Assembly: GCA_050740235.1 (NCBI GenBank)
Contig: JBOIDB010000068.1
Location: 1-62,988 of the forward strand
DNA: 62,988 bases
Reading direction: 5' to 3'
Source: Gammaproteobacteria bacterium
GTDB lineage: Bacteria; Pseudomonadota; Gammaproteobacteria; Steroidobacterales; JACDCP01
The notes beneath the pieces were generated by a model. That model did not search any database. It had not been told where the DNA came from and worked only from the letters and a program-made list of their open reading frames with translations. The position numbers were made by a program, and so were the translations under genes. Shown piece by piece: positions 1 through 62,988 of this stretch (positions within the stretch are counted from its first letter, which is position 1; each line of letters begins with the position of its first letter).

Positions 1-26
1 CCTCCCCGGAGGGGCTTTCTTTTTTG
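1..26 (+). terminator. Probable intrinsic terminator of an upstream gene, truncated by the window edge
   Basis: CCTC-CCCG-GAGG hairpin followed by GGCTTTCTTTTTTT; the left part of the stem is cut off. Confidence 0.5.
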
Positions 27-104
27 AACTGGATCATGGTCCGGCAGGCTGAATTTCGCTATATTCGACGGGGTCTATCCGCACCATCCCAGATTGAGTC
101 CTAA

Positions 105-1829
105 ATGGCTGTAACGGCTATAAAATCTGCCTTGACAGGCCTGCCCCGAAGGCTGCTCGACGACGGCATCGTCGACGAGGCCACCCTGAAGGAGGCCGAG
201 GCCGCCGCCCGGCAGCGCAAGTCCACGCTGGTCGCGCACCTGATCGCCAACGATATGGCCAATGCGCGGGACGTAGCCATTGCCGCCTCCCACGAGTTCG
301 GCGTGCCGCTGCTCGACCTCGACGGCATCGACGTCGATATCGAGATCGTCCGGCTGGTCAGCGAGAAGCTGCTCGGCAAGCACCGGGTGCTGCCGCTCCT
401 GATGCGCGGCAAGCGGCTGTTCATCGCCGTCTCCGACCCGACCAATCTCTCCGCGCTCGACGAGATCAAGTTCGCGACGGGCATGAGCACCGATGCCGTG
501 GTCGTCGAGGAGGACAAGCTCGAGCGGCAGGTGACCAAGGCGCTCGAGGCGCTCGACACCTCGATGTCGACGTTTTCGAGCAGCGACGATTTCGACCTGG
601 ACTCGCTCGTGGTCACCGGGGGAGACGACGAGCTCTCCGACGACATCACGCGCGACGACATCGAGGATGCGCCGGTCGTCCGCTTCGTCAACAAGATCCT
701 GCTCGACGCGATCAAGAGAGGCGCGTCGGACATCCATTTCGAGCCGTACGAGAAGACCTTCCGCGTGCGCACGCGCCTCGACGGCGTGCTCAAGGAGGTC
801 GCGCTGCCGCCATCGGCGCTCGCGACCAAGGTCGCCGCGCGCCTCAAGGTGATGTCGCGGCTCGACATCGCGGAGCGCCGCGTGCCGCAGGACGGCCGCA
901 TCAAGATGCGCCTGTCGAAGAACCGCGCGATCGACTTCCGCGTCAATACCTGCCCGACGCTGTTCGGCGAAAAGATCGTGCTGCGCATCCTCGACGCGAG
1001 CAGCGCGAAGCTCGGCATCGACGCGCTCGGCTACGAGAGCTTCCAGAAGCAGCTCTATCTCGACGCGCTCGCCAAGCCTTACGGCATGATCCTCGTGACC
1101 GGCCCGACCGGCAGCGGCAAGACCGTGTCGCTGTATACGGGCCTCAACATCCTGAACACCGAGGACCGCAACATCTCGACCGCCGAGGATCCTGCGGAAA
1201 TCATGCTGCCGGGCATCAACCAGGTGAACGTCAATCCGAAGGTCGGCCTGACGTTCGCCTCCGCCCTGCGCGCCTTTCTGCGCCAGGACCCGGACATCAT
1301 CATGGTCGGCGAGATCCGCGACCTCGAGACGGCCGAGATCGCCATCAAGGCGGCGCAGACGGGTCACCTCGTCCTCTCCACGCTGCACACCAACGACGCG
1401 CCGCGCACCCTGACGCGCATGGTGGACATGGGGGTGAAGCCCTATGCGATCGCCAGCTCGGTGAGCATCATCATCGCGCAGCGGCTTGCCCGGCGGCTGT
1501 GCAGCAATTGCAAGGAGACCAAGAACATCCCGTCCGAAGCCCTGCTGCAGGAAGGCTTTACGACCGAGGACATCGAGGGCGGCCTGACGGTGCTCGGCCC
1601 GGTCGGCTGCAGCCAGTGCGTCGACGGCTACAAAGGCCGCGTGGGCATCTACCAGGTCATGCCGGTCAGCGAAGAGATGGGGCGCATCATCATGGAGGGT
1701 GGCAACGCCATGCAGATCAACGATCAGGCGAGCCGCGAGGGGGTCTGGGATCTGCGGCGCGCGGGTCTGCAGAAGATCAGGGACGGCGTCACGAGCCTCG
1801 AGGAGATCAACCGGGTCACCGTCGAGTAG
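105..1829 (+). CDS. pilB: Type IV-A pilus assembly ATPase PilB
   Basis: 574 aa; Walker A GPTGSGKT, TAEDPAE, LRQDPD..MVGEIRD, STLHTND, Cys-rich RRLCSNC...CSQC; upstream of pilC/pilD. Confidence 0.97.
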   Translation: MAVTAIKSALTGLPRRLLDDGIVDEATLKEAEAAARQRKSTLVAHLIANDMANARDVAIAASHEFGVPLLDLDGIDVDIEIVRLVSEKLLGKHRVLPLLMRGKRLFIAVSDPTNLSALDEIKFATGMSTDAVVVEEDKLERQVTKALEALDTSMSTFSSSDDFDLDSLVVTGGDDELSDDITRDDIEDAPVVRFVNKILLDAIKRGASDIHFEPYEKTFRVRTRLDGVLKEVALPPSALATKVAARLKVMSRLDIAERRVPQDGRIKMRLSKNRAIDFRVNTCPTLFGEKIVLRILDASSAKLGIDALGYESFQKQLYLDALAKPYGMILVTGPTGSGKTVSLYTGLNILNTEDRNISTAEDPAEIMLPGINQVNVNPKVGLTFASALRAFLRQDPDIIMVGEIRDLETAEIAIKAAQTGHLVLSTLHTNDAPRTLTRMVDMGVKPYAIASSVSIIIAQRLARRLCSNCKETKNIPSEALLQEGFTTEDIEGGLTVLGPVGCSQCVDGYKGRVGIYQVMPVSEEMGRIIMEGGNAMQINDQASREGVWDLRRAGLQKIRDGVTSLEEINRVTVE

Positions 1830-1853
1830 TCGACCTTTTGGGGGGTAGCGGCC

Positions 1854-3074
1854 ATGGCCGGAACCGCAGTAGCAATCAAAGAGATTCCGTTCACCTGGGA
1901 AGGCACCGACACGCGGGGCAACCGCGTCAAGGGCAAGAGCCTGGCCGCGAGCGAAGCGGCCGTGCGCACCGAGCTGCGCCGCCAGGGCGTAGTGCCCGCG
2001 CGCATCCGCAAGCAATCGACGCTGTTCGCGAAGAAGGGCAAGGTCAAGCCGGCCGATATCGCCATCTTCAGCCGCCAGCTCGCGACCATGCTGACGGCCG
2101 GCATTCCGCTGGTGCAGGCCTTCGAGATTATCGGCAACGGCCACGAAAACCCGGCCGTGCAGAAGCTCGTGCTGGCCATCAAGGCAGATGTCGAAGGCGG
2201 CACGGCTCTCGCCGATGCCCTGTCGAAGCATCCGCTGTATTTCGACGATCTGTTCATCAACCTCGTCGAGGCCGGCGAGCAGGCCGGCGCGCTGGAAACG
2301 CTGCTCGACAAGATCGCAACCTACAAGGAGAAGACCGAGGCCATCAAGAAGAAGATCAAGAAGGCGCTGTTCTATCCGGCGGCCGTCATGGTCGTCGCTG
2401 TGGTCGTGACGCTCATTCTGTTGCTGTTCGTCATTCCCCAGTTCGAGAGCCTGTTCCAGGGCTTCGGCGCGGATCTGCCGGGCTTCACGCGAATGGTCAT
2501 CGACCTGTCGATATTCGTGCAGGAAAAGGGCTGGATCCTGCTGATTCTCACGGTCGGCGCTGTTGCCGCCTTCATTTACACGAAGAAGCGATCGCGCAGA
2601 ATGCGGCATTTCCTCGACCGCATGGCACTCAAGATGCCGATCGTCGGCCCCATCCTGAACAAGGCCGCGATCGCGCGCTACGCGCGCACGCTGTCGACGA
2701 TGTTCAGTGCCGGCGTGCCGCTCGTCGAAGCGCTGCAGTCCGTCGCCGGCGCGACAGGCAACATCGTCTACGAGGTGGGTGTGCTGCGCATACGCGACGA
2801 AGTGTCGACCGGCCAGCGCCTGCAGCGCGCGATGGAGAACACGGGACTGTTCCCGAACATGGTCGTGCAGATGATCGCGGTCGGCGAGGAATCCGGCTCG
2901 CTCGACGAAATGTCGGGCAAGGTCGCGGACTTCTACGAGGAGGACGTCGACAACGCCGTGGACAGCATGAGCTCGCTGCTCGAGCCGCTCATCATGGCCA
3001 TCCTGGGCGTGCTGGTCGGCGGCCTCGTGATCGCCATGTACCTGCCGATCTTCAAGCTGGGCGCCGTCGTATAG
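1854..3074 (+). CDS. pilC: Type IV pilus platform protein PilC (T2SS-F family)
   Basis: 406 aa; FSRQLATMLTAGIPL, GEQAGAL, GEESGSLD, C-terminal MYLPIF. Confidence 0.96.
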   Translation: MAGTAVAIKEIPFTWEGTDTRGNRVKGKSLAASEAAVRTELRRQGVVPARIRKQSTLFAKKGKVKPADIAIFSRQLATMLTAGIPLVQAFEIIGNGHENPAVQKLVLAIKADVEGGTALADALSKHPLYFDDLFINLVEAGEQAGALETLLDKIATYKEKTEAIKKKIKKALFYPAAVMVVAVVVTLILLLFVIPQFESLFQGFGADLPGFTRMVIDLSIFVQEKGWILLILTVGAVAAFIYTKKRSRRMRHFLDRMALKMPIVGPILNKAAIARYARTLSTMFSAGVPLVEALQSVAGATGNIVYEVGVLRIRDEVSTGQRLQRAMENTGLFPNMVVQMIAVGEESGSLDEMSGKVADFYEEDVDNAVDSMSSLLEPLIMAILGVLVGGLVIAMYLPIFKLGAVV

Positions 3075-3095
3075 GAACCTGCGGCACGATTCGTC

Positions 3096-3121
3096 AGATC
3101 CCGGCTTTCTGCCGGGACAAC
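3096..3121. repeat. Degenerate copy of the CGTC-type palindrome seen at 39464-39491
   Basis: CCCGGC-TTTCT-GCCGGG hairpin (3100-3116) in the context AGAT...ACAAC, similar to GGATTCCGGC-TTTC-GCCGGAACGAC. Confidence 0.4.
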
Positions 3122-3204
3122 GAGTCCGCTGCGATTACGCGGGCACGACGAAACACTGGCGAGAAGGGCCCCGTGACCTGCTCGAATATGCGAACCGGTG
3201 ATTC

Positions 3205-4098
3205 GTGACGGTCGCGGCCCTTTTTTCCGCCAGCCCCGCCGCATTCATTGCGATCATATTCGTGCTCGGCCTGCTGGTCGGCAGCTTCCTCAACGTGGTC
3301 ATCCATCGGCTGCCGATCATGATGGAGCGCGTCTGGCGCGAGCATTGCGCCGAGCTGCTCGGCCAGCACGAGCCGGCAGCCGCCGGGAGATTCAATCTCG
3401 TCACGCCGCGCTCCGTCTGCCCGGCCTGCGGCGCGCCGATCCGCGCCTGGCAGAACATCCCGATCGTGAGCTGGCTCATGCTCAAGGGACGCTGCGCCGC
3501 CTGCGGCGAGCGCATTTCGCTGCGCTATCCGGCCGTCGAGCTGCTCACGGCGATGGCCTCCGCGGCCGTCGCCTGGCGCTTCGGCTTCGGCTGGGAAACC
3601 GCGGCTGCGCTCGTGCTCACCTGGGCGCTCATCGCGGCAAGCGCCATCGATATCGACCGCCAGCTCCTGCCCGACTCGATCACGCTGCCGCTGCTCTGGC
3701 TCGGCCTGATCCTGAGCCTGTTCCACGGCCAGGTCGCTGCCACGGCGCTGTTTATCGACCCGAAGAGCAGCATCATCGGCGCGATCGCCGGCTACCTGAG
3801 CTTGTGGAGCGTCTATCAGGCCTTCAAGCTGCTGACCGGCCGCGAAGGCATGGGCTACGGCGACTTCAAGCTGCTCGCCGCGCTCGGCGCGTGGCTCGGC
3901 TGGCAGATGCTGCCGCTGGTCGTCCTGGCGTCGGCGTTCGTCGGCGCCGTGGTCGGTCTGTCATTGATCGCATTCGCCGGACGCGGACGTCACGTGCCGA
4001 TACCGTTCGGCCCCTATCTCGCGGCCGCCGGCTGGATCGCGATGCTCCGGGGCGAGTCGATCGTCGGCGCGTACCTGCGCGCCAGCGGACTCGGCTGA
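3205..4098 (+). CDS. pilD: Prepilin peptidase / N-methyltransferase PilD (A24)
   Basis: GTG start; GSFLNVVIHRLP, RSVCPAC, GRCAAC, IDIDRQLLPD, GMGYGDFKL, PFGPYLA. Confidence 0.96.
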   Translation: MTVAALFSASPAAFIAIIFVLGLLVGSFLNVVIHRLPIMMERVWREHCAELLGQHEPAAAGRFNLVTPRSVCPACGAPIRAWQNIPIVSWLMLKGRCAACGERISLRYPAVELLTAMASAAVAWRFGFGWETAAALVLTWALIAASAIDIDRQLLPDSITLPLLWLGLILSLFHGQVAATALFIDPKSSIIGAIAGYLSLWSVYQAFKLLTGREGMGYGDFKLLAALGAWLGWQMLPLVVLASAFVGAVVGLSLIAFAGRGRHVPIPFGPYLAAAGWIAMLRGESIVGAYLRASGLG

Positions 4099-4102
4099 GC
4101 TC

Positions 4103-4741
4103 ATGGCGGACCCTGTGGCGGGTGGAACGCCGATGCGGGTGGGGCTCACCGGCGGCATCACCTGCGGCAAGTCCCTCGTCGCCGACGCCTTCGCGGCTCA
4201 CGGCGTACCGGTCATCGATACGGACTTCATCGCGCGGGAGGTCGTGCATCCCGGCAGTCCGGCGCTCGCGCGCATCGTCGGCGAATTCGGCGACGGGATA
4301 CTCGACGACGCCGGTGCGCTGGATCGCGGCAGGCTGCGCGCGCGCGTGTTCGACGTTCCGGCGGACAGGCTCAGGCTCGAAGCGATCTTGCACCCCGCGA
4401 TCATCGAGGAGATGAATCGACGCGCCGCGGACGTGCGCGCGCCCTACGTCGTGCTGGTCATTCCGCTGCTCGTCGAAACCGGCTACGACACCGAGGTCGA
4501 CCGCGTGCTCGTCGTCGACTGCACCGAGGATGCGCAGATCGAGCGTCTCATGACGCGTGACGGCGAAAGCGAGGCCGGCGCGCGTCGTATCCTCGCCGCA
4601 CAGGTATCGCGTGAAGATCGCCTCGCGGCGGCGGACGATATCATTGATAATTCCGGCAGCAAGGAAATGGCGCGCGCCGCGGTGGCGCTGCTCCACGAGC
4701 GTTACCTCGAGCTGGCCCGTTTGCCCAATCCATCCGGGTGA
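4103..4741 (+). CDS. coaE: Dephospho-CoA kinase
   Basis: VGLTGGITCGKS P-loop, DTDFIAREVV, LEAILHP; conserved position after pilD; start may be the later ATG (MRVGLTGG). Confidence 0.95.
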   Translation: MADPVAGGTPMRVGLTGGITCGKSLVADAFAAHGVPVIDTDFIAREVVHPGSPALARIVGEFGDGILDDAGALDRGRLRARVFDVPADRLRLEAILHPAIIEEMNRRAADVRAPYVVLVIPLLVETGYDTEVDRVLVVDCTEDAQIERLMTRDGESEAGARRILAAQVSREDRLAAADDIIDNSGSKEMARAAVALLHERYLELARLPNPSG

Positions 4742-4767
4742 GCGAAAATGCCCGCGAGCAAGGAGCC

Positions 4768-5571
4768 ATGGTCAAGACGGTCAGCAACGTATCGCAACGC
4801 AGTCAGACCGAGGAGCTGATCGTCTACGAGCAGCCGCTCGGCGAGCGCATGCGCACGTTCCTGCGCCTCGATTTCCTGCACCGCCAGGCGCTGCACCACC
4901 TCGAAGGGTCTTCGGGGTGGAGCACCCGGGCCGCGGTTCAGAGCCTGATCGATATCATGGCCATCCTCAACCGCGGCGACGTGCGCGGCGAAGTGCTCAA
5001 GGAGCTGGAGCGGCAGGCGGCCGGGCTCGACGCGTTCCGTTCCCGGTCCAGTGTCGATACGGCGCGGCTCAACACGTTGCTCGCGAACATCAGCTCGCTG
5101 CGCGACGCGCTGAATGCCGCCGGGCCCCAGTTCATCCAGCCGCTCAAGGAATCGGAGTTCCTGAACGCCGTCCGGCACCGCAGCGCCATCCCCGGCGGCA
5201 CGTGCGTATTCGACCTGCCGGAATACAACCATTGGCTGAACCGTCCCGCGCAGGAGCGCCGCCGGGATTTCCAGACCTGGATGACTACGCTGCGCCCCTT
5301 GAGCGAAGCGGTCGCCGAGCTTCTCTGGCTCACGCGCGAGGGCGCGCGGCCGCGCGAGGAAGTCGCCTATCGAGGCATGTACCAGCTCGCGCTGCCGGGC
5401 GGCGACGCCACGAGCCTGCTGCGCATCGCGCTGCCGATATCGAGCGACGTCTATCCCGAGATCAGCGGTAGCCAGCACCGCTTCACGGTGCGTTTCATGA
5501 GCTGGTCCGACGCGCTCGAACGCCCGGCCGCAAGCACCGCCGACACGCGCTTCCTGTTGAGTTGCTGCTGA
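4768..5571 (+). CDS. zapD: Cell division protein ZapD
   Basis: [38 protein letters not shown]; ATG 4768 preceded by AGGAG; coaE-zapD-yacG synteny. Confidence 0.93.
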
Positions 5572-5756
5572 GCTCGAAGGCCGTCAACTGTCCGACTTGC
5601 GGGCGTCCGGTCGAATGGTCGGAAGCTTCGCCGTGGCGGCCGTTCTGCAGCGAGCGCTGCCGGCTCATCGACCTCGGCGCCTGGTTCAGCGAGGAACGCG
5701 GCATCCCCGGCGAAGAGCCGACTCCGGATTCGGACGAGGAAAGTGACGATCGATGA
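5562..5756 (+). CDS. yacG: DNA gyrase inhibitor YacG
   Basis: 64 aa; CPTC...[16 protein letters not shown] zinc finger; TTG start overlapping the zapD end. Confidence 0.93.
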
Positions 5757-8020
5757 TCGCACGTCGACTACGTTTCCTGTTCGTGTCGATCGGCGCGGTC
5801 TGCGCCTTGCCCGCTGTCGCCGCGGAGCTCGACATCGAACGCATCTTCGCCGAGCCCGCCCTCGACGGCCCGAGCCCGATCGAGCTCAAACTATCCGCCG
5901 ATGGCGGGCGGGTCACGTTTTTGCGCGGCAAGGCCAGCGATCGCAACCAGATGGATCTCTGGGCATTCGACGCCGCGACAGGACGCGGGCGCCTGCTCGT
6001 CGACTCGAAGGTTCTATCGCCCGGCGAGGAGCAGCTCTCCGACGAGGAGAAGGCGCGCCGCGAGCGCCAGCGCATCTCGGCGCGCCGCGGCATAGTCGAA
6101 TACTCGCTCTCCGACGACGGACGGGTGGTGCTGTTTCCGATCGGTGGCGACCTGTACGTCTACGATCTCGGCAAGCCCGAAAAATCGGCGGTGCGCCGCA
6201 TCACCGAAACCGAGCCGTTCGAGACGGATGCCCGCTTCTCGCCACATGCCCGCTACGTATCGTTCATCCGCGAGCAGGATCTGTACGTGTACGATTTGCG
6301 CGAGGGCAAGGAGACGCCACTCACGCGCGGCGGCGAAGGCGCAGCGAAGAACGGCATCGCCGGGTTCATCGCCCAGGAGGAGATGGATCGGGATACGGGG
6401 TACTGGTGGTCGCCCGACGAGCGCCATGTCGCGTTCGCGCGTGTCGACGAGTCGCCGGTCGATGTCGTGCGCCGGTTCGAGATCCATGCGGACAGCGTCG
6501 ACGTGGTCGAGCAGCGCTACCCGGCGGCCGGCACCGACAACGTCCGCATCAGCCTCGCAGTCGTGAACATCGAAGACGGCGGGACGCGCTGGATGGACCT
6601 GGGCGACGAGCAGGATATCTACCTGGCGCGCGTCGACTGGTTCCCCGACAGCCGCCATCTCGCGGTGCAGCGCCAGTCGCGCGATCAGCACCGGCTCGAG
6701 CTGCTCGCCTATGACATCGCCGACGGCGCCGCGTCGGTGCTGGTCACCGAGACCAGCGATACCTGGGTCGAGCTCGGGCACGAGCTGACTTTTCTCGAGC
6801 ATTCGGACCGGTTCATCTGGCCGTCCTCGCGCACAGGATACCGGCATCTCTATCTGTACGATTTCGACGGCGATCCGGTCCGGCCGCTGACCGCCGGCGA
6901 ATGGCAGATCGCCGGCGCGGAAGGGCCGCTGTTCGTCGACGAGTCGCAGGGTTTCGTCTATTTCACCGCGACGGAAGCGAGCCCGCTGGAACGGCATCTC
7001 TACCGCGCCGCGCTCGACACGCGCGATCCGGAGCATCCGGACAGGATCACGGAACGCCGCGGCTGGCACGAAGTCGGGATTGCAGAGGACGGCGGCGTTT
7101 ATATCGACACGTTTTCCTCACCGGACACGCCGCCGCAGGTGAGCCTGCACCGCCTCGACGGCTCGCGGATCGCGTGGATCGAGGAGAACCGGCTCGACGA
7201 GACGCATCCATACCATCCGTATCTCGCGGCGCACCGGCCGCGCGAATTCGGAACGATCGAGGCGGAAGACGGCACGACGCTGCACTATGAGATAACCAAA
7301 CCCGCGAATTTCGATCCGCAACGGCAATGCCCGGTCGTCATCGAGGTCTACGGAGGCCCGAGCGGCCAGCGCGTCACGCGAAGCTGGGGCGGTTACCCGC
7401 AGCCGACGGGCGGCTATTTCCGGCAGGTCCTGGCGCAGGACGGCTACGTCGTGTTCGCGCTGGACAATCGCGGCACGGGGTTTCGCGGCGTCGCGTTCGA
7501 CGAGCCGCTATACCGCCGCCTCGGCGACGTCGAAGTGCGCGATCAGCTCGCCGGCGTCGAATTTCTGAGATCGCTGCCGTTCGTCGATCCGGAACGCATC
7601 GGCGTATTCGGCTGGAGCTACGGCGGCTACATGGCCTTGATGATGCTCATGCGCACGCCCGAGGCCTTTGCCGCAGGCGCCTCGGGCGCGCCGGTGACGG
7701 ACTGGCGCCTGTACGACACGCACTACACCGAGCGGTATCTCGCGGACCCCGCGCGCAACGCTGCCGGCTACGTGGCGAGCAGCGTATTCCCCTATGCCGG
7801 CGAGTTGAGCGATCCGCTGCTGATCATCCACGGCATGGCCGACGACAACGTGCTGTTCACCCACAGCACGAAGCTGTTCGCTGCCCTGCAGTCCGCCGGC
7901 AAGCCGTTCGAGATGATGACCTATCCCGGCAGCAAGCACGGCTTGCTGCGGCACGACGAGGCCGGCGCGCACGCTTACCGGACGATCAAACGGTTTTTCG
8001 ACGCAAAGTTGCGGCCATGA
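5753..8020 (+). CDS. S9B family dipeptidyl peptidase IV-like serine peptidase, exported
   Basis: 755 aa; signal peptide, [14 protein letters not shown], nucleophile GWSYGGY, DDNV, KHG catalytic triad context; ATGA overlap with yacG. Confidence 0.92.
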
Positions 8021-8045
8021 ACCCTGCTCTCTCCCGCTCGGCCCA

Positions 8046-8120
8046 CTAGCAGGCTGATGACAAACTCTGTTCTTTATCAGCCTGCCAGGTGACGCAGGGA
8101 GGGATGCATCGTCCTGCTAG
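8046..8120. repeat. Nested inverted-repeat (MITE-like) remnant between convergent genes
   Basis: Inner 10-bp IR GCAGGCTGAT (8049-8058)/ATCAGCCTGC (8076-8085); outer 8-bp IR CTAGCAGG (8046-8053)/CCTGCTAG (8113-8120). Confidence 0.5.
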
Positions 8121-8881
8121 TTGTCCAGGGTGATCGAATGCTCCCGGTCGACGCGCACGAGCACTTCCTCGACCTCTCCGTACGATTCCGCAATCTGCAT
8201 CATCAGCTCGCCTGCCCGTTTTTCCCCGTAGGCTTCGGCAAGCGCCTCATCGAACGTCTTTTCCGGCTCGGCCATGTCGGCGAAGTTCCGGTAAGGCAGC
8301 ACAAGGGTCATCAGGTAGCCGCCGGCTCCGCTGATCAGGCGGTCGAACGAGTGCGGCTCATTCCAGCTCACCTTGACCAGGCCGTCGTGAACCATCTTCG
8401 CGGCCTCGTCGAATTGTCTTTCGAAGCCCGGCTTCACGTGATAGGTGAACGCCTGGAACAGTTCGAATTGCGTGTCCTCCGGCCAGAACTCGAGCGTCTC
8501 GACGGTCTGTGAAATCCAGCTCTCGTAGGACCCGACATACTGATCGACGGTACCGAACCAGTGCTCTTCGGCCTTGCGACCGTACTCCGCATAGGTATCG
8601 AAATCCGCGAGCGTGTGACCGTCCGACCGCACCCATACGCTGTACATCCTCTCTCCGGCCAGAGGCATGTACGTCATCCAGGTCCACGTCTCGCCGTTTT
8701 CACGGCGCCAGGCTATGTGCTGCGAGAACGCCTGCATGAAGTCGTTGTACATTCCCGGCTTGATATCGAAACGCCACATTTGCGCGTAATTGTCGGACGG
8801 ATCTTCCTGCGCGAATGCCGGTGATTGCATGAGAACCAGCGCGAGCGCCGCGAAACCGGCTCGGATTGCTTTGCTGTTCAT
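8117..8881 (-). CDS. Hypothetical secreted protein with two internally repeated halves
   Basis: 254 aa; good RBS (GGGAGG); signal peptide ending PAFA; halves begin WRFDIKPG..NDF.QA and FTYHVKPG..QF.EA. Confidence 0.85.
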   Translation of the reverse strand: MNSKAIRAGFAALALVLMQSPAFAQEDPSDNYAQMWRFDIKPGMYNDFMQAFSQHIAWRRENGETWTWMTYMPLAGERMYSVWVRSDGHTLADFDTYAEYGRKAEEHWFGTVDQYVGSYESWISQTVETLEFWPEDTQFELFQAFTYHVKPGFERQFDEAAKMVHDGLVKVSWNEPHSFDRLISGAGGYLMTLVLPYRNFADMAEPEKTFDEALAEAYGEKRAGELMMQIAESYGEVEEVLVRVDREHSITLDN

Positions 8882-8948
8882 CGATAGTTCCTCCCTTTAT
8901 GCTGCGCGCGAGAACGGCGACGCAGCGTTTGTTGTTCTGGCGGCAGGC

Positions 8949-8967
8949 TGCCGTCGACGGCACTATA
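8949..8967 (-). promoter_or_regulatory. Candidate -10 (TATAGT) with an adjacent 14-bp perfect palindrome upstream of the hypothetical gene
   Basis: ACTATA at 8962-8967 (TATAGT on minus); TGCCGTCGACGGCA at 8949-8962; no convincing -35. Confidence 0.3.
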
Positions 8968-8999
8968 CGCCGGACGCCAGCGCCTTGCTCCGGGCGTAT

Positions 9000-9962
9000 T
9001 TACCTTTCAGCCCACAAAGAGCTGATCGCGGCGATGCCCTGAGCGCCGGCGCCCCAGGCCTGCGGGAGATCGGCGGAGCGCATGCCGCCGATTGCATAAA
9101 CGGGCATGCGCACCGGCTCGACAAGGGCGGCGAAACGCGGCCAGCCGATCGGGGCGGCATCCGGGTGACTCGCCGTCGGGTTGACCGGACCCAGCACGGC
9201 GAAATCGGCGCCGGCGCGCCCGGCCTGCGCGAGCTCCTCCGCATCGTGACAGGACACACCGATCAAACCTGGCCGGGAGCCGCGCATGCCGCGTAATGCG
9301 CCGAGGTAGCGCGCCGGCACTTGGATGCCGGCGGCGCCGATTTCCCCGGCGAGATCCGCCATGCCCTGAGGCGCGCCGTTCAGCAGCAGGCGCGCGCCGG
9401 CGGCGCGGCAGCGCGCGAGACAGTCGGCCGCCAGCTCGCGAAATGCCATTCGCCCCTCGCCACTGCCCTCTTCCGGCACGCGCAGCTGCACGAGCTCGAT
9501 CCCGTGTCCGAGCGCGGCATCGAGCCTCGCGACGAACGCGCGACGGTCATCGAACGGCGGTCCGGTCACCAGATAGCGGTCGGGCAGCGTGATCGCCGTC
9601 ACGATCGGACGGTCCGCCTCGAGCAGGTCGAGCGCCGGCAACTCGGCCGGCTCGACCCACGCCAGTTCCTGGCCTTGCCGGCCGGACGGCTCACCGGAGA
9701 AGCGCTCGACGCGCCAGATATCGAGTGTGACGGAGAGCGATGTGTAATCGTGGCCGAAGCGGATCAGCGGTCGCGCGCGATCGACGGCGATGCCGAGCTC
9801 CTCGTCGAGCTCGCGCCGCAGTCCGGCGATGCGCGCCTCGCCCCGTTCGAGCTTGCCGCCCGGAAATTCCCATTTGCCGGCCATCGGCTTGCCCGGCAGG
9901 CGACGGCAGATGAGAACCCGGTCCGTGGAGTCGGTGAGGATGCCGGCGACGACGTACAGCAT
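9000..9962 (-). CDS. mutT: Nudix hydrolase (MutT-like) fused to a C-terminal thiamine-phosphate-synthase-like domain
   Basis: 320 aa; Nudix box WEFPGGKLERGE...LRRELDEELG; C-terminal SCHD..EL, GPVNPTASHP, YAIGG; downstream of secA. Confidence 0.9.
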   Translation of the reverse strand: MLYVVAGILTDSTDRVLICRRLPGKPMAGKWEFPGGKLERGEARIAGLRRELDEELGIAVDRARPLIRFGHDYTSLSVTLDIWRVERFSGEPSGRQGQELAWVEPAELPALDLLEADRPIVTAITLPDRYLVTGPPFDDRRAFVARLDAALGHGIELVQLRVPEEGSGEGRMAFRELAADCLARCRAAGARLLLNGAPQGMADLAGEIGAAGIQVPARYLGALRGMRGSRPGLIGVSCHDAEELAQAGRAGADFAVLGPVNPTASHPDAAPIGWPRFAALVEPVRMPVYAIGGMRSADLPQAWGAGAQGIAAISSLWAER

Positions 9963-10005
9963 GACGGGACCGGCGCGGCCGCGCCTCAGGCCTCGCCGGC
10001 GGCCG

Positions 10006-12729
<2,724 letters not shown>

Positions 12730-12837
12730 GAAATACGGTTCCTCACAGCGATTTCGTCTCGCTGCGCGATGGGTAAAAACGCTTATTGTACGGGCTCGGC
12801 GAGCCGGGAAGGAAATGGGGGTCGGAAGCCTGATTTT

Positions 12838-13764
12838 CTAGTTGGCTTCCTTGATGTACTTCAAGGGGTTCACTTTCTTGCCGTTGTGCAGGACTTCGAA
12901 GTGGAGGTTCGGCCCCGTTGCGCGGCCGGTCGAGCCCATGAGCGCGATCGGCTGCCCAGGCTGGACCCGATCGCCGACGGCCACCAGATTGGCCGAGTTG
13001 TGCGCGTAACGTGTCACGTATCCGTTGCCGTGGTTGACTTCCACCATATTTCCGTAGCCGTACCGGTCGCGCGACCACGTGACTACGCCCGCGGCGACTG
13101 CGATCACCTGCGCGCCGGCCCGTCCGGCGAAGTCCAGCCCGCTGTGTCGCGCCGGCCGGCCGGTGAACGGGTCGATGCGCGAGCCGAAATAGGAGGATAT
13201 CCAGCCGGAATCGACCGGACGGCCTTTCGGCTCCGCCTGCTTGCTCAGGCTGCGGTTCAGCAGAAAATTCTCGAGCACGCCGAGCTGGCGTTCCCGATCG
13301 GCCACGCGCGCGGCGAGCGAATCGAGCGTGGCGGTCAATTCCGGCAGATCCACCGACGGTGCGTCGTAGAGCGCCTCCGGGCCGCCCTGGGCGGGCGGGT
13401 TGGAAAAATCGAACTCGCCATCTTCGAGATCCGCCATTGTCGTGAGGCGCGCGCCGAGCGCGTTCAGGCGGATGATCTGCGCATTGAGCTGGCCGAGACG
13501 CGTGGCGAGCGCGTCGATGTTGTCCTGCGTGTGCCGCCGCGCGTCGTCGATGTCCTCGCGCTGCGCATGCAGCTCGTCGGTCCAGGCGGAAATGCGCTGG
13601 TCGGGGGCGGTGCCCGCGCGCTGCGCGGCGGCAAAGTAACCGCCTGCAAAGCTGGCCGTCAGGAATGCGAGGAGGATGCCTGCCGCGGAAACGATGAATG
13701 CAGGCCGGCGGAGATCGAGCTGCCGAACCCGGGCGTGACGTCGGTCGAATACGATTACATTCAT
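12838..13764 (-). CDS. M23 family metallopeptidase with N-terminal TM/coiled-coil region
   Basis: 308 aa; HSGLD, TRYAH, TGPNLHFE motifs; lpxC-dciA-M23-secA context. Confidence 0.93.
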   Translation of the reverse strand: MNVIVFDRRHARVRQLDLRRPAFIVSAAGILLAFLTASFAGGYFAAAQRAGTAPDQRISAWTDELHAQREDIDDARRHTQDNIDALATRLGQLNAQIIRLNALGARLTTMADLEDGEFDFSNPPAQGGPEALYDAPSVDLPELTATLDSLAARVADRERQLGVLENFLLNRSLSKQAEPKGRPVDSGWISSYFGSRIDPFTGRPARHSGLDFAGRAGAQVIAVAAGVVTWSRDRYGYGNMVEVNHGNGYVTRYAHNSANLVAVGDRVQPGQPIALMGSTGRATGPNLHFEVLHNGKKVNPLKYIKEAN

Positions 13765-13903
13765 GACTCTCGGGACTTACACTTCCGCCGGGGTGCCCTC
13801 AGCCAATATGCCGAAGAATCCGCAGAGAGACAATCGGCGTCCGTGGAATCTGTGAGTCAGTGCACAATACACGTTGATACATTATGCAATATGCAAGCCA
13901 ATC

Positions 13904-14206
13904 ATGAGCCGTCCGCGCAAGCTGTTTGACATAATCAGCGAGCGTGGCAGCGCGCTCGGCGAGCTCGCGCGGCGCGCCGCCGACATGGATCGTCTCGGCC
14001 GAACCGTTGCGTCGTTGCTGCCCGATCCCGTGGGATCTCACGTTACATCGGCAAGCCTGCACGACGATGTGCTGGTGGTCATCACCGACTCACCGGCGTG
14101 GGCCTCGCGCGTGCGTTTCGAGGGCAACAGCCTGCTCGAGGGCATTCGCGCCGCAGGTGCGGATGCGCAAAAGCTCGTCGTCAAGGTGCGGGGGGGACAT
14201 TCCTGA
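13904..14206 (+). CDS. dciA: DciA/DUF721 family protein
   Basis: ~100 aa; VLVVITDSPAWASRVRF motif; opposite strand between lpxC and M23, the usual position of this family. Confidence 0.75.
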   Translation: MSRPRKLFDIISERGSALGELARRAADMDRLGRTVASLLPDPVGSHVTSASLHDDVLVVITDSPAWASRVRFEGNSLLEGIRAAGADAQKLVVKVRGGHS

Positions 14207-14245
14207 TTCTGCGCACGCAAAATCAAGAATGTCCCCCGTGACTCG

Positions 14246-15157
14246 TCAACGCGCTGCTACCGGCGCGGCGTAGGCGATCGGCGCGGCCGACACGTCCTCG
14301 AACGTCACCTCTTCCCAGGCATCGGCAGTTGCCAGCAGCTTACGCAACAGCGCGTTGTTCAGGCCGTGGCCGGACTTGTAACCGGTGAACTCGCCGATGA
14401 GGCAGCGCCCCAGCAGGTAGAGATCTCCGATGGCGTCGAGGATCTTGTGCTTGACGAACTCGTCCTCGTAACGCAAGCCGTCCTCGTTGAGCACGCGGTA
14501 ATCGTCGAGCACGATCGCGTTGTCCATGTTGCCGCCGAGCGTCAGGTTCCTCGCGCGCAGCGCCTCGATATCGCGCATGAAGCCGAACGTGCGCGCCCGG
14601 CTCACTTCCTTGAGGAAGCTCGTCGCCGAGAAGTTCATCGTCGCCGTCTGCGAGTGCTTGCGGAACACCGGATGGTCGAAGTCGATGCGGAAGTTGATCC
14701 GGTAGCCGTTGTGCGGATCGAAGCGCGCCCACTTGTCGCCGTCCTCGACCTCGATGCGCTTCAGGATGCGGGCAAATCGCTTAGGCGCGTTCTGCATCTC
14801 GATGCCGGCCGACTGCACGAGGAACACGAACGGCCCCGCACTGCCGTCCATGATCGGCACCTCGGGCGCGCTCAGGTCGACGAACGCATTGTCGATTCCC
14901 AGCCCCGCGAAAGCGGCGAGCAGGTGCTCGACCGTCGAGACGCGAGCGTCGCCGCGCACGAGCGTCGTGCCGAGCATCGTGTCACCGACATTCTCCGCCG
15001 TCGCCGGGATGTCGACCGGCTCGTCGAGATCGACACGCCGGAAGATCACGCCCGTGTTGACGGGCGCCGGGCGCAGGGTCATGAACACCTTTTCGCCGGT
15101 GTGCAGTCCCACGCCTGTGGCGCGAATGCTGTTCTTGAGCGTGCTTTGTCGCAACAT
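14246..15157 (-). CDS. lpxC: UDP-3-O-acyl-GlcNAc deacetylase LpxC
   Basis: [39 protein letters not shown]; start could be 15157, 15160 or 15163. Confidence 0.98.
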
Positions 15158-15188
15158 CACCATTTCCGCCCGTTTTCAGGGCATGCAA

Positions 15189-15374
15189 GCCTGCCTACGC
15201 TAGCATAGGCAGGCGGTTCCTCCAACCACCTGCCGCTCGAATCAGTCCGGTCCACCGGACTGATTTGCGATACAGGGATGTATCGCCATTTTCGAGTTCC
15301 TCTCGAAAATGGAGCGAATCGGAGATCGCATCTTCGATTCGCTCGTCAAAAAAGGCATGGATGGCTTTTTTGAC
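15189..15374. ncRNA. Candidate structured RNA: array of back-to-back hairpins with GGA-containing loops (strand undetermined)
   Basis: IRs at 15189-15214, 15208-15234, 15240-15265, 15267-15286, 15286-15312, 15312-15344 and 15345-15374 (see findings); structure is directly visible, function inferred. Confidence 0.55.
15345..15374. terminator. Possible bidirectional terminator-like hairpin just after ftsZ
   Basis: GTCAAAAAAG...CTTTTTTGAC about 10 nt after the ftsZ stop; A6/T6 flanks but a weak GC core. Confidence 0.4.
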
Positions 15375-15383
15375 CATAAACAA

Positions 15384-16526
15384 TCAGTCAGCCTGGCGCC
15401 GCAGAAAGGCCGGAATGTCCAGCAAATCCTCGCCGGAGCTGCGATGCGTCACACCATCGCCGACTGCTCTCCGCTGTATGGTCGGCTTGTCCAACATAGC
15501 GTAATTCGGCTCTCCGCCCGGCGCGCGCTTGACGACCCTCATCGGCGCCTGCTGACGCGGCGAGGATGCCGAGCGGCCGAGGCCCGTCGCGACGACGGTC
15601 ACGCGGATCTGATTGCTCATCTCCGGATCGATGACCGTGCCCACCACGACGGTGGCATCGTCCGACGCAAACTCCTTGACCGTGCTGCCGACCTCCTCGA
15701 ATTCGCCGATCGACAGGTCCATGCCGGCCGTGACATTGACCAGGATGCCGTGCGCACCGGCCAGGTTGATGTCCTCGAGCAGCGGGCTCGATACCGCCGC
15801 CTCGGCCGCCTCGCGCGCGCGATCCTCGCCCGACGCCGAGCCCGAGCCCATCATCGCCATGCCCATTTCGGACATCACGGTCTTGACGTCCGCGAAGTCC
15901 ACGTTGATGAGTCCAGGCCGTGTGATCAATTCCGCTATGCCTTGGACAGCGCCCTGCAGCACCTGGTTCGCCGCGCGGAATGCATCGAGCAGCGTCGTTT
16001 CGCCGCCGAGCACGGTGAGCAGCTTCTGGTTCGGGATCGTGATCAGCGAATCGACGTATTTGCCGAGCTCGCCGATGCCCTGCTGCGCGACGGCCGTGCG
16101 CTTCGCGCCTTCCATGTCGAACGGCTTGGTTACGACCGCGACGGTGAGGATGCCCAGCTCCTTTGCGACCTGCGCGACGATCGGCGCCGCGCCCGTCCCG
16201 GTGCCGCCGCCCATGCCGGCGGTGATGAACAGCATGTCCGTGCCTTCGATGACCTCGTGGATGCGGTCGCGGTCTTCCATCGCAGCCTGGCGGCCGATGT
16301 CCGGATCGGCGCCGGCGCCGAGCCCCTTGGTAATGTTGCAGCCGAGTTGCAGCGCGGTTTTTACGCGCGCGCTCTTCAGCGCCTGCGCGTCGGTATTCGC
16401 GCAGATGAATTCGACCCCCTCGATGCCGGCATGCACCATGTGCGAGACGGCGTTGCCGCCGCCGCCGCCGACCCCGAGCACCTTGATCACAGCGTTCTGG
16501 CTGTGCCCATCCATCAGTTCGAACAT
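15384..16526 (-). CDS. ftsZ: Cell division protein FtsZ
   Basis: 380 aa from ATG 16526 (RBS GGAGA); GVGGGGGNAV, GGGTGTG tubulin signature, NVDFADV, C-terminal DIPAFLRRQAD. Confidence 0.99.
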   Translation of the reverse strand: MFELMDGHSQNAVIKVLGVGGGGGNAVSHMVHAGIEGVEFICANTDAQALKSARVKTALQLGCNITKGLGAGADPDIGRQAAMEDRDRIHEVIEGTDMLFITAGMGGGTGTGAAPIVAQVAKELGILTVAVVTKPFDMEGAKRTAVAQQGIGELGKYVDSLITIPNQKLLTVLGGETTLLDAFRAANQVLQGAVQGIAELITRPGLINVDFADVKTVMSEMGMAMMGSGSASGEDRAREAAEAAVSSPLLEDINLAGAHGILVNVTAGMDLSIGEFEEVGSTVKEFASDDATVVVGTVIDPEMSNQIRVTVVATGLGRSASSPRQQAPMRVVKRAPGGEPNYAMLDKPTIQRRAVGDGVTHRSSGEDLLDIPAFLRRQAD

Positions 16527-16576
16527 TTCAATGTCTCCTTGCGATTGGCGAGCTCTCGATCCAAAAAACGGTCGAT

Positions 16577-17806
16577 TCAGAAATTCCCCTGGAACCAGGC
16601 CTTCATGCGTTCCCAGACGTCGCGCAGGCTGCCGCTGAAGGCGTGATCGCGCGTGCGCCGGGATAAACTCTCCTGCCCGTACAGCAGCAAGCCGACGCCG
16701 GTGGCGTGAATCGGATTGCGCACCACGTCGACGAGCCCGTTGACGTGCTGCGGCATGCCGAGCCGCACGGGCATGTGAAAAATCTCCTCGGCCAGCTCGA
16801 CGGCACCTTCCATCTTCGAGCTGCCGCCGGTGATGACGACGCCGGCGGCGACCAGCTCCTCGAACCCCGAGCGCCTGAGCTCGTCGCGGATCAGCGTGAA
16901 CAGCTCCTCGTAGCGCGGCTCGACGACCTCGGCGAGGGTCTGGCGCGCGAGGCGGCGCGGCGGGCGGTCGCCCACGCTCGGCACCTCGATGGTCTCGTCG
17001 GCATTGGCGAGCTGCGACAGCGCGCAGGCGTACTTGATCTTGATCTCTTCCGCGTAATGCGTCGGCGTGCGCATCGATACGGCGATATCGTTGGTCACCT
17101 GGTCGCCCGCGATCGGGATCACCGCCGTGTGCTGGATCGCGCCGCCGGCGAACACCGCGATGTCGGTCGTGCCGCCGCCGATGTCGACCAGGCAGACGCC
17201 GAGCTCCTTCTCGTCGTCGGTCAGCACGGAGTAGGCCGAGGCGAGCTGCTCGAGCACGATGTCCTCGACGGTCAGCCCGCAGCGCTGCACGCACTTGACG
17301 ATGTTCTGCGCCGCGCTCTCGGCGCCGGTGACCATGTGCACCTTCGCTTCGAGGCGCACGCCCGACATGCCGATCGGCTCGCGGATACCTTCCTGGTGAT
17401 CGATGATGAATTCCTGCGGCAGGATGTGCAGGATCTTCTGGTCGGCCGGAATGGCGACCGCTTTCGCGGCGTCGATCACGCGGTCGACGTCGTTCGGCGT
17501 GACCTCCTTGTCGCGGATCGCCACGATGCCGTGCGAGTTGAGGCTCCGCACGTGGCTGCCGGCGATGCCGGTGAACACCGCATGGATCTCGCAGCCGGCC
17601 ATGAGCTCGGCCTCCTCGATCGCGCGCTGAATGGACTGCACGGTCGACTCGATATTGACCACGACGCCCTTCTTGAGGCCGCGCGACGGATGGCCGCCGA
17701 TGCCGATCACTTCCAGCCGTCCGGCCTCGGTGATCTCGCCGACGATGGCGCAGACTTTCGATGTGCCGATGTCCAGGCCCACGATAAGGTTCCGATCTCT
17801 AGACAT
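16577..17806 (-). CDS. ftsA: Cell division protein FtsA
   Basis: 409 aa; GLDIGTSKV, DIGGGTTD, ITGGSS, HATGVGLL. Confidence 0.99.
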   Translation of the reverse strand: MSRDRNLIVGLDIGTSKVCAIVGEITEAGRLEVIGIGGHPSRGLKKGVVVNIESTVQSIQRAIEEAELMAGCEIHAVFTGIAGSHVRSLNSHGIVAIRDKEVTPNDVDRVIDAAKAVAIPADQKILHILPQEFIIDHQEGIREPIGMSGVRLEAKVHMVTGAESAAQNIVKCVQRCGLTVEDIVLEQLASAYSVLTDDEKELGVCLVDIGGGTTDIAVFAGGAIQHTAVIPIAGDQVTNDIAVSMRTPTHYAEEIKIKYACALSQLANADETIEVPSVGDRPPRRLARQTLAEVVEPRYEELFTLIRDELRRSGFEELVAAGVVITGGSSKMEGAVELAEEIFHMPVRLGMPQHVNGLVDVVRNPIHATGVGLLLYGQESLSRRTRDHAFSGSLRDVWERMKAWFQGNF

Positions 17807-18590
17807 TGGGCTCCGCCTGTTTCGGGCGGGAGCGCTCGGCGTCCGCGTTCATTGCGCGATGCCAGCCGACTGCGAAGCCGTTGCTGTAGCGCATGTCCAC
17901 ATAGGAGATCTCGCGCGGCCGGCTGGCGATGAGCAGCGTGACCACCGCCACCAGACGGTCGACACGGTCGTCGATCTCGTGACGGCCGAGGTGCACTTCG
18001 ACGCCGTTGGTCATCTCCAGGCTCCAGGCACCACGCTCATCGACGCTGAGCGAGGCCACCCCCATGCCATGCCGCAGCAGACGCTGGTGGATGTCGCGAT
18101 AGCGCTTCGCCACCTCTATCTCCATGCCTTGCGGTCCGTCGAGCTGCGGCAGCTCGGCGGGCACGTGCCGCGCCTCGGGAATGAACAGCTCGCCGCGGGT
18201 GTTCAGCAGGCCCGATTCACCCCAGCGCGCCGCGGCAACCTGCTCGGTCAGGGTGATGTGCAGCGCGCCCGGCCAGCGCCGCTCGATCTGCACCCGATCC
18301 ACCCATGGAATCGCGGCGATCCGCTGCCGCATCCCCTCGAGGTCGACGCTCAGGAAACCGGCCGGCAGCTCGCCCGCCGCCGCCGCCTCGATGCGGTCCG
18401 CGAGGACCCGCTCGAAGGGCGCCTCGATCTCGATCGCGCGGATCGGCCGATCGAGCAGATGCAGCGCCGGATACGCGGAGGCGACGAGGCCGGCCAGCAG
18501 CGCTCCGGACAACAGCGGCGCGCGCCAGTCGATGCGGCGCCAGCGCGGTTTCGCGCGCGCGCGCCGTTTCTGTATCCGGTTACGTGCCAT
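17799..18590 (-). CDS. ftsQ: Cell division protein FtsQ
   Basis: 263 aa; N-terminal TM, POTRA-like IPWVDRVQIERRWP, YVDMRYSNGFAVGW; between ddl and ftsA. Confidence 0.93.
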   Translation of the reverse strand: MARNRIQKRRARAKPRWRRIDWRAPLLSGALLAGLVASAYPALHLLDRPIRAIEIEAPFERVLADRIEAAAAGELPAGFLSVDLEGMRQRIAAIPWVDRVQIERRWPGALHITLTEQVAAARWGESGLLNTRGELFIPEARHVPAELPQLDGPQGMEIEVAKRYRDIHQRLLRHGMGVASLSVDERGAWSLEMTNGVEVHLGRHEIDDRVDRLVAVVTLLIASRPREISYVDMRYSNGFAVGWHRAMNADAERSRPKQAEPNV

Positions 18591-19572
18591 TGCGGCGCTC
18601 TTCCAGGCTTCCCGAAACCGTGCCGCCGCGCTCGTCGCGCGCGTAGCTCGTCTCGAGGATCTGCCAGCAAAGCTCGTCGAAATCGATGCCCGCCTCCCTG
18701 GCCGCCATGGGCACCAGGCTGTGGCCGGTCATGCCCGGCACGGTGTTCACTTCGAGCACGAGCGGCCGGCCTTCGCCGTCGACGAGGAAATCGACGCGGC
18801 CCCAGCCGCTCGCGCCGACCAGCCGGAACGCCTCCAGCGACAGCGCCGCATAGCGTCGCTCGGTGGTCGCCGGCAGGCCGCTGGGGCAGAAATAGCGCGT
18901 TGTGTCGGTGAAATACTTGGCTTCATAGTCGTAGAACGTATTCGGCGTCTCGATGCGGATCAGCGGCAGCACGCGGTCGTGCAGGATGGACGCGGTGTAT
19001 TCCCCGCCCGTGATCCAGGTTTCGGCGAGCACGCAGTCGTCGAGTCCCGCCGCCATCTGCCAGGCGGCGGGAAGCTCGTCGGCGCGCTCGACCTTGGTCA
19101 TGCCGACGCTCGAGCCTTCGTGCGCGGGCTTGACGATCATCGGCAGACCGAGCGCCTCGAGCGCCGCCTGAAAATCGTTCGGCCCGCGCAGATGCCAGAA
19201 ACGCGGCGTGCCGATGCCGGCCGCGCTGAAGAGCTGCTTGGTGCGCAGCTTGTCCATGCCGAGCGCGCAGCCCATGACGCCGCTGCCCGTGTACGGCAGA
19301 CCGAGCGTCTCGAGCGCGCCCTGCATGGTGCCGTCCTCGCCGCCGCGGCCGTGGAGCGCGACCCATACGCGATCGAAATCACCGGCGATCAATCGCTCGA
19401 TGACGTCGGCCTGCGCATCGACCGCGTGCGCGTCGACGCCGCGACGCCCCAGCGCTTCCAGCACGGCGTTCCCGGTCATCAGCGAGATCTCGCGCTCGGC
19501 CGAGCGGCCTCCGAGCAGCACCGCGACCTTGCCGAAGGCTTCCGGGTCGCGGATCTGGTGACGCCGGGTCAT
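18580..19572 (-). CDS. ddl: D-alanine--D-alanine ligase
   Basis: KVAVLLGGRSAEREISL, HGRGGEDG, GSSVG, YDYEAKY, LEVNTVPG; ATG 19572 overlaps the murB stop. Confidence 0.97.
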   Translation of the reverse strand: MTRRHQIRDPEAFGKVAVLLGGRSAEREISLMTGNAVLEALGRRGVDAHAVDAQADVIERLIAGDFDRVWVALHGRGGEDGTMQGALETLGLPYTGSGVMGCALGMDKLRTKQLFSAAGIGTPRFWHLRGPNDFQAALEALGLPMIVKPAHEGSSVGMTKVERADELPAAWQMAAGLDDCVLAETWITGGEYTASILHDRVLPLIRIETPNTFYDYEAKYFTDTTRYFCPSGLPATTERRYAALSLEAFRLVGASGWGRVDFLVDGEGRPLVLEVNTVPGMTGHSLVPMAAREAGIDFDELCWQILETSYARDERGGTVSGSLEERRNGT

Positions 19573-20468
19573 GCTGGCTCTCCGACGATGCGCACTTCGG
19601 TCTCGAGCCTGACGCCGTGCTCGCGCTCGACCGTCTCGATGATGTGGCCGATGAGCGCTTCGATCTGCGCCGCGGTCGCCTGTCCGCGATTGATGATGAA
19701 GTTCGCGTGCTTCTCCGACACCACCGCGTCGCCGATGCGATGGCCTTTCAGGCCCGCGCTCTCGATGAGCTCGGCTGCATGCCGGCCCGGCGGATTGCGG
19801 AACACCGACCCGCAATTCAACGAGCCGATCGGCTGCGCCGCCTTGCGTCGCGCGAGCAGATCGCGAATCGCCTCCGGGCTCGCCTGGTCGTCCGCCTCGA
19901 AGCGCAAGCGCGCCGCAAGGAACCATTCGTCCGCGGGCCCTTCGACGGAGCGGTACCCGACGCGGTATTCGCCGAAGCCGCGCGTTCGGACCTCGCCGCT
20001 GCGATCGATGACGTCGACGTCGACGACATGGCGCCAGGTCTCGCCGCCGAATGCGCCCGCGTTCATCGCCAGCGCGCCGCCGACCGTGCCGGGAATGCCG
20101 GCAAAGAATTCCGCCGACCCGAGACCCCAGCGCGCGCAGTGGCGCGCGAGCTTTGCGCAGGCAACGCCGGCTTCCGCGAGCACCGTGTGATCGCCGACCC
20201 GCTCGAGCTTTCGCAGCACGCGGTGGGTCGCGATGACCGTGCCCCTGAAGCCGCCGTCGCGCACCAGCAGATTGCTGCCGAGGCCGATCCACAGCACCGG
20301 CTCGTCACCGGCCAGGCTGCGCAGGAATCCGGCGAGGTCGTCGATGCTCGCGGGGCTGAAGTAAACGTCGGCCGGGCCGCCGACCCGCCACGACGTGTGC
20401 CGCGACATCGGCTCGTTCCCGAGCAGCTTGCCGGCCATCTGCCATTCCGATATCAGCTCGGCGTTCAT
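19569..20468 (-). CDS. murB: UDP-N-acetylenolpyruvoylglucosamine reductase MurB
   Basis: 299 aa; [50 protein letters not shown]. Confidence 0.97.
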
Positions 20469-21892
20469 GGCTTCGCGCGGTTGTTGGTCTTGAAACGGGA
20501 CAGCGCCAGAGGCAGCTCGGCGGCCATCGCGCCGATGCTGCCTGCGCCCATGGTCACGACGAGGTCGCCGGCGCGCAGAATGCTCGCGAGCGCGCCCGGC
20601 AGATTGCCGACCTCCTGGACGAACACCGGCTCGATGCGGCCGCGCGTGCGCACCGCGCGCGCGATGGCGCGGCCGTCGGCGCCGGCGATCGGCGCTTCGC
20701 CGGCCGAATAGACTTCGGTCAGCACCAGCGCGTCGGCAGTGCTTAAGGTCCGCGCGAAATCGTCCAGCAATTCGCGCGTGCGCGTGTAGCGATGCGGCTG
20801 GAAGACGAGCACCAGCCGCCGCCCCGGCCAGCTCGCCCGCAGGCCTTCGAGCGTCGCCGCGATCTCGGTCGGATGGTGGCCGTAGTCGTCGATGAACAGC
20901 ACGTCGCCGGCCGCGGTCGCGACCTCGCCCAGCACCTGGCAGCGCCGGTCGATGCCGTCGAACCGGGCGAGCGCGCGCTGCACCGCCGCCTCTTCGATCT
21001 CGAGCTCCTGCGCGACGGCGATCGCCGCCAGCGCATTGAGCACGTTGTGCGCACCGGGCAGGTTGAGCGTTACGGGCAAGGCGCGCTCATGACCCGGGCG
21101 CAGCACATCGAAGGTTGTCGACATGCCACGCCGCGCGACATTGATCGCGCGCACGTCGGCGCTCTCGGCGAAGCCGTACGTAACGATCGAACGCGCGACG
21201 TCGGACAGGATCGCGCGCACCCCCGGATCGTCGACGCAGAGCACCGCCAGCCCGTAGAACGGCAGGTTGTGCAGAAAGTCGACGAAGCTGTGCTCGAGGG
21301 AGCCGAGGTCGCCGCCGTAGGCCGTCAGGTGATCCGCATCGATGTTCGTCACCACGGCGAGCATCGGCTGGAAGTGCATGAACGAGGCGTCGCTTTCGTC
21401 CGCCTCGGCAACGAGGTAGCGCCCGGCCCCGAGCCGCGCGCTCGAGCCCGCGCTCTTCAGCCGCCCGCCGATGACGAAAGTCGGGTCCTGCCCGCCCTCG
21501 GCGAGCACGCTGGCGATCAGGCTGGTCGTCGTGGTCTTGCCATGCGTCCCGGCGACGGCGATCGAGAAGCGGAAGCGCATGAGCTCGGCGAGCATTTCCG
21601 CGCGCTGCACGACCGGCACGCGGCGCTCGTTTGCGGCGGCCACTTCGACGTTGTCCTCGGTCACGGCGCTCGACACGACCACGACATCCGCCTCGTCGAT
21701 GTGGCGGGGATCGTGCCCGATCATCACCCGCGCGCCGAGTGATTCGAGCCGGCGCGTGACCTCGCTCGCGCGCAGGTCCGAGCCCTGCACCGCGTAGCCG
21801 AGATTGAGCAGCACCTCGGCGATGCCGCTCATGCCCGCACCGCCGATGCCGACGAAGTGGATGCAATGGATGCGGCGCATGCGATCGTTCAT
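20465..21892 (-). CDS. murC: UDP-N-acetylmuramate--L-alanine ligase MurC
   Basis: [48 protein letters not shown]. Confidence 0.98.
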
Positions 21893-22992
21893 GCCGCAGC
21901 CCTTTCCGCCTGCGCGCGCGCCGCCCGCAGGCAGGTTTCCGCGACCTGCTCCGCAGCGTCCGGCATCGCCTGTGCGCGCGCCGCGCGCGCCATGTCGAGC
22001 AGACGCGCGCGATTCCCGAGCAGCTGGCCCAGCTCGCGGGCCAACCGTTCGGCGGTCAGCTCCGGCTCGGGCACGAGCACGGCGGCGCCGACACCGACGA
22101 GGTGACCGGCGTTGCGCGTCTGGTGATCGTCGACGGCAGCCGGAAACGGCACGAAGACAGCGCCGAGCCCAACATTGGCGAGCTCGGACACCGTCAGCGC
22201 GCCCGCCCGGCAAACCACCAGGTCCGCCCAGGCATAAGCTGCCGCCATGTCGTCGATGAACGCATCCAGGCGCGCTTCGATTTCGGCCGCGCGGTAGGCC
22301 TGCTCGGCTGCGTTCAGCGTGCCCGGCCCGGCCTGGTGCCAGACCTCGGGACGCACGCGCAGCGGCAGCCGGAACAAGGCCTCGGGCACGACCTGATTCA
22401 GGCGCAGCGCGCCCTGGCTGCCGCCGAGCACGAGCAGCCGGGCGGGGCCGTCGCGTCTCGCCAGGCGGATGTCCGGCGGCGCGAGCGCGCTGATCTCGCG
22501 GCGCACCGGGTTGCCGACATGCCGCGCGCCGGCAGCGGCGTCGAAGCTGCCCGGAAACGCTTCGAGCACGACCCTCGCGACTCGCGCGAGCAGGCGGTTG
22601 GTCATGCCCGGGACGGTGTTCTGCTCATGGATGATGAGCGGCCGGCGCAGCAGCCAGGCCGCCAGACCGCCGGGACCCGATACGAATCCGCCCATGCCCA
22701 GCACTGCCGACGGCTGAAGCCGGCGCAGCACGCACACCGATTGCCAGAGGGCCCGGATGAGCGCAACCGGCGCGACGAGGACCGTCGTCAGGCCTTTGCC
22801 GCGAAGCCCGCCTATGTTGATCCACTCGATCGGGATGCCGGCCGGCGGCACGAGGCGCGCCTCGAGCCCTCGACGCGTGCCGAGCCAGACGACCTCGACC
22901 TCGCGCGCCAGCAGCGCCTGCGCCACGGCCATCGCCGGGAACACGTGCCCGCCCGTGCCGCCGGCCATGATGAGGATCGGGCCGTCGCTCAT
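21889..22992 (-). CDS. murG: Undecaprenyl-PP-MurNAc-pentapeptide GlcNAc transferase MurG
   Basis: [46 protein letters not shown]. Confidence 0.98.
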
Positions 22993-24161
22993 TTGTGCCG
23001 CCCCGCATCGTTGCGCCGCGGGCCGGCCGCCTTCAACGCCGTGGTCTCGTGATGTATGCGCAACAGGAGCCCGACGGCCACGCAGGTCACGAGCAGGCTC
23101 GAGCCGCCGTAGCTCAGCAGCGGCAGCGTCAGGCCCTTGGTCGGCAGGAGCCCCATGTTCACGCCGATATTGATGGCGGCCTGCAAACCGAGCAGCGAGG
23201 CGATAGCGAATGCCATGCAGGCCTGGAACGGACGCTCCAGCCGCGCCGCGCGCTCGGCGATCCAGAAAGCGCGGCCGACCAGCATCGCGAACAGGCCGAT
23301 GGTGACGGTGACCCCGAGCAGGCCGAACTCTTCGGCGAGCACCGCGAACAGGAAATCGGTGTGCGCTTCGGGAAGGTAGAACAGCTTCTGCACGCTGCTG
23401 CCGAGACCCACGCCGAGCCATTCGCCCCGGCCGATCGCGATCAGCGATTGCGTGAGCTGAAAGCCCGTGTTGTACGGATCGGCCCAGGGGTCGAGGAAAG
23501 AGGTCAGCCGCTTCATGCGATAGGCCGAAGTCACGGCCAGCGCGCCGAAGGCGAGCAGCGCCATGACGAACAGCAGGCAGAAATCCCTGAGCCGCACGCC
23601 GCCGACCAGCAGCACGCCCAGCGATGCGGCGAGCAGCACCGTCGCCGCGCCGAAATCGGGCTCGGCCAGCAGCAGCCCGCAGGCGAGGATGACGACCAGC
23701 AGCGGCTTCAGGAATCCGGTGAAGCTCTGCGACAGCGAGTCGCGCTGGCGGACCACGTAGCCGCAGAGATACATGAGGATCAACAGACGCGCCGGCTCCG
23801 ACACCTGCAGATTGGCCACGCCCAGCGATACCCAGCGCGTGCTGCCGTTGACCGTGTGGCCGACTCCCGGCACGAGCACGAGTGTGAGCAACGCGAAAGC
23901 CGCCGCGAGCAGCAGCGGCCCCGTGTGCTCCCAGATCACGGTCGGCACCGAATAGGCCGCGTACGCCGCGAGGAGACCGATGGCTGCGTATGCGAGCTGG
24001 CGCAACACATAATAGAAAGGCGCGCCGATCTCGTTGTCCGCGATCGACATCGAGGCCGAGGCGACCATGACGATACCGATCAGCAACAGCACGACGGCCG
24101 TGCCGGCGATCCAGGGATCCGGCGCGCGCGACTGGCGCCTTTCGAGCACCGCGGCGCTCAC
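22989..24161 (-). CDS. ftsW: SEDS peptidoglycan polymerase FtsW
   Basis: GTG start overlapping the murD stop; QVSEPAR, EPDFG, PEAHTDF, PTKGLTLP..SYGGSS. Confidence 0.96.
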   Translation of the reverse strand: MSAAVLERRQSRAPDPWIAGTAVVLLLIGIVMVASASMSIADNEIGAPFYYVLRQLAYAAIGLLAAYAAYSVPTVIWEHTGPLLLAAAFALLTLVLVPGVGHTVNGSTRWVSLGVANLQVSEPARLLILMYLCGYVVRQRDSLSQSFTGFLKPLLVVILACGLLLAEPDFGAATVLLAASLGVLLVGGVRLRDFCLLFVMALLAFGALAVTSAYRMKRLTSFLDPWADPYNTGFQLTQSLIAIGRGEWLGVGLGSSVQKLFYLPEAHTDFLFAVLAEEFGLLGVTVTIGLFAMLVGRAFWIAERAARLERPFQACMAFAIASLLGLQAAINIGVNMGLLPTKGLTLPLLSYGGSSLLVTCVAVGLLLRIHHETTALKAAGPRRNDAGRHK

Positions 24162-25531
24162 GGCGTCGGCTCCAGGGCCCGCACGGCCGCGGCAAAGGCC
24201 GCGCCGCGCGCGCGGTAATCCTCGAACATGTCCTGGCTCGCGCAAGCCGGCGAAAGCAGGACCAGATCCCCGGCGCGGGCGATGCGCGAAGCTTCGCGCA
24301 CTGCATCGACCATGTCGTTCGCGCGCACGATCGGACAGACGCCGTCCAGCGCGTCGGCGAGGCGCGGCGCATCGCGGCCGATGAGCACGGCAGCCCGCGC
24401 GTGCCCTTCGAGCGCGACGGCCAGCGGCGCGAAATCGGCGCCCTTGGCCAGCCCGCCCGCGATCAGCACGATCGGTTGCGCGAAGCCGCGCACGGCAGTG
24501 ACCGTCGCGCCGACGTTGGTGCCTTTCGAGTCGTCCACGTACGTAACGCCGGCGATTTCCCCTACGCGCTCGCAGCGATGCGGCAGCCCGCGGAAGCTCG
24601 CCAGCGCGGGCAGGACTGCGTCGGGCGCGCAACCGGCTGCTTCGACGAGCGCAAGCGCGGCGAGCGCATTGGCCTGGTTGTGCGTGCCCGCGAGCGCCAG
24701 CGCTCCGGCCGGCAGCAGGCGTTCATCGCCGCGCGCGAGGTGCCGCACGCCCTGCGCGTCCTCGAGGATGCCGTACTGCCCGGCCGCGGGCGCGTCGAGG
24801 CCGAAGCTGATGCGCGCGGCAGAGAGCCCCGACAGGCCGATCGGCTGGTCGCGATTGACGACCGCCACCTCGCAATTGCCGTACACGGTCGCTTTCGCCG
24901 CCGCGTATTCCTCGAGGCTCGCGTAACGGTCGAGGTGATCCGGCGAAATATTCAGCACGACCGCGGCGCGCGCGCGAAGGTCCGAGGTTCGCTCGAGCTG
25001 GAAGCTCGACAGTTCCAGCACGTAGAAGTCGGGTTCGCCGTCTTCGAGGAGCGTGAGCGCGGGCGCGCCGAGATTGCCGCCCGCGCGAACCTGCGCGCCT
25101 GCGCCCGCCAGCATGGCGGCCACCAGGCTCGTCACGGTGCTCTTGCCGTTGGAGCCCGTGACGGCAATCAACGGCGCGCGCGCCTCGTCGAGAAAAAGGT
25201 CGATGTCGCCGATCACGGGCAGGCCGCGCACGATTGCCGCGCGCACGAACGGATCGTCGAGCGGCACGCCCGGCGAGACCACGAGCCGGTCCGCCTCGTC
25301 GAGCAGCGCCAGATCGAACCCGCCCGCGCTGACTCGCGCGTCAGGCAGGAGGTCGCGCAACGCGGGCAGCGCCGGCGGCTGCACGCGGCTGTCGGTCAGC
25401 ATGAGCTCGTCGCCGCGCGCCGCCAGATGGCGCGCGCAGGACAGGCCGGTCGCGCCGATGCCGACGATGAGGGTCCGCCGTTTGCGACGCTGCGGTGAAG
25501 AGTTCTGATTCACGGCTGCAGGCATGCCCAT
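24158..25531 (-). CDS. murD: UDP-MurNAc-L-Ala--D-Glu ligase MurD
   Basis: VTGSNGKSTV, GGNLG, LELSSFQL, DHLDRY, DDSKGTN, SPACASQD. Confidence 0.97.
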   Translation of the reverse strand: MGMPAAVNQNSSPQRRKRRTLIVGIGATGLSCARHLAARGDELMLTDSRVQPPALPALRDLLPDARVSAGGFDLALLDEADRLVVSPGVPLDDPFVRAAIVRGLPVIGDIDLFLDEARAPLIAVTGSNGKSTVTSLVAAMLAGAGAQVRAGGNLGAPALTLLEDGEPDFYVLELSSFQLERTSDLRARAAVVLNISPDHLDRYASLEEYAAAKATVYGNCEVAVVNRDQPIGLSGLSAARISFGLDAPAAGQYGILEDAQGVRHLARGDERLLPAGALALAGTHNQANALAALALVEAAGCAPDAVLPALASFRGLPHRCERVGEIAGVTYVDDSKGTNVGATVTAVRGFAQPIVLIAGGLAKGADFAPLAVALEGHARAAVLIGRDAPRLADALDGVCPIVRANDMVDAVREASRIARAGDLVLLSPACASQDMFEDYRARGAAFAAAVRALEPTP

Positions 25532-26616
25532 CAGCGGATTTTCAGGCTCGCGAGCCCGACCAGCACGAGGATCACGGTGATGATCCAGAAGCGCACGATG
25601 ACTTTCGGCTCGGCCCAGCCTTTGAGCTCGAAGTGATGGTGCAGCGGCGCCATGCGGAAGATGCGCCGGCCGGTGAGCTTGAACGAGCTGACCTGCAGGA
25701 TCACCGAGACCGTTTCCATGACGAAGACGCCGCCCATGATCATGAGCACGATCTCCTGGCGCGTGATCACGGCCACGGCGCCGAGCGCGGCGCCGATCGC
25801 GAGCGCGCCGACGTCGCCCATGAAAACCTGTGCGGGATAGGTGTTGAACCAGAGGAAGCCGAGGCCCGCGCCGGCAAGGCTCGCGCAGAACACGAGCATT
25901 TCCCCCACGCCGGCGACATAGGGAATGCCCAGATAGCCGGCGAAATTGACGTTGCCCGTGACGTAGGCGATGACGCCGAGGCCGATGCCGACCAGCACGG
26001 CGGGCATGATCGCCAGGCCGTCGAGGCCGTCGGTCAGGTTGACGGCGTTGCTCGTGCCGACGATCACGAAGCCGGCGAAGAAGATGTAGAACGTGCCGAG
26101 CGGGATCAGCAGATCCTTGAAGTACGGAATCAGCAGCGCGGTTTCCAGCGCCGGATTCTCGGCGCTGAAATAGAGCGCGACGGCCGCGCCCAGCGCGCCG
26201 AGCGACTGCCAGAAGATCTTTGCGCGCGCCGAAAGGCCCGCGCTGTCGCGCAGGATCAGCTTCTTGTAATCGTCGACGAAGCCGACCAGGCCGAACACGG
26301 CCATGACGCCGAGCACGATCCAGACGAACCGGTTCTCCAGGCTCGCCCAGAGCAGCGTGCTGACGCCGACGGCCACGAGGATCAGCGCGCCGCCCATCGT
26401 GGGCGTGCCAGCCTTGAGCAGATGCGTCTCCGGTCCGTCGCGGCGAATGCTCTGGCCGATCTGGCGGACGCTGAGGCGCCGGATCATGGCCGGCCCGATC
26501 AGGAACGAGATCACCAGCGCCGTCAGCGCGCCGAGGATCGCGCGCATGGTCAGATAACCGAACACGTTGAAGCCGGATTCGAAACGCGTCAGGTACTCGG
26601 TGACGTACAGCAGCAT
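25531..26616 (-). CDS. mraY: Phospho-MurNAc-pentapeptide transferase MraY
   Basis: [41 protein letters not shown]. Confidence 0.98.
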
Positions 26617-27995
26617 CACCGCACGCCCTCGCGCTTGTCCGCGTCGCCGATGAGCGCGTCGACCACGCGCTCGAGCCGCATGCCGCGCGATGCTTTCACG
26701 AGCACGTTGACGCCGGCATCGAGCTCAGGGCGCAGCCTGGCGATCAGCTCGTCCACGCCGGAGAACCAGTCGGCGCTCCTGCCGAAAGCCTGCGCGGCAT
26801 ATCGGCTCCACGGACCGACCGCATAGAGACGCTCGACGCCGAGCCGCCTGGCGAGGGCGCCGATGTCGGCGTGCAGCGCTTCCGATTCCGCGCCCAGCTC
26901 GCGCATGTCGCCGAGCACGAGCCACGGCCGGCCGTCGAGCCCGGTCAGCAGCTCGAGCGCGGCCGCCAGCGAGAGCGGGTTCGCATTATAGGTATCGTCG
27001 ATGACGCGCGCACCGCTCGGACTGCGTCGAAACTGCAGCCGTCCCGGCGCCGCGTGAATGCCGGCGAGGCCCTCCTCGATGGCCGCCGGCTTCGCGCCCG
27101 CGGCCCAGGCCGCGGCGGCAGCAGCGACGGCATTGGCTATGTTGTGGCGCCCGGCGAGCGGCAGCTCGATGCGGCGCTGCACGTCGGGCAGGTGCAGGTC
27201 GAACGCCATCACCGGACCGGACGACGCGATGCGCTGCTCGATCGCATCGGCGTGCACGTCCGCATCGCGCATGAGCCCGAACGTCACGACGTTTCTCGAA
27301 CCGGCCATCTCGCGCCAGAACGCGGAGAAGCGGTCGTCGGCGTTGATGACGGCCGTGCCGTTCGCCGGCAGACCGGCGAACAGCTCGCCTTTCGCGCGCG
27401 CGACGCCTTCGATGCTGCCGAATCCTTCCAGATGCGCCGCCGCGGCATTCGTGACGAGACCGATGCCCGGCATCGCTATGCGTGCCAGATAAGCGATCTC
27501 GCCGGCGTGATTCGCGCCCATCTCGACGACTGCCGCGCGATGGCTCGAGTCCAGCCCGAGCAAGGTCAACGGCAATCCGATCTCGTTGTTCAGGTTGCCG
27601 CGTGTGGCGAGCGTCGGGCCGGACCTTCCGAGGATTGCGCCCAGCATGCCTTTGACGGTGGTCTTGCCGTTGCTCCCCGTCACCGCAACAACCGGAATGT
27701 CGAATCGCGCACGCCACGCTTGCGCCAGCCGGCCGAGCGCCGCACGCGTGTCGCTCACTTCCACCTGCGTCAGCTCGCACTGCTGGAACCGGCTGACGAT
27801 CGCGCCGGCGGCGCCGCGCCGCGCCGCTTCCTCGACGAACGCGTTGCCGTCGAACGAAGGGCCCTGGAGCGCAACGAACAGCGCATCGCGCTCGAGCGCG
27901 CGTGTGTCGGTGGATACGGCGTTGTACGGCCGATCGGCGCCGATGAGACGTCCATCGACCTGCATCGCGGCCTCGGCCAGGGTGCCCGTGCTCAT
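26616..27995 (-). CDS. murF: UDP-MurNAc-tripeptide--D-Ala-D-Ala ligase MurF
   Basis: [52 protein letters not shown]. Confidence 0.97.
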
Positions 27996-29560
27996 GAAAC
28001 CGGCCCTGCAAGTCGCGCGACGACTTCGCGATCGCTGAAGGCGCGGCGCTCGTCGCCCACGAGTTGATAGTCCTCGTGCCCCTTGCCGGCGACGAGCACC
28101 ACATCCTCCGGCTGCGCCGAAGCCAGCGCGACGGCGATCGCCGCCTCGCGATCGCGCTCGACGGTCACCGCCGCCGGATTGGCCATGCCCGACTGGATGT
28201 CGCGTACGATGCGCTCGGCATCCTCGCCGCGCGGGTTGTCGTCGGTGATGACGACGCGGTCGGCGTGCTGCTCGGCGATCTCGCCCATGAGTCCCCGCTT
28301 GCCGCGATCGCGCTCGCCGCCGCAACCGAACACGCACCAGAGTTGCCCGGCGCAAATCGAGCGCGAGGCTTCGAGCGCGCGCGCGAGTGCGGCCGGCGTG
28401 TGCGCAAAATCGACGATCGCCAGCGGCCGGTCGCCGCCGCCGAAACGTTCCATGCGACCGGGCGCGGCACTCGCGCCGGCCAGCCCGGCCAGCGCCTCGT
28501 CGAGCGGCAGGTCCCAGATCAGCAGCACGGCGAGCGCCAGCAAGAGGTTTTCCGCATTGAACTCGCCGATCAGGGCGGAGCACAGCGTGCCGGCGCCCCA
28601 GCTGCCGGTGAAACGAATTTGCACCCCGCGCGCATCCGAGCGCGTAAGCCGCCCGTGCAGGACGCGCGCTGCGCCTCTTTCGACCGCCCGACGCGCCGCG
28701 CCGGCCTTACGTACCCTTTCCCCTCCTTCGCGGCGAGGGGACAGGGGCTCCAGTGCTACAACGACCGGGCTCAGCCGGCCGCCGAGGCGCTCGAGCAGCT
28801 CGCGGCCGAACGCGTCACCGGCATTGATCACCGCGCGCTCGGTGTCGCAATGTGTGAACAGGCGCGCCTTGGCGGCACCGTAGGAGGACCGGTCGCCGTG
28901 ATAATCGAGATGATCGCGGCTCAGGTTCGTGAACACGGCTGCCTCGAAATGCACGCCGCCAACACGGCCCTGGTCGAGCGCGTGCGAGGAGACTTCCATC
29001 GCCGCGTACCGAACGCCGTTCTCGTCGAGCCCGGCCAGCCGGCGCTGCAACGTCACGGCGTCGGCGGTCGTGAGCGCCGTTCGCTGCAACGAATCCGGCC
29101 GGCCGAAGCCGAGCGTGCCGAGGAAGCCGCAGGGGCGGCCGCGACGCTCGAGCGAAGTCGCGATGAGATGCGCGCAGGTGCTCTTGCCGTTCGTGCCGGT
29201 AACGCCCGCGATCCGCATGCGCTGCGACGGCGCGCCGAAGAAGCGGCTGGCGATCTCGCCCGCGTGCCGGCCGAGCCCGTCGACGGGAATGCTGGCCACA
29301 TGGTCCGGCACGCCCGGTGCGGTTACGCCCGCGGCCGGTTCCCAGATCACGGCCGCGGCGCCCGCTGCGAGCGCTTCGGCGAGGTGATCAAGACCATGAC
29401 CGCGAAGGCCGGCGCAGGCGAGAAACGCACCGCCCGCCGCGACGCTGCCGCTGTGCGCGCTCAGGTCGGCGATCGGCAAAGCCGGCACGCGTTCCGCCGT
29501 CAACCCGTCCAGCAGGACGGCCAGCGTCGATTGGCCGACTTTGCGCTCGGCGACGTTCAC
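27992..29560 (-). CDS. murE: UDP-MurNAc-L-Ala-D-Glu--meso-DAP ligase MurE (with an in-frame insertion)
   Basis: 522 aa; VTGTNGKST, MEVSSHAL, DHLDYH, DFAHTP, GCGGERD, DDNPR, AGKGHE. Confidence 0.97.
   Translation of the reverse strand: MNVAERKVGQSTLAVLLDGLTAERVPALPIADLSAHSGSVAAGGAFLACAGLRGHGLDHLAEALAAGAAAVIWEPAAGVTAPGVPDHVASIPVDGLGRHAGEIASRFFGAPSQRMRIAGVTGTNGKSTCAHLIATSLERRGRPCGFLGTLGFGRPDSLQRTALTTADAVTLQRRLAGLDENGVRYAAMEVSSHALDQGRVGGVHFEAAVFTNLSRDHLDYHGDRSSYGAAKARLFTHCDTERAVINAGDAFGRELLERLGGRLSPVVVALEPLSPRREGGERVRKAGAARRAVERGAARVLHGRLTRSDARGVQIRFTGSWGAGTLCSALIGEFNAENLLLALAVLLIWDLPLDEALAGLAGASAAPGRMERFGGGDRPLAIVDFAHTPAALARALEASRSICAGQLWCVFGCGGERDRGKRGLMGEIAEQHADRVVITDDNPRGEDAERIVRDIQSGMANPAAVTVERDREAAIAVALASAQPEDVVLVAGKGHEDYQLVGDERRAFSDREVVARLAGPVS
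28714..28746. repeat. Palindromic REP-like element inserted in frame within murE
   Basis: CCCTTTCCCCTC / GAGGGGACAGGG arms (11/12) with a 9-nt loop; encodes PLSPRREGGERV. Confidence 0.55.
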
Positions 29561-31278
29561 TCTGCGAGCGCCTGCACGAGCACGCCGGGCGGCTGCGCCG
29601 GCAATCCGTCCGGCGGCACCGCGAGCAGCCGCAGCGCGTCGGTCATGACCGCCGAGAACACCGGCGCGGCCACATCGCCACCGTAGTATTTGCCACCGCT
29701 CGGCTCGTCTATGACGACGACAGCAGCAAGACGCGGCGCGGAGGCGGGGGCGAGGCCGGCAAAAACGGACGTGTAGCGGTGGCGGGAGTAGCCACCCGCC
29801 TCATGCTTCCACGCCGTGCCGGTCTTGCCGGCGATCCGATACCCCGCGACCGCCGCCTGCGCGCCCGTCCCCTCGTCGCTGACAACCGTCTCCATCATTT
29901 CCACGAGTGCCTGGGCCGTGTCCGTGCTGACGACCCGCTCTCCGCCGGGCGCCTCGTCGATCGCGAGCAGCGACACCGGATGGCGCATGCCATCCGCGCC
30001 GAGCGCGGCATAGGCCTGCGCGAGCTGCAGCGGCGTCACGGAGAGCCCGTAGCCGTACGCCAGCGTCGCCTGGCCGATCGGACGCCAGAGGCTGTAATGC
30101 CTGAGCAGGCCGGCCGACTCGCCCGGAAAGGCGCTCTCGGTCAGGCGGCCGAGGCCGAAGCGGCCGAGCACCTCCCAGAGATACTCCGACTCCAAAGCGA
30201 GCGCGATCTTGCTCGCGCCGACGTTGCTGGACTTCATCAGCACCGTCGTCACGTCGATGACGCCCAGCTTGTGCTTGTCACGCACGGTATTGGCGCCGAT
30301 CCGCAGAAAGCCCGGGCCCGTATCGATCGGCGTATGGGCGCTGAACTTGCCGCTGTCGAGGGCGGCCGCGATGATCAAAGGTTTTAGACTCGAGCCGGGC
30401 TCGAAAATATCCGTCGCTGCGCGGTTTCGATAACGCGCCGCCGAATACTGCGTGCGGTCATTCGGGTTGTAGGACGGCTGATTGACCATCGCCAGCACCT
30501 CGCCGCTGGCCACGTCGAGGACCACGACCGAGCCCGCCCGCGCTCGATTGCGGGTAACGGCGGCTTTCAACTCGCGATAGGCCAGATACTGGATGCGAAG
30601 GTCGAGGCTGGTGGTCAGATCGCGGCCGGGATGCGGCGCGCGTATGCGCTCGACATCCTCGATGGAACGGCCCAGGCGGTCCTTGAGCACCCGCTTGGCT
30701 CCGGACTCGCCCGACAACCAGTGGTCGAACGCCAGCTCGAGGCCTTCCTGGCCGATGTCATCCACGTTCGTGAAGCCGAGAACGTGCCCGGTGACCTCGC
30801 CGGCCGGGTAATAACGGCGATACTCACGCAACAGGTATACGCCCGGCAGGCCGAGGGCCTCGACGCGCGCCGCGTCGTCCGGCCGCATATGCCGGCGCAC
30901 GTAGACGAACTCCCGCTCGAGATGGCCGGCCACCAGCCGCTTGAGCCACTCGGCGTCGGCGCCGAGCGCGTCGGCGAGGCGCGGGATCTGCGCCGGGACG
31001 GCAGCCAGCTCCTGCGGATTGACCCAGACCGAGTCCACCGGCGTGGAAACCGCGAGCGGCTCGCCGTTGCGGTCCGTGATCGTGCCGCGATGCGCCGAGA
31101 TCGGCGCGACTCGCAAATGCCGGGCATCGCCCTGCCCGGCCAGGTAACCGGCTCTCATGACCTGCAGATGCACGGCGCGGGCCATGAGCACGAGGCCGGC
31201 GAGCGCAAACAACGCGAGCAGGAAACGCGCGCGTCCCTGGAATGTCTTTGCCGAAACGGCGGCGGAGCGGGCGATCAC
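29557..31278 (-). CDS. ftsI: Peptidoglycan D,D-transpeptidase FtsI (PBP3)
   Basis: GTG start overlapping the ftsL stop; RGTITDRNG, EPGSSLK (SxxK), KSSN (SxN), GKTGT (KTG). Confidence 0.97.
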   Translation of the reverse strand: MIARSAAVSAKTFQGRARFLLALFALAGLVLMARAVHLQVMRAGYLAGQGDARHLRVAPISAHRGTITDRNGEPLAVSTPVDSVWVNPQELAAVPAQIPRLADALGADAEWLKRLVAGHLEREFVYVRRHMRPDDAARVEALGLPGVYLLREYRRYYPAGEVTGHVLGFTNVDDIGQEGLELAFDHWLSGESGAKRVLKDRLGRSIEDVERIRAPHPGRDLTTSLDLRIQYLAYRELKAAVTRNRARAGSVVVLDVASGEVLAMVNQPSYNPNDRTQYSAARYRNRAATDIFEPGSSLKPLIIAAALDSGKFSAHTPIDTGPGFLRIGANTVRDKHKLGVIDVTTVLMKSSNVGASKIALALESEYLWEVLGRFGLGRLTESAFPGESAGLLRHYSLWRPIGQATLAYGYGLSVTPLQLAQAYAALGADGMRHPVSLLAIDEAPGGERVVSTDTAQALVEMMETVVSDEGTGAQAAVAGYRIAGKTGTAWKHEAGGYSRHRYTSVFAGLAPASAPRLAAVVVIDEPSGGKYYGGDVAAPVFSAVMTDALRLLAVPPDGLPAQPPGVLVQALAE

Positions 31279-31541
31279 GGCTTCACGACCACGACGTCGG
31301 CGGGCGCCGGCGCGGACATCTCGAGCTGCTCGCGCGCGAGCGACTCGACGCGCCCGTGCGTCGACCAGGTGCTCTGCTCGATCTGCAACCGGCCCCACTC
31401 GATGTTCAGCTCGTCGCGCTTCGCTTCGAGGCCCTGCAGCTCGACGAACAGCTTGCGCGCCTCGTGCTTGGCGTACACGCAGGCGATCCCGGAGGCCGCG
31501 AGGGCGAGCCAGAGCGAGATGATGCCGCCGCGCCAGGTCAC
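31275..31541 (-). CDS. ftsL: Cell division protein FtsL
   Basis: 88 aa; TM segment followed by a coiled coil, EWGRLQIEQSTW; between rsmH and ftsI. Confidence 0.92.
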   Translation of the reverse strand: MTWRGGIISLWLALAASGIACVYAKHEARKLFVELQGLEAKRDELNIEWGRLQIEQSTWSTHGRVESLAREQLEMSAPAPADVVVVKP

Positions 31542-31544
31542 GGG

Positions 31545-32471
31545 TCAGGCGCTCCGTTCGGCGACGCGCAGGATAGCGCTGCGCGCGCGCGGGTTTCGGG
31601 CGATCTCGGCCGCGGATGGCCGCACGGGTCGGCGCAGCTTCGCAAGCCGCGGACGGGCTGCGGGCGGAATCTCCGGCAGCCCCGCGAACTCGGGCGGGAC
31701 CCGCGATTGATTGCGGAGATACCGTTTGACGATCCGGTCCTCGAGCGAATGGAACGCGATCACGCACAGGCGACCCGCCGGCGCGAGCCGCTCGACGGCC
31801 TGCTCGAGGCCCGCGGCAAGCTCGTCGAGCTCACGATTGATGAACAGCCGGATGGCCTGGAAGCTGCGGGTCGCCGGATGCTGGCCTTTCTCCCGCGTGG
31901 GCACCGCGCGGGCAACGATCTCGGCGAGCTGGACGGTGCGTACGATCGGCGTTTCCGCGCGCGCAGCCAGGATCGCGCGGGCGATTCGCCGGGCGAACCG
32001 CTCCTCGCCGAGCGTACGCAGAACATGGGCGATATCACGTTCGGAGGCCGTGGCGAGCCAGTCCGCGGCCGACTGGCCGGCGTCCGGATTCATGCGCATG
32101 TCGAGCGGTCCGTCGCGCAAAAAGCTGAAGCCGCGGGCCGGGTCGTCGAGCTGCGGCGAGGACACGCCGAGGTCCAGCAGGATGCCGTCAAACTGGCGTT
32201 CGAATCCGGCCTCGGCCGCCACTGCCCTCATCCTCCCGAATGACCCCAGCGCGATCGAGAATCGCGCATCTTCCCCGAACCGCTGCCGCGCCGCGGCAAC
32301 GGCCTCCGGATCCCTGTCTATTGCCAGCAGGCGTCCCGAAGGACCGAGCCTTCCCAGGATTGCGCCACTGTGACCCCCCCGGCCGTACGTAGCATCGAGA
32401 TACGCGCCGTCGTTGCGCACCTCGAGCCCCTCCAGCACCTCAGCGAGAAGCACCGGCTCGTGCCCCCGCAT
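31545..32471 (-). CDS. rsmH: 16S rRNA m4C1402 methyltransferase RsmH (MraW)
   Basis: HEPVLL.E, DATYGRGGHS, DLGVSSPQLD, PLDMRM, FHSLEDRIVK, NPRARSA. Confidence 0.98.
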   Translation of the reverse strand: MRGHEPVLLAEVLEGLEVRNDGAYLDATYGRGGHSGAILGRLGPSGRLLAIDRDPEAVAAARQRFGEDARFSIALGSFGRMRAVAAEAGFERQFDGILLDLGVSSPQLDDPARGFSFLRDGPLDMRMNPDAGQSAADWLATASERDIAHVLRTLGEERFARRIARAILAARAETPIVRTVQLAEIVARAVPTREKGQHPATRSFQAIRLFINRELDELAAGLEQAVERLAPAGRLCVIAFHSLEDRIVKRYLRNQSRVPPEFAGLPEIPPAARPRLAKLRRPVRPSAAEIARNPRARSAILRVAERSA

Positions 32472-32483
32472 CGTCCCGCTACC

Positions 32484-32939
32484 CTACAGAGCCAGGGATT
32501 CGAGCTCTGCCGGCAAATCCATGCCGTCGGCTTCTTCGGCGTTAAGCCACTCGTCGCGACGCGCGCTCCAGCGCGTCGCGTCCCAGAGCTCGAACTTGTT
32601 GCCCTGGCCGATCAGAACCACCTGCCGGTCGAGGGCGGCGAACTCGCGAAGCTCCTTCGGCAACAGCACGCGCCCGTGGCCGTCCATGTCGATCTCCGCC
32701 GCATGACCTACCATGAGGCGCACGAGCCGACGCGATTGCCGGTTGAAGCTCGGCAGACGAACCAGCTTGCGCTCGATCTCTTCCCAGTCCGGAAACGGGT
32801 AGATCAACAGGCAGTAATCGCGATCGACGGTGGTGACGAGCCGCCCGTCGCCGCGTTCGGCCAGTTGCTCCCGATAACGCGTGGGGATGGCCAGGCGTCC
32901 CTTGGCATCCAGGGTGATGTTTGTTGCGCCGCGAAACAC
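32484..32939 (-). CDS. mraZ: Division/cell wall cluster transcriptional repressor MraZ
   Basis: 151 aa; FRG...LDAKGRLAIP, MDGHGRVLLP, GQGNKFELW. Confidence 0.97.
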   Translation of the reverse strand: MFRGATNITLDAKGRLAIPTRYREQLAERGDGRLVTTVDRDYCLLIYPFPDWEEIERKLVRLPSFNRQSRRLVRLMVGHAAEIDMDGHGRVLLPKELREFAALDRQVVLIGQGNKFELWDATRWSARRDEWLNAEEADGMDLPAELESLAL

Positions 32940-32958
32940 TGGTCAGACGATGGAAAAA

Positions 32959-32984
32959 TCCCATCTTTCCCCACATTTTTCCAC
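32959..32984 (-). promoter_or_regulatory. MraZ operator: three TGGGN-like repeats at exact 10-bp spacing
   Basis: Minus strand GTGGAA-AAAT-GTGGGG-AAAG-ATGGGA between the -10 and the mraZ start. Confidence 0.8.
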
Positions 32985-32992
32985 TTCGTGAC

Positions 32993-33022
32993 ACTATAGG
33001 GATGCGGTTCCCCCGGTGTCAA
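32993..33022 (-). promoter_or_regulatory. Sigma70 promoter of the dcw operon
   Basis: TTGACA (33022-33017), 18-bp spacer, TATAGT (32998-32993). Confidence 0.8.
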
Positions 33023-33070
33023 CACGTTATGGAAAATATTTCTTTCGGCACAGTAACTTAGGGCGGAATT

Positions 33071-33086
33071 TGTGACGCAGTTCACC
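33071..33086. promoter_or_regulatory. CRP-family-like binding box upstream of the dcw promoter
   Basis: TGTGA-CGCAGT-TCACC (9/10 match to TGTGA-N6-TCACA) with AT-rich flanks. Confidence 0.45.
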
Positions 33087-33212
33087 TTTTTCCCCTGCCG
33101 AATACGGCAGAGAATCAGCAGCTTGAAGGGATTTTCCTAGAGGGGATCAGAAGACTTTGCCGCGCTGCGGCCGACATCTTTCTGTCTCTGCCCTCTGGTC
33201 ATACCAATTTGA

Positions 33213-33579
<367 letters not shown>

Positions 33580-33586
33580 ACTGCAA

Positions 33587-33595
33587 AAGATACCA
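33587..33595 (-). promoter_or_regulatory. Candidate extended -10 promoter for rnpB
   Basis: TG-G-TATCTT ending 7 nt before the predicted rnpB 5' end; no clear -35. Confidence 0.4.
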
Positions 33596-33662
33596 GAAAA
33601 TCGGCATTGAACCGCGAGTTTCCCAGGCTGCGAAATGCTTCGGCGACGTGCGAGGATTCCGG

Positions 33663-33752
33663 CGAGAAATGGGGACATTCCTGATTTCCGCCGCAATCAA
33701 GAACCGATTTTCATCTGCCCTTGACGGAAATCAGGAATGTCCCCATTTCTCG
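33663..33752. repeat. 28-bp perfect inverted repeat element (GGGGACA family), overlapping the rsmI 3' end
   Basis: CGAGAAATGGGGACATTCCTGATTTCCG (33663-33690) / exact reverse complement (33725-33752), 34-nt spacer. Confidence 0.85.
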
Positions 33753-34582
33753 ACCGCCATTCTATACACCTCGTTGCGGCGTGCACCGGTGAGACGGACG
33801 GTCAGCTTGACAGCCTGCGCAAGCGGCAACTCTGCAAGCAGCACATCGAGCATGTCGGAGAGAACGCTATCGTCCCGCTGCCCTTCCGTCGTCCGGCCGC
33901 CGACGACGATAACGAGCTCGCCGCGCTGCATGTCCGCATCATTCGCAGCTCGCCCGGCCAGTTCGCCGAGCGCGCCGTGATAGATCGTCTCGTGCAGTTT
34001 GGTCAGCTCGCGCGCGACCGTTGCAGGGCGCGACGGCTCGAAAGCTCCGGCCATATCTCCGAGCGCCGCGGACAGCCGACGGCCGGCTTCGTAGAAAATC
34101 ATCGTGCGCGTTTCCGGCGCGAGCGTTGCAAGCCGCGCGCGTCTCGCCGCACCTCGGTTCGGCAGGAAGCCTTCGAAGACGAATCGATCCGTCGGCAATC
34201 CGGCGACGCTCAAGGCGGCGATCGCCGCGCACGGTCCCGGTATCGGGCTCGCGCGAATGCCCGTTTCGCGCAAAGCCGCCAGCAGGCGGTATCCCGGATC
34301 GCTGACGAGCGGCGTGCCCGCATCAGCCACGAGCGCCACATCCGCGCCGGCCTCCAGGCGCGCGACGATGAGCGCGACACGCTCCGCCTCGTTGTGCTCG
34401 TGCAGCGAAATCAGCTCGGCCTGCTTACCCCGGCGGGATAGAAATCGCCCGGTATGGCGGGTATCCTCGGCAGCGATGCAGTCCGCTTCGGCGAGCACCT
34501 GTCGCGCGCGCGGGCTCAGATCCGCCAGGTTGCCGATCGGCGTGGCCACGACGAACAAGGTTCCCCGGGAATGAGAGCCCAT
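33731..34582 (-). CDS. rsmI: 16S rRNA Cm1402 2'-O-methyltransferase RsmI
   Basis: LFVVATPIGNLAD, IAAEDTRHT, DAGTPLVSDPG, FEGFLP, RELTKLHE; divergent from lpoA. Confidence 0.97.
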   Translation of the reverse strand: MGSHSRGTLFVVATPIGNLADLSPRARQVLAEADCIAAEDTRHTGRFLSRRGKQAELISLHEHNEAERVALIVARLEAGADVALVADAGTPLVSDPGYRLLAALRETGIRASPIPGPCAAIAALSVAGLPTDRFVFEGFLPNRGAARRARLATLAPETRTMIFYEAGRRLSAALGDMAGAFEPSRPATVARELTKLHETIYHGALGELAGRAANDADMQRGELVIVVGGRTTEGQRDDSVLSDMLDVLLAELPLAQAVKLTVRLTGARRNEVYRMAVEKWGHS

Positions 34583-34633
34583 CTCGGCGCTCCGGTGTGA
34601 CGGGAGATGATCGTGCACGGAGGGCCGTCGAAT

Positions 34634-36513
34634 ATGCAAGCCACACGGAATCGCACACGCATCGCCTTCGCTTTCCTGCTCGCGGCGCTTTGCCTGAGCG
34701 CCTGCGAGCCCGGAAGAATGATGCGCCCGGAGACGCAGGCGGAGCGAAATGCGGCGCTTGCCGACGCGCGAATGGAAGCCGGCGAATTTGCGGCGGCGGC
34801 GGAGCTGTACGAGCGGCTCGCCGAAGGCGCGCCGGCGGCCGAACGCAATCGCTATCGACTGGCGGCGGCCGACGCCTGGTGGGAAGCCGGCGAAGTCGAG
34901 CGCACGCGCACGAATCTGACTGCCCTCGAAGGCGAGCTCACAGCCGAGGAGCTGCAAATCCAGGCGCCGCTCGCTGCGCGAGTCGATCTCGCGCGCGGTC
35001 ACCCGGAGCGCGCGTTGCAGCGTCTGGCGCAACTGCCGCGCAAGCTGCCTCAGGAGCTGCTCGTCGACGTGCTGGAGATCGAAGGCACGGCGCATTTTCG
35101 CGCGGGGCAAACGCTGCGCGGCATCGAAGTCCTCGTCGAGCGCGAAGCCTGGCTCGAATCGCGCGACGACGTGCTCGACAATCACCGGCTCATCTGGAAC
35201 AGCATGCTCGAAAGCCGCGCGGAGGATCTTCCGCCGGAGACGGCAGCGGAGGATCCCGTCATCGCGGGATGGCTGTCGCTCGGACAAGCCGCGTTTACCG
35301 CCGGCCGCAATGCCTCCGCGTTCCGCGAGCAACTCGAAGGCTGGCGGGAAACGCATCCCGATCACCCGGCCGGCGATGCGCTGCTGCAGGACATATTGCG
35401 CAGCGTGCGCACGGTCATGCGGTATCCGCAGCAGGTCGCGCTGCTGCTGCCCCTGAGCGGCCGCGAGGCCGCCGCGGCGTCGGCTCTGCGTGACGGATTC
35501 CTGGCTGCGTGGTTCACGCACGAGTCGGAAGCCGCGCGGCCGCGCGTGCAGGTGTACGACGTGGCCGAGCGCAATGCGAAGAGCGTCTATAGCCAGGCGG
35601 TGCTGGACGGCGCGGACTTCATCGTCGGGCCGCTCACGAAAACCTCGGTGCAGGAAGTCGTCGAGATAGCCGGTGAAGTGCCGACCCTGGTGCTCAACTA
35701 TCTGCCGGAAGAAAACGAGACGGCGCCGCCGCCGATGTTTTTTCAGTTTGCGCTCGCGCCCGAGGACGAGGCCCGGCAGGCTGCGGCGCGCGCGCTTGCC
35801 GACGGCCATCGACGCGCAATCGCCTTCGTGCCGAACAACGACTGGGGCTTCCGCGTGCTGCGCAGCTTCGCCGGCGAGCTCGAAAGCGAGGGCGGCGTGC
35901 TGCTCGACTTTCGTGCCTACGATACGGGCGCAAGCGATTTCTCCGAGCCGATCGTCAAGCTGCTCGGCCTCGACATGAGCCTCGAACGCCATGCACGGCT
36001 CGCCGCCGAGCTCGGTGTGCCGCTGGCATTCCAACCACAGCCGCGCGAGGACATCGACTTTCTGTTCCTGGCGACGACCGCCGATCATGCGCGCCTGATC
36101 CGCCCGCAACTCCGCTTTCATTTTGCCGCCAACCTGCCGGTGTACTCGACTTCCGCTGCGTACGATCCGGCGCGGGAGTCGGACAGCGACCTGAACGGCA
36201 TAATGTTCGCCGACATGCCGTGGACGATCTCGCCCGACGCCGGCTCGCGGGAACTGCAGGAAACCTTGAAGAACTTCTGGCCCGCGCGCGCCGATCGCTG
36301 GGCGCGCCTGTATGCAATGGGTTACGACGCCTATCGTCTCGTGCCGCTGTTGCACGGCGAGGCCGACCCGCTGCGCGGCACGATGCCGGGCTTGACCGGC
36401 GTGCTCAGCATGGACGAGCGCGGGCGCATTCATCGCGATCTCGAATGGGCACAGTTCCGCGGCGGCAAGCCGCAGGAGCTGGCCACCGTCGAAGCGACGG
36501 CGAGCCTCGAGGA

Positions 36514-36517
<4 letters not shown>
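34634..36517 (+). CDS. lpoA: Penicillin-binding protein activator LpoA (lipoprotein)
   Basis: Lipobox ALCLSAC; N-terminal TPR-like helices; VALLLPLSG, GPLTK, RLYAMGYDAY; rsmI-lpoA-yraN synteny. Confidence 0.9.
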
Positions 36518-37496
<979 letters not shown>

Positions 37497-37508
37497 GCGG
37501 CTGATGCA

Positions 37509-37619
37509 GTAGCACAGTCGAATTCGTTCGACCAATCGTGAGGTGTGTGGCGGACTGAAGTCGGCCCTACGGTGGCTTTACGCGGTGGCCGACTGAAGTC
37601 GGCCCTACGGTCGCCCTAC
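37509..37619. repeat. Cluster of GTAG-tagged REP-like palindromes between convergent gmhA and sspB
   Basis: GTAG-CACA-GTCGAA-TTCG-TTCGAC (37509-37532, plus); two 38-bp-period copies of GTAGGGCCGACTTCAGT(C/C)GGC-type units on minus (37547-37573, 37585-37611); partial GCCCTAC at 37613-37619. Confidence 0.75.
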
Positions 37620-38017
37620 TTGATGATTTTGAGGTGCGGGGGTCGCGACTTGGTTGATTCGCCGGTGGATGCCGGCGCGCCCGGCTGGCCGGGCTCCGGC
37701 TCGGTGAACAGCATGCCCTGGCCGGTCTCGCGGGCGTAGATGCCGAGCACTGCGGGCATCGGCACGCGGACCTGCTGCGGCGCGCCCTCGAACCGCGCCT
37801 CGAACTCGACGTAATCGTTGCCGAGGCGCAAGTTCAGCGTCGCGTCGTATCCGACGTTCAGGATGATCTTGCCGTCCTCGACATACTTGCGCGGCACGTC
37901 GACGCCCTGGACGGCCGCGTCGACGACGAGGTGCGGCGTCTGGCCGTTGTCGGTCATCCACTCGTGCATGGCGCGAATGAGGTAGGGGCGTCGCGACGGG
38001 CTCGGTCTCTCAGGCAT
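37616..38017 (-). CDS. sspB: ClpXP protease adaptor SspB
   Basis: RRPYLIRAMHEWMTDNGQTPHL, IILNV, VLGIYARETGQG, C-terminal PHLKIIK. Confidence 0.96.
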   Translation of the reverse strand: MPERPSPSRRPYLIRAMHEWMTDNGQTPHLVVDAAVQGVDVPRKYVEDGKIILNVGYDATLNLRLGNDYVEFEARFEGAPQQVRVPMPAVLGIYARETGQGMLFTEPEPGQPGAPASTGESTKSRPPHLKIIK

Positions 38018-38022
38018 GAGCC

Positions 38023-38652
38023 CTATTGTCGCATTTCCTGCTCGAGCTCGGTCAGGCTTTCCTGGAACGACGGCCGGCTGAAGATCTCGTCCATGTAACG
38101 CTGGATCGGTTTCGCCTGGGGCGGCAGTTCGATACCGAAAACGGGCAGCCGCCAGAAAATCGGCGCGATGGTCGCATCGACGAGCGAGAACTCGTCGCTC
38201 AGGAAGAACGTCCTGGCCTTGAAGACCTCGGCGCTCGAAAGGACGCTGTCGCGCAGGATCTTGCGCGGCTTGTCGCTCGCCTTCTTGTCGCCGGCCTCTT
38301 CGATCTGCTGGGCAAGTCCGTACCAGTCCTTCTCGATACGGTAGAGCGCCAGGCGGAACTGCGCGCGGGTCACCGGATCCACGGGCATCAGCGGCGGATG
38401 CGGGAAACGCTCGTCCAGGTACTCGATGATGACGCGCGAGTCGTACAGCACGAGATCGCGATCGACCAGCGTCGGCACGCTGTGATACGGGTTGAGATCG
38501 ATCAGGTCTTCGGGCAGATCTTCTCCCTCGACGCTGACGATATCGATATTGATGCTCTTCTCGGCGAGCACGAGCCGCGTCCGGTGGCTGTGCGGATCGA
38601 GAGGTCTCGAAAACAGGGTCATCACGGAACGCCGGTTGGAAACTACCGCCAT
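38023..38652 (-). CDS. sspA: Stringent starvation protein A (GST fold)
   Basis: 209 aa; SHRTRLVLAEK, LNPYHSVPTLVDRDLVLYDSRVIIEYLDERFPHPPL; follows petC. Confidence 0.96.
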   Translation of the reverse strand: MAVVSNRRSVMTLFSRPLDPHSHRTRLVLAEKSINIDIVSVEGEDLPEDLIDLNPYHSVPTLVDRDLVLYDSRVIIEYLDERFPHPPLMPVDPVTRAQFRLALYRIEKDWYGLAQQIEEAGDKKASDKPRKILRDSVLSSAEVFKARTFFLSDEFSLVDATIAPIFWRLPVFGIELPPQAKPIQRYMDEIFSRPSFQESLTELEQEMRQ

Positions 38653-38668
38653 GTAAGGAACTCAACCA

Positions 38669-39523
38669 TCACTTTACTCGCTTCCAGTACTCCTGCTTGA
38701 GCATCCAGGCAAAAAGCAGGAAGACGAGCAGGAAAAGGATGACCAGGATGCCGAGATTGCGCCGCTCGAGCTGCACGGGCTCGCTGAGGTAGTCGAGGAA
38801 GTTGGCGATATCGCGCACGACGCGGTCGTATTCCTCCGCCGACAGCATGCCTTCGGTAACCGGCTCGAAGCGCACGAACTGGCGATTCACGCCGCCCTGC
38901 CCGTCCGGTTCCTCGTGAAAGACCGCCTCCTGCCAGCCCTGCAGCTCCCACAGCACATGCGGCATGGCGCTCGATTCCAGCACGAGGTTGTTGACGCCGG
39001 TCGGCCGCTCCTCGTCCAGGTAAAACGACTTCAGGTACGAGTAGATGTAGTCCGCGCTCTGGCTGCGTGCGGTCAGCGACAGATCGGGCGGCGCGCGGCC
39101 GAACCAGCGTTGGCCATCCGCGTCCGTCATCACGTTCGTCATGGCGTCGTAGGGCTTCTCGCCCGTGAACATGAGGTTCTCGATGAGCTGCTCCTCGGTC
39201 AGGCCGAGATCCACGGCGAGCCGGTTGTAACGCACGTACTTCGCAGAGTGGCAGCCCAGGCAATAGTTGACGAAGTATTTCGCGCCGCGCTGCAGGGACT
39301 CGATGTTGCCGACATAGTTGTTCGCCGGCTGAATGACCTGGACCTCGCCTTCGGTGACGGCCGAGACAAGCGAGGGCGCAAGCAACGTGGAGCACGCGAC
39401 GGCCAGATGCAGGTATCGGGCAACTCTTGCGCGCCGCACCCGGTGCCCGGATCGCGAAAGACACTGGATTCCGGCTTTCGCCGGAACGACGGAATTGCGG
39501 TGGGTCGCACCTCGATCAGCCAT
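38669..39523 (-). CDS. petC: Cytochrome c1 (bc1 complex); start either ATG 39523 or GTG 39439
   Basis: CLGCH heme motif, PPDLSL, AMPHVL, C-terminal TM and KQEYW. Confidence 0.93.
   Translation of the reverse strand: MADRGATHRNSVVPAKAGIQCLSRSGHRVRRARVARYLHLAVACSTLLAPSLVSAVTEGEVQVIQPANNYVGNIESLQRGAKYFVNYCLGCHSAKYVRYNRLAVDLGLTEEQLIENLMFTGEKPYDAMTNVMTDADGQRWFGRAPPDLSLTARSQSADYIYSYLKSFYLDEERPTGVNNLVLESSAMPHVLWELQGWQEAVFHEEPDGQGGVNRQFVRFEPVTEGMLSAEEYDRVVRDIANFLDYLSEPVQLERRNLGILVILFLLVFLLFAWMLKQEYWKRVK
39464..39491 (-). repeat. CGTC-tagged palindrome at the petB/petC junction
   Basis: Minus strand CGTC-G-TTCCGGC-GAAA-GCCGGAA-TCCAG; translates as VVPAKAGIQ. Confidence 0.75.
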
Positions 39524-40781
39524 GCCACCTGACCCGTTTCGGCAGCGGCTTGGTGCGGTCCCACCGCGTATAGAAAGGCATCGCGGCAAAGAACAGGAAA
39601 TAGAAGGTCGTAAATACGCGTGAGAGGTTGGTGTAAACGGGCGTCGCCGGCTGCATGCCTAGATACCCCAGCACCACGAAACTGACGGCAAATACGCCGA
39701 GCGCGGTTTTCGTCATCCAGCCCTTGTAGCGGATGGAGCGCACCGGCGAGCGGTCGAGCCACGGCAGGAAGAACAGCAGCATGACGGCGAGGCCCATCAG
39801 GATCACGCCGATGGTCTTGTCCGGCACGGCACGCAAGATCGCGTAGAACGGCGTGAAGTACCAGATCGGCGCGATGTGCTCGGGCGTCGCCAGCGGATCG
39901 GCCGGCTCGAAGTTGGCGTGCTCGATGAAATAGCCACCCATGTCCGGCGCGAAGAACACGATCGCGCAGAAGATGATGGCGAACACGATGAAGCCGACGA
40001 GGTCCTTGACCGTGTAATACGGGTGGAACGGAATGCCGTCGAGCGGGTGGATGCCGTCATCGCCCTTCTGGTCCTTGATCTCGATGCCGTCGGGGTTGTT
40101 CGAGCCGACTTCGTGCAACGCCATGATGTGCGCGATGACGAGAAAGACGAGCGCGAGCGGCAGGGCGACGACGTGCAGGGCGAAAAAGCGATTGAGCGTG
40201 ATGTCCGAGATGTAGAAATCGCCCCTGATCCACTCGACAAGCCCTTCGCCGACGACCGGCAGCGCGCCGAACAGCGAGACGATCACCGTCGCGCCCCAGT
40301 AGGACATCTGCCCCCACGGCAGCAGATAGCCGAAGAACGCCTCGGCCATCAGGGACAGATAGATGAGCATGCCGAAGATCCAGATCAGCTCGCGCGGCTT
40401 GCGGTAGGAGCCGTACAGCAGGCCGCGGAACATGTGCAGGTAGACCACCACGAAGAATGCCGAAGCGCCGGTCGAGTGGATGTAGCGGATCAGCCAGCCC
40501 CACTCGACGTCGCGCATGATGTACTCGACCGAGGCGAAAGCATCCTCCGCCGACGGCTTGTAGTTCATGGTGAGGAAGATGCCCGACACGATCTGGACGA
40601 TGAGCACGACCAGCGACAGCGCGCCGAAGTAATACCAGAAGTTGAAGTTCTTCGGCGCGTAGTATTCCGAGGCGTGCTCGCGGAACAGCTTGCTCATCGG
40701 GAAGCGCGCGTCGATCCACTCGCGCGTGCCGTGCAGCTTCGCGCCGAGCCAGTCCCAGGCGCTGACTTCGCCGATACCCAT
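39516..40781 (-). CDS. petB: Cytochrome b (bc1 complex)
   Basis: 421 aa; IRYIHSTGAS, LHMFRG, LPWGQMSYWGA, FFALHV, FHPYY; Qo motif reads PIWY. Confidence 0.98.
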   Translation of the reverse strand: MGIGEVSAWDWLGAKLHGTREWIDARFPMSKLFREHASEYYAPKNFNFWYYFGALSLVVLIVQIVSGIFLTMNYKPSAEDAFASVEYIMRDVEWGWLIRYIHSTGASAFFVVVYLHMFRGLLYGSYRKPRELIWIFGMLIYLSLMAEAFFGYLLPWGQMSYWGATVIVSLFGALPVVGEGLVEWIRGDFYISDITLNRFFALHVVALPLALVFLVIAHIMALHEVGSNNPDGIEIKDQKGDDGIHPLDGIPFHPYYTVKDLVGFIVFAIIFCAIVFFAPDMGGYFIEHANFEPADPLATPEHIAPIWYFTPFYAILRAVPDKTIGVILMGLAVMLLFFLPWLDRSPVRSIRYKGWMTKTALGVFAVSFVVLGYLGMQPATPVYTNLSRVFTTFYFLFFAAMPFYTRWDRTKPLPKRVRWHG

Positions 40782-41371
40782 CAGGCGGACCCCGTGTCGG
40801 AGCCGACCAGGATCACCGACTCGCCGAGATAGCTATAGGGCGGCACCAGAAGATTGAGCGGCGCCGGCACGCCCTTGTAGACGCGACCGGCGAGGTCGAA
40901 TTTCGAGCCGTGGCAGGGACAGTAGAAGCCGCCGGGCCAGTCGGCGCCGAGCTCCCCGCCGCCCGGCTGCAGGCGCGGCAGCGGGGAGCAGCCCAGGTGC
41001 GTGCAGGTGCCGACGAGAACGAGGACTTCGGGTCGGATAGACCGGTATTCGTTCGCTGCGTATTCGGGCTGCTGTTCCTGCTCGGATCTCGGATCGCGCA
41101 GCTGCGCGTCGTGGCCCTCGAGGTGCTCGAGCATCTCCGGTGTGCGCTTGAGCGCCCAGACCGGCTTGCCGCGCCATTCGACCTTGATCATGCCGCCCGG
41201 ATCGAGCTTGCTGATGTCGATCTCGACCGGTGCGCCGAGCGCCTCGGCTCGCGCGCTCGGCTTCAGCGAGAACAGGAACGGCGCCGCGGCGAGCGCGGTG
41301 CCTGCGACTCCGGTGACCGTGGTCGCGACGGTGAGAAAATGACGTCGGCTCGCGTCAACGTCTTCGCTCAT
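40781..41371 (-). CDS. petA: Rieske iron-sulfur protein (bc1 complex)
   Basis: Tat-like SRRHFL; CTHLGC and CPCHGS. Confidence 0.98.
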   Translation of the reverse strand: MSEDVDASRRHFLTVATTVTGVAGTALAAAPFLFSLKPSARAEALGAPVEIDISKLDPGGMIKVEWRGKPVWALKRTPEMLEHLEGHDAQLRDPRSEQEQQPEYAANEYRSIRPEVLVLVGTCTHLGCSPLPRLQPGGGELGADWPGGFYCPCHGSKFDLAGRVYKGVPAPLNLLVPPYSYLGESVILVGSDTGSA

Positions 41372-41500
41372 CTGGCCCTCTCCGAATGCAAGATCCCGGC
41401 AGCATCAGCACCCGCCGCCGACTTCGCCCACCCTGAATTCACCGCAGGTCGAGCGCGGGAGTTGTTTTCATTCACGGCTGGCGGCACGGGAAAATGGGGC

Positions 41501-41551
41501 ATTATACACAGTCCGCCGCGGCCTACCGCCGGGCGGGCGGCGGGATACAAT
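41501..41551. promoter_or_regulatory. Candidate divergent -10 elements for petA (TATAAT, minus) and degS (TACAAT, plus)
   Basis: ATTATA at 41501-41506 and TACAAT at 41546-41551 in a GC-rich divergent spacer; no -35 matches. Confidence 0.4.
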
Positions 41552-41593
41552 CGACTGATCGCCGGGTGGACCGGCGCCAGTCTCCCCCGTCGC

Positions 41594-42724
41594 ATGGCCC
41601 GATTCCGCAGTTTCGCCGTGTTTCTGCTCCAGTCGGCGGTCCTGGGCCTCGCCGTCGCGTTCCTGATCGTCTTCTTCAATCCGGGGCTGTTGCCCGGCGC
41701 GGCTTCGGAGCGCGCGGCGGGCGCTTACCGGCAAGCCTCGTATGCCGCAGCGGTGGCAGCGTCGGCGCCCGCGGTGGTCAGCATCTATACCGAGCGGGTG
41801 GTTACCGAGCCGGACAGCCGCTCCATTCTCGGTCTCGTGCCCGGCTACGAGACGCCGATGCTCACGCGCGTCGAACGCAGCCTCGGCTCCGGCGTCATCG
41901 TGCACAGCGACGGTTACGTGCTGACCAACAACCACGTCGTGGAAGAGGCAGCGGGGATCCGCGTGCAGCTCGCCGACGGCCGCATCGCGGACCCGAAGGT
42001 CGTCGGCACGGATCGTGACACGGATCTGGCCGTGCTCAGAATCGAGCTGGAAGACGTGCCGGTCATGCCGCTCGGCCGCTCGGACACGCTCGAAGTCGGC
42101 GACGTCGTGCTGGCGATCGGAAACTCCTTCGGCCTGAGCCAGACCGTGACGCTGGGTATCGTCAGCGGGACCGGCCGCGGCCAACTCGGTGTCAGCACCT
42201 TCGAGAATTTCATCCAGACCGATGCGGCGATCAACTTCGGTAACTCCGGCGGCGCTCTGGTCGACACCAGCGGCCGCATGGTCGGAGTTAACACGGCCAG
42301 GCTCTCCGAGCAATTGCTGTCCGATGTGCCCGAAGGCATCGGCTTCGCGATTCCGGTCAACCTGGCGGCCGGCGTGATGCAGCAGATCATCGAGCACGGC
42401 CGCGTGATACGCGGCTATCTCGGCGTTGCGCTGCGTGACCTGACGCCGAGGCGGGCCGAATTGCTGGGCCTGGAGGATGCGGAAGGCCTCGAGATCATCG
42501 GCGTAGCCGCAGACAGCCCCGCGGCCCGTGCCGGCCTGCGCGTAGGCGATGTGCTCACACACGTCGGCGGCCGGCCGGTCCAATTCCGCCGCGACGCCGT
42601 CAGCCTGATCGCCCGGATGTCACCGGGCGAGACGGTCGAGCTCGAGATATCGCGCCGCGGCAAGGCGTTCGAGATGGCGGCCGGAATCGAGGAACGGCCT
42701 ACGGAAGGTGGCAGCAGCAACTGA
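41594..42724 (+). CDS. degS: DegS/AlgW-like HtrA serine protease with a single PDZ domain
   Basis: 376 aa; N-terminal TM, TNNHVV, DLAVL, INFGNSGGAL, GYLGV PDZ start; upstream-of-murA context; degS versus other HtrA paralogues is inferred. Confidence 0.85.
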   Translation: MARFRSFAVFLLQSAVLGLAVAFLIVFFNPGLLPGAASERAAGAYRQASYAAAVAASAPAVVSIYTERVVTEPDSRSILGLVPGYETPMLTRVERSLGSGVIVHSDGYVLTNNHVVEEAAGIRVQLADGRIADPKVVGTDRDTDLAVLRIELEDVPVMPLGRSDTLEVGDVVLAIGNSFGLSQTVTLGIVSGTGRGQLGVSTFENFIQTDAAINFGNSGGALVDTSGRMVGVNTARLSEQLLSDVPEGIGFAIPVNLAAGVMQQIIEHGRVIRGYLGVALRDLTPRRAELLGLEDAEGLEIIGVAADSPAARAGLRVGDVLTHVGGRPVQFRRDAVSLIARMSPGETVELEISRRGKAFEMAAGIEERPTEGGSSN

Positions 42725-42822
42725 GAGGGGACATTCCTTGAAAATGGGGACATGCCTGATTTTTTTAATCGTCGAGAGTATCGGCTGCGGAAGCAGAAAA
42801 AATCAGGCATGTCCCCATTTTC
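42725..42822. repeat. 26-bp perfect inverted repeat element (GGGGACA family) plus a partial third arm
   Basis: GAAAATGGGGACATGCCTGATTTTTT (42740-42765) / exact reverse complement (42797-42822); extra GGGGACATTCCT at 42727-42738. Confidence 0.85.
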
Positions 42823-42836
42823 CATTTTCACGGCAC

Positions 42837-44111
<1,275 letters not shown>

Positions 44112-44357
44112 CTACTGCTGTCCGGCTTTCGCCCATTCCTCGGGCGTGCAGGCGCGTATCGACAGGGCGTGGATGTCGCCGCCGAGACGGTCGCCCAGCG
44201 TGGCGTAGACCATCTGATGGCGTTGCAGGGGCCGCTTGCCGGCGAAATCCGGCGAGATCACCACGGCCTCGAAATGCGTGTCGTCGTCGCTTCGGACCGT
44301 CGCGCTCGCCCCGGCCAGGCCGGCTTCGATGAGGTGCGCTATGTCGTCGCTTTGCAT
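44112..44357 (-). CDS. ibaG: BolA/IbaG family protein
   Basis: 81 aa; HFEAVVISPDFAGK, RHQMVY, IHALSI, TPEEW; directly upstream of murA. Confidence 0.88.
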   Translation of the reverse strand: MQSDDIAHLIEAGLAGASATVRSDDDTHFEAVVISPDFAGKRPLQRHQMVYATLGDRLGGDIHALSIRACTPEEWAKAGQQ

Positions 44358-44510
44358 GGGCGTTTCCTGATCCGTTCGGGGCTGTGTATCATGGCCGGTC
44401 AATTCGTTAACTGCACCGGACCGGCGGCTGCCGGGCACATTTTACATGGCGAACGGTCGAGTCCTTCGCGATCTTCAGCCGCCTCGCCGCTTCGGCGCGC
44501 CGCCTGAATC

Positions 44511-45491
44511 ATGATCGATCCCTCTCCCGACCAGCTGCTCGCGCAAGGCCGGCGCGTGCTCAGCGTGGAGGCAGCCGCGATCCGCAACCTCGCTCCGCGG
44601 CTCGGCACGGAATTCGTCGAGGCGTGCCGGCTCTGCCTCGCCTGCCGCGGCCGCATCGTCGTCACCGGCATGGGCAAGTCCGGGCACGTGGGCAGCAAGA
44701 TCGCGTCGACGCTGGCCAGCACGGGAAGCCCCGCGTTCTTCGTGCATCCCGGCGAGGCCAGCCACGGCGACATGGGCATGATCACCGGTGACGACGTCGT
44801 CCTGGCGGTGTCCAATTCCGGTGACACGGTCGAGATCGTGACCCTGCTGCCGCTGATCAAGCGCCTCGGCACGCCGCTCATTACGCTGACCGGCAAGCCG
44901 GGATCGGTGCTGGCGCGAGCGTCGACCGTCAATATCGACGTCAGCGTCAGCGAGGAAGCCTGTCCGTTGAATCTCGCGCCGACGGCGAGCACGACGGCGG
45001 CGCTGGCCATGGGCGACGCGTTGTCGATCGCGCTGCTCGAGGCCCGCGGGTTCACCATCGAAGACTTCGCGCGCTCGCATCCGGGCGGCATGCTCGGGCG
45101 CCGCCTGCTGCTCAAGGTCGAGGACGTGATGCACACCGGAGAGGACATACCGCGCGTCGGCGCCGATATCGCCATCGGCGAGGGGCTGGTCGAGATGAGC
45201 CGCAAGGGCCTGGGCATGACGGCCGTCGTCGATGATCGTGGCCGGCTGCTCGGCATATTCACCGACGGCGACCTGCGGCGCGCTCTGGACGGCGAGCTCG
45301 ACGTGCATCGCACGCCCATGCGCGAAGTGATGACGCCCGATTGCAAGACGATCGGGCCGCACGAGCTCGCCGCCAAGGCGGTGCATCTCATGGACACGCA
45401 CAAGATCACGCAGCTGCTCGTGACCGGGCCGGATCGCGAGCTGCTCGGCGCGCTCAACGTGCACGATCTTTTCCGGGCGGGAGTCATGTAG
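44511..45491 (+). CDS. kdsD: Arabinose-5-phosphate isomerase KdsD (SIS + CBS domains)
   Basis: GMGKSGHVG, HPGEASHGDMG, APTASTT, SHPGG.LG. Confidence 0.96.
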   Translation: MIDPSPDQLLAQGRRVLSVEAAAIRNLAPRLGTEFVEACRLCLACRGRIVVTGMGKSGHVGSKIASTLASTGSPAFFVHPGEASHGDMGMITGDDVVLAVSNSGDTVEIVTLLPLIKRLGTPLITLTGKPGSVLARASTVNIDVSVSEEACPLNLAPTASTTAALAMGDALSIALLEARGFTIEDFARSHPGGMLGRRLLLKVEDVMHTGEDIPRVGADIAIGEGLVEMSRKGLGMTAVVDDRGRLLGIFTDGDLRRALDGELDVHRTPMREVMTPDCKTIGPHELAAKAVHLMDTHKITQLLVTGPDRELLGALNVHDLFRAGVM

Positions 45492-45543
45492 TCGTGGGTC
45501 ATTCGAACAAGCCTGATCGGCTTCGCGCAGGAGCCGGATAACC

Positions 45544-46047
45544 GTGGCGTCGCTCGAAGAGCGCGCCGCCGGCATCCGGCTGGTGGTGTTCGACGTCGAC
45601 GGCGTATTGACCGACGGCGTCCTGACCTTCGGCGCGGACGGCCGCGAGCTCAAGAGTTTCTTCGTGCGCGACGGTCACGGCATCAAGGCCCTGCGCGCCG
45701 CCGGCATCGAGGTGGCGGTGATCTCGGGACGCAACTCGGAAGCGGTTTCAAGGCGCATGGGCGAGCTCGGCGTCGAGCATGTCTTCCAGGGAGACGACGA
45801 CAAGCTGCCGATCTATGCCGCGCTGGTCGACCGGCTCGGCATGAATCGCGAGCAGGTGGCGTATGTCGGCGACGATGTGCCGGACCTGCCCGTGCTGCGC
45901 AAGGCCGGCCTGCCGATTGCCGTGGCGGACGCGCACCCCGATCTGCGCGCCGCGGTCGCCTGGACGACGCCCTCTCCGGGCGGCCGCGGCGCCGTGCGGG
46001 ACGTTTGCGATCTGCTCCTGCAGGCTCGCGCGGGAGCCGGTCGATGA
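45544..46047 (+). CDS. kdsC: KDO-8-phosphate phosphatase KdsC (HAD)
   Basis: FDVDGVLTDG, VRDGHG, YVGDDVPD, GGRGAVR. Confidence 0.96.
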   Translation: MASLEERAAGIRLVVFDVDGVLTDGVLTFGADGRELKSFFVRDGHGIKALRAAGIEVAVISGRNSEAVSRRMGELGVEHVFQGDDDKLPIYAALVDRLGMNREQVAYVGDDVPDLPVLRKAGLPIAVADAHPDLRAAVAWTTPSPGGRGAVRDVCDLLLQARAGAGR

Positions 46048-46598
46048 CCTGGCAGGGAGCACTCGTCGTCCTGCTGTTGGTCGCGGCGGCCGTCGTGAGC
46101 TGGCTGCTCGGCCGCGGCACGGGCACCGCCGTGCCCGGCGTCGCGCCGCGACCGGTGCCGGACGTCGGCTACTACTTCGAGGACGTGAGCTTCCTCGAGA
46201 CCGGCACGGACGGTGCCGTGCTGTATGAAGTGGCGGCCGAATCCGCCGTGCAGATGCCCGAGGCCGGGCTCATCACGTTGCGCGACGTGCATCTCGATTA
46301 CAACGCGCGCGGCGAAGGACCCTGGGTGCTCGATGCCGAGCGGGGTCGCATTCCGGAGGAGCGCAACCGGATCGAGCTGTCCGGCGGCGTCACGTTGCGC
46401 AGCGAGGAGAGCGAAACCCCGACCGTGGTCGAAACGGAATCCCTGACGGTCGATCCCGAGCAGCAGCTCGCCACGACCACGGATGAAGTCCGCATCCGGG
46501 TCGGACCGCACGTGCTGACCGGCACGGGCATGCAGGCGCGCCTGGACTCGCAGGAAGTCGAGCTCGAATCGAGCGTGCGCGGCGAGTTCGTGCCATGA
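46044..46598 (+). CDS. lptC: LPS export protein LptC
   Basis: N-terminal TM followed by a beta-rich jellyroll-like sequence; between kdsC and lptA. Confidence 0.85.
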   Translation: MTWQGALVVLLLVAAAVVSWLLGRGTGTAVPGVAPRPVPDVGYYFEDVSFLETGTDGAVLYEVAAESAVQMPEAGLITLRDVHLDYNARGEGPWVLDAERGRIPEERNRIELSGGVTLRSEESETPTVVETESLTVDPEQQLATTTDEVRIRVGPHVLTGTGMQARLDSQEVELESSVRGEFVP

Positions 46599-47227
46599 AT
46601 GCAGCCGGGAGACTCTGTGCGACGCTTGCGCTGGCCGGATGCTTTTCGGCGGCGACCGTCGGCGCGGCGCTCGCGCAGTTGCCCGCTAACCCGTTGCCGA
46701 TATCACTCGAGGCCCGGTCGTCGGATTTCGACCGCCGGAACGAGCGTCTCGTTTTCCACGACGTGAGCATCACGCAGGGTGATCTCGCCATCAGCGCCGA
46801 CCTGGCGGAAGCTACCCGGCTGGACTTCGAGAACAGCCAATGGGTTTTCACCGGCCACGTCAACATAGAATTCGAAGCGGCGACGATTTCGTCCGACGCG
46901 GCGACCTTGCGCTTCGAAGGCCACCAGCTCCGTCACGCCGAGATCGTCGGATCGCCGGCGGAGTTCGCTCAGAAGGAGCTCGAGGACGGCGTGCGGGCCA
47001 CGGGCCAGGCGAGCCGGCTCGAATACGACTTCGACAGCGGCATCGTCACGCTCTCGCAGAACGCGCGGTTGAGCGAAGGCGCGAACAATATCACCGGCGA
47101 CTGGCTGCGTTACGACATGCGCGCGGAGCGCATCGTGGCCGGCTCGGAGGACGAGGGCGACCGCGTGCAGATCACCATCACGCCGCCGGCCGAAGACGCC
47201 GTGGAAGAAGCCGGGCCGGAGCAATGA
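46595..47227 (+). CDS. lptA: LPS transport periplasmic protein LptA
   Basis: Signal peptide; PISLEA, GSPAEF.Q, NITGD..RYD; upstream of lptB. Confidence 0.85.
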
Positions 47228-47949
47228 GCACGCTGAGCGCGCAGGGCATCTCGAAAAGTTACAAGTCCCGCCAGGTCGTCAAGGACATCTCCTTCGAGAT
47301 CACGAGCGGCGAGGTCGTCGGCCTGCTGGGCCCGAACGGCGCCGGCAAGACCACCGCTTTCTACATGATCGTCGGCCTTATCGGCTGCGACGACGGCAGC
47401 ATCAGGCTCGACGGCCGCGACCTCACCTACCTGCCGATGCACAAGCGCGCGCGCCTCGGCGTCGGCTATCTGCCGCAGGAGGCGTCGGTATTCCGCAAGC
47501 TCACCGTCGCCGACAACATCATGGCCATACTCGAGACCCGCTCCGAGCTCGATCGCGCGCGCCGCGAGAGCCTGCTCGAGGAGCTCATGGAGGAGCTGCA
47601 TATCGCGTCGCTGCGCAACAGCCTCGGATTGAGCCTGTCCGGCGGCGAGCGCCGCCGCGTGGAAATCGCGCGCGCACTCGCGATGGAACCGCGCTTCATA
47701 CTTCTCGACGAGCCGTTCGCCGGCGTCGATCCGATTTCCGTTCTCGATATCCAGCGCATCATCGCCCATCTCCGCGAGCGCGAGATCGGTGTGCTGATCA
47801 CGGATCATAATGTGCGGGAAACGCTCGGCATCTGCGGGCGCGCGTACATCCTGAACGACGGGGCGATCATCGCGGCCGGCACGCCGGAAGGCATCCTCGC
47901 CAACCGGCACGTGCGCAAAGTCTATCTGGGCGAGGATTTCCGGCTGTAG
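47224..47949 (+). CDS. lptB: LPS export ABC ATPase LptB
   Basis: [49 protein letters not shown]. Confidence 0.98.
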
Positions 47950-47961
47950 AAACCGACTGAC

Positions 47962-48081
47962 GCAGGCCGGAACAAGCGCGTAGCGGGTTTCCGGCATTGC
48001 GCCGGCAACGTTTCGCTCATGCCGGCCTGCGGGACTGGCCCCGGCCGGTCCCTCCGGGCCGGTCGTGGCGGGGACAGTCCC
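47962..48081. repeat. Two stacked palindromic elements in the lptB-rpoN spacer
   Basis: Inverted REP-like doublet GCAGGCCGG (47962-47970)...CCGGCCTGC (48022-48030), then GGGACTGGCCCCG (48031-48043)/CGGGGACAGTCCC (48069-48081), 12/13 match. Confidence 0.65.
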
Positions 48082-48206
48082 AGGCGTCGGTGGTAATATG
48101 CAGGTGTGCCTTTTCCCCAGTTCACGCGCAGGACGCCGGCAGGGTTGCTGACCCGTCACGGGGCACCAAGCCTCCAGTCCAGTCGCTCGGCGCATTCCAT
48201 CGCATT

Positions 48207-49613
48207 ATGTTGAAACCCTCGCTGCAACTGCGTCTCGGGCAGCAGCTGACGATGACGCCGCAGCTCCAGCAGGCCATCCGCCTGCTGCAATTACCGATCC
48301 TCGACCTGCAGACGCAGATCCAGGATGCGCTCGAGAGCAACATCATGCTCGAGAGCGCGGACGAGACGCCGGAGCAGGCCCCGCGCGCTGCCGAGTCACC
48401 GCGCGAGGCGGTCGAATCGCGCATCGTCGACGATACCTGGTCGGACACACGCGTCATCGGCCCCCGGAACGAGTCCTCGTGGTCTTCCAGCGAGCCCCGC
48501 CCCACGCAGGATTTCGAAGATCACTCCGGTGAAACGCTGCGCGACCACCTGCTCTGGCAGTTCGGCTTCGAGAAGCTCGACGCGCGCAACGCCGCCATTG
48601 GCCAGGCGATCATCGACGCCGTCAACGATGACGGCTATCTCGTGGACACGCTCGAGACCATCCAGGCGAGTCTCGAGCCCGAGCTCAGCGTGTCGCTCAA
48701 CGAAGTCGAGCACATGCTGGGCGAGATACAGCGCCTGGATCCGGCCGGGGTCGCCGCGCGCTCGCTGGGCGAGTGCCTGTGCCTGCAGCTTCGCCAGCTC
48801 GACCCCGACACGCCGGGGCTGAAGCTTGCGCTGGTGCTCGCCCGGGACCACCTCGAGCTCGTCGCCGAGCATCAGTTCCCGGCGCTGCGGCGCGAGTTGC
48901 GCGCCACGGACGAGGAGCTGCAGGACGCGCTGGTGCTGGTACGCGCCTGTCATCCGCGTCCGGGCTCGTCCATTTTCTCCGGCACGGCGGAATACGTCGT
49001 GCCGGACGTTTTCGTACGCAAGCAGGACAACCACTGGGTCGTCGAGGTCAACGCGGCGACGGCGCCGCGGATTCGCGTCAACCAGGCGTATGCGGGGCTG
49101 TTGGGCCGCGACGGCAACCACGATGTGCTGCGCACGCAGCTTCAGGAGGCGCGCTGGCTGGTACGCAGCCTGGAAATCCGCAACGACACCCTGCTCAAGG
49201 TCGCGCGCTGCATCGTGGAGCGTCAGCAGGCGTTTCTCGAGCACGGCGAGGAATTCATGGAGCCGATGGTGCTTCGCGACGTGGCCGAGGAGGTGGAGAT
49301 GCACGAATCGACCATTTCGCGCGTAACCACGAACAAGTACATGCACACGCCGCGCGGCGTCATCGAGTTCCGCTACTTTTTCTCCAGCCAGGTACAGGCG
49401 ACCGACGGCAGCGGCTGCTCGTCGACGGCCATACGCGCGAAGATGCGCAAGCTCATCGCCCAGGAGAACCCGAGTCAGCCGATGAGCGACAACAAGATCG
49501 CCAGGGCGTTGTCCAATGACGGCATACAGGTTGCCCGGCGCACCGTGGCGAAATATCGCGAGGCGATGCAGATCCCCTCGTCGAGCGAGCGCAGGAGGAT
49601 GGCGCTCAGATGA
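48207..49613 (+). CDS. rpoN: RNA polymerase sigma-54 factor
   Basis: LQLRLGQQLTMTPQLQQAIRLLQL, MHESTISR, RpoN box ARRTVAKYRE. Confidence 0.99.
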   Translation: MLKPSLQLRLGQQLTMTPQLQQAIRLLQLPILDLQTQIQDALESNIMLESADETPEQAPRAAESPREAVESRIVDDTWSDTRVIGPRNESSWSSSEPRPTQDFEDHSGETLRDHLLWQFGFEKLDARNAAIGQAIIDAVNDDGYLVDTLETIQASLEPELSVSLNEVEHMLGEIQRLDPAGVAARSLGECLCLQLRQLDPDTPGLKLALVLARDHLELVAEHQFPALRRELRATDEELQDALVLVRACHPRPGSSIFSGTAEYVVPDVFVRKQDNHWVVEVNAATAPRIRVNQAYAGLLGRDGNHDVLRTQLQEARWLVRSLEIRNDTLLKVARCIVERQQAFLEHGEEFMEPMVLRDVAEEVEMHESTISRVTTNKYMHTPRGVIEFRYFFSSQVQATDGSGCSSTAIRAKMRKLIAQENPSQPMSDNKIARALSNDGIQVARRTVAKYREAMQIPSSSERRRMALR

Positions 49614-49663
49614 TGAATGACAAACTACCGACAACAGAAATCACGGCAGAGAACGGCAAGGAG

Positions 49664-49990
49664 ATGAATATGCAGCTTGACCTTACCGGACATCACGTAG
49701 AGATCACGGACGCGTTGCGCCAGTACGTCGACAGCAAGCTCAGCCGGCTGGAACGGCATTTCGACAACGTGACCGACATCCATTGCATCCTGACCGTCGA
49801 GAAGCTGCGCCACAAGGCGGAAGCGACGGTGCAGGTCAGCGGTGGACGGCTTTACGCGGATGCGGTAGAGGAAGACATGTACGCGGCGATCGATCTGTTG
49901 AGCGACAAGCTCGATCGCCAGGTGAAGAAATACAAGGAGAAACTGACGGACCACCACGCCGACGAGGCGCGCAGAGAGCGTTTCGCCTGA
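49664..49990 (+). CDS. hpf: Ribosome hibernation promoting factor
   Basis: TGHHVEITDALR.YV, DMYAAID, LDRQVKKYKEK; follows rpoN; AGGAG RBS. Confidence 0.95.
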   Translation: MNMQLDLTGHHVEITDALRQYVDSKLSRLERHFDNVTDIHCILTVEKLRHKAEATVQVSGGRLYADAVEEDMYAAIDLLSDKLDRQVKKYKEKLTDHHADEARRERFA

Positions 49991-50012
49991 CGGTCGACCC
50001 GTTTGAACACCC

Positions 50013-50486
50013 ATGACTCTTGACGACCTGCTTGCGCCCGACCGGGTGCTGCGCAACGCCGAGGCGCGCAGCAAGAAACATGCTCTGGAAATCGTCAGCG
50101 AGCTGATCGCGTCCGCCGAAGGCACGCCGGCGAGCAGCGACGTGTTCGATGCCCTGGTGGCTCGCGAAAAGCTCGGCAGCACCGCCCTCGGCCGTGCGGT
50201 CGCCATTCCACACGGCCGGCTCGTCGGGCTGGAACGCTGCGTCGGGGCGTTTCTGCGCCTGGCGGAGCCCGTCGACTTCGACGCGCCGGACGGGCGGCCG
50301 GTGGATCTCATCTGCGCCGTCGTCGTGCCGCAGGAGTGCGGCGAAGAGGAACCGCGCAGCATCGCGAGAATCGCGGAACGGCTGTCGGATCGACGGTTTC
50401 GCGTGGTTCTGCGCCAGGCCTCCGGCAGCCGCGAGCTGTACAACCTGCTCATCCATTGCGCCGCGGACCGGTCCGCCAGCGCCTAG
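50013..50486 (+). CDS. ptsN: PTS EIIA-Ntr
   Basis: SKKHALE, REKLGSTALG, AIPHGR phospho-His, FDAPDGRPVDL. Confidence 0.93.
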   Translation: MTLDDLLAPDRVLRNAEARSKKHALEIVSELIASAEGTPASSDVFDALVAREKLGSTALGRAVAIPHGRLVGLERCVGAFLRLAEPVDFDAPDGRPVDLICAVVVPQECGEEEPRSIARIAERLSDRRFRVVLRQASGSRELYNLLIHCAADRSASA

Positions 50487-50528
50487 CTCAGAGCACCCAA
50501 CCGACAGGATGCCGAACGAGGGGCCCGC

Positions 50529-51413
50529 GTGCGGCTGATCATCGTCAGCGGGCTGTCCGGCTCGGGAAAGAGCGTGGCCTTGCACATGCTCGAAGATCTC
50601 GATTTCTACTGTATCGACAACATCCCCGCCGCCCTGCTCACCTCGGTCATCTCCGAGATCATCGCCACCAAAGACCGCGCCTATGACCTGACCGCCGTCG
50701 GCGTCGACGCGCGCAACCGGCCGGCCGATATCGACGCCGTACCACAGCTCGTCGACAGACTGCGCTCGGATGGCGTGGGCTGCGAGGTGCTGTTCCTGCA
50801 CGCCGACGACGACATCCTGCTCAAGCGATACAGCGAGACGCGGCGGAAGCATCCGCTCAGCGGGCCGGGACTGAGCCTCCGCGAGGCGATCGCGCGCGAG
50901 CGGCGGTTGCTGGCGCCGATCCGCGATGCCGCCGATCTCATCATCGACACGACGCGCACCAGCGTTCACGAGCTGCGCGAAGCCGTGCGAACCCGAATCG
51001 AGCCGCGCGGGGAAGGCAAGCTGTCGCTGCTGTTCGAATCGTTCGGCTACAAGCACGGCATCCCGAGCGACGCCGATTTCGTGTTCGACGTGCGTTGCCT
51101 GCCGAACCCCTACTGGGACAGCGCGTTGCGGCCGTGGAGCGGCAAGGACGCGCAGGTCATCGAATACCTCGAAAGCGACGCGGACGTGCGGCGGATGCTG
51201 GCGGACATCACGGCGTTTCTCGACGCCTGGATTCCGGCCTTCAAGCAGTCCAGCCGCAGCTATCTGACGGTCGCCATCGGCTGCACGGGCGGCCAGCACC
51301 GATCCGTGTATATCGCCGAGCAGCTCGCCGCGCATTTCAGCGAAACGTACGAGCACGTATTGACACGCCATACCGAGCTGGCCGCCCACTCCGGCGAACT
51401 CTTCGACGCGTAA
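50529..51413 (+). CDS. rapZ: RNase adapter RapZ (YhbJ/YvcJ)
   Basis: SGLSGSGKS, CIDNIP, DAR, SFGYKHG, DVRCLPNPYW, GCTGGQHRS. Confidence 0.97.
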   Translation: MRLIIVSGLSGSGKSVALHMLEDLDFYCIDNIPAALLTSVISEIIATKDRAYDLTAVGVDARNRPADIDAVPQLVDRLRSDGVGCEVLFLHADDDILLKRYSETRRKHPLSGPGLSLREAIARERRLLAPIRDAADLIIDTTRTSVHELREAVRTRIEPRGEGKLSLLFESFGYKHGIPSDADFVFDVRCLPNPYWDSALRPWSGKDAQVIEYLESDADVRRMLADITAFLDAWIPAFKQSSRSYLTVAIGCTGGQHRSVYIAEQLAAHFSETYEHVLTRHTELAAHSGELFDA

Positions 51414-51467
51414 CCTGCGAAGCGTTACACTCCGCACCGCCGTTCACCCACCGGCCGCGAGCGCGCG

Positions 51468-52817
51468 ATGGAATCAGCGAACAACAAGGAATTCCGGCTG
51501 CAGGCGCTGCGTACCGCTCTCGAAAGCGGCACCATGCGCGGCATCCACCGGATGATCAACTCGCTGCATCCGGCGGAGATCGCCACGCTGCTCGAATCGC
51601 TGCCGCCCGCGCGGCGCGAGGTCGTCTGGGAGCTCGTCGATCCGGAGGACGAAGGCGAGGTCCTCATCGAGCTCAATGACGAGGTGCGCGCCAACCTGAT
51701 CAGCGGCATGGATTCGGAAGAGCTCGTCGCCGCCATGGAAGGCATGGAGCTCGACGACCTCGCCGACATCATGGGCGACCTGCCCGAAGCGGTGAACCGC
51801 CAGGTCCTGCGCTCCCTCGAGCACCAGGACCGGGACCGGCTGCGTGCCGTGCTCGCCTACCCGGAAGATACCGCGGGCGGCCTGATGAATACCGACGCGG
51901 TAACGGTCCGGCCGGACGTCGTGCTCGAGGTCGTGCTGCGCTACCTGCGCGCGCGCGGCGGCGTCCCCGAGCGCACCGACCAGCTCTTCGTCGTCAACCG
52001 CAACGACGCTTACCTGGGCTCCCTCGCCATCAGCCGGCTGCTCACGCAGGACCCGCAGCGCACCGTCGCCGAGCTGATGGACACGGGCGTCGAGCCGATC
52101 AGCGCGGATCTGCCGGAAGCGGAGGTTGCGAGACTGTTCGAGGATCGCGATCTGCTGTCGGCGGCTGTCGTCGACGACACGGGCACGCTCGTCGGCCGCA
52201 TCACGATCGACGACGTCGTCGACGTGATCCGCGAGCAGGGCGAGCACTCCATCATGCGCATGGCCGGTCTCGACGAGGACGAGGACATGTTCGCGCCTGC
52301 GGTCAAGAGCGCCAGGCGCCGCGCCGTGTGGCTGGGCGTCAATGTCGCGACTGCATTCCTCGCCGCCTGGGTGGTCGGGCTGTTCCAGGCGACCATCGAC
52401 CAGGTCGTGGTGCTCGCCGTGCTCATGCCCATCGTGGCGAGCATGGGCGGCATCGCCGGGAGCCAGACGCTGACGCTCGTGATCCGCGGCATCGCGCTCG
52501 GGCAGATAGAACGCTCGAACGCTCGCTGGCTCATTCAGAAGGAAATCGCGATCGGCCTGCTGAACGGGTTCGGCATGGCTCTCATCGTCGCCGCGGCGGT
52601 GGTGATCTGGTTCCGAAGCTGGCAGATCGGCGGCGTCATCGCCGCCGCGCTGGTCATCAATCTGCTCGTCGCCGCGCTCGCCGGCGTCGGCATCCCGCTG
52701 GTCCTGAAGCGCCTAAAGATCGACCCGGCGCTGGCGGGCAGTGTCGTCCTCATCATGATGACCGATGCGATCGGCTTCCTGGCGTTCCTCGGCCTCGGGT
52801 CGCTTTTCCTCACCTGA
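51468..52817 (+). CDS. mgtE: Magnesium transporter MgtE
   Basis: 449 aa; HPAEIA, TAGGLM, CBS pair, RITIDDVVD, GGIAGSQT, DPALAGS. Confidence 0.96.
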   Translation: MESANNKEFRLQALRTALESGTMRGIHRMINSLHPAEIATLLESLPPARREVVWELVDPEDEGEVLIELNDEVRANLISGMDSEELVAAMEGMELDDLADIMGDLPEAVNRQVLRSLEHQDRDRLRAVLAYPEDTAGGLMNTDAVTVRPDVVLEVVLRYLRARGGVPERTDQLFVVNRNDAYLGSLAISRLLTQDPQRTVAELMDTGVEPISADLPEAEVARLFEDRDLLSAAVVDDTGTLVGRITIDDVVDVIREQGEHSIMRMAGLDEDEDMFAPAVKSARRRAVWLGVNVATAFLAAWVVGLFQATIDQVVVLAVLMPIVASMGGIAGSQTLTLVIRGIALGQIERSNARWLIQKEIAIGLLNGFGMALIVAAAVVIWFRSWQIGGVIAAALVINLLVAALAGVGIPLVLKRLKIDPALAGSVVLIMMTDAIGFLAFLGLGSLFLT

Positions 52818-54014
52818 CAGATCGCGCTCCACCCAATGCGGCGCGCTGATCGGCGGCACTTCCTCGCCGGCCAGGAACGGCCGCAGCCGATCGGCGACCG
52901 CCCAGGCGTCCCGGTAGCCGAGCCGGATCAGAGCGCGCGTGTATCCGGACTCGAACAGCAGGTAGCTCACGAGCTGCAGACCGCCCTGATTCATGGCGCC
53001 GAGCCCCTTGAGCAGCAGACGCACCGGAATCGGCAACTCGTGAACGTGCCGTCGCGCGATGCCGCGAATGTCCTGGCTCGGCACGATGAGCATGGTGTCG
53101 ATGCGCTTCAGGTTCGCCACGGGGCCGCTCAACCGGCCGGGCGGCGTCTGGCTGAGCAGCAGATTGATGCGCGTCACGCGTTCGAGATCGGCGTACAGAC
53201 CATCCATGAACAGCGTGTCCAGCATGTAGCCGGCAATCTGGCCGAGGCTCGGATACGGTGCCGGATTCGCGGGATCCGGCGTCGGATTGCTCGCCTCGTC
53301 GCGCACGCCGATGACGAGCAGCCGCTGCGCGCCCAGATGTATGGCGGCGCTGAGCGGCGTCGCCTGGCGCATCGCGCCGTCGCCGTAGAATTCGCCGTCG
53401 ATGCACGTCGGCGGGAAGATGAACGGGACGGCCACGCTGGCCATCAGGTGATCGAGCGTGAGGTTCGCTTTCTGGCCGCGCCGGCGCACGCGCGTCCAGG
53501 TCTTCAGGCCCTCGCGCGCCTGGAAGAAGGAGATCGAGCGCGCCGAGTTGTAGCCCGACGCAGTGATCGCGACGGCGTCGAGGTGCCGCGCATCAATCGC
53601 ACGCTGGATCTCCTCGAAGCGGATCTTCCTGCCGAGCAGCTCGCGCAGCGGCGCGTTGTCCAGCAGCGAACGCGGCTTGCGGACGCCGAAACCTCCGAGC
53701 AGCACGGTGACGAACCAATGCGCGCTCGAGGCCAGCATGGTCCAGGCGTCGGAGCGGTAGACCTGCTGCGCCGAGAAATTCGCCCATACGCGTTCCATTT
53801 CCGCGATGCCGGCGCGGAAGCGCAGGGCACGGCTCGCGAGCACGGCCGCGTTGATCGCGCCGGCGGAGGTGCCGCTGATGACCGGGAAAGGGTTCGGCGC
53901 GCGCCGCGGCATGAACTCGGCGATCGCCTTGAGCACGCCGACGTGATAGGCGGCCCGCGCGCCGCCGCCCGGCAGGACGAGGCCGATTCGCGGTTTGTTC
54001 GAGAGCGTGTTCAA
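52713..54014 (-). CDS. Patatin-like phospholipase
   Basis: GGGARAAY, GTSAGA (GxSxG), DGAM (DGx); TTG start; frame runs 105 bp into the mgtE 3' end. Confidence 0.88.
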   Translation of the reverse strand: MNTLSNKPRIGLVLPGGGARAAYHVGVLKAIAEFMPRRAPNPFPVISGTSAGAINAAVLASRALRFRAGIAEMERVWANFSAQQVYRSDAWTMLASSAHWFVTVLLGGFGVRKPRSLLDNAPLRELLGRKIRFEEIQRAIDARHLDAVAITASGYNSARSISFFQAREGLKTWTRVRRRGQKANLTLDHLMASVAVPFIFPPTCIDGEFYGDGAMRQATPLSAAIHLGAQRLLVIGVRDEASNPTPDPANPAPYPSLGQIAGYMLDTLFMDGLYADLERVTRINLLLSQTPPGRLSGPVANLKRIDTMLIVPSQDIRGIARRHVHELPIPVRLLLKGLGAMNQGGLQLVSYLLFESGYTRALIRLGYRDAWAVADRLRPFLAGEEVPPISAPHWVERDLSGEEKRPEAEERQEADRIGHHDEDDTARQRRVDL

Positions 54015-54172
54015 AGTCCCGCCAGTCGGCCTGGCCGGCCGTGCGCGCTACGCATGGTGGCATAATAATAACGCCGGCCTCATTCCGCCAACCGTGACGC
54101 GGAACTCGTTCCGGCGATCGATGTCGGAACTCTCCCGCGTGCTGTACGCTCACCGCGTACGAGGAACAACCG

Positions 54173-54733
54173 ATGAACAAGACACTCATGCGCAGCCGGG
54201 AGATCGCCCCGCTGCTCTACGCTCTGCTGGTGCTTCCGATGGCCGCTTCCGGCGCGCTCGCCGCGGATGCGCCCGAAGCCGGCAAGGCCGCGCCGGCGTT
54301 CAAACTGCAGGACCAGACCGGAGAATGGCGCAGCATCGAGGACTATCGCGGCAAATGGCTGGCGCTGTACTTCTATCCGAAGGACGACACGCCCGGGTGC
54401 ACGACCGAGGCCTGCGAATTCCGCGACAACATTTTCGCGTTCAGGGAGATCGGCGCCGAGATCGTCGGCGTGAGCCTCGACGACGTCGCCTCACACAAGG
54501 AATTCGCCGAGAAGTACCACCTGCCGTTCACGCTGCTGTCCGACCCAGACGGCGAGGTCTCGCGCAATTACGGCGTCCTGACGAGCATCGGGCCGATGAA
54601 GTTCGCGGATCGGGAGAGCTTTCTGATCGATCCGGAGGGCAGGATCGTCAAGCACTACGACGACGTCGATCCCGACGCGCATTCAGGCGACGTGCTGGCC
54701 GACCTGAAAGCCCTCCAGGCGGCATCTTCGTAG
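54173..54733 (+). CDS. bcp: BCP/PrxQ peroxiredoxin with an N-terminal signal-like extension
   Basis: YFYPKDDTPGCTTEAC, GVSLD, LLSDPDG, RESFLID. Confidence 0.9.
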   Translation: MNKTLMRSREIAPLLYALLVLPMAASGALAADAPEAGKAAPAFKLQDQTGEWRSIEDYRGKWLALYFYPKDDTPGCTTEACEFRDNIFAFREIGAEIVGVSLDDVASHKEFAEKYHLPFTLLSDPDGEVSRNYGVLTSIGPMKFADRESFLIDPEGRIVKHYDDVDPDAHSGDVLADLKALQAASS

Positions 54734-54814
54734 GTCGGGACAAGCGCAGCGTTCCCGGCAAGAAGCCGGCAACGGCCCCCGGATCGGGGTCGGGGCATGC
54801 TTATGCCGAACTAC
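54730..54814. repeat. Inverted GTAG-tagged REP doublet (REPIN-like) filling the bcp-pyk spacer
   Basis: GTAGGTCGGGACAAGCGCAGCGTTCCCGGCA at the left end and GCTTATGCCGAACTAC at the right end. Confidence 0.7.
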
Positions 54815-56250
54815 CCCCGCCCGTCGGTCACCTTGAGGATCTTCATGGCGTTGGTGCCGCCGGCGACGCCCGTCAGGTCGCCTTTGGTGAAAATCACGAG
54901 GTCGTCGACATTGACCAGGTCGAGATCGAGCAGCCTGTGGAAGATCTCCTGGTAAAGCATGCGCGCGTCCGCGTGCACGATGTCGAAGGACACCGGATAG
55001 ACGCCGCGATACAGCGTCACCCGCCGGCGCGTGGCCTCGTGGCGCGTGAACGCGTAGATCGGTATGTCCGAGCGGATGCGTGACATCCACAACGCCGTCG
55101 AGCCGGATTCCGTCAGCGCGATGATCGCCGATACCTTGAGATGGTTCGCCGTGTACATGACGGCCATGGCGATGGCCTCGTCGATGTAGCGGAACGAATC
55201 GTCCATGCGGTGCGACGAGCGCCCGCGCGTGAGGTGATGCTTCTCGGCGCCGCGGCAGACCTCGGCCATCGCTTCGACCGCCTTGACCGGATACTGGCCC
55301 ACCGCCGTTTCGCCGGAAAGCATCACCGCGTCGGAGCCGTCCATGACCGCGTTCGCCACGTCGGACACTTCCGCGCGCGTCGGAATCGGGTTGCTGATCA
55401 TGGATTCCATCATCTGCGTGGCCGTGATGACGATGCGATTGTGGGTCCGGGTCATACGGATGATGCGCTTCTGCAGCCCGGTCAATTCCGCGTAGCCGAC
55501 CTCCACGCCGAGATCGCCGCGTGCGACCATGATGACGTCGCTGGCGTCGATGATTCCTTCGATGTTGCGCACGGCCTCGGCGCGCTCGATCTTCGCCACG
55601 ATCAGGCCTTCGCCGCCCGCTTCGCGGAACAGGCTGCGCGCGAGCTCGATATCGGTGGCCCCGCGGGGAAACGACACGGCAAGGAAGTCGAGCCCGAGCC
55701 TGGCCGCGGTGCGGATGTCCTCGCGGTCCTTGTCCGTGAGCGTCGCGGCAGAAAGCCCGCCGCCCTGCCGGTTGATGCCCTTCGCATCGGCCAGCCGCCC
55801 GCCGACGTTCACGCGGCAGATCACCCGCGAACCTTCGACAGACTCGACATCGAGCACGATATGACCGTCGTCGAGGAGCAGGACGTCGCCGGGTGCAACA
55901 TCTCGCGCGAGCTGCGGATAAGTTACGCCGACCGCCTCGGCCGTGCCCGCGTTCTCGTCGAGACTGGTGTCGAGCACGAACCGGTCGCCCCGGGCCAGCT
56001 CGACGCTCCCGGCGGCAAAACGCTGAATGCGGATCTTCGGCCCGCTCAGGTCGCCGAGCACGCCGACTTCGCGGCCGATATCCGCCGCCACCTTGCGCAC
56101 GAGCTTCGTGCGTCGCTCGACGTCCTCGGTCGTTCCGTGCGAGAAATTGACCCGCACGACATTGGCTCCGGCGCGCAGCAGCTCGGCCAGCACCTCGGGG
56201 TCGTCGGTGGCCGGCCCGAGAGTGGCGACGATCTTGGTGCGCCTCAGCAT
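54811..56250 (-). CDS. pyk: Pyruvate kinase (PykA-like)
   Basis: RRTKIVATLGP, RVNFSHG, LSGPKIR, AKIER, VARGDL, ATQMMESM, DAVMLSGET; start could also be 56304 or 56322. Confidence 0.97.
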   Translation of the reverse strand: MLRRTKIVATLGPATDDPEVLAELLRAGANVVRVNFSHGTTEDVERRTKLVRKVAADIGREVGVLGDLSGPKIRIQRFAAGSVELARGDRFVLDTSLDENAGTAEAVGVTYPQLARDVAPGDVLLLDDGHIVLDVESVEGSRVICRVNVGGRLADAKGINRQGGGLSAATLTDKDREDIRTAARLGLDFLAVSFPRGATDIELARSLFREAGGEGLIVAKIERAEAVRNIEGIIDASDVIMVARGDLGVEVGYAELTGLQKRIIRMTRTHNRIVITATQMMESMISNPIPTRAEVSDVANAVMDGSDAVMLSGETAVGQYPVKAVEAMAEVCRGAEKHHLTRGRSSHRMDDSFRYIDEAIAMAVMYTANHLKVSAIIALTESGSTALWMSRIRSDIPIYAFTRHEATRRRVTLYRGVYPVSFDIVHADARMLYQEIFHRLLDLDLVNVDDLVIFTKGDLTGVAGGTNAMKILKVTDGRG

Positions 56251-56341
56251 GCCGCGACTTGCGCGGCGTTCCAGGACCGGCGCCGTGGCCCTGTCCTGCG
56301 CCATTTTGCTCACTGCGCTCATCTTGAGGTAAGACTCCCGA

Positions 56342-57553
56342 TCATCGCAGTCGTTGCGGGGCCGAAACAGCAGTCTGACCCTGAATCGCGCGACGTTCCA
56401 GGACTTCGACGGCCGGCAGCGTGCCTCCCTCGAGAAACTCAAGGAAGGCGCCGCCGCCGGTGGAGATGTAGGAGATTCGATCGGCCACCTTGTACTTCTC
56501 GACGGCCGCGAGCGTATCGCCGCCTCCGGCAATCGAGAAGGCCCGGCTTTCCGCGATGGCTGTGGCCAGAATACGCGTGCCCTCACCGAACTGATCGTAT
56601 TCGAAGACGCCGACCGGGCCGTTCCAGACGATAGTTCCGGCGCCGGCGAGCAGGCGCGCGAAACTCTCGGCGGTATCCGGCCCGATATCGAGAATCATCT
56701 CGTCGCCGTCCACCGCTCCGACGGACTTGACGTCGGCCTCCGCGCTCTCCGCGAGCTCCCTGGCCACCACGACGTCCGTCGGCAACGGGATTTCGGCCGT
56801 GCCATTGCCTTTCGCCGTCAACCGTTTCGCTTCCGCGATGAAATCCGGCTCGTGCAGCGAGCGGCCAACCTCGTAGCCGGCCGCGGCGATGAAGGTATTC
56901 GCGATGCCGCCGCCGACGATGAGCTGATCGACCTTGCGGGCGAGCGCGTCGAGGACCTCGAGCTTGGTCGACACCTTGGCGCCGGCCACGATCGCCACCA
57001 GCGGCCGGCTCGGCTCATCGAGCGCGCGATGCAGCGCTTCCAGCTCGTTGACCAGCAGCGGCCCCGCGCAGGCCAGCGGCGCGTGCTCCGCGACGCCGTG
57101 CGTGCTCGCCTGTGCGCGATGCGCCGTCCCGAAGGCATCCATGACGAAGACGTCGCAGAGATCGGCCATGCGGCGCGCCAGCGCCGGGTCATTTGCCTTC
57201 TCGCCGACGTTGAAGCGCACGTTCTCGCAGAGCACGACTTCACCGGGCTTTATGTCGACGCCGTCCAGCCACTTGCGCGCCAGCTCCACCTTGTGGCCGA
57301 GCAGTTCGGAGAGCCGTGCGGCAACCGGCGCGAGCGAAAGCGATTCGTCGGGCTTACCCTCGACGGGGCGGCCGAGGTGCGACAACAGGATCACTGCGGC
57401 GCCCCCGTCGAGAGCCGCCTGGATGGTCCCGAGCGCCGCACGGATGCGCGCGTCGCTGGTGACTTTGCCGTCCTTCACCGGCACGTTGAGATCTTCGCGG
57501 ATCAGCACGCGCTTGCCGCGCAAATCCTGGTCGGCCATTTTCAGCATGTTCAC
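56342..57553 (-). CDS. pgk: Phosphoglycerate kinase
   Basis: [43 protein letters not shown]. Confidence 0.98.
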
Positions 57554-57574
57554 GCCGACGCTCCGGCGCAACCG

Positions 57575-58588
57575 TCAGCGTACATTGGCGAATGCGATGG
57601 TGGTGTCCAGCATGCGGTTGGAAAAGCCCCATTCATTGTCGTACCAGGCGCAGGCCTTGACCAGAAGGCCGTCGATGACCTTCGTCAGGGTCGCATCGTA
57701 AATGCACGAGGCCGGATTGTGATTGAAATCGACGGAAACCAGCGGCGCGTCGCTGTACGCAACGATGCCCTCGAGCGCACCCTCGGACGCCTTGCGCATG
57801 ATCTCGTCGATCTCCTCCCGGCTCGTCTTGCGGCCGGCCGTGAACGTCAGGTCGACGAGCGACACGTTGATGGTCGGCACGCGCACGGAGAAACCGTCGA
57901 GCTTGCCGTCGAGCTCGGGCAGCACGAGGCCGACGGCGGACGCCGCGCCGGTCTTGGTCGGAATCTGCGACATGGTCGCGGAGCGCGCGCGGCGCAAGTC
58001 CTTGTGAAACACATCCGTCAGGACCTGATCGTTGGTGTACGAGTGAATGGTCGTCATGAGCCCGCGCTCGACACCGACGGCATCGTGCAGCGGCTTGACG
58101 AGCGGCACGAGACAGTTGGTGGTGCAGGAAGCGTTCGAGATGACCTTGTCGCTCGCCTTGAGGATCTGGTGGTTGACGCCGTAGACGATGGTGGCGTCCA
58201 CGCTCGTGCCCGCCGGCGCCGAGATGATGACCTTTTTCGCGCCGCCCTTCAGGTGCGCCGAGGCCTTCTCCTTGCTGGCGAACAGTCCCGTGCTCTCGAT
58301 CACCACATCGACACCGAGCTCGCCCCACGGCAGCTTCGCCGGATCGCGTTCGGCCAGCACGCGGATGCGGTCGCCGTTGACGACCAGGTTGTCACCGTCC
58401 ACGGAAACCTCGCCGGGAAACGGGCCGTGTGCCGTATCGTAGCGGGTCAGATGCGCGTTGGTTTCAGCGTCGCCGAGATCGTTGACCGCCAGGATCTCGA
58501 GCTCGCCGGTGCGGCCGGACTCGTAGAGCGCCCGCAGGATGTTGCGGCCGATGCGGCCGTAACCGTTGATTGCTGCCTTTACTGCCAT
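57575..58588 (-). CDS. gap: Type I glyceraldehyde-3-phosphate dehydrogenase
   Basis: [38 protein letters not shown]. Confidence 0.96.
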
Positions 58589-58640
58589 GGATGCCTCTTC
58601 TGTGAATTCGCCGTTTCGCGTTGTCTGCGCAGGGAGTGAC

Positions 58641-58662
58641 GGCCGGCTGAAGCCGGCCCTAC
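58641..58662 (-). repeat. GTAG-tagged REP overlapping the tkt stop codon
   Basis: Minus strand GTAG-GGCCGGC-TTCA-GCCGGCC; same family as 37550-37608. Confidence 0.8.
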
Positions 58663-60656
58663 GGGAGCATCGACTGCGCAACCTCGACGATGTGCGCCGC
58701 GGTGAACCCGAAATGCTCGAACAGGACTTTCGCCGGCGCGGAGGCGCCGAAACGGTCGATGCCGATGACGCGGCCATCGATGCCGACGTATTTGTGCCAG
58801 TAGCCGGTCACGCCGGCTTCGATGGCGAGGCGCCGCGTGATCGCCTGCGGCAGCACCGATTCACGGTAATCGGCATCCTGAGCGTCGAAGATCTCGGCGC
58901 TCGGCATCGACACCAGACGCACGGCGCGGCCGCGCTTGGCCAGCTCGGCGGCCGCGGCCCTCGCGATGCCGACTTCCGATCCGGTCGCGATCAGAATCAG
59001 CTCCGGCGCGCCGTTCGCGTCATCGAGCACGTAGCCGCCGCGGCGGATCGCTTCGATCTGCGAAGGCGTCCGGGTCTGATGGGGTATGCCCTGGCGCGTC
59101 AGCACGAGGCTCGTCGGGCCGCTGCCCCGCTCGATGGCGTCGCGCCAGGCAACGGCGGTTTCGACCGCATCGCAGGGCCGCCACAGCGTCATGTTCGGTA
59201 TCAGGCGCAGGCTCGCGAGATGCTCGACAGGCTGGTGGGTCGGACCGTCCTCGCCTAGCCCGATCGAGTCATGCGTGTAGACGAGAATCGTCGGCACGCC
59301 GATCAATGCCGCCATGCGCACGGCGTTGCGCGCGTAATCGGAGAACGTCAGAAACGTGCCGCCGTAGCCGATGAAACCGCCGTGCAGCACGAGGCCGTTC
59401 AGGATGGCGGTCATGCCGAACTCGCGCACGCCGAAGTACACGTAATTGCCCGCGGCATCATCCGAGGTAACGGCCCTGGAGCCGCTCCAGAATGTGTTGT
59501 TGGAACCGGTCAGGTCCGCGGAGCCGCCGAAAAGCTCCGGCAGCAACGGCCCGTAGCCGTTCAGCGCCACTTCGGAGGACTTGCGGGTCGCCGCGTCCTT
59601 GCCCGCCTCGGCCTGCCCGGCGATGAAACGGTCTGCTTTCTCCGCCCAGCCCTCCGGCAGGCCGCGGCGCATGCGCCGCGCGAGCTCGTTGGCGAGATCC
59701 GGGTGCGCCTTGCGATATTTCGCATGCAGCTCGTTCCAGCGGGCTTCGAGCTCGGCGCCGCGCTGACGCGCATCCCAGGCGTCGCGAATCTCGTCCGGTA
59801 CGACGAACGGCGGATGCGGCCAGTCGAGCTCGCGCCGCGCCCGCGCCACTTCTTCCTCGCCGAGCGGCGACCCGTGCGTGGCAGCGGTGCCCTGCTTGGT
59901 CGGCGCGCCGAAGCCGATGATCGTGCGGCAGACGATCAGCGACGGGCGATCGCGCTCGGCGCGCGCCTCCTCGATGGCCTTGCGCACCGCGTCGGGATCG
60001 TGGCCATCGACATCGTCGACGACGTGCCATTTGTAGGCGCGAAAGCGCGCCGCGGTGTCATCCGTGAACCAGCCTTCCACCTCGCCGTCGATGGAAATGC
60101 CGTTCGAGTCGTAGAAGCCGATCAACTTGCTTAAGGCCAGCGTGCCCGCCAGGGAACAGGCTTCGTGCGATATGCCTTCCATGAGGCAGCCGTCGCCCAT
60201 GAAGACGTAGGTATAATGATCGATGATGTCGAAGCCCGGGCGGTTGAAGGTGGCGGCGAGCACCTTTTCCGCAAGTGCCATGCCGACCGAGTTGGTGAGC
60301 CCCTGGCCGAGCGGCCCGGTGGTCGTCTCGATGGCCGCGTCGAGCTCGTATTCGGGGTGCCCCGGCGTGCGGTAACCGAACTGGCGGAAGTTCTCGATCT
60401 CGGCCAGCGGCAGGTCGTAGCCGGTCAGGTGCGCGAGCGAGTACAGCAGCATGGAGCCGTGGCCGTTCGAAATGACGAAGCGGTCGCGGTTCAGCCAGCG
60501 CGGATTCGCCGGGTTGTGCTCGAGAAAGTCGTTCCAGAGCACCTCGGCGATGTCCGCCATGCCCATCGGCATGCCGGGATGGCCGGACTCGGCTTTCTGC
60601 ACGGCATCCATGCTGAGCGCACGAATCGCGTTCGCCAGCTCTCTGCGTGTCGGCAT
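58659..60656 (-). CDS. tkt: Transketolase
   Basis: [45 protein letters not shown]. Confidence 0.99.
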
Positions 60657-60727
60657 CGGGGACTCTTTCGTTCGAAGGGCGCGCATTTTCGCCTACCGCC
60701 CCGGTCGCGGCAACCGGCGCGGGCTCA

Positions 60728-61285
60728 TCAATGCTCCATCCACTTGATCGAGCAGCCGATGCTCTGCGCCTGCTCCTCGGGACCGTGACCGGTGCGCGCT
60801 ATCTGAAGCATGGCTTCGTACAGCTCGCGGCGTGCATCGGGCGGCGCCGGCGCTCGGCCGCTCGCATCCAGGCGGCCCCGATACTGCAGCTCGAGCTCGC
60901 GGTTGAAACCGTAAAAGTCCGGCGTGCAGACGGCGCCGTAGTCACGCGCGACATCCTGCGTCTCGTCGATGAGGTAGGGGAACGGGAAATCGTGCTGAAG
61001 TGCGACGCGACGCATGTTCTCGACCGAATCTTCCGGATAGTGCGTGGGATCGTTCGGCATGATGGCGACCGAGCTGATGCCGTGCGCGACGAGATCGCGC
61101 GTATCCCGCGCGAGGCGGTCGAGGATAGCCTGCACGAACGGGCAGTGATTACAGATGAACATGACCAGCGTGCCGTTTTCTCCGCGGCAATCCGCGAGCG
61201 TCCAGCGACGGCCGTCGGGATCGTCGAGCGAGAAATCGACGGCGGGCCGGCCGAACTCGCAGACGGGTGAGTTGAGAGCAGCCAT
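60728..61285 (-). CDS. Thioredoxin-family (AhpC/TSA, Prx-like) protein
   Basis: 185 aa; MFICNHCPFV, YPEDS, YGAVCTPDF, YRGRLD, SIGCSIKW. Confidence 0.9.
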   Translation of the reverse strand: MAALNSPVCEFGRPAVDFSLDDPDGRRWTLADCRGENGTLVMFICNHCPFVQAILDRLARDTRDLVAHGISSVAIMPNDPTHYPEDSVENMRRVALQHDFPFPYLIDETQDVARDYGAVCTPDFYGFNRELELQYRGRLDASGRAPAPPDARRELYEAMLQIARTGHGPEEQAQSIGCSIKWMEH

Positions 61286-61340
61286 GGAGAGGAACCGTGA
61301 AGCGTGGAAGAGGCTCTAGGTTAAGGCAGTCGCCCGGAAA

Positions 61341-61369
61341 GTGAAAGGCAGTGAGAGGGAGGCTATAAT
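61341..61369 (+). promoter_or_regulatory. Candidate sigma70 promoter for metK-ahcY
   Basis: GTGAAA (61341-61346), 17-bp spacer, TATAAT (61364-61369). Confidence 0.55.
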
Positions 61370-61426
61370 GCCCTGTTTTCCAATCCCCGCAATCGCCGCC
61401 GAACCCGCCGCAGGTAAGCAAAACCA

Positions 61427-62587
61427 ATGGTCGAAGACTATGTGTTCACCTCCGAATCCGTGTCGGAGGGCCACCCCGACAAGATCGCGGATCGGATTTC
61501 CGACTCGGTCCTGGATGCCATTCTCGAGAAGGACCGCAGCGCCCGGGTGGCGTGCGAGACGCTGGTCAAGACCGGCCTGGTGGTCGTCGCCGGCGAAGTA
61601 TCGACGACCGCATGGGTCGACCTCGAGACGCTGACCCGCCGCGCCATCCTCGACATCGGCTACGACCATTCGGACAAGGGCTTCGACGGCGCCACCTGTG
61701 CCGTCGTGAACGCCATCGGCAAGCAATCCGGTGACATCGCGCAGGGCGTGGACCGCGGCGAAGCGAAAGCCCAGGGCGCGGGCGATCAGGGCCTCATGTT
61801 CGGATACGCGAGCAACGAAACCGAAGTGCTCATGCCCGCGCCGATCACTTACGCGCATCGGCTGGTGAAACGCCAGGCGGAAGTGCGCAAGAGCGGCCGG
61901 CTCGCGTGGCTCAGGCCCGATGCGAAGAGCCAGGTGACGTTCCGCTACGAGGCCGGCAAGCCGGCGGGCGTCGAAGCCGTGGTGCTGTCGACCCAGCACG
62001 ATGCCGAAGTTTCGCAGAAGGACCTGCACGAGGCCGTCCTCGAAGAGATCATCAAGCCCGTCTTTCCCGGCAAATGGCTCGGCGCGAAGACGCGCTTCCA
62101 TATCAACCCGACGGGGCGCTTCGTCGTGGGCGGCCCGATGGGCGATTGCGGGCTGACCGGGCGGAAGATCATCGTCGACACCTACGGCGGAATGGCACGG
62201 CACGGCGGCGGCGCATTCTCCGGCAAGGATCCGTCGAAGGTCGACCGCTCGGCGGCTTACGCGGCGCGCTACGTCGCCAAGAACATCGTCGCCGCCGGCC
62301 TGGCGGAACGCTGCGAGATTCAGGTGTCGTACGCGATCGGCATCGCCGAGCCGACCTCGATCAGCGTCGACACCTTCGGCACGGGCCGCATTTCGCACGA
62401 GCGGCTCGTGCGCCTCATCAAGCAGCATTTCGACCTGACGCCGTTCGGCATCCTCGGTATGCTCGATCTCGTGCGGCCGATTTACTCGGCGACCGCGGCG
62501 TACGGCCACTTCGGGCGAGAGGAGCCCGACTTCACGTGGGAACGCACGGACAAGGCCGAGGACCTGCGCATCGACGCCGCCGCCTGA
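61427..62587 (+). CDS. metK: S-adenosylmethionine synthetase
   Basis: [48 protein letters not shown]. Confidence 0.99.
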
Positions 62588-62676
62588 ACCGGGCGCGATC
62601 CGCCCGCATGGACTTGATTACCGGCACCACCCGGCTCTTGGCCGCCGACGCCTTTCCACACGGAGACTGAATCGTC

Positions 62677-62988
62677 ATGAGCACACGACCCGCCGCCGCG
62701 AACCTGCGCGAGGACCACGAAGTCGCCGATATGTCCCTCGCCGGCTGGGGCCGCCGCGAAATCGCGATCGCCGAGACCGAGATGCCCGGCTTAATGGCGC
62801 TGCGCGCCGAGTATGCCGGACGGCGGCCGCTCGAGGGCGCGCGCATCGCGGGCTCGCTGCACATGACTATCCAGACCGCCGTGCTCATCGAGACGCTGGT
62901 CGAGCTCGGCGCCGAGGTGCGCTGGGCCTCGTGCAACATCTATTCGACGCAGGATCATGCCGCCGCGGCGATCGCGGCGCGCGGCATC
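62677..62988 (+). CDS. ahcY: Adenosylhomocysteinase, 5' part (runs off the window; not in the supplied ORF track)
   Basis: Translates as ...[25 protein letters not shown]...[18 protein letters not shown]...[16 protein letters not shown]. Confidence 0.97.

Follow-up and report, generated by a model that had tools for sequence, protein, structure and literature searches.

Bacterial MITEs include Correia/NEMIS in Neisseria, ERIC/IRU in enterobacteria, RUP and BOX in pneumococci, and SMAG in Stenotrophomonas. The IS5 group produces a 4-bp YTAR target duplication. The hairpin array analyzed here lies between ftsZ and lpxC in a 62,988-nt stretch of DNA (the window) from an uncultured gammaproteobacterium. 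At positions 15240-15374, it is very probably a diverged copy of a non-autonomous transposable element of this kind, a five-hairpin MITE of ~170 bp. Like the described MITEs, the element is short, non-coding, intergenic and dispersed, with inverted ends and short flanking duplications. It also shares with them lineage-specific bursts, empty sites, modular and truncated copies, and strong folding when transcribed. In contrast to those families, no sequence similarity to any of them was seen, it has no Rfam match, its core hairpins are kept by compensatory change, and two near-invariant hairpin tips carry the CsrA consensus. As in the IS5 family, the element is flanked by CTAG or CTAA and a single CTAA is present at an empty site; however, no transposase gene with the ends of the element was found, and the ends of IS5 are unrelated in sequence.

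Two further systems are relevant for comparison. With the REP/BIME/REPIN sequences and their RAYT (HUH) enzymes, the element has in common intergenic hairpin repeats, a mosaic structure, co-variation and strand-specific recognition. It lacks their GTAG tag, however, having instead CTAR and CAGG ends, and is a 170-bp composite with flanking repeats. The sponge sRNAs CsrB, CsrC, RsmX, RsmY, RsmZ and RsmV resemble it in presenting A(N)GGA in loops: the tips of the element match CANGGANG, the SELEX 12-mer occurs at the locus, and csrA is present. In contrast to these sRNAs, the element is multi-copy mobile DNA with two GGA sites (vs 4-22), it has no GacA/UvrY box, promoter or clear terminator, and Rfam scores are far below cut-off. 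The RsmE/CsrA contact consensus is A/U-CANGGANG-U/A and the SELEX consensus is RUACARGGAUGU (PMC6849547).

The genome is a 2.86-Mb assembly of 179 contigs with 65.5% GC, and the identity of its LpxC to that of Steroidobacteraceae-like MAGs does not exceed 80%. The dcw cluster ends within the window (ftsA-ftsZ-lpxC), with an M23 peptidase gene downstream. Both lpxC (14246-15163; TIGR00325, 412 bits) and the 3' part of ftsZ (15384-16600; TIGR00065, 432 bits; true start upstream of 16600) are encoded on the minus strand. Note that the listed ftsZ open reading frame continues into the ftsA frame. The two genes are separated by a spacer of 220 nt (15164-15383), an ordinary length for this position (median of 205 nt in relatives). 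A 62-amino acid open reading frame across the spacer matched no family.

The spacer is predicted to form six back-to-back hairpins on either strand. Compared to shuffled sequences, the whole 220 nt fold much better (z -8.0 and -10.7 for the two strands), and at the locus the fold of the plus strand is 6.7 kcal/mol better than that of the minus strand. Five of the hairpins belong to the element, which runs on the minus strand. Hairpin 1 (H6; 15345-15374) is composed of the left-end repeat and its local complement; the stem contains a single C.C (G.G) mismatch, and at the tip the mRNA strand shows CAUCCAUG and the plus strand CAUGGAUG (15356-15363). Hairpin 2 (H5; 15312-15344) has a 15-bp stem that differs from the canonical sequence yet is paired, with one A.C on the minus strand corresponding to G.U on the plus strand. 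In hairpin 3 (H4; 15287-15311), the base CATTTTC/GAAAATG is kept, while the top and the loop are variable. Hairpin 4 (H3; 15267-15286) is an 8-bp hairpin that reads GCGATACA-GGGA-TGTATCGC on the plus strand (also given as GCGAUACA-GGGA-UGUAUCGC; -10.5 kcal/mol, z -7.2); its tip is ACAGGGAUGU on that strand and CAUCCCUG in the mRNA. Hairpin 5 (H2; 15240-15265) is a short, diverged remnant of the right-end hairpin, which keeps the outer CAG.C...G.CTG; the nhmmer alignment reaches model position 142.

A first-pass annotation of this DNA had proposed that the array contains an exact CsrA/RsmA consensus in a hairpin loop. Upon recheck, every letter and coordinate given for the array was correct. 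ATACAGGGATGT occupies plus-strand positions 15270-15281 inside the GGGA-looped hairpin H3, and CATGGATG is indeed displayed at 15356-15363, the apex of H6. The exact 12-mer (RTACARGGATGT) is found twice in the 2.86-Mb genome (vs 0.43 expected), and both occurrences (C68:15270 and C23:3997) are within the same repeat module, in the same kind of hairpin. Five GGA triplets followed by a T6 run had also been reported on the plus strand. Their positions are right (GGA at 15257, 15276, 15311, 15321 and 15359; TTTTTT at 15366-15371), but the T6 run pairs with A6 as the 3' side of the H6 stem, leaving no free tail, and GGA is carried by only two of the five plus-strand loops (H3 and H6), with the other three triplets in stems or junctions. 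The density of GGA is unremarkable, as 5 per 130 nt corresponds to approximately the top 6% of loosely non-coding windows. Note that the dcw mRNA (minus) strand bears the complementary UCC tips, not GGA.

From these features the annotation had suggested a plus-strand sRNA gene of the Csr/Rsm type, ~130-160 nt in length and antisense to the dcw mRNA. The exact SELEX match in a loop, the second CAUGGAUG at an apex followed by T6, and the better folding of the plus strand would be in line with such a gene. So would the presence of csrA, which the genome contains in intact form (C177:11677-11832; PF02599, 86 bits; 73 amino acids, MLILTRR...VHREEIY). However, the sequence is a copy of a repeat dispersed over about 35 loci, which is absent from the spacer of one sister species and decayed in that of the other (see below). 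Moreover, a consensus scan predicted no promoter or terminator on either strand of the spacer, and no GacA box (TGTAAGN6CTTACA) was detected near the locus within 3 mismatches. Among the Rfam models, an RsmV fragment scored 13.4 bits at the locus against a cut-off of 100, and CsrB, RsmY and RsmZ gave no match there. With only two loop GGAs and the T6 run paired in a stem, a locus-specific sRNA gene appears highly improbable.

The repetitive nature of the array became apparent in similarity searches. Spacer positions 14-117 (H6-H3) match many loci in the same genome and in the sister species G002 with 70-76% identity, and nhmmer recovered 35 loci in the own genome (G000), many of them full length. 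Using the canonical sequence alone as the query, the ftsZ-lpxC copy was retrieved with an E-value of 3e-9. It is ~72-74% identical to the canonical element (~27% divergence), the greatest divergence of any full copy in the genome. A similarity based only on generic hairpin composition is contradicted by the E-values of 1e-9 to 1e-11. The CsrA-like sequences are the two conserved hairpin tips of the element and would have reached the locus by transposition rather than through the evolution of an sRNA gene.

Canonical copies have the layout CTAR / CAGGNTGTTGAAAAAG-tip-CTTTTTCAAC / hairpin / hairpin / GCGRTRCATCCNTGYAYCGC / right-end hairpin ending CAACAGCCTG / CTAR. In detail, hairpin 1 follows CTAR and reads CAGGNTGTTGAAAAAG CCATCCATGG CTTTTTCAAC, hairpin 2 reads TTTGCGATCCGAAAA GTGTGA TTTTCGGATCGCAAG, hairpin 3 reads CATTTTCAAGAAC TTGCA GTTCTTGAAAATG, hairpin 4 reads GCGATGCA TCCA TGCATCGC, and hairpin 5 reads TTAGCAGGCTGCCGAAAAAC AGA GTTTTTCAACAGCCTG before the second CTAR. 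Inverted ends of 15-20 bp (CAGGNTGTTGAAAAA) are found at both ends, and CTAR (CTAG or CTAA) flanks both sides, for example as CTAA...CTAA at C72 and C122. A search for end units returned 58 in the own genome, 127 in G002 and 4 in the sister species G001, compared to 0-1 with the reversed pattern as control. Truncated, modular and contig-end copies also occur, as does a minimal 50-bp copy composed of end, loop and end (C78:7740-7789).

Evidence for movement was obtained by joining the flanks of ten copies from the own genome and searching for them in G001 and G002. Several joined flanks aligned straight across the junction, indicating empty sites. At the C86 locus, where the own genome reads CTAG-element-CTAA, neither relative contains the 170 bp, and only one CTAA is found in G001. 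Judging only from the 4-bp CTAR duplication, the element would be mobilized in trans by a DDE transposase of the IS5 type. Eight carrier genomes and 88 metagenome loci, all from fragmented MAGs, yielded no autonomous element with the same ends. The two DUF772 transposase genes of the own genome were considered as the parent and rejected, their ends being unrelated (GGCTTCCGAGGCTGTGAGAGA). Pairs of ends located 0.7-3 kb apart were likewise rejected as a parent transposon, as they enclose ordinary genes.

We next consider the lpxC side of the spacer. The lpxC-proximal block (15164-15227, minus strand) lies outside the element and is kept in the alignment of all three species of the genus. This stretch of ~64 nt, which includes TTGGAG, 17 nt and TGCTAGCGT, is the only part of the spacer common to the three. 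It probably contains the lpxC promoter: TTGGAG (15225-15220) would serve as the -35 and TGCTAGCGT, after a gap of 17 nt, as an extended -10, the putative -10 hexamer being at 15202-15197 and followed by a short leader. A similar TGnTAnnnT motif (extended -10) is present in relatives at an equal distance; note that the consensus promoter scan called no site here either.

This arrangement bears on a second proposal of the annotation, a CsrA-bound lpxC leader in which the minus-strand loops of H4 (AGGAA), H2 (UGGA) and H1 (GGAGG) would control lpxC translation. GGA does occur in the three loops, and the H1 region is kept in the genus. However, the conserved TTGGAGG fits a -35 element, so that the H1 motif would be located upstream of the likely lpxC transcript start. 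Furthermore, the loops of H4 and H2 are conserved neither in G002 nor across the family, and the tips that the family does conserve read UCC on the mRNA strand. Regulation through such a leader is therefore barely credible.

The history of the ftsZ-lpxC copy can be traced by comparison with the sister species. In the window, the ftsZ stop codon (TGA, 15384-15386) is followed immediately by 9 nt that form the degenerate left end of the element (together 15375-15386, minus strand). The element is present at the same site in G002, directly after the ftsZ stop codon, and the orthologue there retains CAGG at the left edge. In G001, the spacer is unrelated and GC-rich, and the element is absent. The tip of H6 in G002 has changed to CCCTGCTTGG, with GGA on neither strand, and H4 has decayed. 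UCCC/GGGA is still present in H3, one pair of which is G.U in the mRNA and A.C on the plus strand. In the family as a whole, the H3 and H6 tips are the best conserved non-terminal positions, on the strand named by the annotation; at the orthologous site in G002, the GGA of H6 has been lost.

These data are consistent with an insertion between ftsZ and the putative lpxC promoter, right behind the stop codon, which probably took place in the common ancestor with G002. The copy is without clean inverted ends or a CTAR duplication of its own and would be old and probably immobile. Given its position between the ftsZ stop codon and the putative lpxC promoter, the mRNA strand of the element would be transcribed only by read-through. 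It would most likely be read only within ftsZ/dcw read-through RNA, from the minus strand and with UCC tips. On this mRNA, any effect of the element would be at most that of a structured 3' region, acting as an exonuclease barrier or partial terminator, or it may be neutral. The outcome for the locus itself is deflationary: the array beside two essential genes is, in all likelihood, transposon debris, not a regulator of cell division or lipid A synthesis.

Compatible with an origin as a MITE, the array may have been domesticated as an RNA element and kept to stabilize the ftsZ 3' end or to attenuate read-through into lpxC. Several of the differences between the G000 and G002 orthologues are compensatory, and the five hairpins in the window are nearly perfect. 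Near-perfect hairpins at ~27% divergence suggest selection on the fold or templated correction of the palindromes, rather than plain decay. In addition, the Rfam family RF02243 (Xoo8, a Xanthomonas sRNA) matched on the mRNA strand with 50.8 bits (E 3e-13), below the cut-off of 90 bits. The alignment is limited to the coding flanks at both ends of the spacer, i.e. the 3' end of ftsZ (C-terminus) and the 5' end of lpxC (N-terminus), leaving the middle unaligned. Xoo8 therefore appears to span the same ftsZ-lpxC spacer in Xanthomonas on the mRNA-sense strand; if so, a stable sense RNA from this spacer would exist in relatives. On the other hand, G001 manages without the element, H4 has decayed in G002, and the length of the spacer is ordinary. 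On balance, we regard domestication at this site as unlikely.

To analyze the fold across the family, we assembled 12 diverse copies, drawn from G000, G001, G002 and two further families within the same order. The fold tests covered the core (H6-H3), and the end hairpin H2 was compared by eye and by MFE folding. In the 12 copies, 90.5% of the stem cells were paired, compared to 34-48% with slid partners. Changes on both sides were found for 29 of the 49 pairs, a value reached by 0 of 500 shuffles. Thus, the four core hairpins co-vary. A covariance model built from the 12 copies identified at least 41 unique full copies in metagenome contigs. Applied to 401 genomes of the phylum, the same model matched 43 genomes, representing 20 of 234 genera. 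Most of these matches were in another class, in genomes of 2-3 Mb, from which 60 copies were fetched. The ends and stems of the other-class copies differ, but the plan is the same, and all five hairpins recur across at least two classes.

Conservation of the tips was analyzed in a metagenome scan in which the hairpin 1 stem was fixed and its 10-nt tip left free, yielding at least 120 contigs. Outside the positions fixed by the scan, T-C-C in the hairpin 1 tip and C-N-T-C-C-N-T-G in the hairpin 4 tip are near-invariant. In the 41 metagenome copies, conservation is 95-98% for the hairpin 1 TCC and 97-100% for the hairpin 4 motif, and TCC is present in 54-55 of the 60 other-class tips. Outside the ends, no positions of the family are better conserved than the tips of hairpins 1 and 4. 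On the opposite strand, which is the plus strand of the window at our locus, they read CANGGANG, a motif that is almost never found on the forward strand. The corresponding forward-strand sequence, CNTCCNTG, was counted in 36 and 39 of the 41 metagenome copies and in 34 and 46 of the 60 from the other class. The pattern of fixed and free positions in the tips equals the RsmE/CsrA consensus. In one large subfamily (17/41 copies), the consensus hairpin 4 (GUACAGGGAUGU) matches SELEX at 12 of 12 positions. The GGATG of the left end itself was considered as a shared transposase motif and rejected as a general explanation, because this position is variable among subfamilies (CAGGNTG), whereas the tips are not.

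The two strands of the element are not equivalent. Among non-Watson-Crick stem cells, G.U on the GGA-tip strand outnumbered G.U on the other strand by 104 to 35 in the metagenome copies and by 117 to 72 in the other-class copies, compared to a ratio of about 1.1:1 in the slid controls. Counted by alignment column, the asymmetry was 20 vs 6 and 25 vs 12. Moreover, of the two strands, it is the one with the GGA tips that gives the better fold in 36 of 40 metagenome copies and 44 of 60 other-class copies. The asymmetry was present only among diverged copies: private single mismatches between near-identical copies had no strand bias (18 vs 23). These findings indicate that the fold is kept on one strand of a single-stranded molecule, RNA or DNA. 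We know of no report of strand-asymmetric G.U tolerance in MITEs. As it is unexpected for a double-stranded cut-and-paste element, this tolerance counts against the MITE reading, as do the failure to find an autonomous partner, the missing clean ends of the ftsZ-lpxC copy and its near-perfect hairpins.

One way to account for the asymmetry is that the element moves or persists as single-stranded DNA, as do IS200/IS605 derivatives or REP/REPIN-like sequences with HUH enzymes. An enzyme would then read the tips and the G.T-tolerant stems on one DNA strand, and the CTAR flanks would represent target plus element end rather than a duplication. This would explain why wobble is asymmetric and the tips are conserved irrespective of the direction in which genes are transcribed, and it would fit the co-variation of the hairpins across classes and the failure to find a DDE partner. 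However, inverted ends of 15-20 bp and a minimal 50-bp copy such as that at C78 are typical of DDE MITEs, and a GTAG-type tag is absent. Movement through single-stranded DNA is accordingly no more than a minority reading. Should the tips be read on single-stranded DNA, the family would constitute a novel type of mobile DNA that has inverted ends and depends on its hairpins.

Alternatively, the element may be a mobile cassette for CsrA/RsmA-binding RNA, with the two CANGGANG tips of the reverse-strand RNA clamping a CsrA dimer. CsrA sites or sponges would then be scattered over the genome wherever a copy lies, including the one between ftsZ and lpxC, which is antisense to the dcw mRNA. The conservation of the hairpin 1 and 4 tips outside the ends and their match to the CsrA consensus on one strand argue for this possibility, as do the G.U tolerance and better folding of the GGA-tip strand. 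Also in favor, CsrB, RsmY and RsmZ were undetectable in searches of the own genome; a 19.6-bit RsmZ-like match was rejected as GC-rich, coding-like DNA. Note that the canonical and other-class copies also matched no Rfam family. Across the phylum, all but one of 42 carrier genomes (41/42) have a csrA gene, and within the own order 5 of the 7 carriers do. Although the former could be listed in favor of CsrA binding, we give it no weight: the carriers belong to a small number of clades, so that 41/42 may reflect phylogeny only and simply fails to refute the CsrA reading.

Several observations speak against such a cassette. The orientation of the element relative to neighboring genes was unbiased in three samples, with genes called crudely from ORF length and GC3. 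For pooled co-directional gene pairs, the GGA tips were on the mRNA strand in 20 cases, compared to 29 cases with the opposite orientation. No internal promoter was predicted in the element, and each copy has only two GGA sites, ~90 nt apart. The strand asymmetry would fit single-stranded DNA equally well. Finally, the orthologue in G002 has lost the GGA of H6, and its H3 has the A.C on the GGA strand. We therefore consider a CsrA-binding cassette decidedly unlikely, and the element is best viewed as a MITE.

Two tips of the family match the CsrA motif in distantly related bacteria; recognition by CsrA on RNA or recognition on single-stranded DNA may be the explanation. In at least two proteobacterial classes, this MITE keeps its hairpin architecture and, on one strand, the two tips with the CsrA consensus. 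If CsrA binding were true, transposable elements would spread sites of post-transcriptional control in csrA-bearing Proteobacteria. No other transposable element is known to provide a global post-transcriptional regulator with binding sites, so that this one would be the first, and it would be a candidate CsrA antagonist for lineages with no known Csr/Rsm sRNA.

A second copy of the element is present in the window at 8046-8125 on the minus strand. It is internally deleted and consists of a left-end remnant, an H3-like hairpin and the right-end hairpin.

Around the ftsZ-lpxC spacer, which holds a diverged copy of the five-hairpin MITE, the Rfam model Xoo8, a Xanthomonas sRNA, matched the minus strand of the window at 15085-15397. 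Only coding sequence aligned, at the 3' end of ftsZ and the 5' end of lpxC. This suggests that in Xanthomonas the Xoo8 model spans, on the mRNA strand, the ftsZ-lpxC spacer and part of the adjoining coding regions. On the lpxC side, a conserved block on the minus strand (15197-15225; TTGGAG, 17 nt and TGCTAGCGT) was common to all three species of the genus. The block looks like an lpxC promoter with an extended -10 element, and it overlaps the alternative hairpins H1 and H1'. TGTGGTACCTT was present at an equal distance from lpxC in many Steroidobacteraceae-like relatives.

A further copy of the MITE family, with an internal deletion, lies in the window at 8046-8125; it consists of a left-end remnant, an H3-like hairpin (CGATGCATCCCTCCCTGCGTCAC) and a right-end hairpin with the terminus CCTGCTAG. 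Paired copies were found in other loci: at L165 (G002:C33:4599-5489, in a sister species), L204 (4280-5741) and L189 (1110-2926), two inward-facing element copies or ends, 0.9-1.8 kb apart, enclose ordinary genes. Such pairs could permit composite mobilisation. The tip of hairpin 1, which normally presents GGA on the opposite strand, was flipped in only 1 of 60 copies, L353 (G235:C46, about 831-947); here GCGCATGGATGCGC places GGA on the forward strand.

The sister species G001 was nearly without element copies, with 4 weak end units (element-end sequences), and G079 had 16 end units. csrA was not detectable in either genome; since both are incomplete MAGs (88% and 81% complete, respectively), these absences are weak. 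Two carriers from another class are complete single contigs (G159, 2,301,665 bp; G195, 2,537,610 bp), each with three csrA paralogues. The csrA leader of the window's own genome (L001, C177:11477-11680) contains several GGA motifs (AAGGACTAAGGAAAAG...CAAGGAGAUG) immediately 5' of the csrA start codon, as autoregulation would predict.

The GGA-richest non-coding DNA of this genome lies outside the window, in tandem arrays of ~21-23-nt units, GAGAGGCGGGACGACGAGGGA or CCGGGACGACGAGGGGAGCTTGCG, with two GGGA motifs per unit (C15:28581, C97:6821, C118:54181, C149:6391 and C116:191). A separate repeat family, AAATGGGGACATTCCTGATTT, also outside the window, occurs at C101:8041, C72:49531 and C79:18871.
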